In this document: positions 1 to 64,000 of the stretch, one piece after another
Numbering within the stretch: position 1 is the stretch's first letter
Layout: each line of letters begins with the position of its first letter
Assembly: GCA_964247055.1 (NCBI GenBank)
Contig: OZ176055.1
Span: 744,001 to 808,000 of the forward strand
Reading direction: 5' to 3'
Source: Paragordius varius
Lineage: Eukaryota > Animalia > Nematomorpha
Length of the DNA: 64,000 bases
Translations under genes and position numbers: made by a program
Notes under the pieces: generated by a model
What the model was told of the DNA's origin: nothing
Databases searched by the model: none
What the model saw: the letters and a program-made list of their open reading frames with translations, nothing else

Positions 1-21
1 AATGGTATATTAATAGTTTTG

Positions 22-3000
22 TCAAATTTTTTTAAAAATGAATTTTTTATTAAGATTTATTCTTTTAGTTGATAAATATATAGAAATCAAACGCCAAACT
101 GAAATAATTGTAAATCCATTATTGTATGACTAATAGATGATTAGAAAAGATAGAAGATGTGTGTTAAAAAATCTAAGCTTAAAAAATGAAATTTTACGAA
201 TTATATGTTGGAATTAAAAAAAATATTTTTTTGAAAAAGACAAAAACCATATTTCCATTTAATAAAGTCTAGTTTTAATAAAATTATTGTTTTCGATTTT
301 TGAAAGGGTGATAGAGATGTAAATGTTAAAAAATCAAAGTTTTGCAAAGTATGGTTGCCTTAAAAAAATAATTATCCTTAACTTTTTTCCGTTGGATTAA
401 ATAATTTTATTCTATAATTATACATATTGAAAGTATTAGAAGATTTAAAATTGAACATTATAAACATAATAAATACCCTGCGGCCTTGTGGAATTATAAT
501 ATCTGTCAAATTTTTTTTAACAACGTTGATGATTGAAAGTATCATATAGCCATCTAAAGGCTCAGTCAATCCGAACGAATACTAAATGCAGAAGGATAAT
601 ATTTAGGTAGAAGGTAAAAAAATTTATAAGGGTGCCTAACACGCGAACCGCATACCGCGCTGCAATATATTATCCGTGGCCCGCATTAAATTTTGAAATT
701 TATAATTTGGAAATATGCTCAAAATATCTCATTGTAATTATCATTTCTTAAACAAAGTTTCTGAAATCTATATAATTGACAAGTAACTAGAAAAAAATTG
801 TTATATTATGCGTCCATTTTACAGTCTTATGTTTGAAATCTAATAAAATCATATATTAATGGCCATTTTTTTGATCGAGGCCCGTCGGATTGTTTGAGTT
901 GAAACTGCGGCCCGCGAAGCCATTTATGTTGGATACCCTTAACTTACAGTGAATATCAAAAATTATTAGGAGAATACATGAAAAAAAAGATCCTATTTTT
1001 TTAAAATACCATGGATTTTTAATGTTTCGTTTTGGGTTTTACAAATGCAGTAGCGAGAGCTATTATTAGCCATTACGTAATTTTAATTGGCTATATACAT
1101 AAAAGTTGTACGGACAAAACTTAAAAATATATAGATAAATATTTTTTTATGACATTCATACATTTTAAATCATGATATTACTTATAACTTACTGTTTGAA
1201 ATCGCAAAGTATGTTGGGGATAAATTATCGTTTTAAAAAGTACGTTGTCTTTTGAGAAAAAAATATTTGTCCTTATATTTTTACCTTTTGTCCGTATAAT
1301 TTGGAATTTTTACTGTAATTTAAATATCTGCTGGTATGTATTAGATTTACATTTTTTAAGTTGCATTTAAATTACTGTTAACATAATATTACGTTGCGAA
1401 AAACGTGTACTCTACCAACAGACATGTTACTTTAATCCCTTTTTAGTCAATTAATTTACCGAGATGGCCATTTTTCGTTCTGTATAATTAACTGATTCTA
1501 CAATTGTAAAATATAGAGGTTTTGGTATAATTAGACTAAAAAATAAAAAAAATTACAAAAAACATTAGTTACTTTTTTATGTTTTACGGTATGCATTTTA
1601 ATGGTTGCTTATTTGTTACTATAGTAGAACAGTTTTCAAGATATAGTCTATCGAAAAAAAGAAAGAAAAAGATTGTTTTTCAATATTTTGTTGTTTTTTT
1701 CCATACACTACTGTTTTCCAAATTCCCCAATTAAAATGCATACTGTGCCTTACTAATTTTAGTTTTTACTGTGAAGTACACCCCCCCCCCCAACATAATA
1801 TATAAATAATCATCATAGTAAATACGTTTGCTAAAATTTTGAATGCAATCGGATTCTCATGTATTCCTTCAATGTCCTTTCGCTTAAAAAATGACGCATC
1901 CATGCCGGTCCGATTTTTTTGCTCAATAATAGCTTTGACATCACTCACATAAATAATATGTGCTCCAAAAATTTGGGACATATATAAGGGCACATTCCTG
2001 AACAAAAAAATGTGGATATTAAATTATTTATATTTATTGGTAAAATAATTTTATATTTTCGCTTAAAGAGTTTAAATTACAGTTGATGGTTTTTAGAATA
2101 CAGTAATTAACTTTAAACAGTTGGTAAATAAGGAGGCCGTTTCACAGTAAAAATTGATATTATAAAGACAAAAGGTAAAAACTAATGACATATATTTTTT
2201 TCTCCCCAAATGATCCTTGATTTTTTTCTACATAAACCAAATGATAACAATTATAAAAATACATAATTTAGAGTGTACTACTTTCAATAGTAGTTTGTCT
2301 ATTCAAAAAAAGTATTTGTCTTTCAATTTTACCTTTTCAAAATTACATTTCTTTTACTGATACAGTAAAAATTATTAAGGCTCCTTTTTAATTTTTTATT
2401 AAAACTTTATTATTTTACTAAAATTATTCATTACACAAAACTCAAATCTTTTGATTGCATCTGTAAACTGTTTAAGAAAAAAATTATACCGAATAAATTC
2501 CAATTTAGAGTCAGTGTTGATGATAATATTAGAGTAGCCTTGTTGAGCCCACATACAAAAATCCGAACTGGGATGCAAATATACAGCTAGAAATATACAG
2601 GTAAAATTGAAATTTTACAGCGAAAACGTGAAAATATAAAGACAAATTTTTTTTCGAAATACAAACCCATACTTTTTAAAATCTTAATTTTCCCTATATA
2701 AACTAATCAATGAAAATTGTAAAATATATACAGTATGCATTTTATTGTTTGTTAATTTTATTGCCAGTCAAATAACATAAATGGTTTATCAAATGCCTAA
2801 AATACTGCTCCACAAAATTATTTCGTACTGCACATATGAAAGAGGATTAACGTGAGAATTAACATAGAAGTTGATGGATATTTAGTAATGTTAAATTTTT
2901 AGAATATTTATGTTAATATTAAAAATATTGTCATTACTTATTTAGATTCGGAATTTTGTGGGTTTTTTCCTTAGTAAATTAATAAATTGTAAAATAGTAT

Positions 3001-6000
3001 AATAAAATTATTTATGTTAATTATTCCTAATTAATTTAATAATTAATAATTTTTAACATGATAAATACCTGTATTAATAAGGTGACCAGATTTTTTGAAG
3101 GAAAAAGCGGGACAAATCTGAGAAGGGGGGAGGGTCATTGGGGGGTACAACCAAAAATTTTTATACAAAAAATTTATTGTAATATTTATTTATTTTTAAC
3201 ACAAATACATTATAAATATAAAAAAAATTTGTACCTTACAGGTTGTTTGTACCTTATTCAATAAATTTACATCGCACGAACAAAGGGTGAAGTGATTGTA
3301 ATATTCTAGAAAAAAATAATAAAGACGAAATCATCACAAAGTGCGATGGGTGATGCAAGAAGCGGCACAAAAAATATTTTTAACAATTTAGCGAATAATC
3401 TTAATCAAAACATTATTGGCAGATACACAACGCTATTCAAACAGCTACTGATTTGTTACCCCTGGATGTGGAAAATATAGATTTTAAAATGCTTGGATAT
3501 TGTAGAACTGTTGGTTAGCTCTTTTGCCAGCGATTGAAATATTTATAAAAATGTGATCTCCTAGAATCCTATTTTTTATCACAGGACAAAGGTTAAAATT
3601 CCAAGTCAAAAAAGGTTAGAAAATAATTTTATACCATTACCTAATCGCAATATTATAAAGCATCCAGGAAAACAAGGCTCAATGAATAGCCAGAATATAA
3701 AAATGTTTATACAAACAGAAACGATTATTTGGAAGACACGGTGCACAATGACACTATTTTATGAAGTCTCAATTAAATAAATATATTGAATGAGAACTTA
3801 TATTATGGACAACAGGAAAAAATACGTAGGATAGAAATGGTTATAATCATTTTTAAAAAAATTATGTTCCATATAATAATATTTTAATTGTAGAATTCGC
3901 ATTATCTTTACCTGAACCACTGCTATTGAACGCGTTTTTCCACAGTAAATTAAGTAAGGACACGGAATCAAATTTAAATGTTGAATAAAAGCCATTTTAT
4001 GTGTTCAAATATAATTTGACAAATTATGAAGACTTATACAATATTTTAAGTAATTTTGTTTATTTTTTAACGCAAAAACTTTAAAGAAATTATTTTATTC
4101 TTTGGTATATTTTTTGTTTGAGTGAATGCGTTTTAGCAGATTGTCATCATTTTTCAAAATATTGTAGAAGTCTTCACAAGAATTTGTCAAATTATATTTG
4201 TCAGATAAAACGGCCTTTAAAGTTTCAACATTTAAATTTGATTTTTCCATGTCCACACCGGATTTACTGTGGAAAAAACGTGCTCAGCAGCAGCGTTGGT
4301 TCTAGGTAAAGATAGTGCGGATTCCACAATTTTTAAAATATTATTGTATGTAATATAGTGGGCTTCAAAATGATGAAATTTTTCCAACCATTTCTTTTCT
4401 ACTGTATATTTTTATTTTGTCCATAATTTAAGTTTTTCATATTAATATATCTTTTAACTAATGATTCTTCAGAAAAAAGATCATTTTCTGAAAGATTACT
4501 TTTTGAGAATTTTTGGGAACAGATATAATCAAATGATTTTTAAACATCGCACCAATTAAATTCTGATTATAATGTTATCCAATGAAATGATTAATTTCAT
4601 TGAATTGTGTCGTCCAGTCTTCCAAATAATCTTTACAGTTTGTATAAAACATTTTAATATGGTACAGGATATCTTGGCGATTTATTAAGCCTTGTTTTTC
4701 TAAATTATTTATTATATTGCGGATGATTAATGGTAGAAAATTATTTTCTAACCGTTCTTGACATTGGAATTTTAGGTTACTAATTACATTGGCTACTTCG
4801 ATTGCCGAAATTTTGTCTTCTATAAATTTAATAACATTTTGAAAGGAGAAGCTTGATTATATAAGAATTCTAACCATATTTTTGAAGAATCACTTTCAAA
4901 AATTTTTAAAGTTGTAGGACATTTGTCCTGTGATAAAAAAATGATTTTAAAGGACATACATTTTTAAAATTCTTTCGTTAGCTGGCAGAAGAGCTAACCA
5001 ACGAGTTTTACAAAATCCAAACATTTTGTAATATTGAACTTCTGCATTTCACATAATTCCTTAAGAGCAACGCGTACCGTGTATATATAAAAATAGGGAT
5101 ATATTTTAACAATTACATTTTTTACATCTAGGGGTAACAAATCAGCAGCCGTTTGAATAGCGTTGTGTATTATATGCGCTGCACACCCGACGCCAATAAT
5201 GTTTTGATTAAGATATGTTAATTTATGAAAAATATTTTTTGTTCCCCTCCTTGCTTTTCCACCAGAGTTCGTATTGATGTTGTCAGCGCAATATGCGATA
5301 ATTTTGCTATATCCAAATATTTCTTTATGTTTCTGTGTTTACATATGCTTTGTAATATCATGCTTGCCGCCATGTTCTAGGGTGAATTCCCCCTCGCATA
5401 AAAAACATTTAACAAATGATTTATTCTTCGTTTTGATAAAAGGAAATTCTTTCATTAATTTATCGTTGAATTTACAACCTCTTTTTATGCTGATATTTTA
5501 AACTACTATTAGTATAATAAATATTATATTACCTTAATTTTCTGGAATAAACGTGTAAGGTACCGATTTGTGATATTAATTTGTCCTTTAAGCTACCGAT
5601 TTGTGGTTTTAATTTGTCTTTTAATCTAGAGATTTGTGGTATTAACTTGGCTTTTTGATAATGATGACAGTAGTAATAGGAAGCAAAGTGTATAATCATA
5701 TGATATAAATTCGAAAAAAAATAAATATTTTTAATTTAAAAATAAAAAATTTTAATTTAAAATTGAATAATTTAAAATATATTTTATGATAAAAAATTTA
5801 AACGGATTAAAAAAATTTATTTGTATTAAAAAAAATTTTTTTAGATAATCATGAAAAAGCGGGACATTTTAAAAACGAGCGGGACGCGGGACAAAAAGTG
5901 AAAAAGCGGGACTGTCCCGCCAAAAGCGGGACGTCTGGTCACCTTATGTATTAATCAAAATTGGTATAATTATTTTTTATTGTTGTTATTACTAATAAAA

Positions 6001-9000
6001 ACACAGGTAGATATGTATCGGTTTGAATTTAAGTAGATTTTAGATTGTTTTTATATTTTAGTTGCATTGTTAAAATATATTTTTTAAATATTTTGACATA
6101 TTAATTATATATAAATATATTTGGGTTTAACACTTGGATACAAAACATCCATTTTAGTCCTTCGATTCGAATTGGGGTAGTTGGATACCCCAGAAAATTA
6201 AATAATTCAAAAAATAGGGAATGAATTGAAACCATGGCAAAATTTGCACATGAACTGAAATATATAAATTTCATTTTAAAAATATTATTACTTATTTTTA
6301 GAAGCCTCAGGGTAAAAAATAGTCAATATGACATGTGTGCATACTAAAAAAATATAACAAAACCACATGTTAGATGTATAAATAATTAGCTTTCATTTTA
6401 GCTTGAAAAATCAAATAAACACGATATTTTGCAAAAATGTTGTTAAATAAAAATGGCGTCGAAGTGTTTGATATGCTTTCAAAACCAAATTTTATTTAGA
6501 TATTTCGACTTATTTATATAATTTTTATTAAAATAGAAGCATAAATTTATGTGACAGTTTCGTGCAGTAGTTTTATTAAAAATTTCAATTTAATATAGCC
6601 TGGGGTATTTAGATACGCCAATTCGAATCGAAGTATTACGAAAATTTATGTAGATTTTAAATTCTTTTGTTTTTTATGTTGTACATTTTTAATTATTAAT
6701 AATTTTTTAGTATTTAAGACATTTTAAGAAATAGGGTTAAGAATTTCCGTTTTAATAAATTTAGTCATATTTCAATTTTTGGTTTTTTTATTTAACATTG
6801 TTAATTGTGATTAATTACTACATATTTTGGACATTTTACTATATACAGGTAAAAATTGCGGTTTTTAATAATATTTAACAAAATTTTAATTTAGGTATTT
6901 TTTTAACACTGATAATTGTAATTAACTACATATTTTGGACATTTTAATAAATACAGGTAAAAATTGCGGTTCTTATATCATTTTTTATTTTTTCGTTCAA
7001 CCTTGATAATAATTATTAATTACTATATATTTTTAATACATTGATATATACAGGTAAAAATTATTATAGTCAGCGGCATTTAAAATTATTAGGAAAATAA
7101 TTTTTTTTGTTTTGATAACTATAAATATTTAATATGGTAGCATATCTATGCACACAGGTAAAAATGCATGTTGTGGTTTTATGTTTGACATTTTATAATC
7201 CAACTATGTATATTTTAACAACCGCCTTATATCACCAATCTAAAAATTTAGAGATTGCAAAAATTTATCAAAATTTGCGTTTATTACAAATGTATAATTA
7301 AAAAATATATATGAGGAATTACATATTGATATGAGAACAGGTAAATTTGATAATTCTAATATTAATATACGATGTGGTGTGCATTCATGGTGCATAACTT
7401 AGAATAAGGAATTATCATAGAATGCCAAAAAATTACTAGGAAAAAAGATCCTAAAATTTACAATCATTTTCTGGGAAGATCAGCTAAAATATAAATAGAT
7501 AGCGTATTTGATAAAAATTTAATAATATATATAAGACTTAAAAGTTTTTTGATTATAATTTTGGGGGCTAAAACATCCAAAGTTTGAAAGGCCATTAAAT
7601 AGATTAATCTCCACTTTTATCATTTGTACTAAAGTTGCAATAAATATTTTCTTTATGAATAAAAAAAATTTAAAAATGATATTTTAAATGTGTTTCTGCG
7701 TTTTCCTTCTAACCGAATTTTTAAAAAATTCGAGGGAAGCTATATGCATTCACCAATGCGAAACAATTTTTTTTCAAGAGCTTTGAATACAACAACATTT
7801 TAAAAACTAATAAGCCTTTGGTGAAGGGAATACTTTTTCTTATGTTTTAGATTAGGCTGGTAGAACGAAAATGCAGATAATATCATTTTTAAATTTTTTT
7901 ATAAAGAAAATTTTTTTGCAACTTTAGTAGAAATGTTAAAAATGCATGTTAATCTAATTTAGTGTCCTTTCAATCTTTGGATGTTTTAGCCCTAATATAT
8001 TGATTAAAAAACTTTTATAATCCAGGTATAACTTTTTAATATTTTAATTAAATACGTTTCTGTCTATTTATATTTTAGCTGCCCAGAAAATGATGGTGAT
8101 TGTAATTTTTAGGACTATCTTGATTTCCTAGTGTTTGATATCTTGTGATAATTCTTAATTCTAAGTTATGATCACCATGACGCACACTGCATCCTATATT
8201 AATATTAGATTTATCAAATTTACCTGCTATAATATTAATATGTTAATTTCACTTATAAGAGAGCATCCAAAATAGAATTTTATACATGAAAAATTATAAA
8301 TATTTTTGTGTAATTTTACATTTATAATATACGCAAATTCAAATAAATATATTTTGATCTTATTTTGCATCTTTAAATTTTATATTGGTGTCATAAGGCA
8401 TAAAATATACATAGTAGGATATTGATAAATAAAATGACAAACATAAAACTACAATATGTTTATATCTGTATGCATAGATATGCTAACTCTATTTAATTTA
8501 TAATTATCAATGTAAAACAAAAAAAATAATTTTACTAAAATTTATAAAACCGCAATTTTCACTTGTATTTATTGAAATGTCCAAAATATGTAGTAGTAAT
8601 TACAATTAACAATGTTAAATAAAAATAACAAAAAAAATTAATAATTTTACAATGCAATTTTTACCTGGATTATTAAAATGTCCAAAATATGTAGTAAATA
8701 ATTACAATTTGTTAAATAAAAATAAAATTAAAAATTTTTTAATAAAAACCGAAATACCAGTATTTATTAAAATATCCAAGATATCTAGTAAGTAATTACA
8801 ATTAACAATATTAAATAAAACAAGAAAAATTTGACATTAATCAAAAATCGCAATACCTCAAATTATAAAATGTCCAAGTACTTAAAATTTATTAATAATC
8901 AACAATGTAACATATCAACATGAACTTTCTTAAACTCAATATTTTAATGTATATTTTAATACGTCAAAATATTTAAAAAATATAAAACAATCTAAAATCT

Positions 9001-12000
9001 ACTTAAAAAACCGATATATATTTTCCTGTGTATTTTTAATTAGGAATAACTAACATAAATATATGTAACCATAATATTTCAAATGTAACATAAACTATAA
9101 TACTCTCAAAATTTAACATTACAAAATATCCATCAAATTAAAGCCTATGTTAATTCTCAGGTTAATCCTCTTTCATATGTGTACTGCGAAATAATTTTGT
9201 GGAGTAGTATTTTACGCATTTGAGAAACATTTATGTTATTCAACTGGCAATAAAATTACTGAGCATACATTAAAATGCATACTGTAATTTCAATTTTTAT
9301 TATATTTTTAAAGCAATAAAATTTCAATTTTTATTGTCCATAAATAGATAATGAAGAGTGTTTTTTTTGAATGTTGATTGAATAATGCGTGGATCGCCCG
9401 CCATAAAATAATTTTTATATAAAAGGAAAAACTAATTTTTTAATTTCCAATTTTTTCACATCATCAAAAGATTAAAATAATAGGAAAAATATTTAACTAG
9501 GCATATTTATAAATTACCTTTATCCATGAAAGTAAGATTGTTTTGATCTAAATCAATATAAAAATATATTTATAAGATTATATTCTTTAAGTAATAAACA
9601 ACCCTTAAAACTCTGATAGATATTTGGAAATGTGTTTTAATCTCCTCCATGCAATTTAAAAAAAAATCAATTTCAAACCGTGGAATATAAATACAATGAG
9701 TGATTTTTTCTGTATTATTAAAAATGATAAATTTTAAGTACCTACTATTCATAAAATAAAATTTAAAATTTTGGCGCTCCTTCCACCCAGTGCATACCTT
9801 TCCCTCCTGGCTACGCCTCTGCATACAGTAGGGTATTAAAATAAGTTGGCCCAAATTAAATAAAACAATTATTGTTATAGTATAAAGAAATGTTTAATTT
9901 CAACAATTTTCTGTTTTGTAAAATACGCTCCTTAATTCCAATTTGGTTTCAAAGGTTAAATAAGCATGGTTGTAATGTTTTTTACTGTGTGAAAAAAATT
10001 AAAAATTTCTAGCTAATTTTTATGATAAAAATAATTAAAAAACAAAACTGCCAGTTAAAAACTTTTTTGGGGTTTTATCAGTATAAACTAGTGATACTGA
10101 AACTCGGCCCTAAAGTGTTTTTTATGGCCCTGAAATGTTTATCAAATTTTTTGATATATTTACAGTAAAAAGTGAAATTATACGGACAAAACGTAAAAAT
10201 ATAAAGACAAATATTTTTATCTAAAAGACAACCTTAGTTACAATTGTAAATATATTGATAATGTTAGTAATATATATATCTCTTCAGACTTTGATATTTA
10301 TTACAATGAGTTTTATTGAAATAAATCAAGATTTAAAAAGTATGGTTGTCTTTTAGAAAAAAATTGTCTCTTTATTTTTACATTTGTCTGTATAATTTCA
10401 GTTTTTACTGTACTTTGTATATAAATATGTGCAAATGTAGGTATGATGGAATTTTTATGTGTAATATATGGTATAAGGCCCTTGACTACCGCAAGATATA
10501 TATATATATATTGCAGCCCTTAATTTTTTAGCCAGTGCCAATGGTACAAACGCTTAAATTTTCTATGTGATTCTCTCTATGCTAGAGTCTTTTTTCTACC
10601 CATATATACACTAAATTTTAACCTAATATCTTTATATATATATATATATATATACCATTTACAATTCAAATTCACCCTCAAATAAATTATACAGTCAAAA
10701 TCGAAATTATAAGGAAAAATGTAAAAATAAAAAATTTTTTGAAAAGACAACCATACTTTTTTTATCCTTATTTAAAGAATACTGAAAAAATAATAAACTA
10801 TGCCATAAAGATATATTTCGTATTAACAATGAGTTATATTAGTTCGAAAACACATAATTTCTTTTTAGGGTAAAATTGAATTGTTCAAGGGTGAATTTGA
10901 ACTGTAAATGGTATATATTACCGTTTTTACATTCGTTCATAAGGACTTGTAGGCTTTTAAGTGTTAAATCATCGTTTGCTGTGCTTAGGTGTCTAGGTAA
11001 CATCTCCTCATAAACAGCATACATTAGACTTAATTCATGAGTGTGGTAGCGAAGAGATGGAGGGTACTTCCACACATAATATGAATGATTACCATTATCA
11101 TAAGTTTCATAAATGCAAATTTTGGATCCACTTTCAACAAACCTTAACTAGAAGTGTAAATTTACAATATAAAAAATCGTTCATTCCTAAAATTAACCTA
11201 TACTAAATTTAGTAACTAATTATTTTTGAATACCAATTAAGGCGAATGGCCACAGGATTTTGGGATAAAAGGTAAATTTGGTTTTAAGGAAATAATACAC
11301 GATAAAAAACGATAAACAAATAGTAAAATTATGATAAAATTCATTATGGATATAGGCGGCATATCTAAACTAATTTCAATGTAAAATAGTTTATTTTTTT
11401 CAAATCTTTGTCGAAATTTGACCAAGACGTAGACACTATTCCAAATTTATTGGAGAGTTCAAAAAAATTTTTAAAAATAAAAATAATTAACCATAGTATA
11501 ATTTGTTGAAAAGGTTTGATGTTGTGCAAAAAATTTTACATCAAAACAATTTCTGTAATTGGTTATGTTCGGACCACATATATATTTCAACTTGTCACCT
11601 TTGACGTGGTCTAGAAAGAGCTACCGAGTAAAAATTATATAATATTATATATATTTATTCATACAAAACGTAAAAATATGAAGACCCATATTTTTTGCAA
11701 AAGACAATAAAACATACCTTTTAAAACCTTAATTTTTTCTATATTAAATTATGATTGTAAAATATTGAATTGATTGTGTTACCACCAATTTCACATCTGT
11801 GTTTTAAACATGCATTTAAAATATTAAGTTATATCTAAAATAAATTATAGCGGTGTTTAGAAAAAAATATTTGTATTTATGTTTTTACGTTTTTTCTGTA
11901 TATTTTCAATTATTACTTATTAGATAAAATATATTTGGATTTTGAAATTATTTTTTGGTGTTCGCAGAAAAATTAATATCGAAAAAAAAGTTTAAAGCAA

Positions 12001-13899
12001 AATCAATATATAAAACATTTTATTGTTGAGTGATAAAAATCTAAATTTATTAAATATTTAATTTTAAACTTTTACCATTTTTCCTTGTGCTTTTAAGCGT
12101 AAGAAATCAGCTTTAACACCGGATTCAAATGTCATGGAATAATAGTAGGGATAATTTATTCCCTCAAAATATACGCGATGCATTTGCGAATTCAAAAACG
12201 TGATTACAATCGAAGGACCAATTTTGGTTAAAAACACTGTTGAGTTATACATGTCGGTTACACTATAAAATACATAAAATTGAAATTAAATACACGCTAT
12301 ATGTAAAAATTTAAAGACAAATATATATTGTTTTAAAAAGACAACCATATTTTTTTAACCCTTGATTTTTCTTGCAAAAATATTTCATTACAATTAAAAT
12401 TGTGTAAATAGAATGTATTAACAATCTAAATCTCTATTATCGGTTTCTTGAAAACTAAAACGATAAGTTATATTTAACACTTTATGACCTTTTGGGGTAG
12501 TTTTATGTGCTAAAGTGATTTGAAATGTGAATATTCTATATTAAGCTCAATTGAAATATATGCTTTTGGCCTTTTAGGCGCATAATACAAGAAAAAATTT
12601 ATTTAAATGAAAAATTAGAAAAAAATCGTCATCTCAAACGCCGCCATTTTTTTTCTATACATTTTTAAATCGCTAATACAATAGGAAATAAATGTATTTT
12701 ATGGTTAAAAAATGAAAATAAAAAATTTTAGTAAGCTTTCAGATTTGCATTATACCAGCCAAAACATGATATTTGATTTTGAGATCAGTTATTTATTTCA
12801 ATTGTTTTTTGGAGCTGTCTCAATTTTAGACGCGTGAAGTCACAAATCTGTAAATAATATGAACTCAAAACAGTAGTTTATTTACAAGATTGAGCTGTGG
12901 GATTAAAAATACCCCAATATGTGTCGCGGACAAAAAAGTAAAAAGGTCATATCAAGGTTCAAAAAAATATGGTTTTAATAATATTTATTTTTGATTTAAT
13001 ATTTTCCTTGTATAATAATTGTACTGCTGCGATTTAACAAGTTTTTCAAAAATATAACAATATAATTAGATTAACGATACTAATTAAATACTTGACGTAG
13101 AGATCATTTAAGGAATAAAGACGATCTGACAGATAACCGCACATAACATTATCGACTAAATATTAGATATTTATTTATAATATAATCAATTATCTAGAAC
13201 CCTAACATATTTAATTTCCATCTTATTATTAATTTAGAAATTTAATTTAAATAAAAATTTAATGTCATATATCTTATGATAGAAATTTGAAATTTTTCAA
13301 ATAATGTTTTTTTAAAATTAGATTTATGAAACAAAACTAAACGGACAAAACGTAATAATATAAAGATGAATATTTTTTTTGAAATAAAACACTTTTTAAA
13401 TCTTGATCATTTTTAATATATTTAATTATGGTAAACTAAAAAGTATGAACAATTGTAATTAGATGATTTTTTATAAATTAAGGTTATGAAAAAGTATGGT
13501 TGTTGTTTTTTTAGAAAAATTTGTCTTTATATTTTTATGATTTGCGTATAATTTTCTAATTGGGTTTTTTTATTTTCAAAATTTTTATCCATTGTTTATG
13601 ATCCACTATTTTTAGCAAAACTATAACCCGTTGAATAAAATCCACATAAAATATCCGCTTAATTAAACATATATTATCAAAATTTTATTTTGCCAAAAAT
13701 AAATATTTGTTAAAATTGATTTTGCATAAAAAAATTATTTATTTTTACCATCATTGTGATAAGGGATAGGTATATATTGGATTAAAGGAAACGTCAGATT
13801 TCCGAGCTGAAAGACTTGTGACTGATTAAATAAAGCACTGCGACAGTTAAGAAAGAGTATCCATACTCCACAAAAAATTATGATGATAGGGAATTGCAT
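22..13899 (-). CDS. 8-exon gene for an uncharacterised, probably secreted N-glycoprotein (about 369 aa); 5' end uncertain
   Basis: Exons 13899-13749, 13155-13092, 12262-12076, 11147-10922, 2586-2490, 1997-1826, 581-477, 129-22 (TGA at 24-22). All junctions are GT-AG with matching phases (1,2,0,1,2,0,0); total 1110 nt = 370 codons with no internal stop. The N-terminus MQFPIIIIFCGVWILFLNCRSA looks like a signal peptide. Several exons match ORF-track fragments. No family recognised. The frame stays open upstream of the ATG, so extra 5' exons are possible. Confidence 0.75.
627..941. mobile_element. hAT (Charlie/MER-type) non-autonomous MITE
   Basis: Imperfect TIRs taagggtgcctaac (627) and gttggataccctta (928-941), with internal ggcccgc motifs typical of hAT MITEs. 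No 8-bp TSD seen; a family B end abuts the right side. Confidence 0.55.
1587..1745. mobile_element. MITE family C (CAGTATGCATTTTAATGGTTGCTTA TIR, about 160-200 bp)
   Basis: cggtatgcattttaatggttgctta ... attaaaatgcatactg; homologous to copies at 30165, 38925 and 62060. Confidence 0.7.
3340..4060 (+). pseudogene. Degenerate hAT transposase C-terminal half (deleted, frameshifted), copy 1
   Basis: Frameshifted translations IHNAIQTATDLLPLDVENI (3423-3479), WLALLPAIE (about 3510-3540) and EFALSLP/TTAIERVF (about 3893-3945) match hAT CxxH-adjacent, RW and dimerisation-domain motifs. Confidence 0.8.
4095..5400 (-). pseudogene. Degenerate hAT transposase C-terminal half, copy 2 (inverted)
   Basis: Minus-strand motifs YCADNINTNSGG (about 5258-5293), GVGCAAHIIHNAIQTAADLLPLD (CxxH, about 5130-5195), KTRWLALLPA (4981-5009), ALSLPRTNAAAEHVFSTVN (4262-4318), ending KRIHSNKKYTKE* near 4095. 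Multiple frameshifts and stops. Confidence 0.88.
5562..5660. repeat. 33-bp tandem repeat x3 inside the hAT element
   Basis: accgatttgtg(a/g)t...aatttgtc units begin at 5562, 5595 and 5628. Confidence 0.75.
6157..6636. mobile_element. About 480-bp MITE nested in the left foldback arm (piggyBac/Kolobok-like, decayed TTAA-type flanks)
   Basis: cttcgattcgaattggggtagttggatacccca (6160) is the inverted partner of tggggtatttagatacgccaattcgaatcgaag (6601-6633). It has no counterpart in the right arm. Confidence 0.65.
6790..7200. repeat. About 100-bp tandem units (about 4) in the left foldback arm, mirrored at 8440-8900
   Basis: taattactacatattttggacatttt...acaggtaaaaattgcggt repeated; reverse-complement units aaaaccgcaattttcacttg...aaatgtccaaaatatgtagtaattac in the right arm. 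Confidence 0.8.
10163..10410. mobile_element. MITE family B (TA|CAGTAAAAATTGAAATTATACGGACAAAACG TIR of about 85 bp; Tc1/mariner-type ends)
   Basis: ta-cagtaaaaagtgaaattatacggacaaaacg ... gtctgtataatttcagtttttactg-ta. Confidence 0.85.
10655..10911. mobile_element. MITE family A (TATA|CCATTTACAATTCAAATTCACCC TIR) with an internal family B half
   Basis: tata-ccatttacaattcaaattcaccct ... gggtgaatttgaactgtaaatgg-tata; a B-type left end lies at about 10691-10775. Confidence 0.75.
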
Positions 13900-14215
13900 A
13901 TATAGAAAGTATATATGTTTAATTTCAAAATTAAATCGAAACGTAAAATTTATCACAGTTGAATGATCTGCAATTCAGCAAACTTACTTAACGTTAAAAT
14001 ACGATTAATTTATCAACACGTACAAATTAAAACTATATATAATAATTTTAATTAAACATAAAAATTGGCAATTTGCTTTGCAAAATATTTAAGAGTTTGA
14101 AAGATTATACACCTCATGTAGCATTCATGCGTTTTGTGTCTTTATGACAACTATAAGAAAACGACAAGTTGCAATGTTTTATTGCAGAGATTAGTTGCAA
14201 AATTTTATGAATATA

Positions 14216-14482
14216 CAGTAAAAATTGAAATTATGAAGACATATTTTAAAACATAAAAATATTTTTTGTAAATACAGCCCTACTTTTTAAAACCTTAATT
14301 TTTCCCAGATAGTTAGAATTTAAATAATTTGATTGGGTGTATTGACTATGGTTATCTCTATTTTCTAACCCAAAATCGGTAATATTTCCAAAACCAAGGT
14401 TTAATAAAAGTATATCTGTCTTTATATAAAAAAATATCCCTTCTATAGTTTTTAATTGTCTCTATAATTTTAATTTTTACTG
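14216..14482. mobile_element. MITE family B
   Basis: ta-cagtaaaaattgaaatt ... aattttaatttttactg-ta. Confidence 0.8.
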
Positions 14483-14569
14483 TATATATCTTAAACCCTA
14501 GCTTATAATTAAATTCAGTGAACTAAAAAAAGGTAAATTGGTTCCCAAAATAAATGCGGGTTAAAAACT

Positions 14570-15899
14570 TTGCCATAATGAATAGAAAGTTAGATGACTA
14601 TTGCCAGGAAATTCTTGGAATTATGCCTTGATGGGGTTTTTATTATATTTTTTGTTAATATATTGCCTAACCAATTATCGGCTCTTATATTTTTTAGCTT
14701 GTAGAACTGGAAAATGTTGTTGATCACTGTTATTGCTCGGCGGTTAACTCTATTTTTTTTTAAAAAAAAGGTAGGAAAATTTATAGATACTATTTACATT
14801 TCAAATTTACCCTTAAACACCAGATGCAACATAAAACATAACGGAGGATTTACTTTAAACGTTCGTATTACTATTTGTAAAATATTATAAATATATTAAA
14901 TTGCAGGTAATTTTTTGTTTAAAATTCCTAAATACTTTAAATAAATTAAATTAAACACTCAAAATGATGCATACATTATTTAGAGTGAAGAAATGATAAA
15001 CTTTAACGAAAAATCATTAATCTTACCATAGTTAATTTAGTATGATAACTTTAAAAAATTGAAGATCTATACCAAGTCACCTAGTATTTATACAACAAAC
15101 GTTTAAATTTTAATACTTTACTAACTGGCCGTGCCAAGTTTGTGTAATACAGTCTAACTGATATTCGAATAAATTATTGCATTAGAACAAATGGACATAC
15201 CAAAATTAATAAAACCTTACTATATTTAACTATAAAGATTGATGTAATGGTTTGTGTCACTTGCCTGTACTTGTCATGAAGATACTCCACATACCAAACA
15301 ACAATCTATTATAAAATTTATATTATTTTAGCTTAAATTCCCATACCTATAGATTGTGCAAAAGCTTTAAGATTAAAGGTGGAGATAACAAGTAAAATGG
15401 CTTTTTTGGAGTCGTTTATTTTGAATCTTATTTCACCATATCTACTGGATTAAGGTATTCCAAATTTTATTTTTAAATTAGTTTTCGGAAATGATATTTG
15501 TTGATTAATATAAATTATGCCCATTTTTTTCAAACCCATTTATAATAACCGCAAAATTTACGACGAGACTATTTGCCAATTATTGGGGCTGATTACCAAT
15601 CTTAGACATTTTGAACCGGGAATTTTTACCTGACAGATATAATTAAGTGAGAGTCGATATTTTATTTCTAATTTAATTCCCACATCTGCTGGAACAAGGG
15701 ATATAAACTTTGATTTTGATATGCCTCTTTGGAAATGAGATAGTATTTGATTAAAATATCTATAAAATTTGTTAATGATAAGCGCATAAATATTGGTTAA
15801 TATTATATGTACATCTCCTCAATTATATCACAAGCTTTAAATGTACCGTTGCAAACTCAAGCCCTTAAAGACCCGATGGCGAGACTACTTGTCAATCAT
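14570..15899 (-). CDS. Candidate multi-exon gene fragment (unresolved)
   Basis: Phase-compatible exons 15899-15889 (MID), 15759-15562 (YFNQILSHFQRGISKSKFISLVPADVGIKLEIKYRLSLNYICQVKIPGSKCLRLVISPNNWQIVS) and 15444-15347 (RYGEIRFKINDSKKAILLVISTFNLKAFAQSI) with GT-AG ends. Downstream exons are ambiguous and no homology was recognised. Confidence 0.35.
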
Positions 15900-16920
15900 G
15901 TGGAATAGTGACACCCTGGGCGTAATATCGGAGCCGCTGATATATCAGGGCTGATAACCGATCTTGGCCTTTATGCTGGCCGAAGTTAGACTTATTTTAT
16001 AACAGGGTTTACAGTTTTTTATACCCGGTTAGCTTCCCAGATGAAGGTACAGTTGAAACATGGTCACACGAATGGGTAACTTTGACACTTGTGTTATCTA
16101 ATATTTCTAAAATTGGTGTATCTCATAGAAGCAAATAAATTCCCCTCTACAACAAAGAGATCTTAAAAACGCTGCATTTGACTCCACATAGTGACATTAC
16201 TTAGAGGATTCGGGACCAAAACGCTGTTTGTGCGTTAATACTATCTTACAATATGACATATCGAACATACGGCATTTATTTACAGATATAAATTGACGGC
16301 AGGTGGCCGACGATCTTCCGACGCTACAACCTATATCTGTTCTTGCTAAGGAAGCATATAACCATTTCTACGTAGCTTTTTATTTAAAACATCGTAGATA
16401 TTACACAGAATTCATATCAACTTGTGCCTTATTTAGCTTTATTCGTTATATTTTCAATATGTTTAATTGTTATTATATTATAGTCTGATATGTGTTATGC
16501 GAAATGCTTCACCGTCAATATTTTGAAGAATATATTTAAAAAACGGAGCTGAACAGTGGGACTATGGTTTAGTCACTGCGACGCATTTATATGGTTAAAT
16601 ATTAATTATAAGTTATGGCGTCTATTTTTGAGAAATTGCTTGAGAGCCAATATTTTTCTAAAAAACACAGGCGGGGTAAATTAAATCGAAATATGGCTTA
16701 GTCACCCTCGCATTTGTTTGCCTACACTTTTTAAAAAAAATGTATATTTTTCAATGCTAATACTTTAACACTAAGGGTGTCTTAATTAAGGGGCTAATTT
16801 TAAAAGGCTTCACTATGGTCAATTTTATAAGATAATAAAAAACGGACAGTATTAAAACTAAATTGTTTATATTTTCCTGAAAATATTTTTTAAATTAAAG
16901 TTAGGACTTTCATTTTAAAA

Positions 16921-16958
16921 ACCCGGATTTCACCCGGGGTCGTGCAAGAGAGCCTAGT
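16921..16958 (+). mobile_element. Possible Helitron-type 3' end
   Basis: Short GC hairpin cccgg-atttcac-ccggg followed by gagcCTAGt (CTAG 16954-16957). The 5' end was not identified. Confidence 0.3.
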
Positions 16959-17146
16959 TTGAAAAAAGGGTTTAGCCAATGTCGTGTACTTTAAACAATT
17001 AAATAATTTTTAATTTGAATATATTTAAAACAAATCTTATTAGTATAGATATATATATATTCTTAAGACCCATGTATTGATGTAAATGACGCATGTAAAA
17101 TGTTTGTAACAGTTGCAAACTATTTATTGTTTGGAAAACTCATGCT

Positions 17147-20100
17147 ATGGCTATAAAAATACGCATCAAGGGAGCTTCAAAGAAGTTTTCAAAAGGGCAC
17201 AGTAGCTCAATCAATCCGGCCACAAAAAGGTTTAGGAATAGTATAGGTATATAAAAATTCATCAAATTTAGAAAAAATAGAAAGCGAATTAAAATCTACT
17301 CATTTGAGTGAGTATGGAGATGGCAGCAATGATGATGCCATATCTTATAAAACCGATGTGAGTACTTGGACAAATTGTTCCAACATAACATTTAGCAAAT
17401 TAATTGATAAAAGCGATCTAATACATACAGTTCTTCATCGCGAAGTTAGCCTCTATGATTTTATAATAGATTTTAAGCGTTTTAGGAACTGTTACCGATA
17501 TAATTCGACAGAAAAATGGAAAAGAAACGGATTTAGAGTATTTTGCCTTACTCATGACGACATTATCTTCTTCACATTTTTCAAATTTGGCAGTTGATGA
17601 CTTGCAAGAAATAACCCTAACCGCCACGGTTTTCTTGATAAATGTTGTGATAAAACGTGTCCCCACTTCCCTGATAGTGACTAAATGTTCCATTTTTATT
17701 CAAGCTATACTCAATTCTTTCCTCATGTTTCAAGCATGTCTAGCAAAAAATAAGGACAAATTAGATACTGATAAAAATACTTTGAACAACGAAAGTTCTG
17801 CCGGAACCAATTTAACTGAATTCCGAAATGACCATGGACCTTATTTATTTTACACATGTGCTTTTTCCATCTTAGCCCACATTATTCGACATCAACCGGA
17901 AATATCGCTTGATGAGTTGTCAGACGATACTAATACGCTTTCAAACATTCATAAAGTAATAAAAGTTTTTATATTCCTTGATAAAGCTTTTTTGGTGCAA
18001 AATAAAACTATATATAATAAAATTGATAAATAATTTTACAATAGAAATTGAAATTACAAAAAAACTTAAAATTCAAGACAAAATTTTCAAAAAAATTATA
18101 TATTTTTTCTACTTATTTTTTAAACATTACTTTTCGTGATGTAAATTGGAAACATTCTCAATAATATGTTTCACAAAGTAATATAAAATTATCAAGATTC
18201 AAATATGACTATCTTTGTATATAGTTAATATTTGTCCCTTAATTTTTAAGATTTATTTATATAATTTTTACTTTTACTTACATTTTGAATAGCATTTATT
18301 CACAAAATATTTTATATCATATCGCTTTTACAGGCTTTTGATCTATTACTCACGTACAGTATCGATGAACATCCCAAGATTAGGAAGTCTGCAAAGAGAG
18401 CGCTTGAAAGAATATTTGAGTCTACTAATGAAAGTTCCAATCAATTAGAGAATTCCAATTATGCAGTTGAGAAAAGTTTACCAAAACAGGCCTTAATTCA
18501 ACGCCTCTCACTTTTCTATGGGACTGTTATAGCGGAAAATCTGAAATCAATCGATTTTACGGCTTATAATCAGGCTATGAAAACTCTACGAAAACGAAAA
18601 CACTCTACACCAAAGAATGAGTATATGAACAAACATAAAGTAATTATTTAGCATTTTAAATTTTACAAGCAATGCAAAATAAAGTTTTTGATTTTTGAAA
18701 AAAAGCATTAAAAATTGAAATAAAAAATGAAATTTAAGAATATATTGTTTCTAAAAGGAAAGAAAATCAAAACATTTGAAACCCTGATATTTTACATAAC
18801 CAATATAATTGCAATATATAATTTATAATTGAAAGTTCTATCAATTTACATCTTTACTCCTTATACCATACCCCAAAACGATAGGTTTTTATTGAAAAAT
18901 CAAAGAATAATATGGTTTACATTGTAAAAAATATTAGTTTTTATACTTGTTTTGTGTTGTCTTTTAATTATAATTCAAACCTGTTTATACATTAAATTTA
19001 TTACAAAATAAAGAAATAAATTACCTTTTTTTCGAATGAACTGGTTTTGTTATTATTTAAAGGCTATATCGAAAATTGGATTGAAATTTAGAAATGTACC
19101 TTATATGTTTCCTAATCTTACAATGTTGCACCATAATTTTAAAAATGGTATAAGTTATTTTGAATCCGAAAAATATGGATGAAAATAAAACTAAATTTAT
19201 CATTTATAGATATAAAATGAAAGTATACGGACAAAACGTAAAATATAAAGATAGAAATGTTTTTTTTACTCAAAAAATCATTTAGTAAAAATCTTAAAAT
19301 ATGTAATTTATTGTGTTACCATTATACATCTCTATTTTATATTTTGAGCTTAAAATAATGAGTATTATAGAAAACAATCAAGATTTTATGAGTATGGTTG
19401 TTTATTAGAAAAAAATATTTGCCGTTATAATTTTAATTTTTACCGTATGATAATATATCAAATACATTAATTGTCATAAAATAAAAATTGGGTATTGATT
19501 TAAATGGTTAATAAATGTTTTACAATATTGAGTGATATAAACCATTTACAATTCAAATTCACCCTAAAAATGAATTATGTGTTTTCATCACTAATATAAC
19601 ACATTATTAATATTATGAAATATATCTTTATGGCCAAGGTTTCTATTTTTCATACTATTATTAATTTTAAACAAAATTCTATTTTTTATAAATATAGGTA
19701 TAGGTACAATTTAATTTTAAAAAGCACATAATTTATTTACGGGTGAATTTGAATTGTTTAAAGGTGAATTTGAATGGTTTAAGGGTGATTTTTGACTGTA
19801 AATAGTATTTTATTATATATGCAATTTCCAAAATGCTTGTTATGTTTTTACCACCATGAATAATTTTTTTAAGTTTTTTTTTAATTTTTTTTTAGTATTC
19901 TTTCAAGCTTTGGAAATAATCTTGGGATATTAAGTTTTCTGGTTTAAACGCTTTAAAGTTTGATATTTGAAACTTTTAACATAATAATTTGGATGTATTC
20001 CTTTTCGATTTATCTCATTTTATATGATTTTATTTGACTTGACTACAATCATTTATAAGGCTAACATTATTATTTACCATTTTCAAAAAATATAAGCTCT

Positions 20101-22733
20101 TTTTTTACTATTTCTATGATTTGTTTTTAGCATTTTATCCGTAAAATTCAACAATCCTTGAAAGCATATATGGAATTTTGTGGACAATTAGCTACAAAAT
20201 ATGGTATTGTTAAGGAGCATAATTTAATTGAATGTATGATTGCCAAGGGCCTAGAATGGACCTTAAAAATTTATAATGTCCCGCTTGAATCTGATTTAGT
20301 AAGTTTTTTAGTTGTTTCATTTTCTTATAAAAAAATTTTAATTATGTTTTCTGAAATTGTATATATTTATGCTTTATTTATATATGTATATTAAAGAAAT
20401 TTAATTTTTTTAATATTAAATAATTGTAATATTAATATATTATTAAATTAATATAATGTATTGTTTAGAAAAAAATTTCTTTAAATAAAAATCAAGCTTA
20501 TATAAAGTAAATGAAAAAAAAAATAAGTCCATAAAAATATATTTTCATTGGAAATATTTCATATAGTAATAATTGAAATAATGTTATTATTTTGATATGA
20601 AATTATACTTGTATAAATTAAATCATATATTTTTTGAATATTTGCCTAGAAACTCAAGATATCAACACTACAGACACTTTCAACCTTCTTTAAAACTTTG
20701 TTTGAAAACGATAAACGTGAAAAAAGTCCTGTCTTGGAACAAAAAATGTTAAATAGGTAATTAATTTTTTTTATATATATAGTTCCAATTCGCCCTTAAA
20801 CAATTTGAATTCACCCTAAAAATAAATTATGTGTTTTTGAACTAATATAACTCATCATTAATATGAAATATATCTTTATGGCATAATTTGAATTCACCCT
20901 AAAAACAAATTATGTGTTTTAGAACTTATATAACTCATTATTAATATGAAATATATCTTTATGGCATAGTTTATTATTTTTTCATAGTTTTAGCTTTCTA
21001 AACTTTTTTATTACCTATTAAAAATATTGGTTATTTTTTCCATAAATCATATTACCTATTTGGTGAATTTGAATTGTTTGAGGGTGTATTTGAATTCTTT
21101 AAGGGTGAATTTGAAAATTTAAATTGTTTAAGGGTGAATTTAAATTTTTTAATCCCTTCTTTTTTATTCATAATAGTGAACAAATGTCGGGAAAATATAG
21201 CTTTTTGAATGAGGAGATGTGCGCAAAAATCTTGGCTACCCTATATAACCTATTTCCTAATAATCCAGAAACTCGTGAAAGCTCTAATATTGATTTTTCT
21301 TTGAATGGTAGTTTTACATTAACTTTTTTTATGTTAAAATTTAAATCAAAAATATATTTACAGTTCAAATTCACCCTCGAAAAATTTAAATTTACCCTAA
21401 ATGACAATTGTTTGTTTTCAAACTAATATAACTCATTATGAATATGAAATATACAATCGTTTTGGCATAGTTTATTATTTTTTCATGGTATTGTTTTAAT
21501 TTTAAACGAAATTTTATTTTTTAAAAAAATATATTAAAATATAAATGATTTTTAATTTAAAAAACGCATAATTATTTTGGGTGAATTAGAATTGTTTAAA
21601 GGTAAAATTTGAATTGTTCAAAGGTGAATATTAACTGTAATGGTTGAAAGTAATATTCTGAAGTATTTATATATTATTAATTTTTTCAGTATTTGTTTCA
21701 ATCAAAAAAAATAAGGTTCTGCGCAGTCATACTGTAAAAATTTAAATTATACCGGCAAAACGTAAATTCATAAAGATAAATTTTGTCTTCCAAAAAACAA
21801 TCGCGCTGTAATTTTTTGCAACTATTTCAATACATATAACTAATTGCGTTAAATTGCAACGCGTATTAAATAGAGATATAAATTCGTAAAACAATCAGTT
21901 ATATAATATATATTTAAAATCGTATAATTTATAGCAAATTAAGATGTTTATGGTTCCAAAAAAGTATGGTTGCCTTTTTACTTAGGTTTTATACATTTTT
22001 ACGTTTTGTCCGTTATAATTTGAATTTTTCCTGCATATTTATGCTAACTTATAACTTTTTATCTATCTTCAAATAAATTTTTTTTTATAAATTTTACACA
22101 TTTTTTAAATGTTACACAGAATCAAATAATTACCAATCCGGCCCCCATAGTAATGTAAACGACGTTACACCTTATAAAACATGGATTAGTACACTTTTAT
22201 ACGGTGTCAGTTATTTTAGTAGAATTAATGCTAAATTATCCAGGAGTCACGTATGTCGCATACAAACCATTTTTTTCCATTACACTTTACATTGGTTTTC
22301 TGCTTTTTCTTCGTTCAAAGTTAATAGTGTGCCAATTGAAACTACACAATCTAATATTATTACTACTGATAAAAAGAAAAAGCGCGTTGTTAGATTTAAT
22401 GAAATTACGACGGAAAAATCTTTGAAAAATGGGGGGAATTCTGTGAAAACTAATGTTAAAATTGCTGGAAACTCTAACTTAGAATTAGTGAATAATTTCG
22501 TTAGAGAACATATATCACAAGTATTTGCTGTCCTAACTCTTGTTTTGGATGGGGAAAGGTATATTTATTTTAATGGTTTTATAAATTTTTGGATTTTTGA
22601 ATAGTTTAATAAATATTTTGCGTAAAACACATGATTAAAAAATGTTAACTAAAGCATTTAAAAAATAAATATAGTTTTTAACTTGTAAACTTAATTAAAA
22701 TTGTTAACTCTTTGATATTAAAAAAATTATGTA

Positions 22734-22771
<38 letters not shown>

Positions 22772-25700
22772 ATGATATATAAGTTTTAAAATACAGTTTT
22801 AAAAATGATTATTTACTATATTATAATATTTATACTTTTTGTAAAAATTATTGTTTTAATATATTTATATTAAATTAAATAATTTTTTTTCAAAATCATT
22901 GCCATTTATTTAAAATTTTATACTTTATAAAAATTATTTTTTTAACATAAATATTAAACATAAAAATAAATTTTAAATTATTTTTTTGATTACTTTTTTA
23001 TCCTTTAGTTTATCAAACAAGGAAAAAAATTCCGCCCTAAATACTTATGATGAGTGTGGTGATGATGATTTAACTTCATTTACACCCTTGTATATGTTAA
23101 ATTCAAGTCTAAGCCTTATAAATGAAGGCATTTGTCAAATATTTACCTTGCAACTAAGTAAGTCCTACAATGTTTCACCTTGCCATGAACAGAATAAAGA
23201 ATTTATAATGGATGATTTGATTAAAACGAAATCAAATTTGCTGGGATACATATTTAAAAGCTGTTTGCCGAATTTTCTAAAGGTAGTATTATAGGCAGCT
23301 TAATAATATAAATACCGGTAAAAGTTAGATTCTAGGTGGTGTTTTGAAATAATTTTTTGCGTTTGAAAACAAAATCTATAAAAGTTTAAAGTTAGTCAAA
23401 ATTTTATTTTATAAAGTTTAAAAAATTTTTGTGTATTTTAAAATTATTAAATATTATACGATTTTTGGGTAATTTTTTATTATTATTATAGATTAATCTT
23501 TACAACATTTATATTAATTTATTAATAATAGTTATGAAATAATTAAAATAGAAATCATTGTAAATGCTATTGCACCCAATTTGTATCATAATCCAAAATT
23601 CATATTCTCATATAAGTTATCGAGAAAACTAAATTTCAAAAATATGGTTTTTTTACATTGTAAAAATGATATTTATAAAGTAAAAATTGAAATTATACGG
23701 ACAAAACATAAAAATAAACCCTACTTTTCAAACCTTAATTTTTATACATAAACTACTTGATTACATTTTTAAATGATATAGAATTGAGTATACATACAAT
23801 TTATATATGTAATCCTTGAAATCAAAAACAATAATTTATAAATAAAAAAAACCATGATTTAAAAAGTATGGCAGTCTTTTGGAAAAAATATTTGTCTTTA
23901 TATTTTTACGTTTTACCCTTATAATTTCAATTTTTACGTTATAATTCAGAATCGTATTCTCATATAAGTAAGTTATCGAGAATATTAAAATTTTTGAAAA
24001 TTTAGTTTTTAACATTGTAAAAATGATATTTATACTTTTTATGTCCTTGTAATTTATTTATATTCATTATAGGCTATTTCACTCTATTGCTATAATCAAT
24101 TTGTTAACAATTCATCTCAAACTAAATTTCCCACATCTCTTATGGCCCTTTTCCGACTCCTAGCTTGGTTGAAAGATTTTTTAACTTCAAATAATATCAA
24201 TAATGTTGAAACAAAAATTGATAATTACAATCACATTACTATTAATGAAGAAAATAAAGTTAAAGGCTTATTGAATATTGAATCACCACCGCATTTGGAA
24301 AAAGTGATAAATGGCAATTTAAAAGCCTTGCTATTGATATTTGGCCCACATATATTTTTACAATACATACCCCACCATATTGATCCGTACGGACTGAGAT
24401 TTGATTTAACACGGTAAGGATTTAAAATTTGTTTTAAAATTATATAAAGATAAACGTTTTTTTTCATAATTAGACATAAACCCTAATTATTGACATATAA
24501 AATTATTCATTTTACATCAATTATAAAATGTATAATTGATTGTGTTATTACTAGTATACATCATCTCTATTTCCTACTTTGCAGTTTTTTAAACTCTAAA
24601 TTAGTTATTTTTAAAAAAATTATGATTAAAAAAGTATGGGTTGAGTTGTCTTTTAGAAAATATATTTGCCTTTATTTTTATGTGTTGCCATGTATATATA
24701 CCATTTACAGTTCATATTCGCCTTAAAAATAAAATATGTATTTTTGAACTAATATAACTCATTATTAACATTAAATATATCTTTATGCCATAGTTTATCA
24801 TTTTTCAGCATTATTTTTAATTTAAAAACATTTTTTTAAAAAAAAAACACGCATAAAAATATAGATAATTTTTAATCAAAACCATATATAGAGGGTAAAA
24901 TTGAAATGTTCGAGGGTTATATTTAATTGTAGGTGAAATTTAATTGTAGGGAAATTTGAAGGGTGAATTTGAATAAGGGTGAATTTGAATTGTTCCAAGT
25001 TATTTAAATTGTTTAAGGGTGAATTTCAATTTTTCGGGTAAATTTGAATTGCTTAAGGTTGAATTTGAATTTTTTGAGGGTAACTCAATTATAATTGCAA
25101 TATATATATATGTATATTAATTTGGTTTTTAGGGAATAGATTGGTATTTTACAATTTTGATGATTTATCAGAAATTTCGGTAGAAATTTGGAAAATACAT
25201 TAATATTTTTGTTTTTATAAAGTGGATATTTTCAAATACATATTATTTTTGATTATTTAAGCTTTATAATTTTGGAAATAATGTTAAAATAAACGTAACT
25301 TTGTGCACTAACCAAATTTGTTTTATTTTAATTGATTGAAAAATAATTTTTAAGTAAAAAAACTCCCATATAATAGATTATAAAATTATAATATTTATTT
25401 TTTTTATTTTAGAAGTTGGATTTTTCATTTATGATCAATATTTTTAATTTTTGAATATAATATTTATCATTGCCCGTTTGCTTTTAAATGTTTGATTTAT
25501 AATATAACTACAGCTCATATACACTCATGAAGAATTCACATTTACCCTAAAATAAGCTATATGTTTTTTTCACCTTAAAAATTACCTAAATATTTTATAA
25601 CATTTTGTTCTTCAAAATAAAATACTTGTAAAGCTATATATTTAATGAAAATTTATATTAGCCCAAAAACATAGGTAAAATTAAATTGTTGTTCAAGGGT

Positions 25701-28700
25701 GAATTTAATTGTTCAAAGCTGAATTTGAATTGTTCAAGGGTAATTTTGCAATGTTTAAATAGTATATATTTTCATTTAAAAAATTCTAAACAATTTTATT
25801 TGGTTTATTTTAGAAGTTGGATATTTCCACTCATGATGGATTGTTTGAATGGACGAAACAACAATCATCATTTTTTGCCCAAAACTGAAAATAGTAGTGC
25901 CAATTTTGATTCTCCCACACATTATCGTTGGAATACGATTCAAACTTTTAGAACGCAACTTTACCCCTTGGCTTGTTCTTTGCGACAGAAGGGTAATTTT
26001 TGTTTAAAAAAATAAAAATTTATTTATTTTTGAGCAAAATTTTGAACTTAATTGATAAAGGAATACTTTTTTTACAAAAACAATTGATTAATGAAGGAAT
26101 GATACGATATGGTTTAATTTAATATTAAATGAAATTTAAGGTTTATTCAATATTAAAATCATTAGTATATGGTCGGCTCGCTTTTTTAATTTAGGCCCTC
26201 TTACCCGCTCCCCCCGTAAAATGCCATTTTTTTCAAAAAAATGAGGTCCACAAAAATAATTTTTTGAATCTATTTTTGGCCCAAGTAAACAATATATTAG
26301 TATGAATGCACCGTTTTGAAATTCCTATGAGATCATAGCTATTAAATAATGTTTCGAAATATTTCACATAGGTGGATCATTTTATTGTCCCTTTTTATAA
26401 ATAGCCCCTCAGAAGTCCGAAGGACTTCCTCGGGCTGCGTAGCAGCACGAGATCGCTAGTTTTTCTCATATAAATTATTTGATTACAATTGTAAAACACA
26501 TAATTGATTGTGTCACTAATTTAAATCTCTTTTAAAGCAATAAAAAAATCAAGATTAAAAAAGTATGGTCATCTTTTGTTGCAAAAAAATATTTTTCTTT
26601 ATATTTTTTACTTATAATCTATTTATTTATATATATACATATATATTATGTCTTTTAGCCTTTGAACTATGTTCATTAAAAACACCATCAAACTCCACTA
26701 ATAATAATTATGAAGCAAAAACTGGAAAAACAACAAATTTAAGCCTTGAAATGGCCACAAATATGCATACTTTATCATTACAAATTTGGTCGATTTTACC
26801 CTGTTTTATGGCTCATGATATGTGTTTTATTAATTCCTCTCTTTTGAAAAATAATGGTTTATCGGGTGAAAACTTTACGTTTTTATCCGGACTGGCTCAA
26901 CATTATTTACAACCTAGTAAGTTATTTCAAAAGTTTTTTGTAACAATTTAAATGTATATATCAAAAGTTAGGGTTAGGGTTTTCAAATTATGAAAATTTA
27001 ACAGTATAAAAAACGTAATATGTAAAAAAGTTATTTAGTTTTAAAGTTTTGCAGTATTTTTTACGGGGAATATGTCATTTAATTTTGGGTTTTTACCGTA
27101 ACGTTAAATTAAGTTTACGAGTTTTTTTGATATTTTTTAAAAAATTAAGTTTTTTTTTCAATTGGCTTTAACTATTCAAAACCAAATATGTTTTCTGATT
27201 TAAAAAAAATATATATGAAATTTTACAGTAAAAATTGAAATTATACGGACAAAACGTAAAAATCTAAAGACAATTTTTTTTAAAAAAGACAACCCCATAC
27301 TTTTAAAATCTAATTTTATCTTGTGACAATTATTTAAATACAATCGTAAAATATGTAATTAATTGTGTTACCAATTTACATCTCTATAATATACTTTTCA
27401 GTTTAAATAGTTATACTCAAAAAAATCAAGATTTTAAAAAACAAAAATATTTGTCTTTATATTTTTCCGTTTTGTCCGTATAATTACAATTCCAATTTTA
27501 CTGTATACCGCACGTTTAGGGTTTCAACTTAATTTGCTCTACTAGTTTATAAAGCCTATAAGTTTTTGATTTTTGAGATTTTTTAAATAATATAATCTTA
27601 TTCAATTAGGAATTTTAAATCGCTTAACAATATATGCTACGTATTATTGTTATTTTGATATAACAATGTTTGCGTAAAATAGCATATTTTTTTTAAATTC
27701 AAAATTTTTTTAAAAAAATATTAATATTTATATAAGTTTATTTTTACTGTCAATTATTTTTTTATTTCATGTTTTATAGTAAATTTTTTGACACCTCATG
27801 TCTCATCATCAAATGAAAATACTACTATTTGCAGTAATAATAATGTTAATAATCTTCAACAACAAAAATTTATGTTTCAAGAATCCGAAGAAATGCCATT
27901 GATTATTTTAAAGACTTTTAAGACATTTTTTACCCAATTATTGCCCGTCAAAGTAAATATTTCATTATAAACTTTTTTTAGTTAAAATGATTTTGTATTG
28001 GTTGTTAAAAAAATGGTTTTACAGTCACGAAATTTTACGGACAAAACAAAAAAATATAAAGACAAATGTTTTTTTTTCAAAATACAACCCCATACTGTTT
28101 TAAACCTTAATATATTCTATAATAATCATTTAATTACAATCGTAATTACGTAATTAATTGTGTTACCAATATACATTTCTATTATATACTTTTCAATTTA
28201 AAACAATAAGTAATTAGATTTAAAAAGTATGATTGTCTTTTAGTATAAAAGAATATTTTTCTTTATATTTTAACATTTTGTTCGTATAATTCCAACTTTT
28301 ACTGTAGCTTAAAAACGAAGTAAATTTAATATTTAAAGGACAAAATATAGGCAATAATGACCACGGATGTGGTCAAAATCAGAAAACTCTTTATTTGTTT
28401 CACTCCTGTAAAAAATTTTATAAAAAACTATCATTATTTATTTAATTAAAATTTAATTTTATATAATTAGTAAGTATATTTTTTATGGATTATCGTAATG
28501 AAATCCCTTTTGCTATATTTTTTGGCTCGTTATAAAACGGCACTTCTCAAAATAATTGAAACTTTGTCGGAATCATAAGATTAAATTTTTAACCCTAATT
28601 TTATTACTTAAATAATTAGGTTAATTTTTTAAAATCCGTAAAAAGTTTATTATAATTAAGATGAATAGTTTATTATGGACTATGTGTAATTACTGGCGTA

Positions 28701-31700
28701 GGGGGTGATCATTTATTTTATACATACTTTTTATAACTATATATTAGCAACGCGCACGCTTTTTGGTAAAATATATCATTTACAAATCAAATTTACCCTT
28801 GAACAATTTAAATTATTCAATCTAAATATAAATTATATGTATTTTCGGGCTAATATTAATTAATTTATTTGCAATATATTTTCACGACATAGTTTAATTT
28901 AAACGGAATTTTATTAATTAAAGTATTATAAAATAAAGGGAATTTTTAACCTTGAAAAAACACACAATTTATTTAAGGGTAAATATGAATAGTTTGATGT
29001 TTAATTGTTCGAGGGTGAATTTGAATTGTTCAAGGGTGAATTAGATCTATAAATGGTATATATGGTTATATTTACGTGGCAAAAACGCGAAAAATCTAAT
29101 ATTTTGTGTTTTTATGTGCTATCATCAAATTAATCTAATTTTTAAAAAATGAATAAATAACTAAATAATGAAACAAATATAATATTTTAATGATTTATAA
29201 AGTATTTTTCATATAATATATGTAACATTTTAAATTTTAAAATAATTATTAAAAAAATAAAATAATCATTTTTTATTCTAGAATAATAATTTAATGATGA
29301 TGAATAAAACTGCTCAGTGTGGCGATTTATTTCAACAAATTGTTCCCGCCCTATTTAATATATACATTGCATTGGAAACTACGATTCTTAAAGGCAAGAA
29401 CAAATCTATTAACAGTACAGGAATTACTCAAAATGATCATTTAGCCCACCCAGCTAAAAATTGCGTCCTTGAAACATTAAAAGTTAGTTAGCCTTGTTTT
29501 GTTTTCTTTTACGTTTTAGTTTTGAATTTATATCAAAAATATCCAAAAATCTATTTTTTGTAAACAACGCAGAAAAATTAATATAAAAGAAATGAATTAT
29601 TTTTTAAAGGGTAAGAATTACAGGCGTAAAATATAATTTATTATGTTAATAATTTATATCTCGTTTGCCTTCTTAAAACAACTTTACACACAACGATAGG
29701 GTATTTAGACCAAGGTTTAAAAAATTATAATTTTTTATCTATTACAATACCAGTAATAATTGAAATTATACGGACAGAACATAAAAAACCTCTAAAGACA
29801 AATATTTTTTTAAAAAAAGGCAATCCCATATACCCTTTTTGAAACCTTATTATTTACTATTATATCTATATAAACTTTATAATTACAATTTTAAAATACA
29901 TAATTTATTGTAAAACACTAATATAGGTCTATATACCTTATTTTTTAAACTTTAAACATTGTGTTATAGCAAAAGAAATTTAGTTTAAAAGAGTACTACA
30001 GCAGCAGTCTTTGGGGAAATATTTGTCTTTAAGTTTTTTTACGTTGTTGTGTGTATATCTTATTTCAATTTTTACAGACAGTATAGTACTTTTTATATTT
30101 TGCCCCAAAATTTTACTCACATATTAATTTTCACAAAAATTTAACTTTTAATTTACATTTTTTGCAATATTTTAATGGTTGCTTCATTCACACTAACACA
30201 GTAGTATATCGAAAAAAAGAAAGAATGGAAATAATTGTGTTTATTCAACAACATTTTGTTACACTTTATCCATATACACTATTGTTTATTGCCCTACTAT
30301 AGTGTGAATTAAATAAGCAATCATTAAAATGCACACTATGTATGTATTATTGATTTGGCCCAGTTATTGGGATTCCATGGATTAATTTACGATATATATA
30401 TATATCTATCATTTGTTGCGTCGTTTCGAGGTATGTTTAGGAATTTAAAATCTTGTTTTATGATTTTTGAGTTCAAGTTGTTTTAGGCATCTTTTTTCGG
30501 TTGGGGTAGCAGAGGGATCCGTAAATCAAGAATTTCTTTTTTCAGGTGAGTCTATATTGGATTTGTCTATGTGTGTCCAAAAAATACCAAAGTCTATTAT
30601 TGGTTTTCTAATAAAAGCTGTTATTGGTTTCTAGTTCATTCTTGTGGTAGAATGAATTTATATTATCATTATATATTTTGCATTGTAGTTTTGCCATATT
30701 TTAGATTGCATTATCAGTTAGTACGTTGGAACTTTCAACCCATTTCATAGCTAAAGTATGGGAAAAGATAAATTACACCAACTCAATCTTTCTACACAAT
30801 AATAAAACTGATGATAATAAAATCAATAATGAACCGAATTCGGTTTTGTCTTTGAATGGCGGCATAAATGAAAATATTGTGAAAATTCCATCCTGGTTAG
30901 ATATTGCATGTCTTATTATGCCACACTTGAAATTTCCATTGGAAAAAAGTAATGGTAAATAGTTTTTTGCAAATAATTTTTTATTACAAGCAATTATTGA
31001 AACAAAATCTGAAGATATATATATATTATATATATATATATATATATATGCTTAAATTTAAGGAAAAAACAATTATTAAAATTTTTTTATTTATTATTAA
31101 AGTATTCTTTTAATTTAGAAAAATCGTGACAATATGGGAAAAAGATAATTTCTCTTTTAATTACTTTAACACTGTAAAATAGATTAATTTTTATGGCGAT
31201 TTCTGCCTTTTTTTAACCATTTTTATAATTTTTAGCTTATTTGTTTTCTATACTTTTAAAAATTTCTGGTGTTGATTATTAAGTTACTTACAAAAACATT
31301 ATTTAATCTTTACAAAAAATTTAAGGCAAACTTCTTTTCAAAACCATAGTACTTTTTAAGCATTAACTTTTTTTACAAAAAATTAAATATAATTCTTACA
31401 TATTTAATTGCTTGTGTTGCCAATTTACATCTCGATACCTACTTTACTTTTTAACACAATGAGTTTTATTTAAGAAAAAATTCTTTTGTAAAAAAATAAT
31501 AAATCTTTCTTTATATTCCTTTTTGGCAATTAAATATATATATTTTTTAGATGAAAACATGCCTTCAACAATTATAACGCAATTACAAACTAATATTTTA
31601 TTTTATGCCCTTGATAAAATAACTCGAAACATAAAAGATGATTTATATCACACCATTATAAATCATAATATGACGCTGGCAAAGAGTATACAGAAACGAT

Positions 31701-34700
31701 GTTTCAAGTAAATCCAACTTTTTTTATTAAAATTTTCAATTTTTTCATTTTTCTGATTAAAATTTTTATTTTTTTTACATATATATATATATATTTAATT
31801 TACTTTTTTAAGAAAAAATTTTGAACAATTTTAACAATTTCAAATATTCCATTTACAAGTTAAATTTACCATTAAACAATTTAGATTCACCTTCCAATAC
31901 ATATTTACCCTTGAACTCAAATTCACCCTAAAAATAAATTATGTGTTTTTGGGTTTATTTTTACGACATAGTTTATTTTTTTCAGCATTATATTAATTTA
32001 AAAAGGATTTTATATTTTAAAAATATAAAAAAATAAAGGTAATTTTTTATAGAAAAACACATTTATTTTAATTTGAATTGTTCAAGGGTAAATTTAAATT
32101 CTAAATGGTATATATATTTTGTTGTAAAATAAAACCTATCAATAGATATTTGGAACAATGGATGATAAATTTAACAGTTAATTCCATGCAAATTACTGAT
32201 GTTAAAGAAAACCTTGAAATTGCAAACTTTACTAATGCCTATTATCAAGAAATATTGAATGCTCTTGAAAATTATTGCAAAACAAATAATTTGGACTTTG
32301 ATGATTTTTGTTTTACAAAAAGCACTCTGAATGAAAAAAATGCAACAAAAAATTCTAAAACTCATTACGATCGATTGTTAAGGCGAATAACTAACCTACT
32401 TTGTAAAACTTGGCATTTAACATTTAAACCAAGCTTTGGTGTACGTTTCAAGTGTCTCCATTATTTGCTATATAATAATATTAAAGACAATAACAATATT
32501 AAAGATTCTGAAATATCAGTATCTGAAATGGAAATCCACGCTACTCAAGAAAATGTATGTTTGCTTTTCAAATTTTTATACGAATTAAATTAAAGGTTAT
32601 TAAATTAGTAAGTTTTTAATATTATGTATGCATCTTTAAACTTTTTTAAGGACAATACTATAAAGGGCTTTTATTTATGCAAAGCAGTTATTTTTTTATA
32701 TGATTTTCTTTATCAAATAGTTTATTAGATTCTTACTATCTATGTTTTTCTACTTGTACTGTCATTTTTAAAATATAAGGAAATTGTTTTTAAGTATAGT
32801 AAAATTTAATATTATACGGACAAAACGTAAAAATATAAAGACAAATATTTTTTTCTAAAAGACAACCATACTTTTTAAATCTTGATTTTTTTTAAATATA
32901 ACTCGTTATTATAAAACAATATAATAATGTAAATTAGTATCACATCAATTATGTATTTTACGATTGTAATTTAATCATTTTTTTACGGGATAAATTAAGG
33001 TTTAAAAAAGTATGGTTATCTTTTAATAAAATTTTGCATTTATATTTTTACAGTTTGTTCGTATAATCTGAATTTTTACTGATCTAGTTTAAGTTATAGT
33101 TCAATGATTTGTCTTTAAAGTGAATTTTATAAGAAAAAATAAAAAAAACAAATCAAATAATTTTATTGGTGAAGAGTATATTTTCCATTTATATTTCATT
33201 TTATATTGCATATCGATTTGATGTTATAAACTGTATTAAGCTTTATTTTACGGGAAAACTCAAATATTTTGATACACAGTGTTTATTATTGGTCACAAAA
33301 ATTTGTTAAATGCTATTTTTTTAAAAGATTAACAACTAAAATTAAATTTTGTATTTTTTTAAATTATAAAATAAGCTAAAATTTGTATTAAAATATTTAA
33401 TTGGAACTAGACGGGTTTTCGTAGCTCCAAAACATGGTTATATAAAAATATGGAGTTGTATTTTAAATTAAAAATAATTTTTTGCAATCCATACTTATTT
33501 TATACCATTTACAATTCAAATTTACCCTTAAACAATACTCTGGAACAATTCGAATTCACCCTAAAAATAAATTTTATGTGTTTTTGGGATAATATAACTC
33601 ATCATTAATATGAACTATATTTTTACGAGATATTTATTATTTTTTCAGCATTATATTAATTTTAAAGAGAATTCCATAGTTTAGAAATATTATAAAATAA
33701 AGGTAATGTATAATCTTAAAAAACACATAATTTATTTTAAGGTGAGTTTAAATTGTTCAAGGGTGAATTCGATCTGTAAATGGTATATATAATTATTTTT
33801 ATAATAAATTTAATACATTAATTTGATATGGTAGATTGATATGGAAAACATACAGAAATCATACAACACTGAAAGATGTCAAATACTAGCAGGCCTAATT
33901 CCTGAAGCCATTTTAACATGCTATGGAAAGTATAATTTAATTTTTAAATTTTTAACTAAAAAAATTATTTTTAAATTTTTAACTAAAAAAATTTTATTTT
34001 ATACTATATCATGAATATATAAATATACAGTAAAAATTGAAATTATATTGTGGACAAAACGTAACAATATAAATACACATATATTTTTTCTAAAAGAGAC
34101 CATCATATTTTTTTGATCTTATATTTTTCGAATATAATTGTTTGTTTTAAACGAAAAAGTATAAATTAGAGATGTTAATTGGTAGCACAATCCATTTTGT
34201 ATTATACGATTGTAATTAAATGATTTTTAAAGGATAAATAAAGGTTTATAAAAAGTATGGTTGTTTTTAGAAATAAATATTTGTCGTTATATTTTTACAT
34301 TTTGTCCGTAGTTTTTTAATATTTAGCATAAAAACAAACCAACAAAGTAAAATAAATTTTTTTAACAAACTTTTATGAAAAAAAATTTTTTTCCAGGTAT
34401 TTTATCATTATTTGTGCTTAAAATGAATTTCAATTTAAAAATGAAACATAAAATTAAATAAAAACATTTATTTTATCATAAATAAAAGTATACTTTCTAA
34501 ACTTTTATCTGTATAATTATATTTACAATTATTAGATAAATGCCTCAAAAATATAATTTTCATTACATCCAAATGATTTGTCTTCATAAATTTTAACTTT
34601 TTATGTCATATAACTTATTCCAGGGATATCAGTTCAAAAGCACGCACGCTGGCTTTAGAATTTGTTGGGAATTTGCTAGAATTTCAAATTTCACCATTTG

Positions 34701-37700
34701 CTATTCAACAAAATAAATTTATGGATAAAAACACTAATAATAATTTTTTCGCTTCTTATGACGCGTTTTTAAAAACTGTCTTATGTGATCGTATAAATGC
34801 CTACATTGTTGCAAAAAATTGTGGTTTCCAAAAAAATTATTTCAAACGCACATCTAAGGAGGATAATAAAAATGTTAAAAATGGCATAAATATAGATATG
34901 GAAACAGAAAGTAATGAAATGGGAAATAATGAAGAAAAAACTATAGGTATGGGTTAATATACCATTTATAGTTCAAATTCACTCTCGAACAATTCAAATT
35001 TACTCTAAAAATAATTCAAATTCATCTTTGAACGATTCAAATCACAATTTACAAATCAAATACACTCTTTAACAAAATTCAAATTCACCCTTAAACAATT
35101 AAAAATACATCTTTATGGCATAGTTTATTATTTTTTCAGTATATTATTTCAATTTAAAACAAAATTTCAATAACATTTATAAAAATATAGTTAATTTTTA
35201 ACCTTAAAAAACATATATTATATTTGAGGGGGAATTTGAATTGTTTGACGGTGTATTTTAATTAAGGTTTTATTTGAATGGTAAATGGTATTATTGGGTA
35301 ATTTTAAATTTTGTTTATCTTAGTAAATAAATAATTTTGAAATATAGATTTTAATTAAAAAATTAATTATAAAAAACAAAAAAAATTTATATATTAGTCC
35401 AATTTCAAAATATTTATAATGTAAAGAATCACCCCTTAAATCAAACAGAAGTTAATATTTAAAAATACGGTTAAATTTTAAATTATTTTTCTTTGGCTAA
35501 GTTAAAGTTAAAAAAGTCAAAAAAAACATTATTATAAATTAAAAATAATTTACTAGTTTTTTATTAATTTTAAATACTTTTTTTGGCGTATTTCATACAC
35601 ATATTTATATTAGTTGATTAAAATTATCCAATCTATGCAATATTGTTCTCATATTTTTTTATATATTTTAGAAAAAGTAAGCAATTTAGTCTTTGACCAC
35701 CCGCTTGAAAATGAAAACCAAGTCATTGCTTGTTTGACTGTTTTAAGCTATTTTTATCTCAATGTTGGTTCAAGTAATAAAAATTACTTTTTTTATATAT
35801 ATGTATATAAGTTTGAAATTTAAGGTAAAAATTATTACGGAAATAATATTATTTGATTTATATCATGCATACTATATAGTTTAAAATTTTTTTATCTAAT
35901 ATAATTTATGTAAGATTGTGCACTTTTCATATTGTTCAATATAATTTATTTGGGGTTTATCGGTTTTTTTTTCAAATTAATAATATACATTTACAATTCG
36001 TATTCACCTTTAAACAATTCAAATTCACCCTAAAAATATATTATGTGTTTTCGGGCAGCTTATATAACTTATCATTAATATCAAATATATCTTTATGGCA
36101 TAGGTTATTATTTTTTCAGAACTATTTTAATTTTAAACCAAATTTCATTTTTCAAAAATATATAAAAATATAGGTAATTTTTAATCTTAACAAACACCAT
36201 AATTTATTTTAGGGTGAATTTGAATCGTTCGAGGGGGAATTTGAATTGTTTGAGGGTGAATTTGAATTGTTTAAGGGTGAATTTTAATTGTTTATGGGTG
36301 AGTTTCAATTGCTTAAGGTGGAATTTTAATTTTTTAAGGGTGAATTGGAGTTGTTCCAAGGTATATTTAAATTTTGAGGGTGAATTAAAATGAAAATGGT
36401 ATATATTTGCAAGCTAATATGCTTAATACAAAATATATATTGTTTACCATGTTATCAAATATTTTTTAGCTAACACTTGAGATTCTTAGATTGAATTTGC
36501 CCAAATTATTTTTTTTAACCGTAAAATCGTTAGTGTGCCAATTGTTTTACAGTAAATTTCCATATTTTACCCTGATTGTCGAATATGTATATTCACATTA
36601 TTCCCTTCATTGTCAAAGATGGAATTTAATTAATATTCAGTTCAGTTTTTTAAAAAAATATATCCTAAAAAAATGTTATAAATTATTTTTTTTAAATTGT
36701 TGGTTTTTAAAGTACCCTTATGGCAAGATATATTCAACTTTAAACATAGAAAAATACCAAAATTAAGAGGAATTAGGAATAGAGCATACATTGATGAATA
36801 TCAAATCATTTTTTTATAATCATATTTGAAATTTTTTAAAATCAAATTTAACTTAATCTAATTTTTTTGTTTTACATACAGAAATGCTGGAAGAAACCAA
36901 GTTTCAAATCTTAACTGGCATAGTAGATTGTATTGGCCATGTGGGGGAAATTGCCCAATTATTATGTCAGAAAACTAAACATAAAACTCACAAGAAGAAC
37001 AACACAAATGTTAATGTTAAATTATTGTTGAAACATTTGTTAACGTTTTTGGTGGACGCGTTCAAGAGCACTCCACTTACTATGGCTATTATGTTGGCAC
37101 CATCTTTTGTAATCTTTTTTTGTTTATTTTTTTTTTGATTTCGTTTTTTATATTCATAAAATATTTTTAAGTTTATATCCTAGTATTAATGATGAATAGT
37201 TAAAGATTCCAATATTTTTTCGCTCACAAAGTTTGAAAAAAAAATGTTTTTTGATGCGTTTTTTCAGATTTGATGTTTTGAAAATATGAATTATCAAGAA
37301 AATAAAATCAAACGAAAATGATATTATTATTATTTTATAGAGAAAACCATATTTTTGACCGTTATTTTCTAAAGAGACATTTATGAATTGGAGTTAAATT
37401 TAAATATGACTGTATTATATATATATATATATATATATATTCTATTCCTTATTTCTCAACTAAATACGAAGTTGTGTTTATTTTATATATACAAAAGATA
37501 TTTCAAAGATGTGTTGTATAAAAAATTACTTCAATATATTATTTTGAATATTTTAATTATTACTCTATAAATTTTGTTTTTAACTATTTTGAGTTTTTTA
37601 TTGCCTATAATTTATTTTTCTGCCATGCATTTTAGATCCAGAATATATCGAAAGTTCCCAAATTTTTACGCATCTCACTTCAATTCAAAATCAAAATTAT

Positions 37701-40700
37701 CTTGACAAAACTTTTCCGGAGAATAGAGTAAGTTAATTTATTTAAATAAAAAACAAAACTGAATCCTTTATATATTTTTTAAAGCCGAAAATAATTTTTA
37801 GTTGTGTAACCATTTTAAAATTTAGATTGCGGTTTTTTAAAAAATGATTTTATTTTTTATCAGGAAATATATACCATACAGTTTAAATTCACCCTTAAGC
37901 TTAAGCAATTCAAATTCACCCTAAAAGAAAATATGTGTTTTTTAAAATTAACAATTACCTATATTTATAATATTACGTTTAAAAATAATATAATACCGAA
38001 AAAATAATAAACTAAGCCATAAGAATATATTTATTATGATAATATAATTTAGCCCGAAAACATATTATTATTATAGGGTGAATTTGAATGATTGTTTAAG
38101 GGTGAATTTTAATTGTAAATGGTATTGCACATAACTATATATAAATTTTATATTGTAACAAGATAATCTGTTTAAAACTTTAAATTAAAATTGAGTTGAA
38201 ATTTATTAAATATTTAAGATATTTAAATTTGTAACCTAAATGGTTTTAAAAAATATATTTGATTTTAAATTTTTTCCTTAGTTTTTTTTTATTTATATTA
38301 GCACTGAATACTTGGATGGTATAATGAGTAAAGAACTCACACTCGTATATGAAGGCATCAAAAAAGTTGAAAGACGAAAGAAAAAGCAATTAAAAAATAA
38401 GTTACCATTAAATACGACCCCTGGAGAAAATTTGATAGAATCTAATCTAGATTCTGAAAAACATGGAAAACGGAAATTACGCGATAATAGGTAGTATGGC
38501 TTAATAAATGTTTTTCACATTAAAAATATTTTAGAAACCATTTTTTAATATATAAAAATTGATCATTTTTGATCTTTGATTAATCTCTATATTATGATTT
38601 GATTTTAAAATATTAAATTGATTGATATTACCAAAAATAAATTACAGTATGAGTAAGTATATATATTGGTAGAAAGTTATTAATTATTGCTAAATAGAGC
38701 ATATGCAGCAAAAAGAATTATTATTGGCCAATAATAGTGTAAAGCGAAAAAAATAATAATTATAAACCAATAATAATGCCCTTTGTTGTATATATGCTAT
38801 TTGGTAATAATTAATAACTTTCTAGCAATGTATACTTACTCATGTATCAACTTTAAAGTTTAGTTTAAAATTTTTTTGAAAATATATAATTGAATTTATC
38901 AATTTAAACTATGAGACGCTATAACAGTATGCATTTCAATGTGGTTTATTTCAACCTATAGTTGGGCAATTTGCAACACATTAGTGTATGGAAAAAAGAA
39001 AGGAAATAGTTGTTTATTCAACATTTTGTATTTTTATCCATACACTACTGTGAGCAAATTGTCCTACTATAATGTGAAATTAAGCAACCATTAATATGCA
39101 TACTGTAATTAAAATTAAGTGTATTATTTTTTAATTAAATCTAACAATTCTTTTTTTGCAAAAAGTGATTATATTTTGAGGAATTTTGGTTCAAAACATA
39201 AAAAATGCGGGTTATTTATTTTTTTAATATATTTCTTATAATTCTACGTAAATTGATATAATAACGACATTACATTTTTATATTTTAATTTTTTTACGTT
39301 TGGACAAAGATTATTACTTGTAATAATCGAAAATTTATTTTAATAAACTGAGACTCAGTTATAGCTAAATATATATTCCAATATTAAATTGCCTAACATT
39401 TATATTTAAAAAACAATTTTATATATATATATTTATATATATATATAACAATTTTATTTGAATATATACAGTAGCGTATGGCATATAACAATGTTGGTCT
39501 CTATAAAAAAATAAAAAATGTTTTTGTTAAAAAAACCCCAGTTGTATATACACGTATTTTTATTCTTTTAAGGACTATTGTTTTATGCCATACACTACTG
39601 TATGATTATAAATAAAATGTTTTAATTTATTAGCCATTATGAACAATGTTTGGTGGAAAAAACTGATGTTTTCGATGAAGATTCGGAACAGATTTGTGAT
39701 CTATTAGATACTCAAAGTTTGAGCGGAAAAATAGGTTTAATAAAAAATTTTTATTTAAAATTAATTTTTTTTGGAATTGCATATATTTACTAACTCACAA
39801 TCTTGAAACTTGTAAAATTATACTTTAATTTTAAAATGGGATAAATTTTGACTTTTTTTACAAAATAAGCATTTTTACAGTAAAAATTGAAATTACGGAC
39901 ATGTAAAAATATAAGGACAAGTATTTCCTTTAAAAAGACAATAATTTTTTAAACCTTATTTTTCATATATAAGCTTATTTAACAATGTAAAATATAGAAT
40001 TTATTATGTTTGTAATATATACATTTTAAACAATGAGTATTTAAAAAGTATGGTCTTTTAGAAAAAAATATTTGTCTTTAATTTTTTACGTTTTGTCCCC
40101 GTATAATTTGATGTTTTACTATAATACATTTTAAAAGCTTCGAATATCAATCTAAACACATTTATGAAAAAAGGGAGTATATACATAAACCATTTTAATA
40201 TAACTAATTTATACAAGGATAATTTATATATATAAACATTCAATCTGTTTCCTAGTCAATTTACGGAAAACCGCATTAAAGAATAATGGCGGCGTATTGG
40301 GCACAAAAGGAAATGATACTGCTAAAAAATCCCCTTTTCCTACATCAGAAGATGGAAAAATGATTATAGAAACCAAAAAACCAGTTGTTAAAAGTATACT
40401 TAAACACCACACTGGTAATAAAAATGTATCACATTTTGAAAAACAATTTAAAGACTTGAAAAACGCTCATAATGAACAACCAGATTTTGATCCTATTTTG
40501 GCAAAAATTGCGACAGATGAAGACACTGACGAAACTGACAATGATTACGACGAGGAAGAATTAAACGAAAAAAATCAGGTTTGATTTTGCTTAAAAATGC
40601 AATTTTTCAAAAAAAAATTATTTTATAAAGAGGGTGAAGCATAAAAAAATTTATTGTAAAAAAGTCATATTATATATATATTGTTAGTAAATCTGCCTTG

Positions 40701-41853
40701 CTCAAAATCTTCCTTTTTTCCCTTTATTTTTAAATAGATTTTTTAATATGCGTCTATTCAATTATAATTAGCTTAACTTATGCTGATCATCTTGCACTTT
40801 TTTGATTTTTAAACAAGGACTTTGTGTATAAAATTTTAATCGCTTAAGTATATTTTTACCAAATGAGTTGAAAAATAATATATTCTTTCCTTATATCTTT
40901 TATCCTTTTTTAGGATTCTTAGTATTGTGCCATTTTATTCAATAGAAATTATTGTGGGGGATTTACAGTAAAAATTGAAATTATATCCTTTAAACTTATA
41001 TATATGGAAAAATAAGGTTTGAAATGTATGTTTGAAAAAAAAATGTTTGTCTTTATGTTTTTTCATTTTGTCCGTATAATTTCAATTTTTACTGTAACTA
41101 TAAATTTTATATGTATTTTCTTTACACTGTGACTGGTTATAATATATACAGTTCAAATACACACTTAAACTATTCGAATTCATCCTTAAACAATTTAAAT
41201 TTACCCTTAAAATAAATTATGTTTTTTTTTCAAGATTAAAAATTATCTATATTTTTTTACATTTTTAAAAATAATGTAATACTGAAAAACTAATAAACTA
41301 TGCCATAAAGATATATTACATTTGAATGATGATTTATATTAGCCCAAAAACATAAGGGTGAATTTGAATTGCTCAAGGGTGTGAATTGTAAATCGTATAT
41401 ATATATATATATATATAATTTCCCCTAATTCTGTACGATACACGCATATATTAATAAAAATTATATAAATTTCAAATATATTGATTGGAGTGCTTTATAT
41501 TTTGAAATTTTCTCAGTATGTTAATAACATAAATTGTTTAAAGGTAAATTACTTTTGTTTTTGATAAATTTTGAGTTTAACTGCATTTTTAAGCGTACAT
41601 ACCTGTTATAACCCCATTTTATTATTTAATTCAATAGATTCATACGTCTGATATGTTGACTAATTCCTATTCAACAATCAAAAATAAAACTTTGTTGCGC
41701 TCGAAAGACTCTAAAGGGGAGAAAAAACAGCAAAATACCGATGCCAGATATGCTTATATCCCGTTAGATCGAAAGATTTTGAGTAAAAGACGCCAAACTT
41801 TGAAGCAAGCCAGTAGACTTAAGGGCATAGTTCGATCAAAGAAAAGAGTTTAA
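17147..41853 (+). CDS. RRP12: RRP12 (NUC173-domain ribosome biogenesis/export HEAT protein), 27 exons, about 1,950 aa
   Basis: Exons 17147-17246, 17272-17444, 17470-17955, 18334-18620, 19896-19941 (least certain), 20131-20298, 20650-20756, 21177-21307, 22120-22558, 23009-23282, 24073-24413, 25814-25992, 26659-26916, 27780-27952, 29282-29482, 30705-30954, 31551-31707, 32146-32554, 33835-33929, 34624-34946, 35672-35773, 36882-37108, 37636-37727, 38302-38490, 39634-39734, 40256-40578, 41638-41853; 5847 nt in frame. Motifs recalled from RRP12: KKFSKGHSSSINPA, TNCSNITFSK, GKETDLEYFALLMTT, VIKRVP, HPKIRKSA, FGPHIFLQYIP, RSWIFPLM, QIWSILPCF, LIPEAIL, SEDGKMII, YAYIPLDR. Confidence 0.95.
17247..17271 (+). 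other. 25-nt GT-AG intron (RRP12 intron 1)
   Basis: gtatataaaaattcatcaaatttag. It contains an in-frame TAA, and removing it joins the conserved N-terminal motif to the downstream frame. Alternative sites (donor 17241, acceptor 17280) would give 31, 34 or 40 nt. Confidence 0.8.
17445..17469 (+). other. 25-nt GT-AG intron (RRP12 intron 2)
   Basis: gttagcctctatgatttttataatag. Removal gives LHRE|ILSVLGTVTDIIRQKNGKETDLEYFALLMTT, collinear with human AHKE|[31 protein letters not shown]. Without it the gene is frameshifted. Confidence 0.92.
19207..19445. mobile_element. MITE family B
   Basis: aagtatacggacaaaacgtaaaatataaagata ... gccgttataattttaatttttaccg-ta. Confidence 0.7.
19542..19805. mobile_element. 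MITE family A
   Basis: ccatttacaattcaaattcaccct ... gggtgatttttgactgtaaat, with the family A internal core. Confidence 0.8.
20782..21150. mobile_element. MITE family A derivative with an internal tandem duplication
   Basis: aattcaccctaaaa(t/c)aaattatgtgtttt...aactaatataactcat block occurs twice (about 20808, 20888); gggtgaatttgaa repeats run to about 21145. Confidence 0.7.
21357..21643. mobile_element. MITE family A
   Basis: tttacagttcaaattcaccctcg ... aaggtgaatattaactgtaatgg. Confidence 0.75.
21732..22033. mobile_element. MITE family B
   Basis: ctgtaaaaatttaaattataccggcaaaacg ... acgttttgtccgttataatttgaatttttcctg. Confidence 0.7.
22735..22766. repeat. (TA)n microsatellite
   Basis: About 16 TA units; others at about 10634, 31021, 37417, 41397 and 44115. 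Confidence 0.9.
23678..23940. mobile_element. MITE family B
   Basis: agtaaaaattgaaattatacggacaaaac ... acgttttacccttataatttcaatttttac. Confidence 0.75.
24701..25100. mobile_element. MITE family A with an expanded right-hand 20-bp repeat array
   Basis: tata-ccatttacagttcatattcgcc; about 8 degenerate gggtgaatttgaattgtt units at 24891-25085. Confidence 0.75.
26168..26459 (+). mobile_element. Non-autonomous Helitron/Helentron-like element (about 290 bp)
   Basis: 3' hairpin ctcgggctgc-gta-gcagcacgag followed by atcgCTAG|t. A near-identical reverse-complement copy lies at 44458-44750. Confidence 0.7.
27226..27503. mobile_element. MITE family B
   Basis: ta-cagtaaaaattgaaattatacggacaaaacg ... cgttttgtccgtataattacaattccaattttactg-ta. 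Confidence 0.9.
28022..28304. mobile_element. MITE family B
   Basis: ta-cagtcacgaaattttacggacaaaac ... ttttgttcgtataattccaacttttactg-ta. Confidence 0.85.
28776..29056. mobile_element. MITE family A
   Basis: tata-tcatttacaaatcaaatttaccctt ... aagggtgaattagatctataaatgg-tata. Confidence 0.8.
29751..30077. mobile_element. MITE family B
   Basis: cagtaataattgaaattatacggacagaac ... tatttcaatttttacag. Confidence 0.7.
30165..30340. mobile_element. MITE family C
   Basis: tttaatggttgcttc ... aagcaatcattaaaatgcacact. Confidence 0.65.
31849..32108. mobile_element. MITE family A
   Basis: ccatttacaagttaaatttacc ... aagggtaaatttaaattctaaatgg-tata; ends 37 nt before the exon 18 acceptor. Confidence 0.75.
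32797..33081. mobile_element. MITE family B
   Basis: ta-tagtaaaatttaatattatacggacaaaacg ... gttcgtataatctgaatttttactg. Confidence 0.8.
33505..33783. mobile_element. MITE family A
   Basis: TATA|ccatttacaattcaaatttaccc ... gggtgaattcgatctgtaaatgg|TATA. Confidence 0.9.
34028..34312. mobile_element. MITE family B
   Basis: ta-cagtaaaaattgaaatt...ggacaaaacg ... acattttgtccgta. Confidence 0.75.
34962..35288. mobile_element. MITE family A with an expanded left 20-bp array
   Basis: ccatttatagttcaaattc followed by about 6 units; ends gaatggtaaatgg. Confidence 0.8.
35988..36399. mobile_element. MITE family A with an expanded right 20-bp array
   Basis: catttacaattcgtattcacc ...; about 8 gggtgaatttgaattgtt units at 36210-36390; ends aaaatgg-tata. 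Confidence 0.85.
37874..38122. mobile_element. MITE family A
   Basis: tata-ccatacagtttaaattcaccc ... gggtgaattttaattgtaaatgg. Confidence 0.75.
38645..38846. mobile_element. MITE family D (CAGTAT(G/A)AGT...CTAGAAAGTTATTAATTATTG TIR)
   Basis: About 200-bp foldback; second copy at 45226-45421. Confidence 0.75.
38925..39105. mobile_element. MITE family C
   Basis: cagtatgcatttcaatgtggtt ... aagcaaccattaatatgcatactg-ta. Confidence 0.75.
39878..40121. mobile_element. MITE family B
   Basis: ta-cagtaaaaattgaaattacggac ... acgttttgtccccgtataatttgatgttttact. Confidence 0.8.
40966..41094. mobile_element. Short (129-bp) family B derivative
   Basis: ta-cagtaaaaattgaaattata ... tataatttcaatttttactg-ta, with a deleted interior. 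Confidence 0.85.
41146..41395. mobile_element. MITE family A
   Basis: acagttcaaatacacacttaaac ... agggtgaatttgaattgctcaagggtgtgaattgtaaatcg. Confidence 0.7.
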
Positions 41854-42047
41854 ACAGAGAATTTAAAGATTCAAAAATATTTTTTAGATCTGTTTTTATG
41901 TGAATGCAATAAATTTTCATTGAGTCATTGATTGAATTGTTTATTAAAAAACTTTTTTGTGTGTGTTTTTAAAGTGTATTAAACTATTCAAAAAAAAATT
42001 TCTCCCAAGGGGAACAATGAGTTGATTTTAACGTGGTTTCTTACAGA

Positions 42048-42303
42048 CAGTATAAATTAAAATTATACGGACAAAATATAAGTATAAAAACAAAATTTTT
42101 ATTCAAAAAACAACCATACTTTTTTAAACCTTAATTTATCTTATAAAAAACGTTAATTACTAAACATGATTGATTGTGTTACCAATATAAATATATATTA
42201 TTTATAATTTACAGTTTCAAGATTAAAAAAGTATGGTTGCCTATGTTAAATATATTTGTCTTTATATTTTCACGTTTTGTCCGTATAATTTCAATTTTTA
42301 CTG
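42048..42303. mobile_element. MITE family B
   Basis: cagtataaattaaaattatacggacaaaa ... cgttttgtccgtataatttcaatttttactg-ta. Confidence 0.85.
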
Positions 42304-42881
42304 TATTACTCCATAATTTATAGATTGATTTGGTTGTACTATTATCAACATTAAAATATATAAATTTGTTCAACTCTTTATTTTGAGTTTTCTCATATTT
42401 TAAATAATTTGCATGAAACTACAGTTAATATTTCCCACCCAAATAAATAAATAAATAGGTTAATTATTGGTGCATTGTAGATAATTTCATGATAAGCGTA
42501 TGATGATTGATTAGTTATTTGGTCGATAACTAAAAGTAATAAGGCTATTGGTCAAACTTTTACCCTATGATATAAATAAAATATGTGTAAATATTTCAAT
42601 ATAAAAAGAAATTTTATTAATTCGCTGTCTGTAATTTTTATATTTCGTAAATATTGTTGTAATAATATGGAAAGATAAAATTTTTGATTGGAATCGACAT
42701 CAACTAACTTGCCTCTGAAAAATCAGGGTGGAAATTTCAAACAGATTTGTTTATAAAAAAAGATTTTTAACTTTGAAATTATTGTCATTTTTAAAATTCA
42801 TTGTCGGCCTGGTTTAACCCATCATAATGTAAGACCGTAACGGCTTTTTAACCATTCAAAAACTTTCTAATTAATATATAT

Positions 42882-43464
42882 CATTTGCACTTCAAGAGTG
42901 TCTTTGAACTTTTCAAGTTGGTCCTTAACATTTCAAGTTAATCCTTGAACACTTCAACTTCGTCCTTTGACCTTTTTGTTTTATTTTTAACTTGTATCAT
43001 TCTAATCGTAGTATATTCATCTTTATTATTTTTAACCAATTTTCTAATATTTAACATAAATTTTAGTTCAATATCAACTTTTTAATGAGAAACCATGTAT
43101 CATTATTAATTTCTCAAAATTTATTTTGGATATTATAAGATTTTACGATCTAATAAAAAAATATATAAGTTTTCTGGGTTATTATTTATATTTTTTATTA
43201 AAAAACATTTAAAGGTTAATAATTTATTAAATTGGAAAAAAAATAGTTTGAATCAAAAAAGTGGTTTTTTAAAAAAATATTTTTAAATGGAAAAATATGT
43301 AATAAATAAAGAAAATTGGTTAACAAATAATAAAATAAAAAAGTACCTGCAAAAATTATAATAAATCAAAATATAAAAAAAAGGACCAACTTGTAGTGTT
43401 CAACCAACTTAAATTGTTTAAGGACCAACTTGAAGTGTTCCAGGGCACTCTTGAAGTGCAAATG
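42882..43464. mobile_element. MITE family A2 (CATTTGCACTTCAAGAGTG TIR with 20-bp subterminal units)
   Basis: catttgcacttcaagagtg (42882) / cactcttgaagtgcaaatg (43464); units gaacacttcaagttggtcctt on both arms. Confidence 0.8.
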
Positions 43465-43499
43465 TATTTGGAATGAAACTATTATTTAATTTTAACATT

Positions 43500-43700
43500 T
43501 TTATCATTTATTGCTATGAATATATTGTTGAAATTAATTAAAATTTAACTTCATTTAGTCTGTTTTAATTAAAACTATATATTACATTCGTAACAGTGAT
43601 AGCTTATGACAATAAATCGCTTTTAATTTTTGAGCGATCAAAATCAAATCCTTATTACCTGATTCTTTAATAGCTCGCCAGTACTTCCATTTATTTATAC
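43500..43700 (-). pseudogene. Possible decayed hAT transposase dimerisation-domain fragment
   Basis: Minus-strand KWKYWRAIKESGNKDLILIAQKLKAI and a shifted NRLNEVKF resemble the hAT C-terminal WW...LA.KLL.IP...RNRL pattern. Weak, from recollection only. Confidence 0.3.
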
Positions 43701-44113
43701 ATTTTATTTAAAGCCTATTTTTTTCCTTTTTCATTTAAGGGTAAGTAAGAACTTAAATTGTATCAGCACTTGTAAAAGCTTTACCAATTGCCTACCTTAC
43801 CAAAGCTAATTGTCAGTGATGATGGAAAAATTGCTCAGTTTTAGGGTTCCAACTCTGGCATTCCACACACAGTTTAAGAGTCTTGCGCCGTGTTTTAAAG
43901 GGTCAAAAAAATATTTTCCTAGTTTCAAAAGCCATAATACCGATAAAATTTTTCATAGCTATTTGATATTACATCCAAAAATTTGATAAATTATTCCGGG
44001 CCTTATAAAAGCACTTTTAGGACCGCGGTTAGAGTATCACTGTATACCATTCACACTCCTAATAGTAGCTAGTTAACTCTTTTTCTTTTTTTGCTTAGTG
44101 CGAAAAAATAATC

Positions 44114-44163
<50 letters not shown>

Positions 44164-44457
44164 CATACTTACCATTAAATTAACACTTTCTTGGGCACGT
44201 GGCGGTGTTTTTATATTGATTGTGTAAATTTTTATGGTGCCGAATTGAGTGACACTCTTTTGAATTGTAATTGTAGGAGTTTCCATACTACCAGCCCTAG
44301 CTAAGCCAGAAGAACCCGAACCAAAGGAACCACTACCCGACACATATACATTTCTTCCAGCATGCATTGCGGCATCGTGGGCCATCAAATTTTTTCCGAT
44401 TTCAAACGCTATTTTTTGGCAACGTTTTTTTTTAAAACCAAAAACTTATATAAGTTT

Positions 44458-44750
44458 CTAGCGTAAATCTCGTGCTGCTACGCAGCCCGAGGAAGGAAAG
44501 AAGGGTTGGGGGGCTATTTTAAAAAAGGGAAGAAAATGATCCACATATGTGGATTAATGCGAAACATTATTTAATAGCTATGATCTCATAGGAATTTTAA
44601 AACGGTGCATTCATACTAATATATTGTTTACTTGGGCAAAAAATAGATTTAAAAAAATTATTTTTGTGGACTTTGATTTTTGAAAAAATGGCATTTTATG
44701 GGGGGAGCGGGTAAAAAGAGGGCCTAAATTAAAAAAGCGAGCCGACTATG
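44458..44750 (-). mobile_element. Second copy of the Helitron/Helentron-like element
   Basis: Reverse complement of 26168-26459, including the hairpin ctcgtgctgctacgcagcccgag and terminal CTAG (44458-44461). Confidence 0.7.
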
Positions 44751-45225
44751 TTCGGCGCAATCGAAAATAAGTAAACAAAATTATATTTGAAATGAAATGG
44801 TCCAACCCGTTCTCCAAAAAATTGTCTTAAAGACACGATTTTTGTGGACTTATGTTTTCAAAAAAACCGTTTTTTAAACCTTATTTTTAATAAATTACAT
44901 ATCTCAAATATATAAATGATTGTGTTATTAATTTAAATCTCACTAATTTTTTTTAAAAAAAATTATTTTAATAAATCAAGGTTAAAAAAAGTACATGACT
45001 GTCTTTATTTAAAAAAGTATTGTCTTTTAGTTTTTGCATTTTGTCTGTATGATATCCATATTGTATTGTATTAAAAGTTATCGCAAAATTACTTAATTTA
45101 TCGTTGGGTCTGGCATAAATTTTTAGGGTCCCTGAACAATTTGACATTGAGGCTAATTGAAATTCCGAATTTCCAAGTACTATAAATTATAAAACAATGT
45201 TATCTCTAGAAAAATTAATAACTTA

Positions 45226-45421
45226 CAGTATAAGTTAATATACATTGCTAGAAAGGTAATAATTATTGCCAAATAGTAAATATAGCAAAAAGCAGTATTA
45301 TTGGCTTATAGTTATATTTTCAATTTTTACTATCTTAAGCCAATAATACTGCACACTATTGTAATTACTATTTGGCAATAATTAATAACTTTCTAGCAAT
45401 AATGTACACTTACTAATACTG
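45226..45421. mobile_element. MITE family D
   Basis: ta-cagtataagttaatatacattgctagaaagg ... actttctagcaataatgtacacttactaatactg-ta. Confidence 0.8.
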
Positions 45422-45489
45422 TATATCTATTAAACTCATTTAAAATTTTTTGTATAATAGTTTTACACATCGTATATTAACGGTATATA

Positions 45490-45746
45490 AAGTGTAAAAT
45501 TACACGTAAAAAACGTAAAAACATGGGACAAATATTTTTCCATACTTGTTAAATCATTGCTTTTCATACGCAAATTATTTAATTGCAATTTTAAAAAAAT
45601 AACGTGACCAATATACAGTTCTATTTTATACTTTGCAAATTAAAACATTGAGTTATAATATAAAAAAAATTGAGTGTAAACAGTCATTGTAAAAATAATT
45701 GTTCTTATATTTTTACGTTTTGTATTTATAATTTCAATATTTACTG
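45490..45746. mobile_element. MITE family B (decayed)
   Basis: Right TIR ttacgttttgtatttataatttcaatatttactg-ta; degenerate left TIR. Confidence 0.6.
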
Positions 45747-45964
45747 TACTTGGTATAAAAATTTTGGAGTTAGTAATTAAAAATTTGTAAAGAGATAGTA
45801 TTTAAGCGATAAAAAATTATATTTAAATTATAATTATCTAAAACTAAAATATTACCCCCAACGCTACTAAAAGCCTTGGTAATTCGATGGGTTCCTGTTG
45901 GCGACTTCCAGATACATGCTTAATTATAAAAAATATATATTTTAGTTAACAACCATTATATATA

Positions 45965-46220
45965 CCATTTACATTCAAATACCCCTTGAACATTTCTTGA
46001 AAATATTCAAATTTATTCTAAAATAACATATATGTTATTGGGCTAATTAAACTCAATATTACTGTGAAATATTTCTTTAAAGTATAATTATTCATTTTTT
46101 CTCTTTTTAATAATTATTTTTCTTAAAATCTAGTAATTTATTAAGGTGAATTTGAAATGAAGGTTGTTAAATAGTTAAGGGCAAATATAAAGTATATATG
46201 TGAAATTGAGCTGTAAATGA
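45965..46220. mobile_element. MITE family A (decayed)
   Basis: tata-ccatttacattcaaatacccc ... gagctgtaaatga-tata. Confidence 0.7.
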
Positions 46221-47227
46221 TATATATATAGTATTTCTCAAAATTTAGAAGACGATACCTTCAACACCATTTAGAATGTAGAAAAAAGCAAAAATTATTG
46301 GAATAATCGACATTTTCAGAAAAAAATCAAAAATTATTTGTAATAATAATTTTTGGGTTAATAGTAAATTTATAAATATTTAGAGGAGTGCCCAATAATT
46401 TTTATTTGATTAACCCAGTGACCGACCCCTGAGCACAAATAAATGCAAAATAATTATATGCAGCTTTAAGGTCGTTGGTTGGTTAGTCTGTTTGTTTGAA
46501 GAGTCTACATTAGATTTAATGAAACCTATTTTGAATTTGATTGTTCTTTTATTATACACAAAATATAAATAACTTTTTTAGTTTTAAAACTGATTTTTAA
46601 AGGTATTTACCATATTAAAATATTTAGAAAATTTAGGAAATTAATATCAATTACATTTTCCTATTCTTTACCGCCTAATTTTATATATTTTCTATTTAAT
46701 TTGGTGTTAGAAATCCGATTTACAGCTATCCATTAAATTACAGTATCGAATCTAAAAAAGGTTAGTTTAAAATAAACAAAATTAATGTTAAAATATGATG
46801 AACCATTTTTTTGCAAGTTGCCTTTATTTAAAACCTGTCGGATTTAAAATAGTCGCCATCTTCTCGATTATACTTATGCAAAAATGACTATGCTGAAATT
46901 TTGAATTTAAATGGTGGCCATACTATTTCATATTTCGCAGATTATGGTCCAAATCGTTTTTCAAAAATAGCGCTTTTATAGAAAAAATAGCAAAATTTAG
47001 GCAATTTGACAGATTAAGCATAATTGGTGATGTTCAAAAAAGCAAAGTGTTAGGGTACCAATTAGAAAAGTCGTTAAAAATATTTATAAAACATCATTTT
47101 GATTTTAACGCACGCATAATTTTATGCGTACGGTTGGAATTTTGACAATTTTTGCAATTTTTAATAACATGTAGTGTCGTTTGGCAATAAAAGAAATACC
47201 TAATCTCTTTTTTGTCACAAGTTTGTT

Positions 47228-47470
47228 AGATTATAATGGATTTCACCCTAAATAAATTATGTGTTTTCGGGCTAATATAAATAACTCCTCATTAATAAGA
47301 AATATATTCTTATGGCGTAGTTAATTTTTTTAGTATCATATTAATTTTAACTAAATTTCATTTTTAAAAATATATAGAAATATAGGTATTTTTTAATCTT
47401 AAAAAACACATAATTTATTTTAGGGTGAATTTGAATTGTTCGAGGGTGAATTCGAATTGGTCAAGGGAAG
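47228..47470. mobile_element. MITE family A (partial)
   Basis: ttcaccctaaataaattatgtgttttcggg core ... tagggtgaatttgaattgttcgagggtgaattcg. Confidence 0.7.
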
Positions 47471-50400
47471 GGTGTATATTTGTAAATACTAACAGGTGTT
47501 AACATAAACATTAATTATTGAGAAAAAACGGTTCAAAAAATTTTGCCTGGTTAATTCTAATAGGGTCATGAAGGCTTTTCACAGTTAATCCCTGAGAAAC
47601 TCTAAAAAAATATTGACAAATCAAATTCTTTAGCAAATACGGTATTGTTTAAAATTGGTATGGATTTTAATCTATTTTATGTGGCTAAATGAATATCTAT
47701 GCGAAAAGCAAAATATTGGTTTTAAAAAATTGTTTACAATTCTTTTGTAGCGTAAATTTTTTAATTAGACCGCATTCTTTAATATAATTAACCATAAATG
47801 CTTCACAGTTATTTCTGATTGTATGCTACTTTTGCATCAAAAGCCCTAGTGCCGTTTTATTTAATTTTATTAAATTTAAAAATGACAAGATTGGGAAAAT
47901 TTCTCTTTATGCATTGTTTGGTATTCAAAACACTTTTTAAAAAACTACATCGTTTAATTTGTTAATATTTTGCTCACATTTTCTTTTTTTTCCAAATATG
48001 TCAAAATACCGCATATCTCCTCATCATTTTGACATAGAATTATATGTCATTTGGCTTGGAGACGCTACTCTAAAATCTCATTGCTCTATTTTCAAGGATA
48101 TAATGTATTGGGCCTATTTAAACACATTGTAAAGGACTACTGTTGATTTAAATTTCCCTTAAAAAAGACGAAAATTATAAATTTGAATACGAAGAATTTG
48201 AATCCGTAACAAAATGTAAAAGTATCGTCATAATACCAGTTAATTGATATTTGGATGTTAAAAATAAATATCCAAACACAAAGGTTGTTGCCGGGCAAAA
48301 CTTATGCTGATTAAATTTTCAACTTTTTTTGAAGGTGAAATAATGTCTTGTGTAGCCAAACTCACAATTCGCGTGTTATGGGAAAATAATGGAGTTGACA
48401 GCTTTTACATACTAATTTTTTAATGTCAAAATTGATATAATTTTGACATTAAGAAATACACAAATTTTAAGACATAATATCACACAATAAATGCTAAATG
48501 ATGATTTATTGTGGGATATAATGTCGTAAACCCACGCTTTGTAGTGACATTATGAAGCGTATATTATGTAAAACATGGTCAGAAATCCAGAAATTAACAT
48601 TTAAAGGCTTATCCTCCCGAAATTCCGATCAAAATTGGTCAATATTTACTATTAACCAATGTATTGTGGTTTAGAGACATGGGAAATTTTTGATTTTTTT
48701 CTATTTCATTGTAACTCATCAATTATAAACTAACATCCAAATGATAATTGTGACAATTCCTTTTGTTTGGTGCCTAAATTAAAATAGAGATTAAACAGGA
48801 TTAAATTTTAAGCAATCCCAATTATGCAAAAGCCTTATTATTCAATAATTGTTTATGGATTGGGTGAATATGGGAAGCGTGGACTATAGCCAATTTATAT
48901 AATTTTACTAAAATTTTGCGAATCGTGATCTAAATAAAAATTGGATAAAATTTCGTAATTAACTTGTTTTGTTCTACGAATGAATATATTATTTTACCAT
49001 ATAAAGAAAGTATCTATATTCAATTAAATCAATTATTTTGCTTTAATGTTCATCATCACATATATTAGATTTTCAAATTAAGAATTATGGGCGTCTTTTT
49101 TAGCTATAAAGACCTAATTATATACTATTTTTAAATAATAATACAATATGGGATTCCGTGATTCCACGCACAAAATTTAACATTTTCTACCAAATCAACC
49201 AAAAAAAAATCGCTATTTATTTTTTTCGTCTGCGCTAGATTATTAACGGTAGTATAATCGTCTGATTAATTTTTTTACATTTCAAATTGGTTTTATACAT
49301 ATTCTGATAAGAAAAGGTAATTATTATGAATATTATGTAATATAAATATTGATATTTTTATGATATAAAATTAATAAATTGTTTAAATTTGATTGATTAG
49401 ATTAAACGATAAGCAATGTTTTAATGATTTTAAAATACTTGTCATATTAAATAAGTTCTCACCTTTGACCTTTAAAAACAACTAATATTATATATAAATA
49501 AATATTTATTCAAATTAGCCGCCATGATTCCTATAAAATTACTTTTGCGCTTGTCAAATAATCAGATTAATAATTTTTTATGTGAAAACGCATTAATGGT
49601 TTATAAGAAACAATACTATCATACAAAGCTTGTACAAGTTTTTTTGAAATTAATATAATTTTAAATTTTAACAAGTTATTAAAATACAGTAAAAGTACTG
49701 TTCTGTATAATGTTTGCTCAAATTATTTTATTCTTAATATAGAAGTTAAATAACCTATCAATCAATCAACAACATTTTTATTTAAAGAATTTAAATGAAA
49801 CATTCAAGTCCATGGCCTTTTTGTTGTCACTTAATCCTTTTTCATTGGAATTCAAAATATTAAGAAAAAGAACATATTTTGAATTTTACATGGTTAGAAA
49901 TGTTAGACAGAATAAAATTTTATAATTTAATTTTGATGCACACATATTAGTATTCCATATATATATTGCTTTTTTCAATTTTTATATGATCTCTATATTC
50001 ATAACATTATTTGATTCAAAAAAATCTGATGATTTATGGATATATGAAAGATTTAATTGTTTTTAGAAAAGTTAATTTCTTGCGATTGTGACAATTTCGT
50101 CATAAATTTTAATAGTTTTCTTCATAAAATTGAATTGACTCGCTAAATTAATCCAATTAAAACACTCAAAAGTGTGATAAATGATTTTTAAATCCCCATT
50201 TTAGATTTTAGTTTTTTTTCTCTTCATTGGGCTTAAATGGGATTTAATTATAAACGTCTGATGATTTATATCAAATTATCTCAAACTTTATGGATTAATA
50301 ATTAAATAGTGTTAAAAATTTTAATAAGGATTGTAGAATTATAAAAAAATATTAATAAATATGTATTAATTGATGGCTATTTATTTTAGATTAAAATGTT

Positions 50401-52885
50401 AGGATTTTGAACATTACTTATATAATAAGCTCATAATTGTTATACAGTTATTTTCTATAGGGGCTATTTTTATCATTGATATTTTTTATTATATCGAACA
50501 TAAGATAGAATCTTTATGGTCTACATTTGAAAATTCATTTCGCGTTGTAAAAAACATATATATAAACAATTAAATTAACCGATCCAAAAGTTTAAACGCT
50601 TCAAAACTAGTCAGCAAGGCATATAAATGATAAAATAATTTAAATTAAAAACCACATTTTATAACTCTATTTTAATAAACTTTAGGCTTGCATTTAACCC
50701 CCCCCCCCCTAGCGCCAAAAAACCAGCAATAATTTAAAAATACCCTATTACAATCTGTACTCTGGTAGGCTATGATATACAGGGTCGTGGTTAGATTTAA
50801 CTAAGGAAATTTTTTATGAATTAGAGGGAGCAGCCCTTATATTTTCGATTATGTTAAAATAAATAGCAAAATTTCCGCATTATAACCCTTTTTTGAGAAC
50901 ATCTACTCTTGAATGTTTTAATTAAATTTCAATTAATATTTCAGTCAGTTTTTTAAAAATATTTGAAAATATATACAAACATATTGTGAAAAGAATTTGG
51001 GAAGCAGCCTATTTATAATTAGTATTTAATGTTTATTGTGAGCCTCTGCTTTACTTAGATGATAATAACTAAAAAATTGGGTTTTTAAGGTTATGTTACT
51101 CTTAATGACAACGGACGGTCTAATGTGATAAAATTTAGCTTTAAAACAGTGATGGAAATAACGATTCAGTACCAATGAATAAGGTTACCTCCATTCTTGC
51201 AAGTGCAAAAAATTGTGTGTATTGATTAAAAAACTCCATTTATTACCTTTGGCCTGTCTTATTTTAAGGGTTACTATTACTCCTTAACAGCTTTAAACTT
51301 TTCAGTTAATTATCAATTTAATTCCATCTATTATACACAGTCCCTTTATTTGCTAATAATGTGTTGTTCGTTATAGATTAAATTATTAAATTATATAATA
51401 AGTAAACTGAACTATCGACATATTCTATGCAGAATATCATCGATTACTATTCTTTGTATTTTTAATGTCAAAAAAAATATTATTTCAACTGTATATTAAC
51501 ACAAACTATGATAATTAATTGCCTGATGATATTTTAAGAATTTTTTGCGTTACGTTTTCCAATCATTTCAAAAAGTATTTAAACTTAAAAACAAAAGATT
51601 TCACAATGATAAATGGCTTGATGAGAGGAATAGAAATCAAAATATTAATTTTTTATTACAATATGATTGCACATTTTAGCTTGTTTATTAAACGCCTCAT
51701 TGCTGCAAAAATAAGCATACCGTTTTTTCCTCTTTAAAATTGATGATTTATAGTTATATAGGGAAAACGAGAATATGGAAAAAATTAATCGATTTTGCAT
51801 AATAATCATATTTTCATAATCAGAATATTACTCACTAAAGAAGTATTAATGTTTGAAATAAAATAGGTTTATAAACTTAAAATATGTAAGTAATTTAAAA
51901 AACTTATTTATATAATATTTAAGTCAAGATAAATTTGAATTATATTATCTTTCTACATATACTTGGAAACTAATTATTGGCAGATTTAAGAATTTATTTT
52001 AATTTAAATTGACACAAAGACAGTGTGAATGGATGGATAAATATAAATTGCATTAACAGAGAAAAGGAAAGAGCATTTAACTAATTAAGAATGACATTTT
52101 TTACTAATATATACAAATCTAAAACCAAAATCATCACATATACCAATACGTGATAAAAGTCCAAAAATCTCAACTTTAACCCTAAACTAAATAGGCTAAA
52201 TTAAATGCTGCCACTTTTTTGAAACTATTTTTTTTACCCAAGATATTATATCAAAAATTCAGGCATATTTTTGAAATAAACGTCCCCGAACTCTAAAGTT
52301 TGCCAAAAAATAATTTGCTTTAGTTGTGGTTATTTTATAAGATGTTAAATAGACTGAGTATAACTTATGGATCATCGAATCACCGTATCATATAAAATTG
52401 TGATTCAAAAATTAAATTTTAGTATACAAAAAACAATGATTCTCTGACCTTAACTTTTTAACGAATCCGATTTAACCATTCTAAACTACTTTTAATGATC
52501 GCATAAATATATTTTTTTCCAGATATAGGCTATCGTTAATTGCAAAAAAGGAAAAGAGATGTAAATTATATGTTTCAAAATAATAATTATAATAATATAT
52601 GTGTGAAAAAATTAAGGTTTCAAAAAGTATGGCTGTCTTTTAATAAGCTCTATTAATTTTCATTTTATTAAAAGCACAGCTTAATTAAAATTTTATCAAA
52701 ACTATATATTAAAACTGACAGCAAGCAATCGCTTGTATTAATTTTGGAATTCGATTATCCCTTTTTACGGTTTTTATAAAAATTATGAAAATTGAATAGA
52801 GAAAAATGCAATAACTAAAAGATATATTATAAAGCTGATATGGGTCCTGATTAGGGTAAGGAGTATACATTTTAAAAAGCAATAT

Positions 52886-52965
52886 TTTTTCGATCAACAC
52901 ATCGTTTTTTAACCAATTGCAACACTTTTTCGATCAACACATCATTTTTTAACCAAACGCAACAT
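52886..52965. repeat. 40-bp tandem duplication
   Basis: tttttcgatcaacacatc(g/a)ttttttaaccaa...gcaaca x2 (cgatcaacac at 52891 and 52931). Confidence 0.85.
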
Positions 52966-53201
52966 TTTTAGTTTCGTTTGGATGAAAAATGTTATGTTTG
53001 TTTGCAAAATTGTTGATTTTTGAAAAATGCTATGTTCTTACAATCGGGGACTTTCTGGGATAAGGGGGTCCACTTTATAAAATAATATAAAATGTTTTGA
53101 TCCACTTACATATATCAAATGAAATCCATTTTGCTTAAATATTTGGATATAACATAGTCTAAGTAGCTACAATCTTTTGGCTATAGTATAACATATATAT
53201 A

Positions 53202-53591
53202 CCATTTACAATTCAATTTCACCCTTAAACAATTCCAATTCACCCTTGAACAATTCAAATTCACCCTCGAACAATTCAAATTCACCCTTTAACAATGCAA
53301 TTTCACCCTCAAATAAAATATATGTTTTTTAAGATAATAAATTACCTATATTTTATACATTTTTAAAAAATAAAAATTCTATTTTAAGTTAAAATGATAC
53401 TGAAAAAATAATAAACTATAGCATAAACATATATTTTATATTAATAATGAAATATATTAGTTCGAAAACACATAATTTATTTTTAGGGTGAATTTGAATT
53501 GTTTAAAGGTGAATATAATAGTTCAAGGGTGAATTTGAATTGTTCGAGGGTGAATTTGAATTGTTTGAGGGTGAATTTGAACTGTAAATGG
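53202..53591. mobile_element. MITE family A, most intact copy (390 bp)
   Basis: TATA|ccatttacaattcaatttcaccc with 5-6 20-bp units on each arm ... gggtgaatttgaactgtaaatgg|TATA. Confidence 0.92.
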
Positions 53592-56296
53592 TATATAATA
53601 ATTGCAACAAAATTTAAATAGTATTTTTACTTTTTACTAGAAAATTATATATAATACAAATATATTTTAATTAAATTTAAGCAACTTGATTTTTGTTTTG
53701 GGTCTTAAAAGTCATTCAAGAAAATTATTAACAATTTTAGGGTAATGGCAAGATATCGAATGGCATAATTTATGCACATTATGCTAAAAAAAGAGTGAAA
53801 AGTAAATGCTACAATTAATTACACAACAATTAAAAATAAAACAATGCTTTTAAAATTTGAATTTTCGATAGGTTCTGATATCTAATTTTAATAAAGTTAA
53901 GGCAATAATGCCGAACGTGATTTAAATTTAATATATGTTAACATATGACATCAAAAACATTGAAAAAATCATTCATTGTTTGTTGACAACAAAGCGTATT
54001 TTATGCTAATTTGAAGCAAAGCTATAACTATTAAAACAATATAATTTTTATAATTCGATAACAAAAATACCCTTTGAACATAGTATATGATATAAATGAT
54101 AACAAGTATTAATCATTTATTTTATATCAATTTTTTTTTCACATGATTAGCGAAAATTTTGCGGTTCTTTTATGGGGCAATTAGCACAAAAATGGTATTA
54201 AGTATCTTATATAACTCGTAAGACCCTAACCAAAAGCATAAAAATCCTGCATTTTTAATTCATAAGCAAAATTTTTTACCCAAAGGCAGCATTTTCCATA
54301 ACTAAAAATGCGTTTGCTTGAAAGATATTGCGTTGCCCTAAAAATGTTGCTTTTGATTGGAAAAAATGTTGTTATTATTCGAAAACGGTATAAAATATAG
54401 ATATTTCATCAAGATTATATACCCACCAATTTTGGGCTCAGTGTATATATTAAAATAAATTTGAAAATAAGTTAGGGTTTAGATTTTTGCCTTTGTCATT
54501 CTCCATAATATTATTGATTCTTTTAAGTATAATTTTGTAACAAACTAACTATCTTCCTACTAACTGGTAAACCTTATTTATTTTAAGCCACAAAGTACAA
54601 TTTTTATCGGAGTAATTATAAAGTTTATAGTTATGAACTCACAAAAATTAAAATGTTTATTTTATGTTGAGGAGAAAACCGAGATTCAGACGAGGAAAAT
54701 ATGGTTTTTTAAGTATCAAAGGCAATTTTTTATTAAAGCTAATTATTAAAAAAGACTTTCATTGTGAACATTAACGATGAAGCCATATCTTTTAAAAATC
54801 TTAGCCTGTAGAGAATGAAATGTTTTTAAATAATATTATGGTGACGCTATTTACGAATATAGGAGACAATAAAAGTAAAGGAAATTTAAATTATGAATAC
54901 TTATCGTTAAACCAAATAGACAAACATAACTGCATAAGCTAATCTTTTTTAAGTCTCAGCCATTGAAGTTTAAGCTTAAATTATAGGTTTACTTTAGAAT
55001 GTTAAGTTTTTTAACCAATTATACATTTTAATTCCAAATATTTATATCAAATACAATGACAGTTTGTTATTTCCGTTTTTAATGGCTAAAACGGAGTTTT
55101 ATATACAAGTTTAATACAATATAAGTTTTTATTTTAATTAATTGCATATTAGAAGTGGAGATAAAATAGTGTTCAATTAAATATATAACGAACTAAAAAT
55201 ATGCATATAGTGTATGCATAAAAACCATTTTAACCAATTAAAATACCGAAATGACTAATAATACTCGTTACACTATTATTTGACAATCTTTGTAAAAATT
55301 GAACTAGGTTAGTTGATGGTCCAGTTCATCTTTATTTTTAGTTTAAATAAATAAAAACTAAAAAAGTTTAAAACCAAATCATAAATAATCTTTTAAAAGT
55401 TTATAAAAAAAGATAAAAAAGTACATACATTTTGTTTACGAGTTATACAGCACATTTTCGTTATGAATGTCAATCATTCAAACTTTTTATCTTTCTTGCA
55501 TAATAAGATATAACAATAACTGTCAGAAAAAAAAAATAAATATTAAAGTTATGATATTTATTTTTCCCATTGTTATAGAGAATTTTTATTATTTAAACAA
55601 AAATATTCAAAATTCGGATATTACCAAAAAGACTAAAACACAATAAAATTCGCCAAAATATTCACTTAATACCGAAATCGTATCTTTTGATCTTTCTATG
55701 AGGAATGGTAAACTATTTTTCCAAGAAAAATTAAAAATGCGTTTTAGTTTTTTATGCTAAAAATACAATATGTGGAAGAAATTAAAATTACCGTTATCAT
55801 TTACAATGTTTTTTTTTTCATTACATAATTTTCCATCTATTTTTTTCATTTCATTCTAATAGAGTGTGTGTGTGAGAGAAATATACAAACTAAACTGAGT
55901 TAAATGACTTTTGTATCATAATATGTTATTGTTAAATAAATCAAATCAAATTACATCTATAACAAAAAACTAAATTGGTAACCAAAAAAATCATTATTAT
56001 TAAACAGCACACGCAATACAATAGATTATTCCTCTGCTAAAAGCTAACATCACAAGGATTAACCAGTACATAATATCATATCCATCTATTCTTCTTTGTT
56101 GTGACTGAATCACTTAATTAAATTAACTTTTAGTTATTACGAACTAACTTTTATGGCAAATATCGCTCGCTTCACAATATAAATCAACTTTGCTGGTGTA
56201 TATGTCAAAAAACAATATTCATTAATCCACAACTAATGTTTTAAAGTAAAGCTAAAAAACCAACTTCAATATAATGATATCTGTCCTGAATGAAGA

Positions 56297-58751
56297 ATGA
56301 GTCTTGCCTTATTAAATCAAAATGGCCATGATAAAAATAAAGTTTTAACACCTAGCATGCACAATAATAGTAATGATAATATAAACTCACATATAACTTT
56401 TAACCCCCATCTCAATATCATGAACTATTATTCTTCAAGTCCACACCATAGGTCTGCTATTGAGGGAAGTAGTATTAAGCTTACCCCATCTTACACAATG
56501 ACACCCATGTATGAAAAAAATGTCATTTCAAACAGCGCACTTTATACGAATCCATTTTCCCCTTTTGTAGCAAGTGTAATGTATAATCATGCTGTAGCAG
56601 CTGGTTCATTCTATAATTCGGCCGCCGTCGTGTCAAATTATAATCCGGCTTTATTATGTAATAATCATCGATTACAATCCACCAAAGTGAATGATGTCAT
56701 TACTGATGATGCAACAATGTATAATAATCGCAACTATGTTACTAATCCCAATTCAAATCCTTACAACATTGGAGGAGGACAAAATTATTTTGGTGGTAGT
56801 AAGGAAACATTGTTTAATTTTTTGCCTGCGTCAGCAAATCATGGTAAAAACTTGAATAATGAACCAAACTCTAACTTACGACCAAACAACGGTTCAGAAT
56901 GCAATGCTCTATGTAAAAAAATGTCAATACTTAATAAACAACAAAATGACGCATATGGTATAAATAAGGATGATTATCAACAAGAGAAAAACACGCAACG
57001 CTCTCCGGAACATCCAAATGGTTTTCAACAATCAAATGGTGTTTATTATTCGAAAAATCCAATGTATCCGCCCAACAACAAAAACAACAGTAATTACGAT
57101 GAAACCATAAATAGTGGTTCTTCCGAGGATTTCGACTTGAGCGCTAATAATGACTCTGCCAGAAGAAATAACCCAATTTACTTACAAAACAATACTAAAA
57201 GGATGATTGATAGGTCTGATGCCTTGTATCCTTGGATGAAAAATCAATTTGGTAGCTATTTTGTTTTTTGCAATTTTTTTTGTTTTAGCAGAAAATTGTA
57301 TTATATATTTTTACCATTAAATATTTGCTGAATACAGTCTTTTTATACCTTATACTTCTATAAAATCATGTTAAACTGATACTTAAAGCCTTGGATATAT
57401 TTCTTTTATAGTATATTTTTGATAGATTAGTTTCGTAAAAAATGACCATATAACTTTTTTTGACCATTTACCATGTCAAAATAGGATGATATTTTATATA
57501 TGTATAAGATTTTGCATTATAAATTTCAAGTAAAGGCCATCCATATTGATACATTTTTGCTTATGGCTATAATTTATAAGACCTATTCAAAAATATATAT
57601 ATCATATATACTGGTAAAAAATTCTGGTTTTTTTATATATAATTATCGATTTTTTGCCAAAATCTAACCGTTTTGGTTGGTGTCAGAAAAGAGAGAGATA
57701 TAGTTAATAAAAATTGCTAACTATTTATTTACTGTTTTAATTTATTTACTTAAAGCAACAACGGTCTATAAGAAATTGAGAGGAAGACAAAATATATACT
57801 TTATTTTAACTATATAATTAAAAGTATTTTTTATTCATAAATTTGAAAAATATATATTTTATCTATGGAAAATGATAAAATTACAGTTATATGTTGCTAA
57901 ATATACAATGTGCGTTTTTGAGAAAATATGCTTTTTTTAAAAAATGTGTTTTTTCACTTTAACGATAACAGTCCTTTAAAATTAAATTTGTCAAATTCGG
58001 CTTAGGGCAAATATTTTGTATACGCAACAAAGAGGATGATAAAAGATAAAAAATTTTTTTTTAACATTAAGCGGTGCATAATAAAAAGGTTTATTTAACG
58101 AGGACAATTGAAAAAAATAATATGTAAAATACTATAAATATCTTTTAATTCTAATGTTAAAAAAACTTTAACTCTCTTTCTATCTAAATTTGACATTAAT
58201 TATACGTAATAAAACCGTTGTGATTATTTATAAATGCAGGCTTTCACTATATCATAACCGGTAAGTTTAGACTCCTAAAATATATGTTATAATGAAAGCA
58301 AAACCAAATTTAACCTAGTAAAATGGTAAGTATTTAGATTTCCTAAAATTTTAAATCAAATATGATTTTGGCAGTTTAATTAAGTGTTAGGATTAATGGC
58401 ATTTATAAAGTACCTTTATTAAGGCTAGTTATTAATACTATACTAATTATAAATTTGATTTCTACATATATAGATCGCAAAAAAGGCCGTCAAACTTACA
58501 CGAGACACCAAACGCTAGAGCTGGAAAAAGAGTTCCATTACAATCGATATCTTACACGTAGGCGTAGGATAGAAATTGCTAATAATTTGGCCCTGAGCGA
58601 AAGACAAATTAAGATATGGTTCCAGAACCGTCGAATGAAATGGAAAAAAGAAAAATTTACAGACGCCCCGGATTCCTCCATGTTTAATCCCCTCAAAAGC
58701 GATGAAAATGATGATTTTGACGAATTTCAAGAGCACGACGACGAAAAATAA
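56297..58751 (+). CDS. Antp: Antennapedia-class Hox transcription factor (about 410 aa), 2 exons
   Basis: Exon 1 56297-57251 and exon 2 58474-58751, with a phase-1 GT-AG intron 57252-58473. Spliced junction LYPWMKNQF|[10 protein letters not shown] matches arthropod Antp YPWMRSQFERKRGRQTYT. The homeodomain is 52/60 identical to the canonical Antp sequence. An alternative start at ATG 56420 (MNYY) is possible. Confidence 0.9.
58476..58655 (+). other. Homeodomain
   Basis: [60 protein letters not shown]. Confidence 0.99.
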
Positions 58752-58854
58752 AATGGAGCAATCCTTATTAATTATACCGAATACAAAGATGTGAATTAAG
58801 ACGTAGCAATCATATACCACCATTGAAACGCACCTATACATATAAGCATATGAA

Positions 58855-58938
58855 ATGAAAAATAATGTGGAGATGCATATGGTTTTTAATGTCAAAAAAG
58901 ACTTTAAAAAGCATATGCATCTCCACATTATTTTTTAT
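58855..58938. ncRNA. Pre-miRNA-like near-perfect hairpin in the presumed Antp 3' UTR
   Basis: 24 consecutive Watson-Crick pairs (58858-58881 with 58912-58935), an inner stem of 7+3 bp with G.G and U.U mismatches, and a 6-A loop (58894-58899). The structure is certain; RNA function is inferred. Confidence 0.45.
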
Positions 58939-61900
58939 ATTAGAAAATATACTAGTAGTAACTGCACATTTCTTTATAAAGTTTATCCATAAATCCACGC
59001 GAATAAACATCGTGTCAGTCTTCCAATATCTCTCAGAAATCAATTAATACAAAACATGCACGAAAAATAAAATTATCGCCATATATATGAAGCAACAATA
59101 TACAAACAAAATATATTTTAAATCCATACATATTAACCATTTATTTGATTTTCATAAATTTTTGCACAAAAGACGCACTTGGAATCTGCTTTAGAATATA
59201 CTTTTTACCATGAATATTTAAATCTGCTTTGTATGTTAACTCCTGCCTCTTAAATGGTATTATTGTATTCATAACAAACAATTGTTATTATGATTCTTTG
59301 AAACGGGTACTTTTTCTTCTCAAAATAAACATTGTTATGTTAAATAAATTAATATTATATTTAAATAGCTATAAATTGTCAAACTATAACACGGCGGGCA
59401 ACCTCCTCAGATACCCATGTTATTTCATCAGTAAAAGCAAAAAATAAATATTGTTTTCAACAAAACCGCCCTTTCAAAACTAAGTGCATACGCGATAGGT
59501 CTATCGTGATATTAGCACTATAATAGTAATGTGTTAAAAAGTTTCATTCCAACTATCTTTAAACCAAAAATAAAATTGGTGACACACACATAGCCTTTTT
59601 GATTCAAAATATAAGTAAAGCTCTTATTGGCCATTACTGTATTTTATATGGCTAAAAGGATATTTTATTTACATGCTTGGTAGTATTTATGATATTTTAA
59701 TTATTATATGATATTCATTGCAACCAGGCGTCCTATCACAACAGTTCCCATTATTACTCTTTAATATAGCTTGGTCATGTTTCAACCGATTGTAAAAAGT
59801 AAAAACTTAATTTTACATTGTTTTAGACATTTCTGGGGTAAACTTTTGTCAGTAATAGTTTGTAATGAATATTATCCCGTTAACTTTTCATTACTTTAGG
59901 CGGAGACATTATTGGGGTGTTTTTTGACTGGAGTTTATACTTAAAATTTATTAGCGTAACTTCAGTTATAATTTATTAGTTCTAGATTAAAATTTAGGCT
60001 CAAATTTAGTCAAAATATTTGAAGTAAAATCATTCACTATGAAAAGACGATGTCAAAGCCAGCAGCTAAAGTTAATTGATTTTTTTAGCCATAATATATA
60101 ATTATTAAAGGTGTTTTAACAATAAAATAACCCGAATCGAAAACTAAAATATAAGTTGAAGAATTTTTTACAATAGACATTTATAAAATAATGCGGCTTA
60201 AAGCGATGTAATGCATTATTTAAGATTTATCCCAATATCTTAGGTACTATTTAACTAAATCTAGTTAAACTAGTTGGTATAAGAAATAACCAAAAAATAA
60301 TTAGGTGTTAATAAAATATAAACACTCTCAGAACCGGTCAAAACTCAATAAAAAACCGAATTTACATAGAGCTTTTATATCAATTATGGTTTTTAATTGA
60401 TTGCAATTACACAATTAAAATCTTACATTTCCATATATTTAGTTCCTCTATTTAATTCCGGGATTCCATTTTGAGGCTGCTTTTACAAGAGGTCACATTA
60501 CATTTTAGGAGACATCTCATAGGATAGATCCAACGCAGAAAGCTTGAATTCCAAACGTTCTGAAAATCAATTTAAATTTATCTTAAGGTTATATCAAAAT
60601 CTCTACTTGATAAATTAAATGTGCCATATTGAGTTATTTCTATGTAATATTTCAAGAGTAGATTTTTGAATAATATTACCTATAATTTAAAAAAATTCAT
60701 ACTTTTGCTCTTCGAAATACAAAATAAATAATATTTTTCTGTGGTGATGACGCCATATTTTGCGGTTTATAATATCTCAAACGCGTGTTTTACTAATCGT
60801 TACGTGAGCAGACGATATGCAAATATACCTTTAATTTATTTTAACCGGAATTCCTATCAGGTATCATAGTTTATAAATTAATAATTTCCTGGCTTAAAAT
60901 AAATTTCCAAATTATAAATTGGATTAATTTATTAAATGGTCGAACTATATGTCAAAAATTTTGTAGAAACCGAATCAATTCAAAAAATTTGATGCATAAT
61001 TTAGAAAAACATCCGATAAATTTTATGCCTATTCTCAATTATTCGAATTACTCCAATCAGGTTATGATCAAAAGTTGAGACAATAGAATATTTAAATCAG
61101 TATATATAAGGTCTTTCGAATCTAAAAATAACTTCACTAAATAATTTGATAAAATTTAATGATCGTTATCTAAAATTTAAAAAGCGATTTTCTTAATAAA
61201 TCCGTTTTTCCTAATAATTTACAAATTTTACAGTGTAATTTAAGTTTGCCAAGATATATTGAGTATTTAAGAGTGGTTTCTTTGTAACAATTTTAAAGCT
61301 CAATTTTGATATCCGTTTCGCTTAAATCACCAATTAAATGTACTTTAATTAAGTTTCTATTAAACCTAATCATCTCTATTTAATATTCAAATATTATATA
61401 TATGGTAATTAAGGATTATTCTGCAACAAAAATTTTGGATTTTTACAGTAAATTTGATTATATTTGCTTAAAAATCAAAAGATTCAAAATCTGAATTTTC
61501 CTAAGATAAGCATTATTTTTGCTACTTATATGCCTTATCAAACATGTTAAATTATATTTGTATTAAATCAAAAGTTTTTGATAATACTATTTATTTTACA
61601 TGATTTGCCTATATTTAAAACATTTGCGTTAACAAACCTACAATGTTAAGTTTTTACCGGTAATTTTGATTCCATGTTTTTATTTTTTTTATTTTTTAAA
61701 ACACCTACTTATACTGATAAATCTAACGCTTCCTGTCCAAAACTGATATAAGTTGTTTTGAATGATCAGGGATAACTATTATAAGTTAAATTATTTAAAA
61801 TTATTTTATAAAATATTAAAAAGCTCTGAATAGCCTTCTAAGGATGTATCTCATTGCCAAAAATATAATGGAACAACTTTTCAAAAATCTGTTTTTCAAT

Positions 61901-62059
61901 AGTTTATTTTTTCAGAGCTGCATCTGTATTTATAAGTATAATGGCCTTTGATAATTCCCACGCTTTAGTTTTACCGCAAATTTAACGATAACATTTAAAA
62001 ATGTTGTATGTTTCTATATAGGAGTGCAAAAAATAATAATCCTAGGCACGAGATAATTA

Positions 62060-62265
62060 CAGTATGCATTTTAATGATTGCTTATCACTATAGTTGGTAA
62101 ATTTGCTACACAGTAGAGTGTGGCAAAACCAACAAAATCTTAAATAAATCAAAGTAATGAAGAAAGTAAATATTTTATTCGACATTTTGTTGTTTTTACC
62201 ATTCCTTACTATGTTTCAAATTGACCAACTATACTGTGATATAAAAAAACCATTAAAATGCATAT
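62060..62265. mobile_element. MITE family C
   Basis: ta-cagtatgcattttaatgattgctta ... aaccattaaaatgcata. Confidence 0.7.
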
Positions 62266-64000
62266 AAGTATACTTTGCATATTAAAAAGCTTATTATATG
62301 AGAGGCGGTAGTTATGTATATTAAGATTATTAGTAGCCAAAATTTCCTGATAGGGTAAATAAGGTGCAGACTGGTAATTATGCGCAACCCGATTTTTTCA
62401 TCATATATTGTCAATCCTAGGCAGGCATTAAAGTCTTAAGTGATTTAAACTTTAATAGAAATAAAAAAGAGGTTTTAAACCAATGGTATTTAAATCGTGG
62501 TCGTAAAACTGCTTATATGTTGCCCTGAATTATTTATCAAATTTTTTGATGTACTTATTTGGCGTATAAATATATCTGCAAGCGTGTCAAACAAACTATG
62601 AAATTTTTATCGGTCATTTAGACAACAATGATTTTTTGGTAAGTACCACTGATATATAAACTGTAGTAGGAGAATCTCATCGATGAATATAATTTTATTT
62701 TTACTTTTGCTAAAATAGAGAAACGAGAGTTATCATTGGATATTTCAGTCTTTTAATTAACTAAGGCATTACCACTTCATGTTTTGTTGACAAGTATGAG
62801 ATTGTGTTCATTAGTAGTTACAAATTTATTTGAACAATGTATTTTTTTATTTTAAAATTGTAACGAATAAAAACGAAAAATTTTCAACATGGCAAAAAAC
62901 TTGTAAATTAAATCCCCCCTTTTAGTCAATTAATAAACAGGCCATTAATAGCTCTCATTACCATAATTTTTTAGAATAAATACCATATTTTTACCATTTT
63001 CAGTCTAAACAACAATTCAGTTGTTTGCTTAAAAAAATGTTGTTTTGGTTAAAAAATCTCCTAAAATATTATTGATTATAAAAATGTTGATTTTGACTGA
63101 AAACAAGGTGTTTAACAATTCATTTCTTTATTATAATTTTGGTAATTACTTTTTAAACATATCCTATTATATAAGTTTAATTTATTTTACCAGCTAAAAT
63201 AATGGGCCAACTGAGTAATTTTATATGATGAGTGACCATTATTTTTACTTTTCATCATTGAGTTAAATCACCGCTTAGAAAAATTGTGAAATTTGGCATG
63301 AATAGGGTTAGATTATTTCATTTTGGGCTTTAAACATTTTTTCTGTGTCACTCTATTTACAATTTTTTTATATCCTAATGGTAATCGTAAAATATAATTT
63401 AATTATTAATTTAATCGGAAACCAAAATTTACATATGAAAATTTGATTGAATTTGAATATAATTTACATTTTATAGCATTAAAAACAACCATTTTGTCAA
63501 ACTTGTTCCAAACAAACAAGGAATCCAAAAATTTATAAATGAGCTAGGGTGCTCTTAGGAAAGTAGTGGAATTAATAAAGTGATTCCTATTGGGAACGGT
63601 TTTGACTTAAACACTGGTAGGGGTTTTAGGTCTAAATTAAGCTCTAGAATAAGCTATTTACCTAATCCCTAATAAAATTCTACTTGTTTGCAAACAGGCT
63701 AAAAAATATCAATTAAAGGCAATCAAAAATATGAATTGGGCCCTCATAACTTATGTGTGCATTCTTAAATTCATTCGTAACTAATCCTTTTTTAAAAAAA
63801 GAAATATTTAGTGATTATAATTTTACTATAATTTTAACATCAAAAGGATGATGTTTTAGCAGGTGAGTAGGATGCTAGTCTCTCACTATTGCGTGTGTGC
63901 GGAATTCCAAAGTTTTGATTCCAAAACTACGCTATTTTTTTATCAGAACACTGTCAATTATCACTGGGCAGGCAAGTATTAAAATTTTGCCAAGTGAGAC

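Follow-up and report, generated by a model that had tools for sequence, protein, structure and literature searches.

The 5′ coding region of an RRP12 gene in the window (the whole 64,000-nucleotide stretch of DNA analyzed here) contains two 25-nt segments that begin with GT and end with AG, and both are probably GT-AG introns of a functional RRP12 that have shrunk to ∼25 nt from longer ancestral introns. We consider it very likely that the second segment is a true 25-nt intron. Its position coincides exactly with that of very long introns in two other animals, and its DNA is confirmed in two haplotypes. An earlier note had read both segments as spliceosomal-type introns whose removal restores the frame; the sequence is as it described, removal does restore the frame, and the frame, the homologue alignment and the conserved intron position agree in favoring introns over frameshift errors. 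The features at the 5′ end of the gene are as follows.

17147 to 17246, + strand: RRP12 exon 1, 100 nt, phase-1 end, carrying the conserved N-terminal motif KKFSKGHSSSINPATKRFR
17247 to 17271, + strand: candidate intron 1, GTATATAAAAATTCATCAAATTTAG, 25 nt, GT...AG, phase 1
17272 to 17444, + strand: RRP12 exon 2, 173 nt, phase-0 end ...TWTNCSNITFSKLIDKSDLIHTVLHRE
17445 to 17469, + strand: candidate intron 2, GTTAGCCTCTATGATTTTATAATAG, 25 nt, GT...AG, phase 0
17470 to 17955, + strand: RRP12 exon 3, 486 nt, beginning ILSVLGTVTDIIRQKNGKETDLEYFALLMTT
17956 to 18333, + strand: intron 3, 378 nt, ordinary GT...AG, phase 0
18334 to 18639, + strand: RRP12 exon 4, start firm, end tentative

The RRP12 Gene and Its Reading Frames

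The exon 1 motif matches KRWKKGESSASNPATTKFR of Gordionus, and the same motif is present in eight other RRP12 proteins. All homologues share this N-terminal motif; exon 1 is therefore coding and has to be connected with exon 2 across a stop. In tblastn searches, exon 2 aligned with Gordionus RRP12 at 50% identity over 40 residues. Exon 3 matched human RRP12 (PDB 7wts chain K, residues 125 to 196; E = 7.5e-9) and, from profile position 35 and below the curated cut-off (20.7 bits vs. 27), the Pfam family HEAT_RRP12_N. Exon 4 matched HEAT_RRP12_N with an E value of 1.2e-6 and residues 228 to 307 of the Gordionus protein by tblastn. With the Gordionus protein as the query, tblastn traced the gene from 17156 to 41847, with the C-terminus at 41644 to 41847. 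The closest N-terminal RRP12 sequence comes from a hairworm, Gordionus sp. m RMFG-2023, and when its N-terminus was used as the query of a word-indexed search, no further nematomorph RRP12 was returned. When exon 3 was searched against ∼1.8 billion cluster representatives, distant RRP12 relatives only were recovered, at 49% identity or less. As the best RRP12 matches are distant and Gordionus is the nearest, the animal from which this DNA comes (hereafter the host) is related to the horsehair worms and is a fairly distant relative of Gordionus. No protein of the host species was present among the representatives searched with exon 3, and so no transcript-derived product either.

The conserved N-terminus of RRP12 is spread over three reading frames. 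The frame that starts at the ATG at 17147 encodes MAIKIRIKGASKKFSKGHSSSINPATKRFRNSI and meets a stop at 17252 to 17254. The second conserved block, KTDVSTWTNCSNITFSKL...VLHRE (...KTDVSTWTNCSNITFSKLIDKSDLIHTVLHRE), lies in the +1 frame, which is open only from 17247, and the ILSVLGTVTDII... block at the start of exon 3 (17470) is shifted by one more +1 frame. Removal of both 25-nt segments leaves a single open frame through exon 3, and when intron 3 is removed as well, the open frame extends through exon 4. The window is AT-rich (20 to 32% GC); calculated from its GT and AG frequencies, the chance of finding a GT and an AG at both of the places fixed by homology is ∼0.0015.

The junction at intron 3, K/AFDLLL, falls within one residue of a Gordionus junction (between Q227 and V229, ...YTQKVFNVLL), where the Gordionus intron measures 2483 nt and its boundaries are ambiguous over three nucleotides owing to a repeat. 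Farther downstream, the RRP12 coding blocks are spaced about 0.4 to 2 kb apart, measured from block to block. The range of 0.2 to 1.4 kb previously given for the other introns of this gene is roughly right in light of the 378 nt of intron 3, and the later spacing suggests a range of about 0.4 to 2 kb.

Other features of the window were recorded alongside RRP12. In parts of RRP12 introns 4 to 6 (19088 to 21900), the summed contig word depth in three DNA runs was 1e5 to 1.5e6, compared with ∼300 to 900 for unique sequence. These stretches, at 100 to 1000 times the unique depth and with many repeat joints and tandem GGTGAATTTGAATT-type units, are very high-copy short repeats. A Hox-type gene lies on the + strand at 56297 to 57331 and 58455 to 58751. 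Its first exon, of 344 codons, has a YPWM hexapeptide at its end, and an exon ∼1.1 kb downstream encodes a homeodomain (Pfam PF00046, E = 3e-23).

Placement and Orthology of Intron 2

For both introns, we listed all GT...AG removals compatible with the frame. At intron 2, only the removal of 17445 to 17469 retains both the conserved H-R/K-E (HRE) and ILSVLG(TV); the alternatives, of 40, 67, 82, 94 and 109 nt, all take away conserved residues. When the predicted spliced product was aligned by MAFFT with nine RRP12 homologues (Gordionus, Octopus, mite, firefly and five others), the alignment was gap-free at HRE/IL. The introns of the orthologues were obtained by mapping annotated proteins back to their own genomic loci (isoform X1 in the case of Gordionus), and the intron 2 site compares as follows.

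Host: ...VLHRE; 25 nt, phase 0, donor GAA/GTTA; ILSVLGTV
Gordionus: ...QIHRE; 2849 nt, phase 0, donor GAA/GTTA; ILTILATV
Octopus bimaculoides: ...AVSKE; 8659 nt, phase 0; IAAVLAAV
Firefly (Abscondita): no intron
Mite (Halotydeus): no intron

The earlier note had proposed looking for this position in other animals, and both Gordionus and Octopus indeed have a phase-0 intron there, directly behind the Glu of HKE/HRE. Since a mollusc and a nematomorph have the site in common, intron 2 would be an old intron that has since shrunk. In Gordionus, the lengths of the RRP12 introns lie between 44 and 2849 nt, the shortest being those of 44 to 45 nt at 2134 to 2177 and 15733 to 15777 of the Gordionus locus. 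This suggests that Gordionus has a minimal-intron class near 45 nt, vs. about 25 nt in the host. Given that the closest RRP12 is that of Gordionus and that its shortest RRP12 introns are of this length, the 25-nt size would be derived in the host lineage.

Placement and Likely Orthology of Intron 1

Intron 1 has a wider choice of splice sites, with six removals (25, 31, 34, 40, 73 and 79 nt) keeping both the frame and the N-terminal motif. Alternatives to a 25-nt intron 1 had been foreseen, and they are real: 17241 to 17271 (31 nt), 17247 to 17280 (34 nt) and 17241 to 17280 (40 nt) do so just as 17247 to 17271 does. Both candidate donors, 17241 and 17247, are in phase 1, and the exon 1 and exon 2 frames are jointly open over 17247 to 17251 only. 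Gordionus (44 nt), Octopus (1422 nt) and the firefly Abscondita (53 nt) each carry a phase-1 intron in this linker, which precedes the N/P-S-x-L-T block by one or two residues. The host linker is shortened, and every model of intron 1 lies 1 to 2 residues off the orthologous introns. Homology does not place intron 1 uniquely, since individual residues of the linker cannot be aligned. On these comparisons, intron 1 is likely to be orthologous to the linker introns of Gordionus, Octopus and firefly, and it is probably a genuine intron of 25 to 40 nt, with 25 as the simplest choice.

The DNA Sequence and a Second Haplotype

Runs X1, X3, X9 and X10 are DNA, as their coverage includes introns and intergenic sequence; X1 and X2 also contain intron DNA. 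The joints listed for the DNA runs are repeat artifacts at 19.3 to 22 kb, with no splice joints readable. Over both segments, the Logan contigs of X1 agree with the reference, 17100 to 17500 having no listed indel, and record 25 of X9, which comes from a different sample, covers 17290 to 17503 without gaps. Contigs from DNA runs of two samples hence reproduce the sequence, and the frameshifts are not assembly indels, an outcome that the earlier note had named as one that would overturn its reading. Together with the haplotype differences described below, these contigs lead us to reject assembly error, and they argue against a pseudogene.

The X1 individual is heterozygous over 17030 to 18540, and its second haplotype is the one found in X9 and X10, the runs of sample S7, where it is fixed. 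This haplotype is ∼5 to 8% diverged from the reference (24 differences in 290 nt and 10 in 214 nt), which indicates that a single species label covers either cryptic lineages or very high diversity. Both haplotypes keep the 25-nt length of intron 2 and, with it, the frame shift, and the changes listed in this intron, at 17451, 17453 and 17461, spare the GT and the AG. Similarly, the changes listed in intron 1 (17253, 17260 and 17263) spare its GT and AG ends. The listed differences thus number 3 of 25 positions in each micro-intron, in what is a partial display of the differences. Three of the four changes listed in exon 1 fall at third codon positions, and the fourth replaces Ile with Val. 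In exon 3 and just beyond, the second haplotype differs in net length by 3 letters and by 9 letters, each number divisible by three, and it carries two extra letters somewhere within 17030 to 17319.

Proposed Splicing and Its Signals

According to the model that we favor, RRP12 would be expressed and functional, and both segments would be ordinary GT-AG spliceosomal introns. Intron 2 would span 17445 to 17469, and intron 1 would start at 17247 or 17241 and end at 17271 or 17280. Cutting of the pre-mRNA at these GT and AG sites would yield three exons in one frame, encoding the conserved RRP12 N-terminus. We infer that splicing itself would proceed with the normal U2-type machinery, in which case the branch A would lie only about 5 to 12 nt from the 3′ end. 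The earlier note took the small size to imply an unusually compact or modified spliceosome, which is a conjecture. A GT and an AG are present at the ends of both segments. A residues and T runs are found upstream of the AG (TTCATCAAATTTAG; TGATTTTATAATAG), at a level expected by chance in DNA of 22 to 27% GC and in two sequences only. No recognizable branch-point motif emerged from these two sequences.

Extended beyond this gene, the model predicts a discrete class of introns of ∼22 to 28 nt, shrunk from ancestral introns and located at the 5′ ends of genes that have repeat-filled, kilobase-sized introns, in a hairworm-related lineage. We regard such a class as likely.

Alternative Explanations

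Four other explanations were weighed against splicing of the two segments. The use of other splice sites, giving introns longer than 25 nt, is unlikely. Such introns would measure, for example, 31, 34, 40, 73 or 79 nt at intron 1 and 40 nt (17430 to 17469, with loss of VLHRE) or 67 nt at intron 2, and all of them keep an open frame; at intron 1, moreover, the linker leaves homology unable to fix the choice. At intron 2, however, the alternatives drop residues that are conserved in all nine of the homologues (H-K/R-E or ILSVLGTVTDII) and shift the junction off the Gordionus and Octopus position, and even at intron 1 most of the alternatives are just 31 to 40 nt, below the Gordionus minimum of 44 to 45 nt. 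It is decidedly improbable that this RRP12 copy is a decaying pseudogene in which the shifts are mutations bracketed by GT and AG by chance. The RNA-type runs listed for the same species label, five in number, contained next to none of the sampled words of the locus, as such a copy would lead one to expect, but either shift disappears when a GT...AG segment is taken out, and one of these segments coincides precisely with an ancestral intron site. A GT and an AG would fall at both fixed places with a chance of ∼0.0015. The rest of the gene is also recognizable as far as its C-terminus, and the listed haplotype differences favor third codon positions, with net length differences in multiples of three. 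RRP12, furthermore, is an essential pre-40S factor, which counts against its decay.

The remaining two explanations take both shifts to be something other than introns or mutations, and the probability of each is very small. Each shift is +1, so a single-base assembly or sequencing indel could give the same result, but the indel-free X1 contigs and the gapless X9 record speak against this, and a one-base error would still leave eight extra residues where the nine homologues have none. For intron 2, these data contradict an origin in indels. That both shifts run in the +1 direction is also the sole point in favor of the segments being kept in the mRNA, with translation restoring the frame, for example through programmed +1 frameshifting. 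Such a ribosome would face the stop at 17252 to 17254 within intron 1, in a region where the two frames are jointly open over only about five bases, and its reading through intron 2 would add eight residues at a point where the homologues are contiguous. We know of no programmed frameshifting mechanism for RRP12. Excision of both segments as GT-AG introns is the explanation that we retain.

Comparison with Known Short Introns

In a survey from 2026 that covered 51 animal genomes, introns shorter than 30 nt turned up only in myxobolid myxozoans and in Dicyema japonicum, 30 bp having previously been held as the animal minimum (PMC13644364). In Henneguya, Thelohanellus and Myxobolus and in D. japonicum, introns are short as a rule, with a median of 22 to 27 nt; the splice-site motifs of these animals are reduced, and their U2 and U2AF are canonical (PMC13644364). 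The groups previously listed with such introns included the dicyemids but left out the myxobolid myxozoans, these two being the published animal cases (PMC13644364). Nematomorphs are unmentioned in the main text of that survey, and introns are not discussed in two nematomorph genome papers. The host segments resemble the introns of these animals in being GT-AG, within 22 to 27 nt, and at conserved positions between conserved exons; in the myxobolids and Dicyema, the 5′ splice-site signal is weak (GTa). Specifically, intron 2, at 25 nt, is below 30 nt and occupies a position conserved in Octopus and Gordionus. In contrast to the myxobolid and Dicyema norm, the host has its 25-nt introns at the head of a gene of 25 kb in which the others are about 0.4 to 2 kb and full of high-copy repeats, and short introns are not the norm within RRP12, as intron 3 (378 nt) and the later ones (about 0.4 to 2 kb) attest. 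The host also belongs to a different, Nematomorpha-like phylum.

Intron lengths are bimodal in neodermatan flatworms (tapeworms), and in Gyrodactylus salaris the modes lie near 32 and 58 bp (PMC4040987). As in these parasitic worms, the host would have a short mode beside long introns, with a bias by ordinal position (PMC4040987). The neodermatan short mode, however, is at ∼32 to 37 nt, compared with ∼25 nt in the host; the phylum differs; and the ordinal bias of the host comes from one gene. In ciliates such as Paramecium, introns measure ∼25 nt, and all introns of Paramecium and Nyctotherus are ultra-short (PMC5014332). The ciliate introns equal those of the host in length and share their GT-AG ends, whereas the host has two size classes in one gene. 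The closest comparison is with RRP12 of Gordionus itself, which has orthologous intron positions in an orthologous gene and the identical intron 2 donor (GAA/GTTA). Relative to Gordionus, the host is ∼20 nt shorter at intron 1 and 2.8 kb shorter at intron 2.

Implications

If the two segments are spliced as proposed, they would represent a third, independent animal origin of introns shorter than 30 nt, and the first such origin outside a genome in which short introns are the norm. Extreme shortening of introns would then be possible without genome compaction. A single spliceosome would handle a distance of ∼15 nt from 5′ splice site to branch point in addition to ordinary introns, and because both size classes occur in one gene, this animal could help to establish how short an intron the animal spliceosome can still process. 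Gene-finding programs that require introns of at least 30 to 40 nt truncate genes of this kind or call frameshifts in them, and short introns missed in this way could inflate the apparent gene loss in nematomorph genomes.
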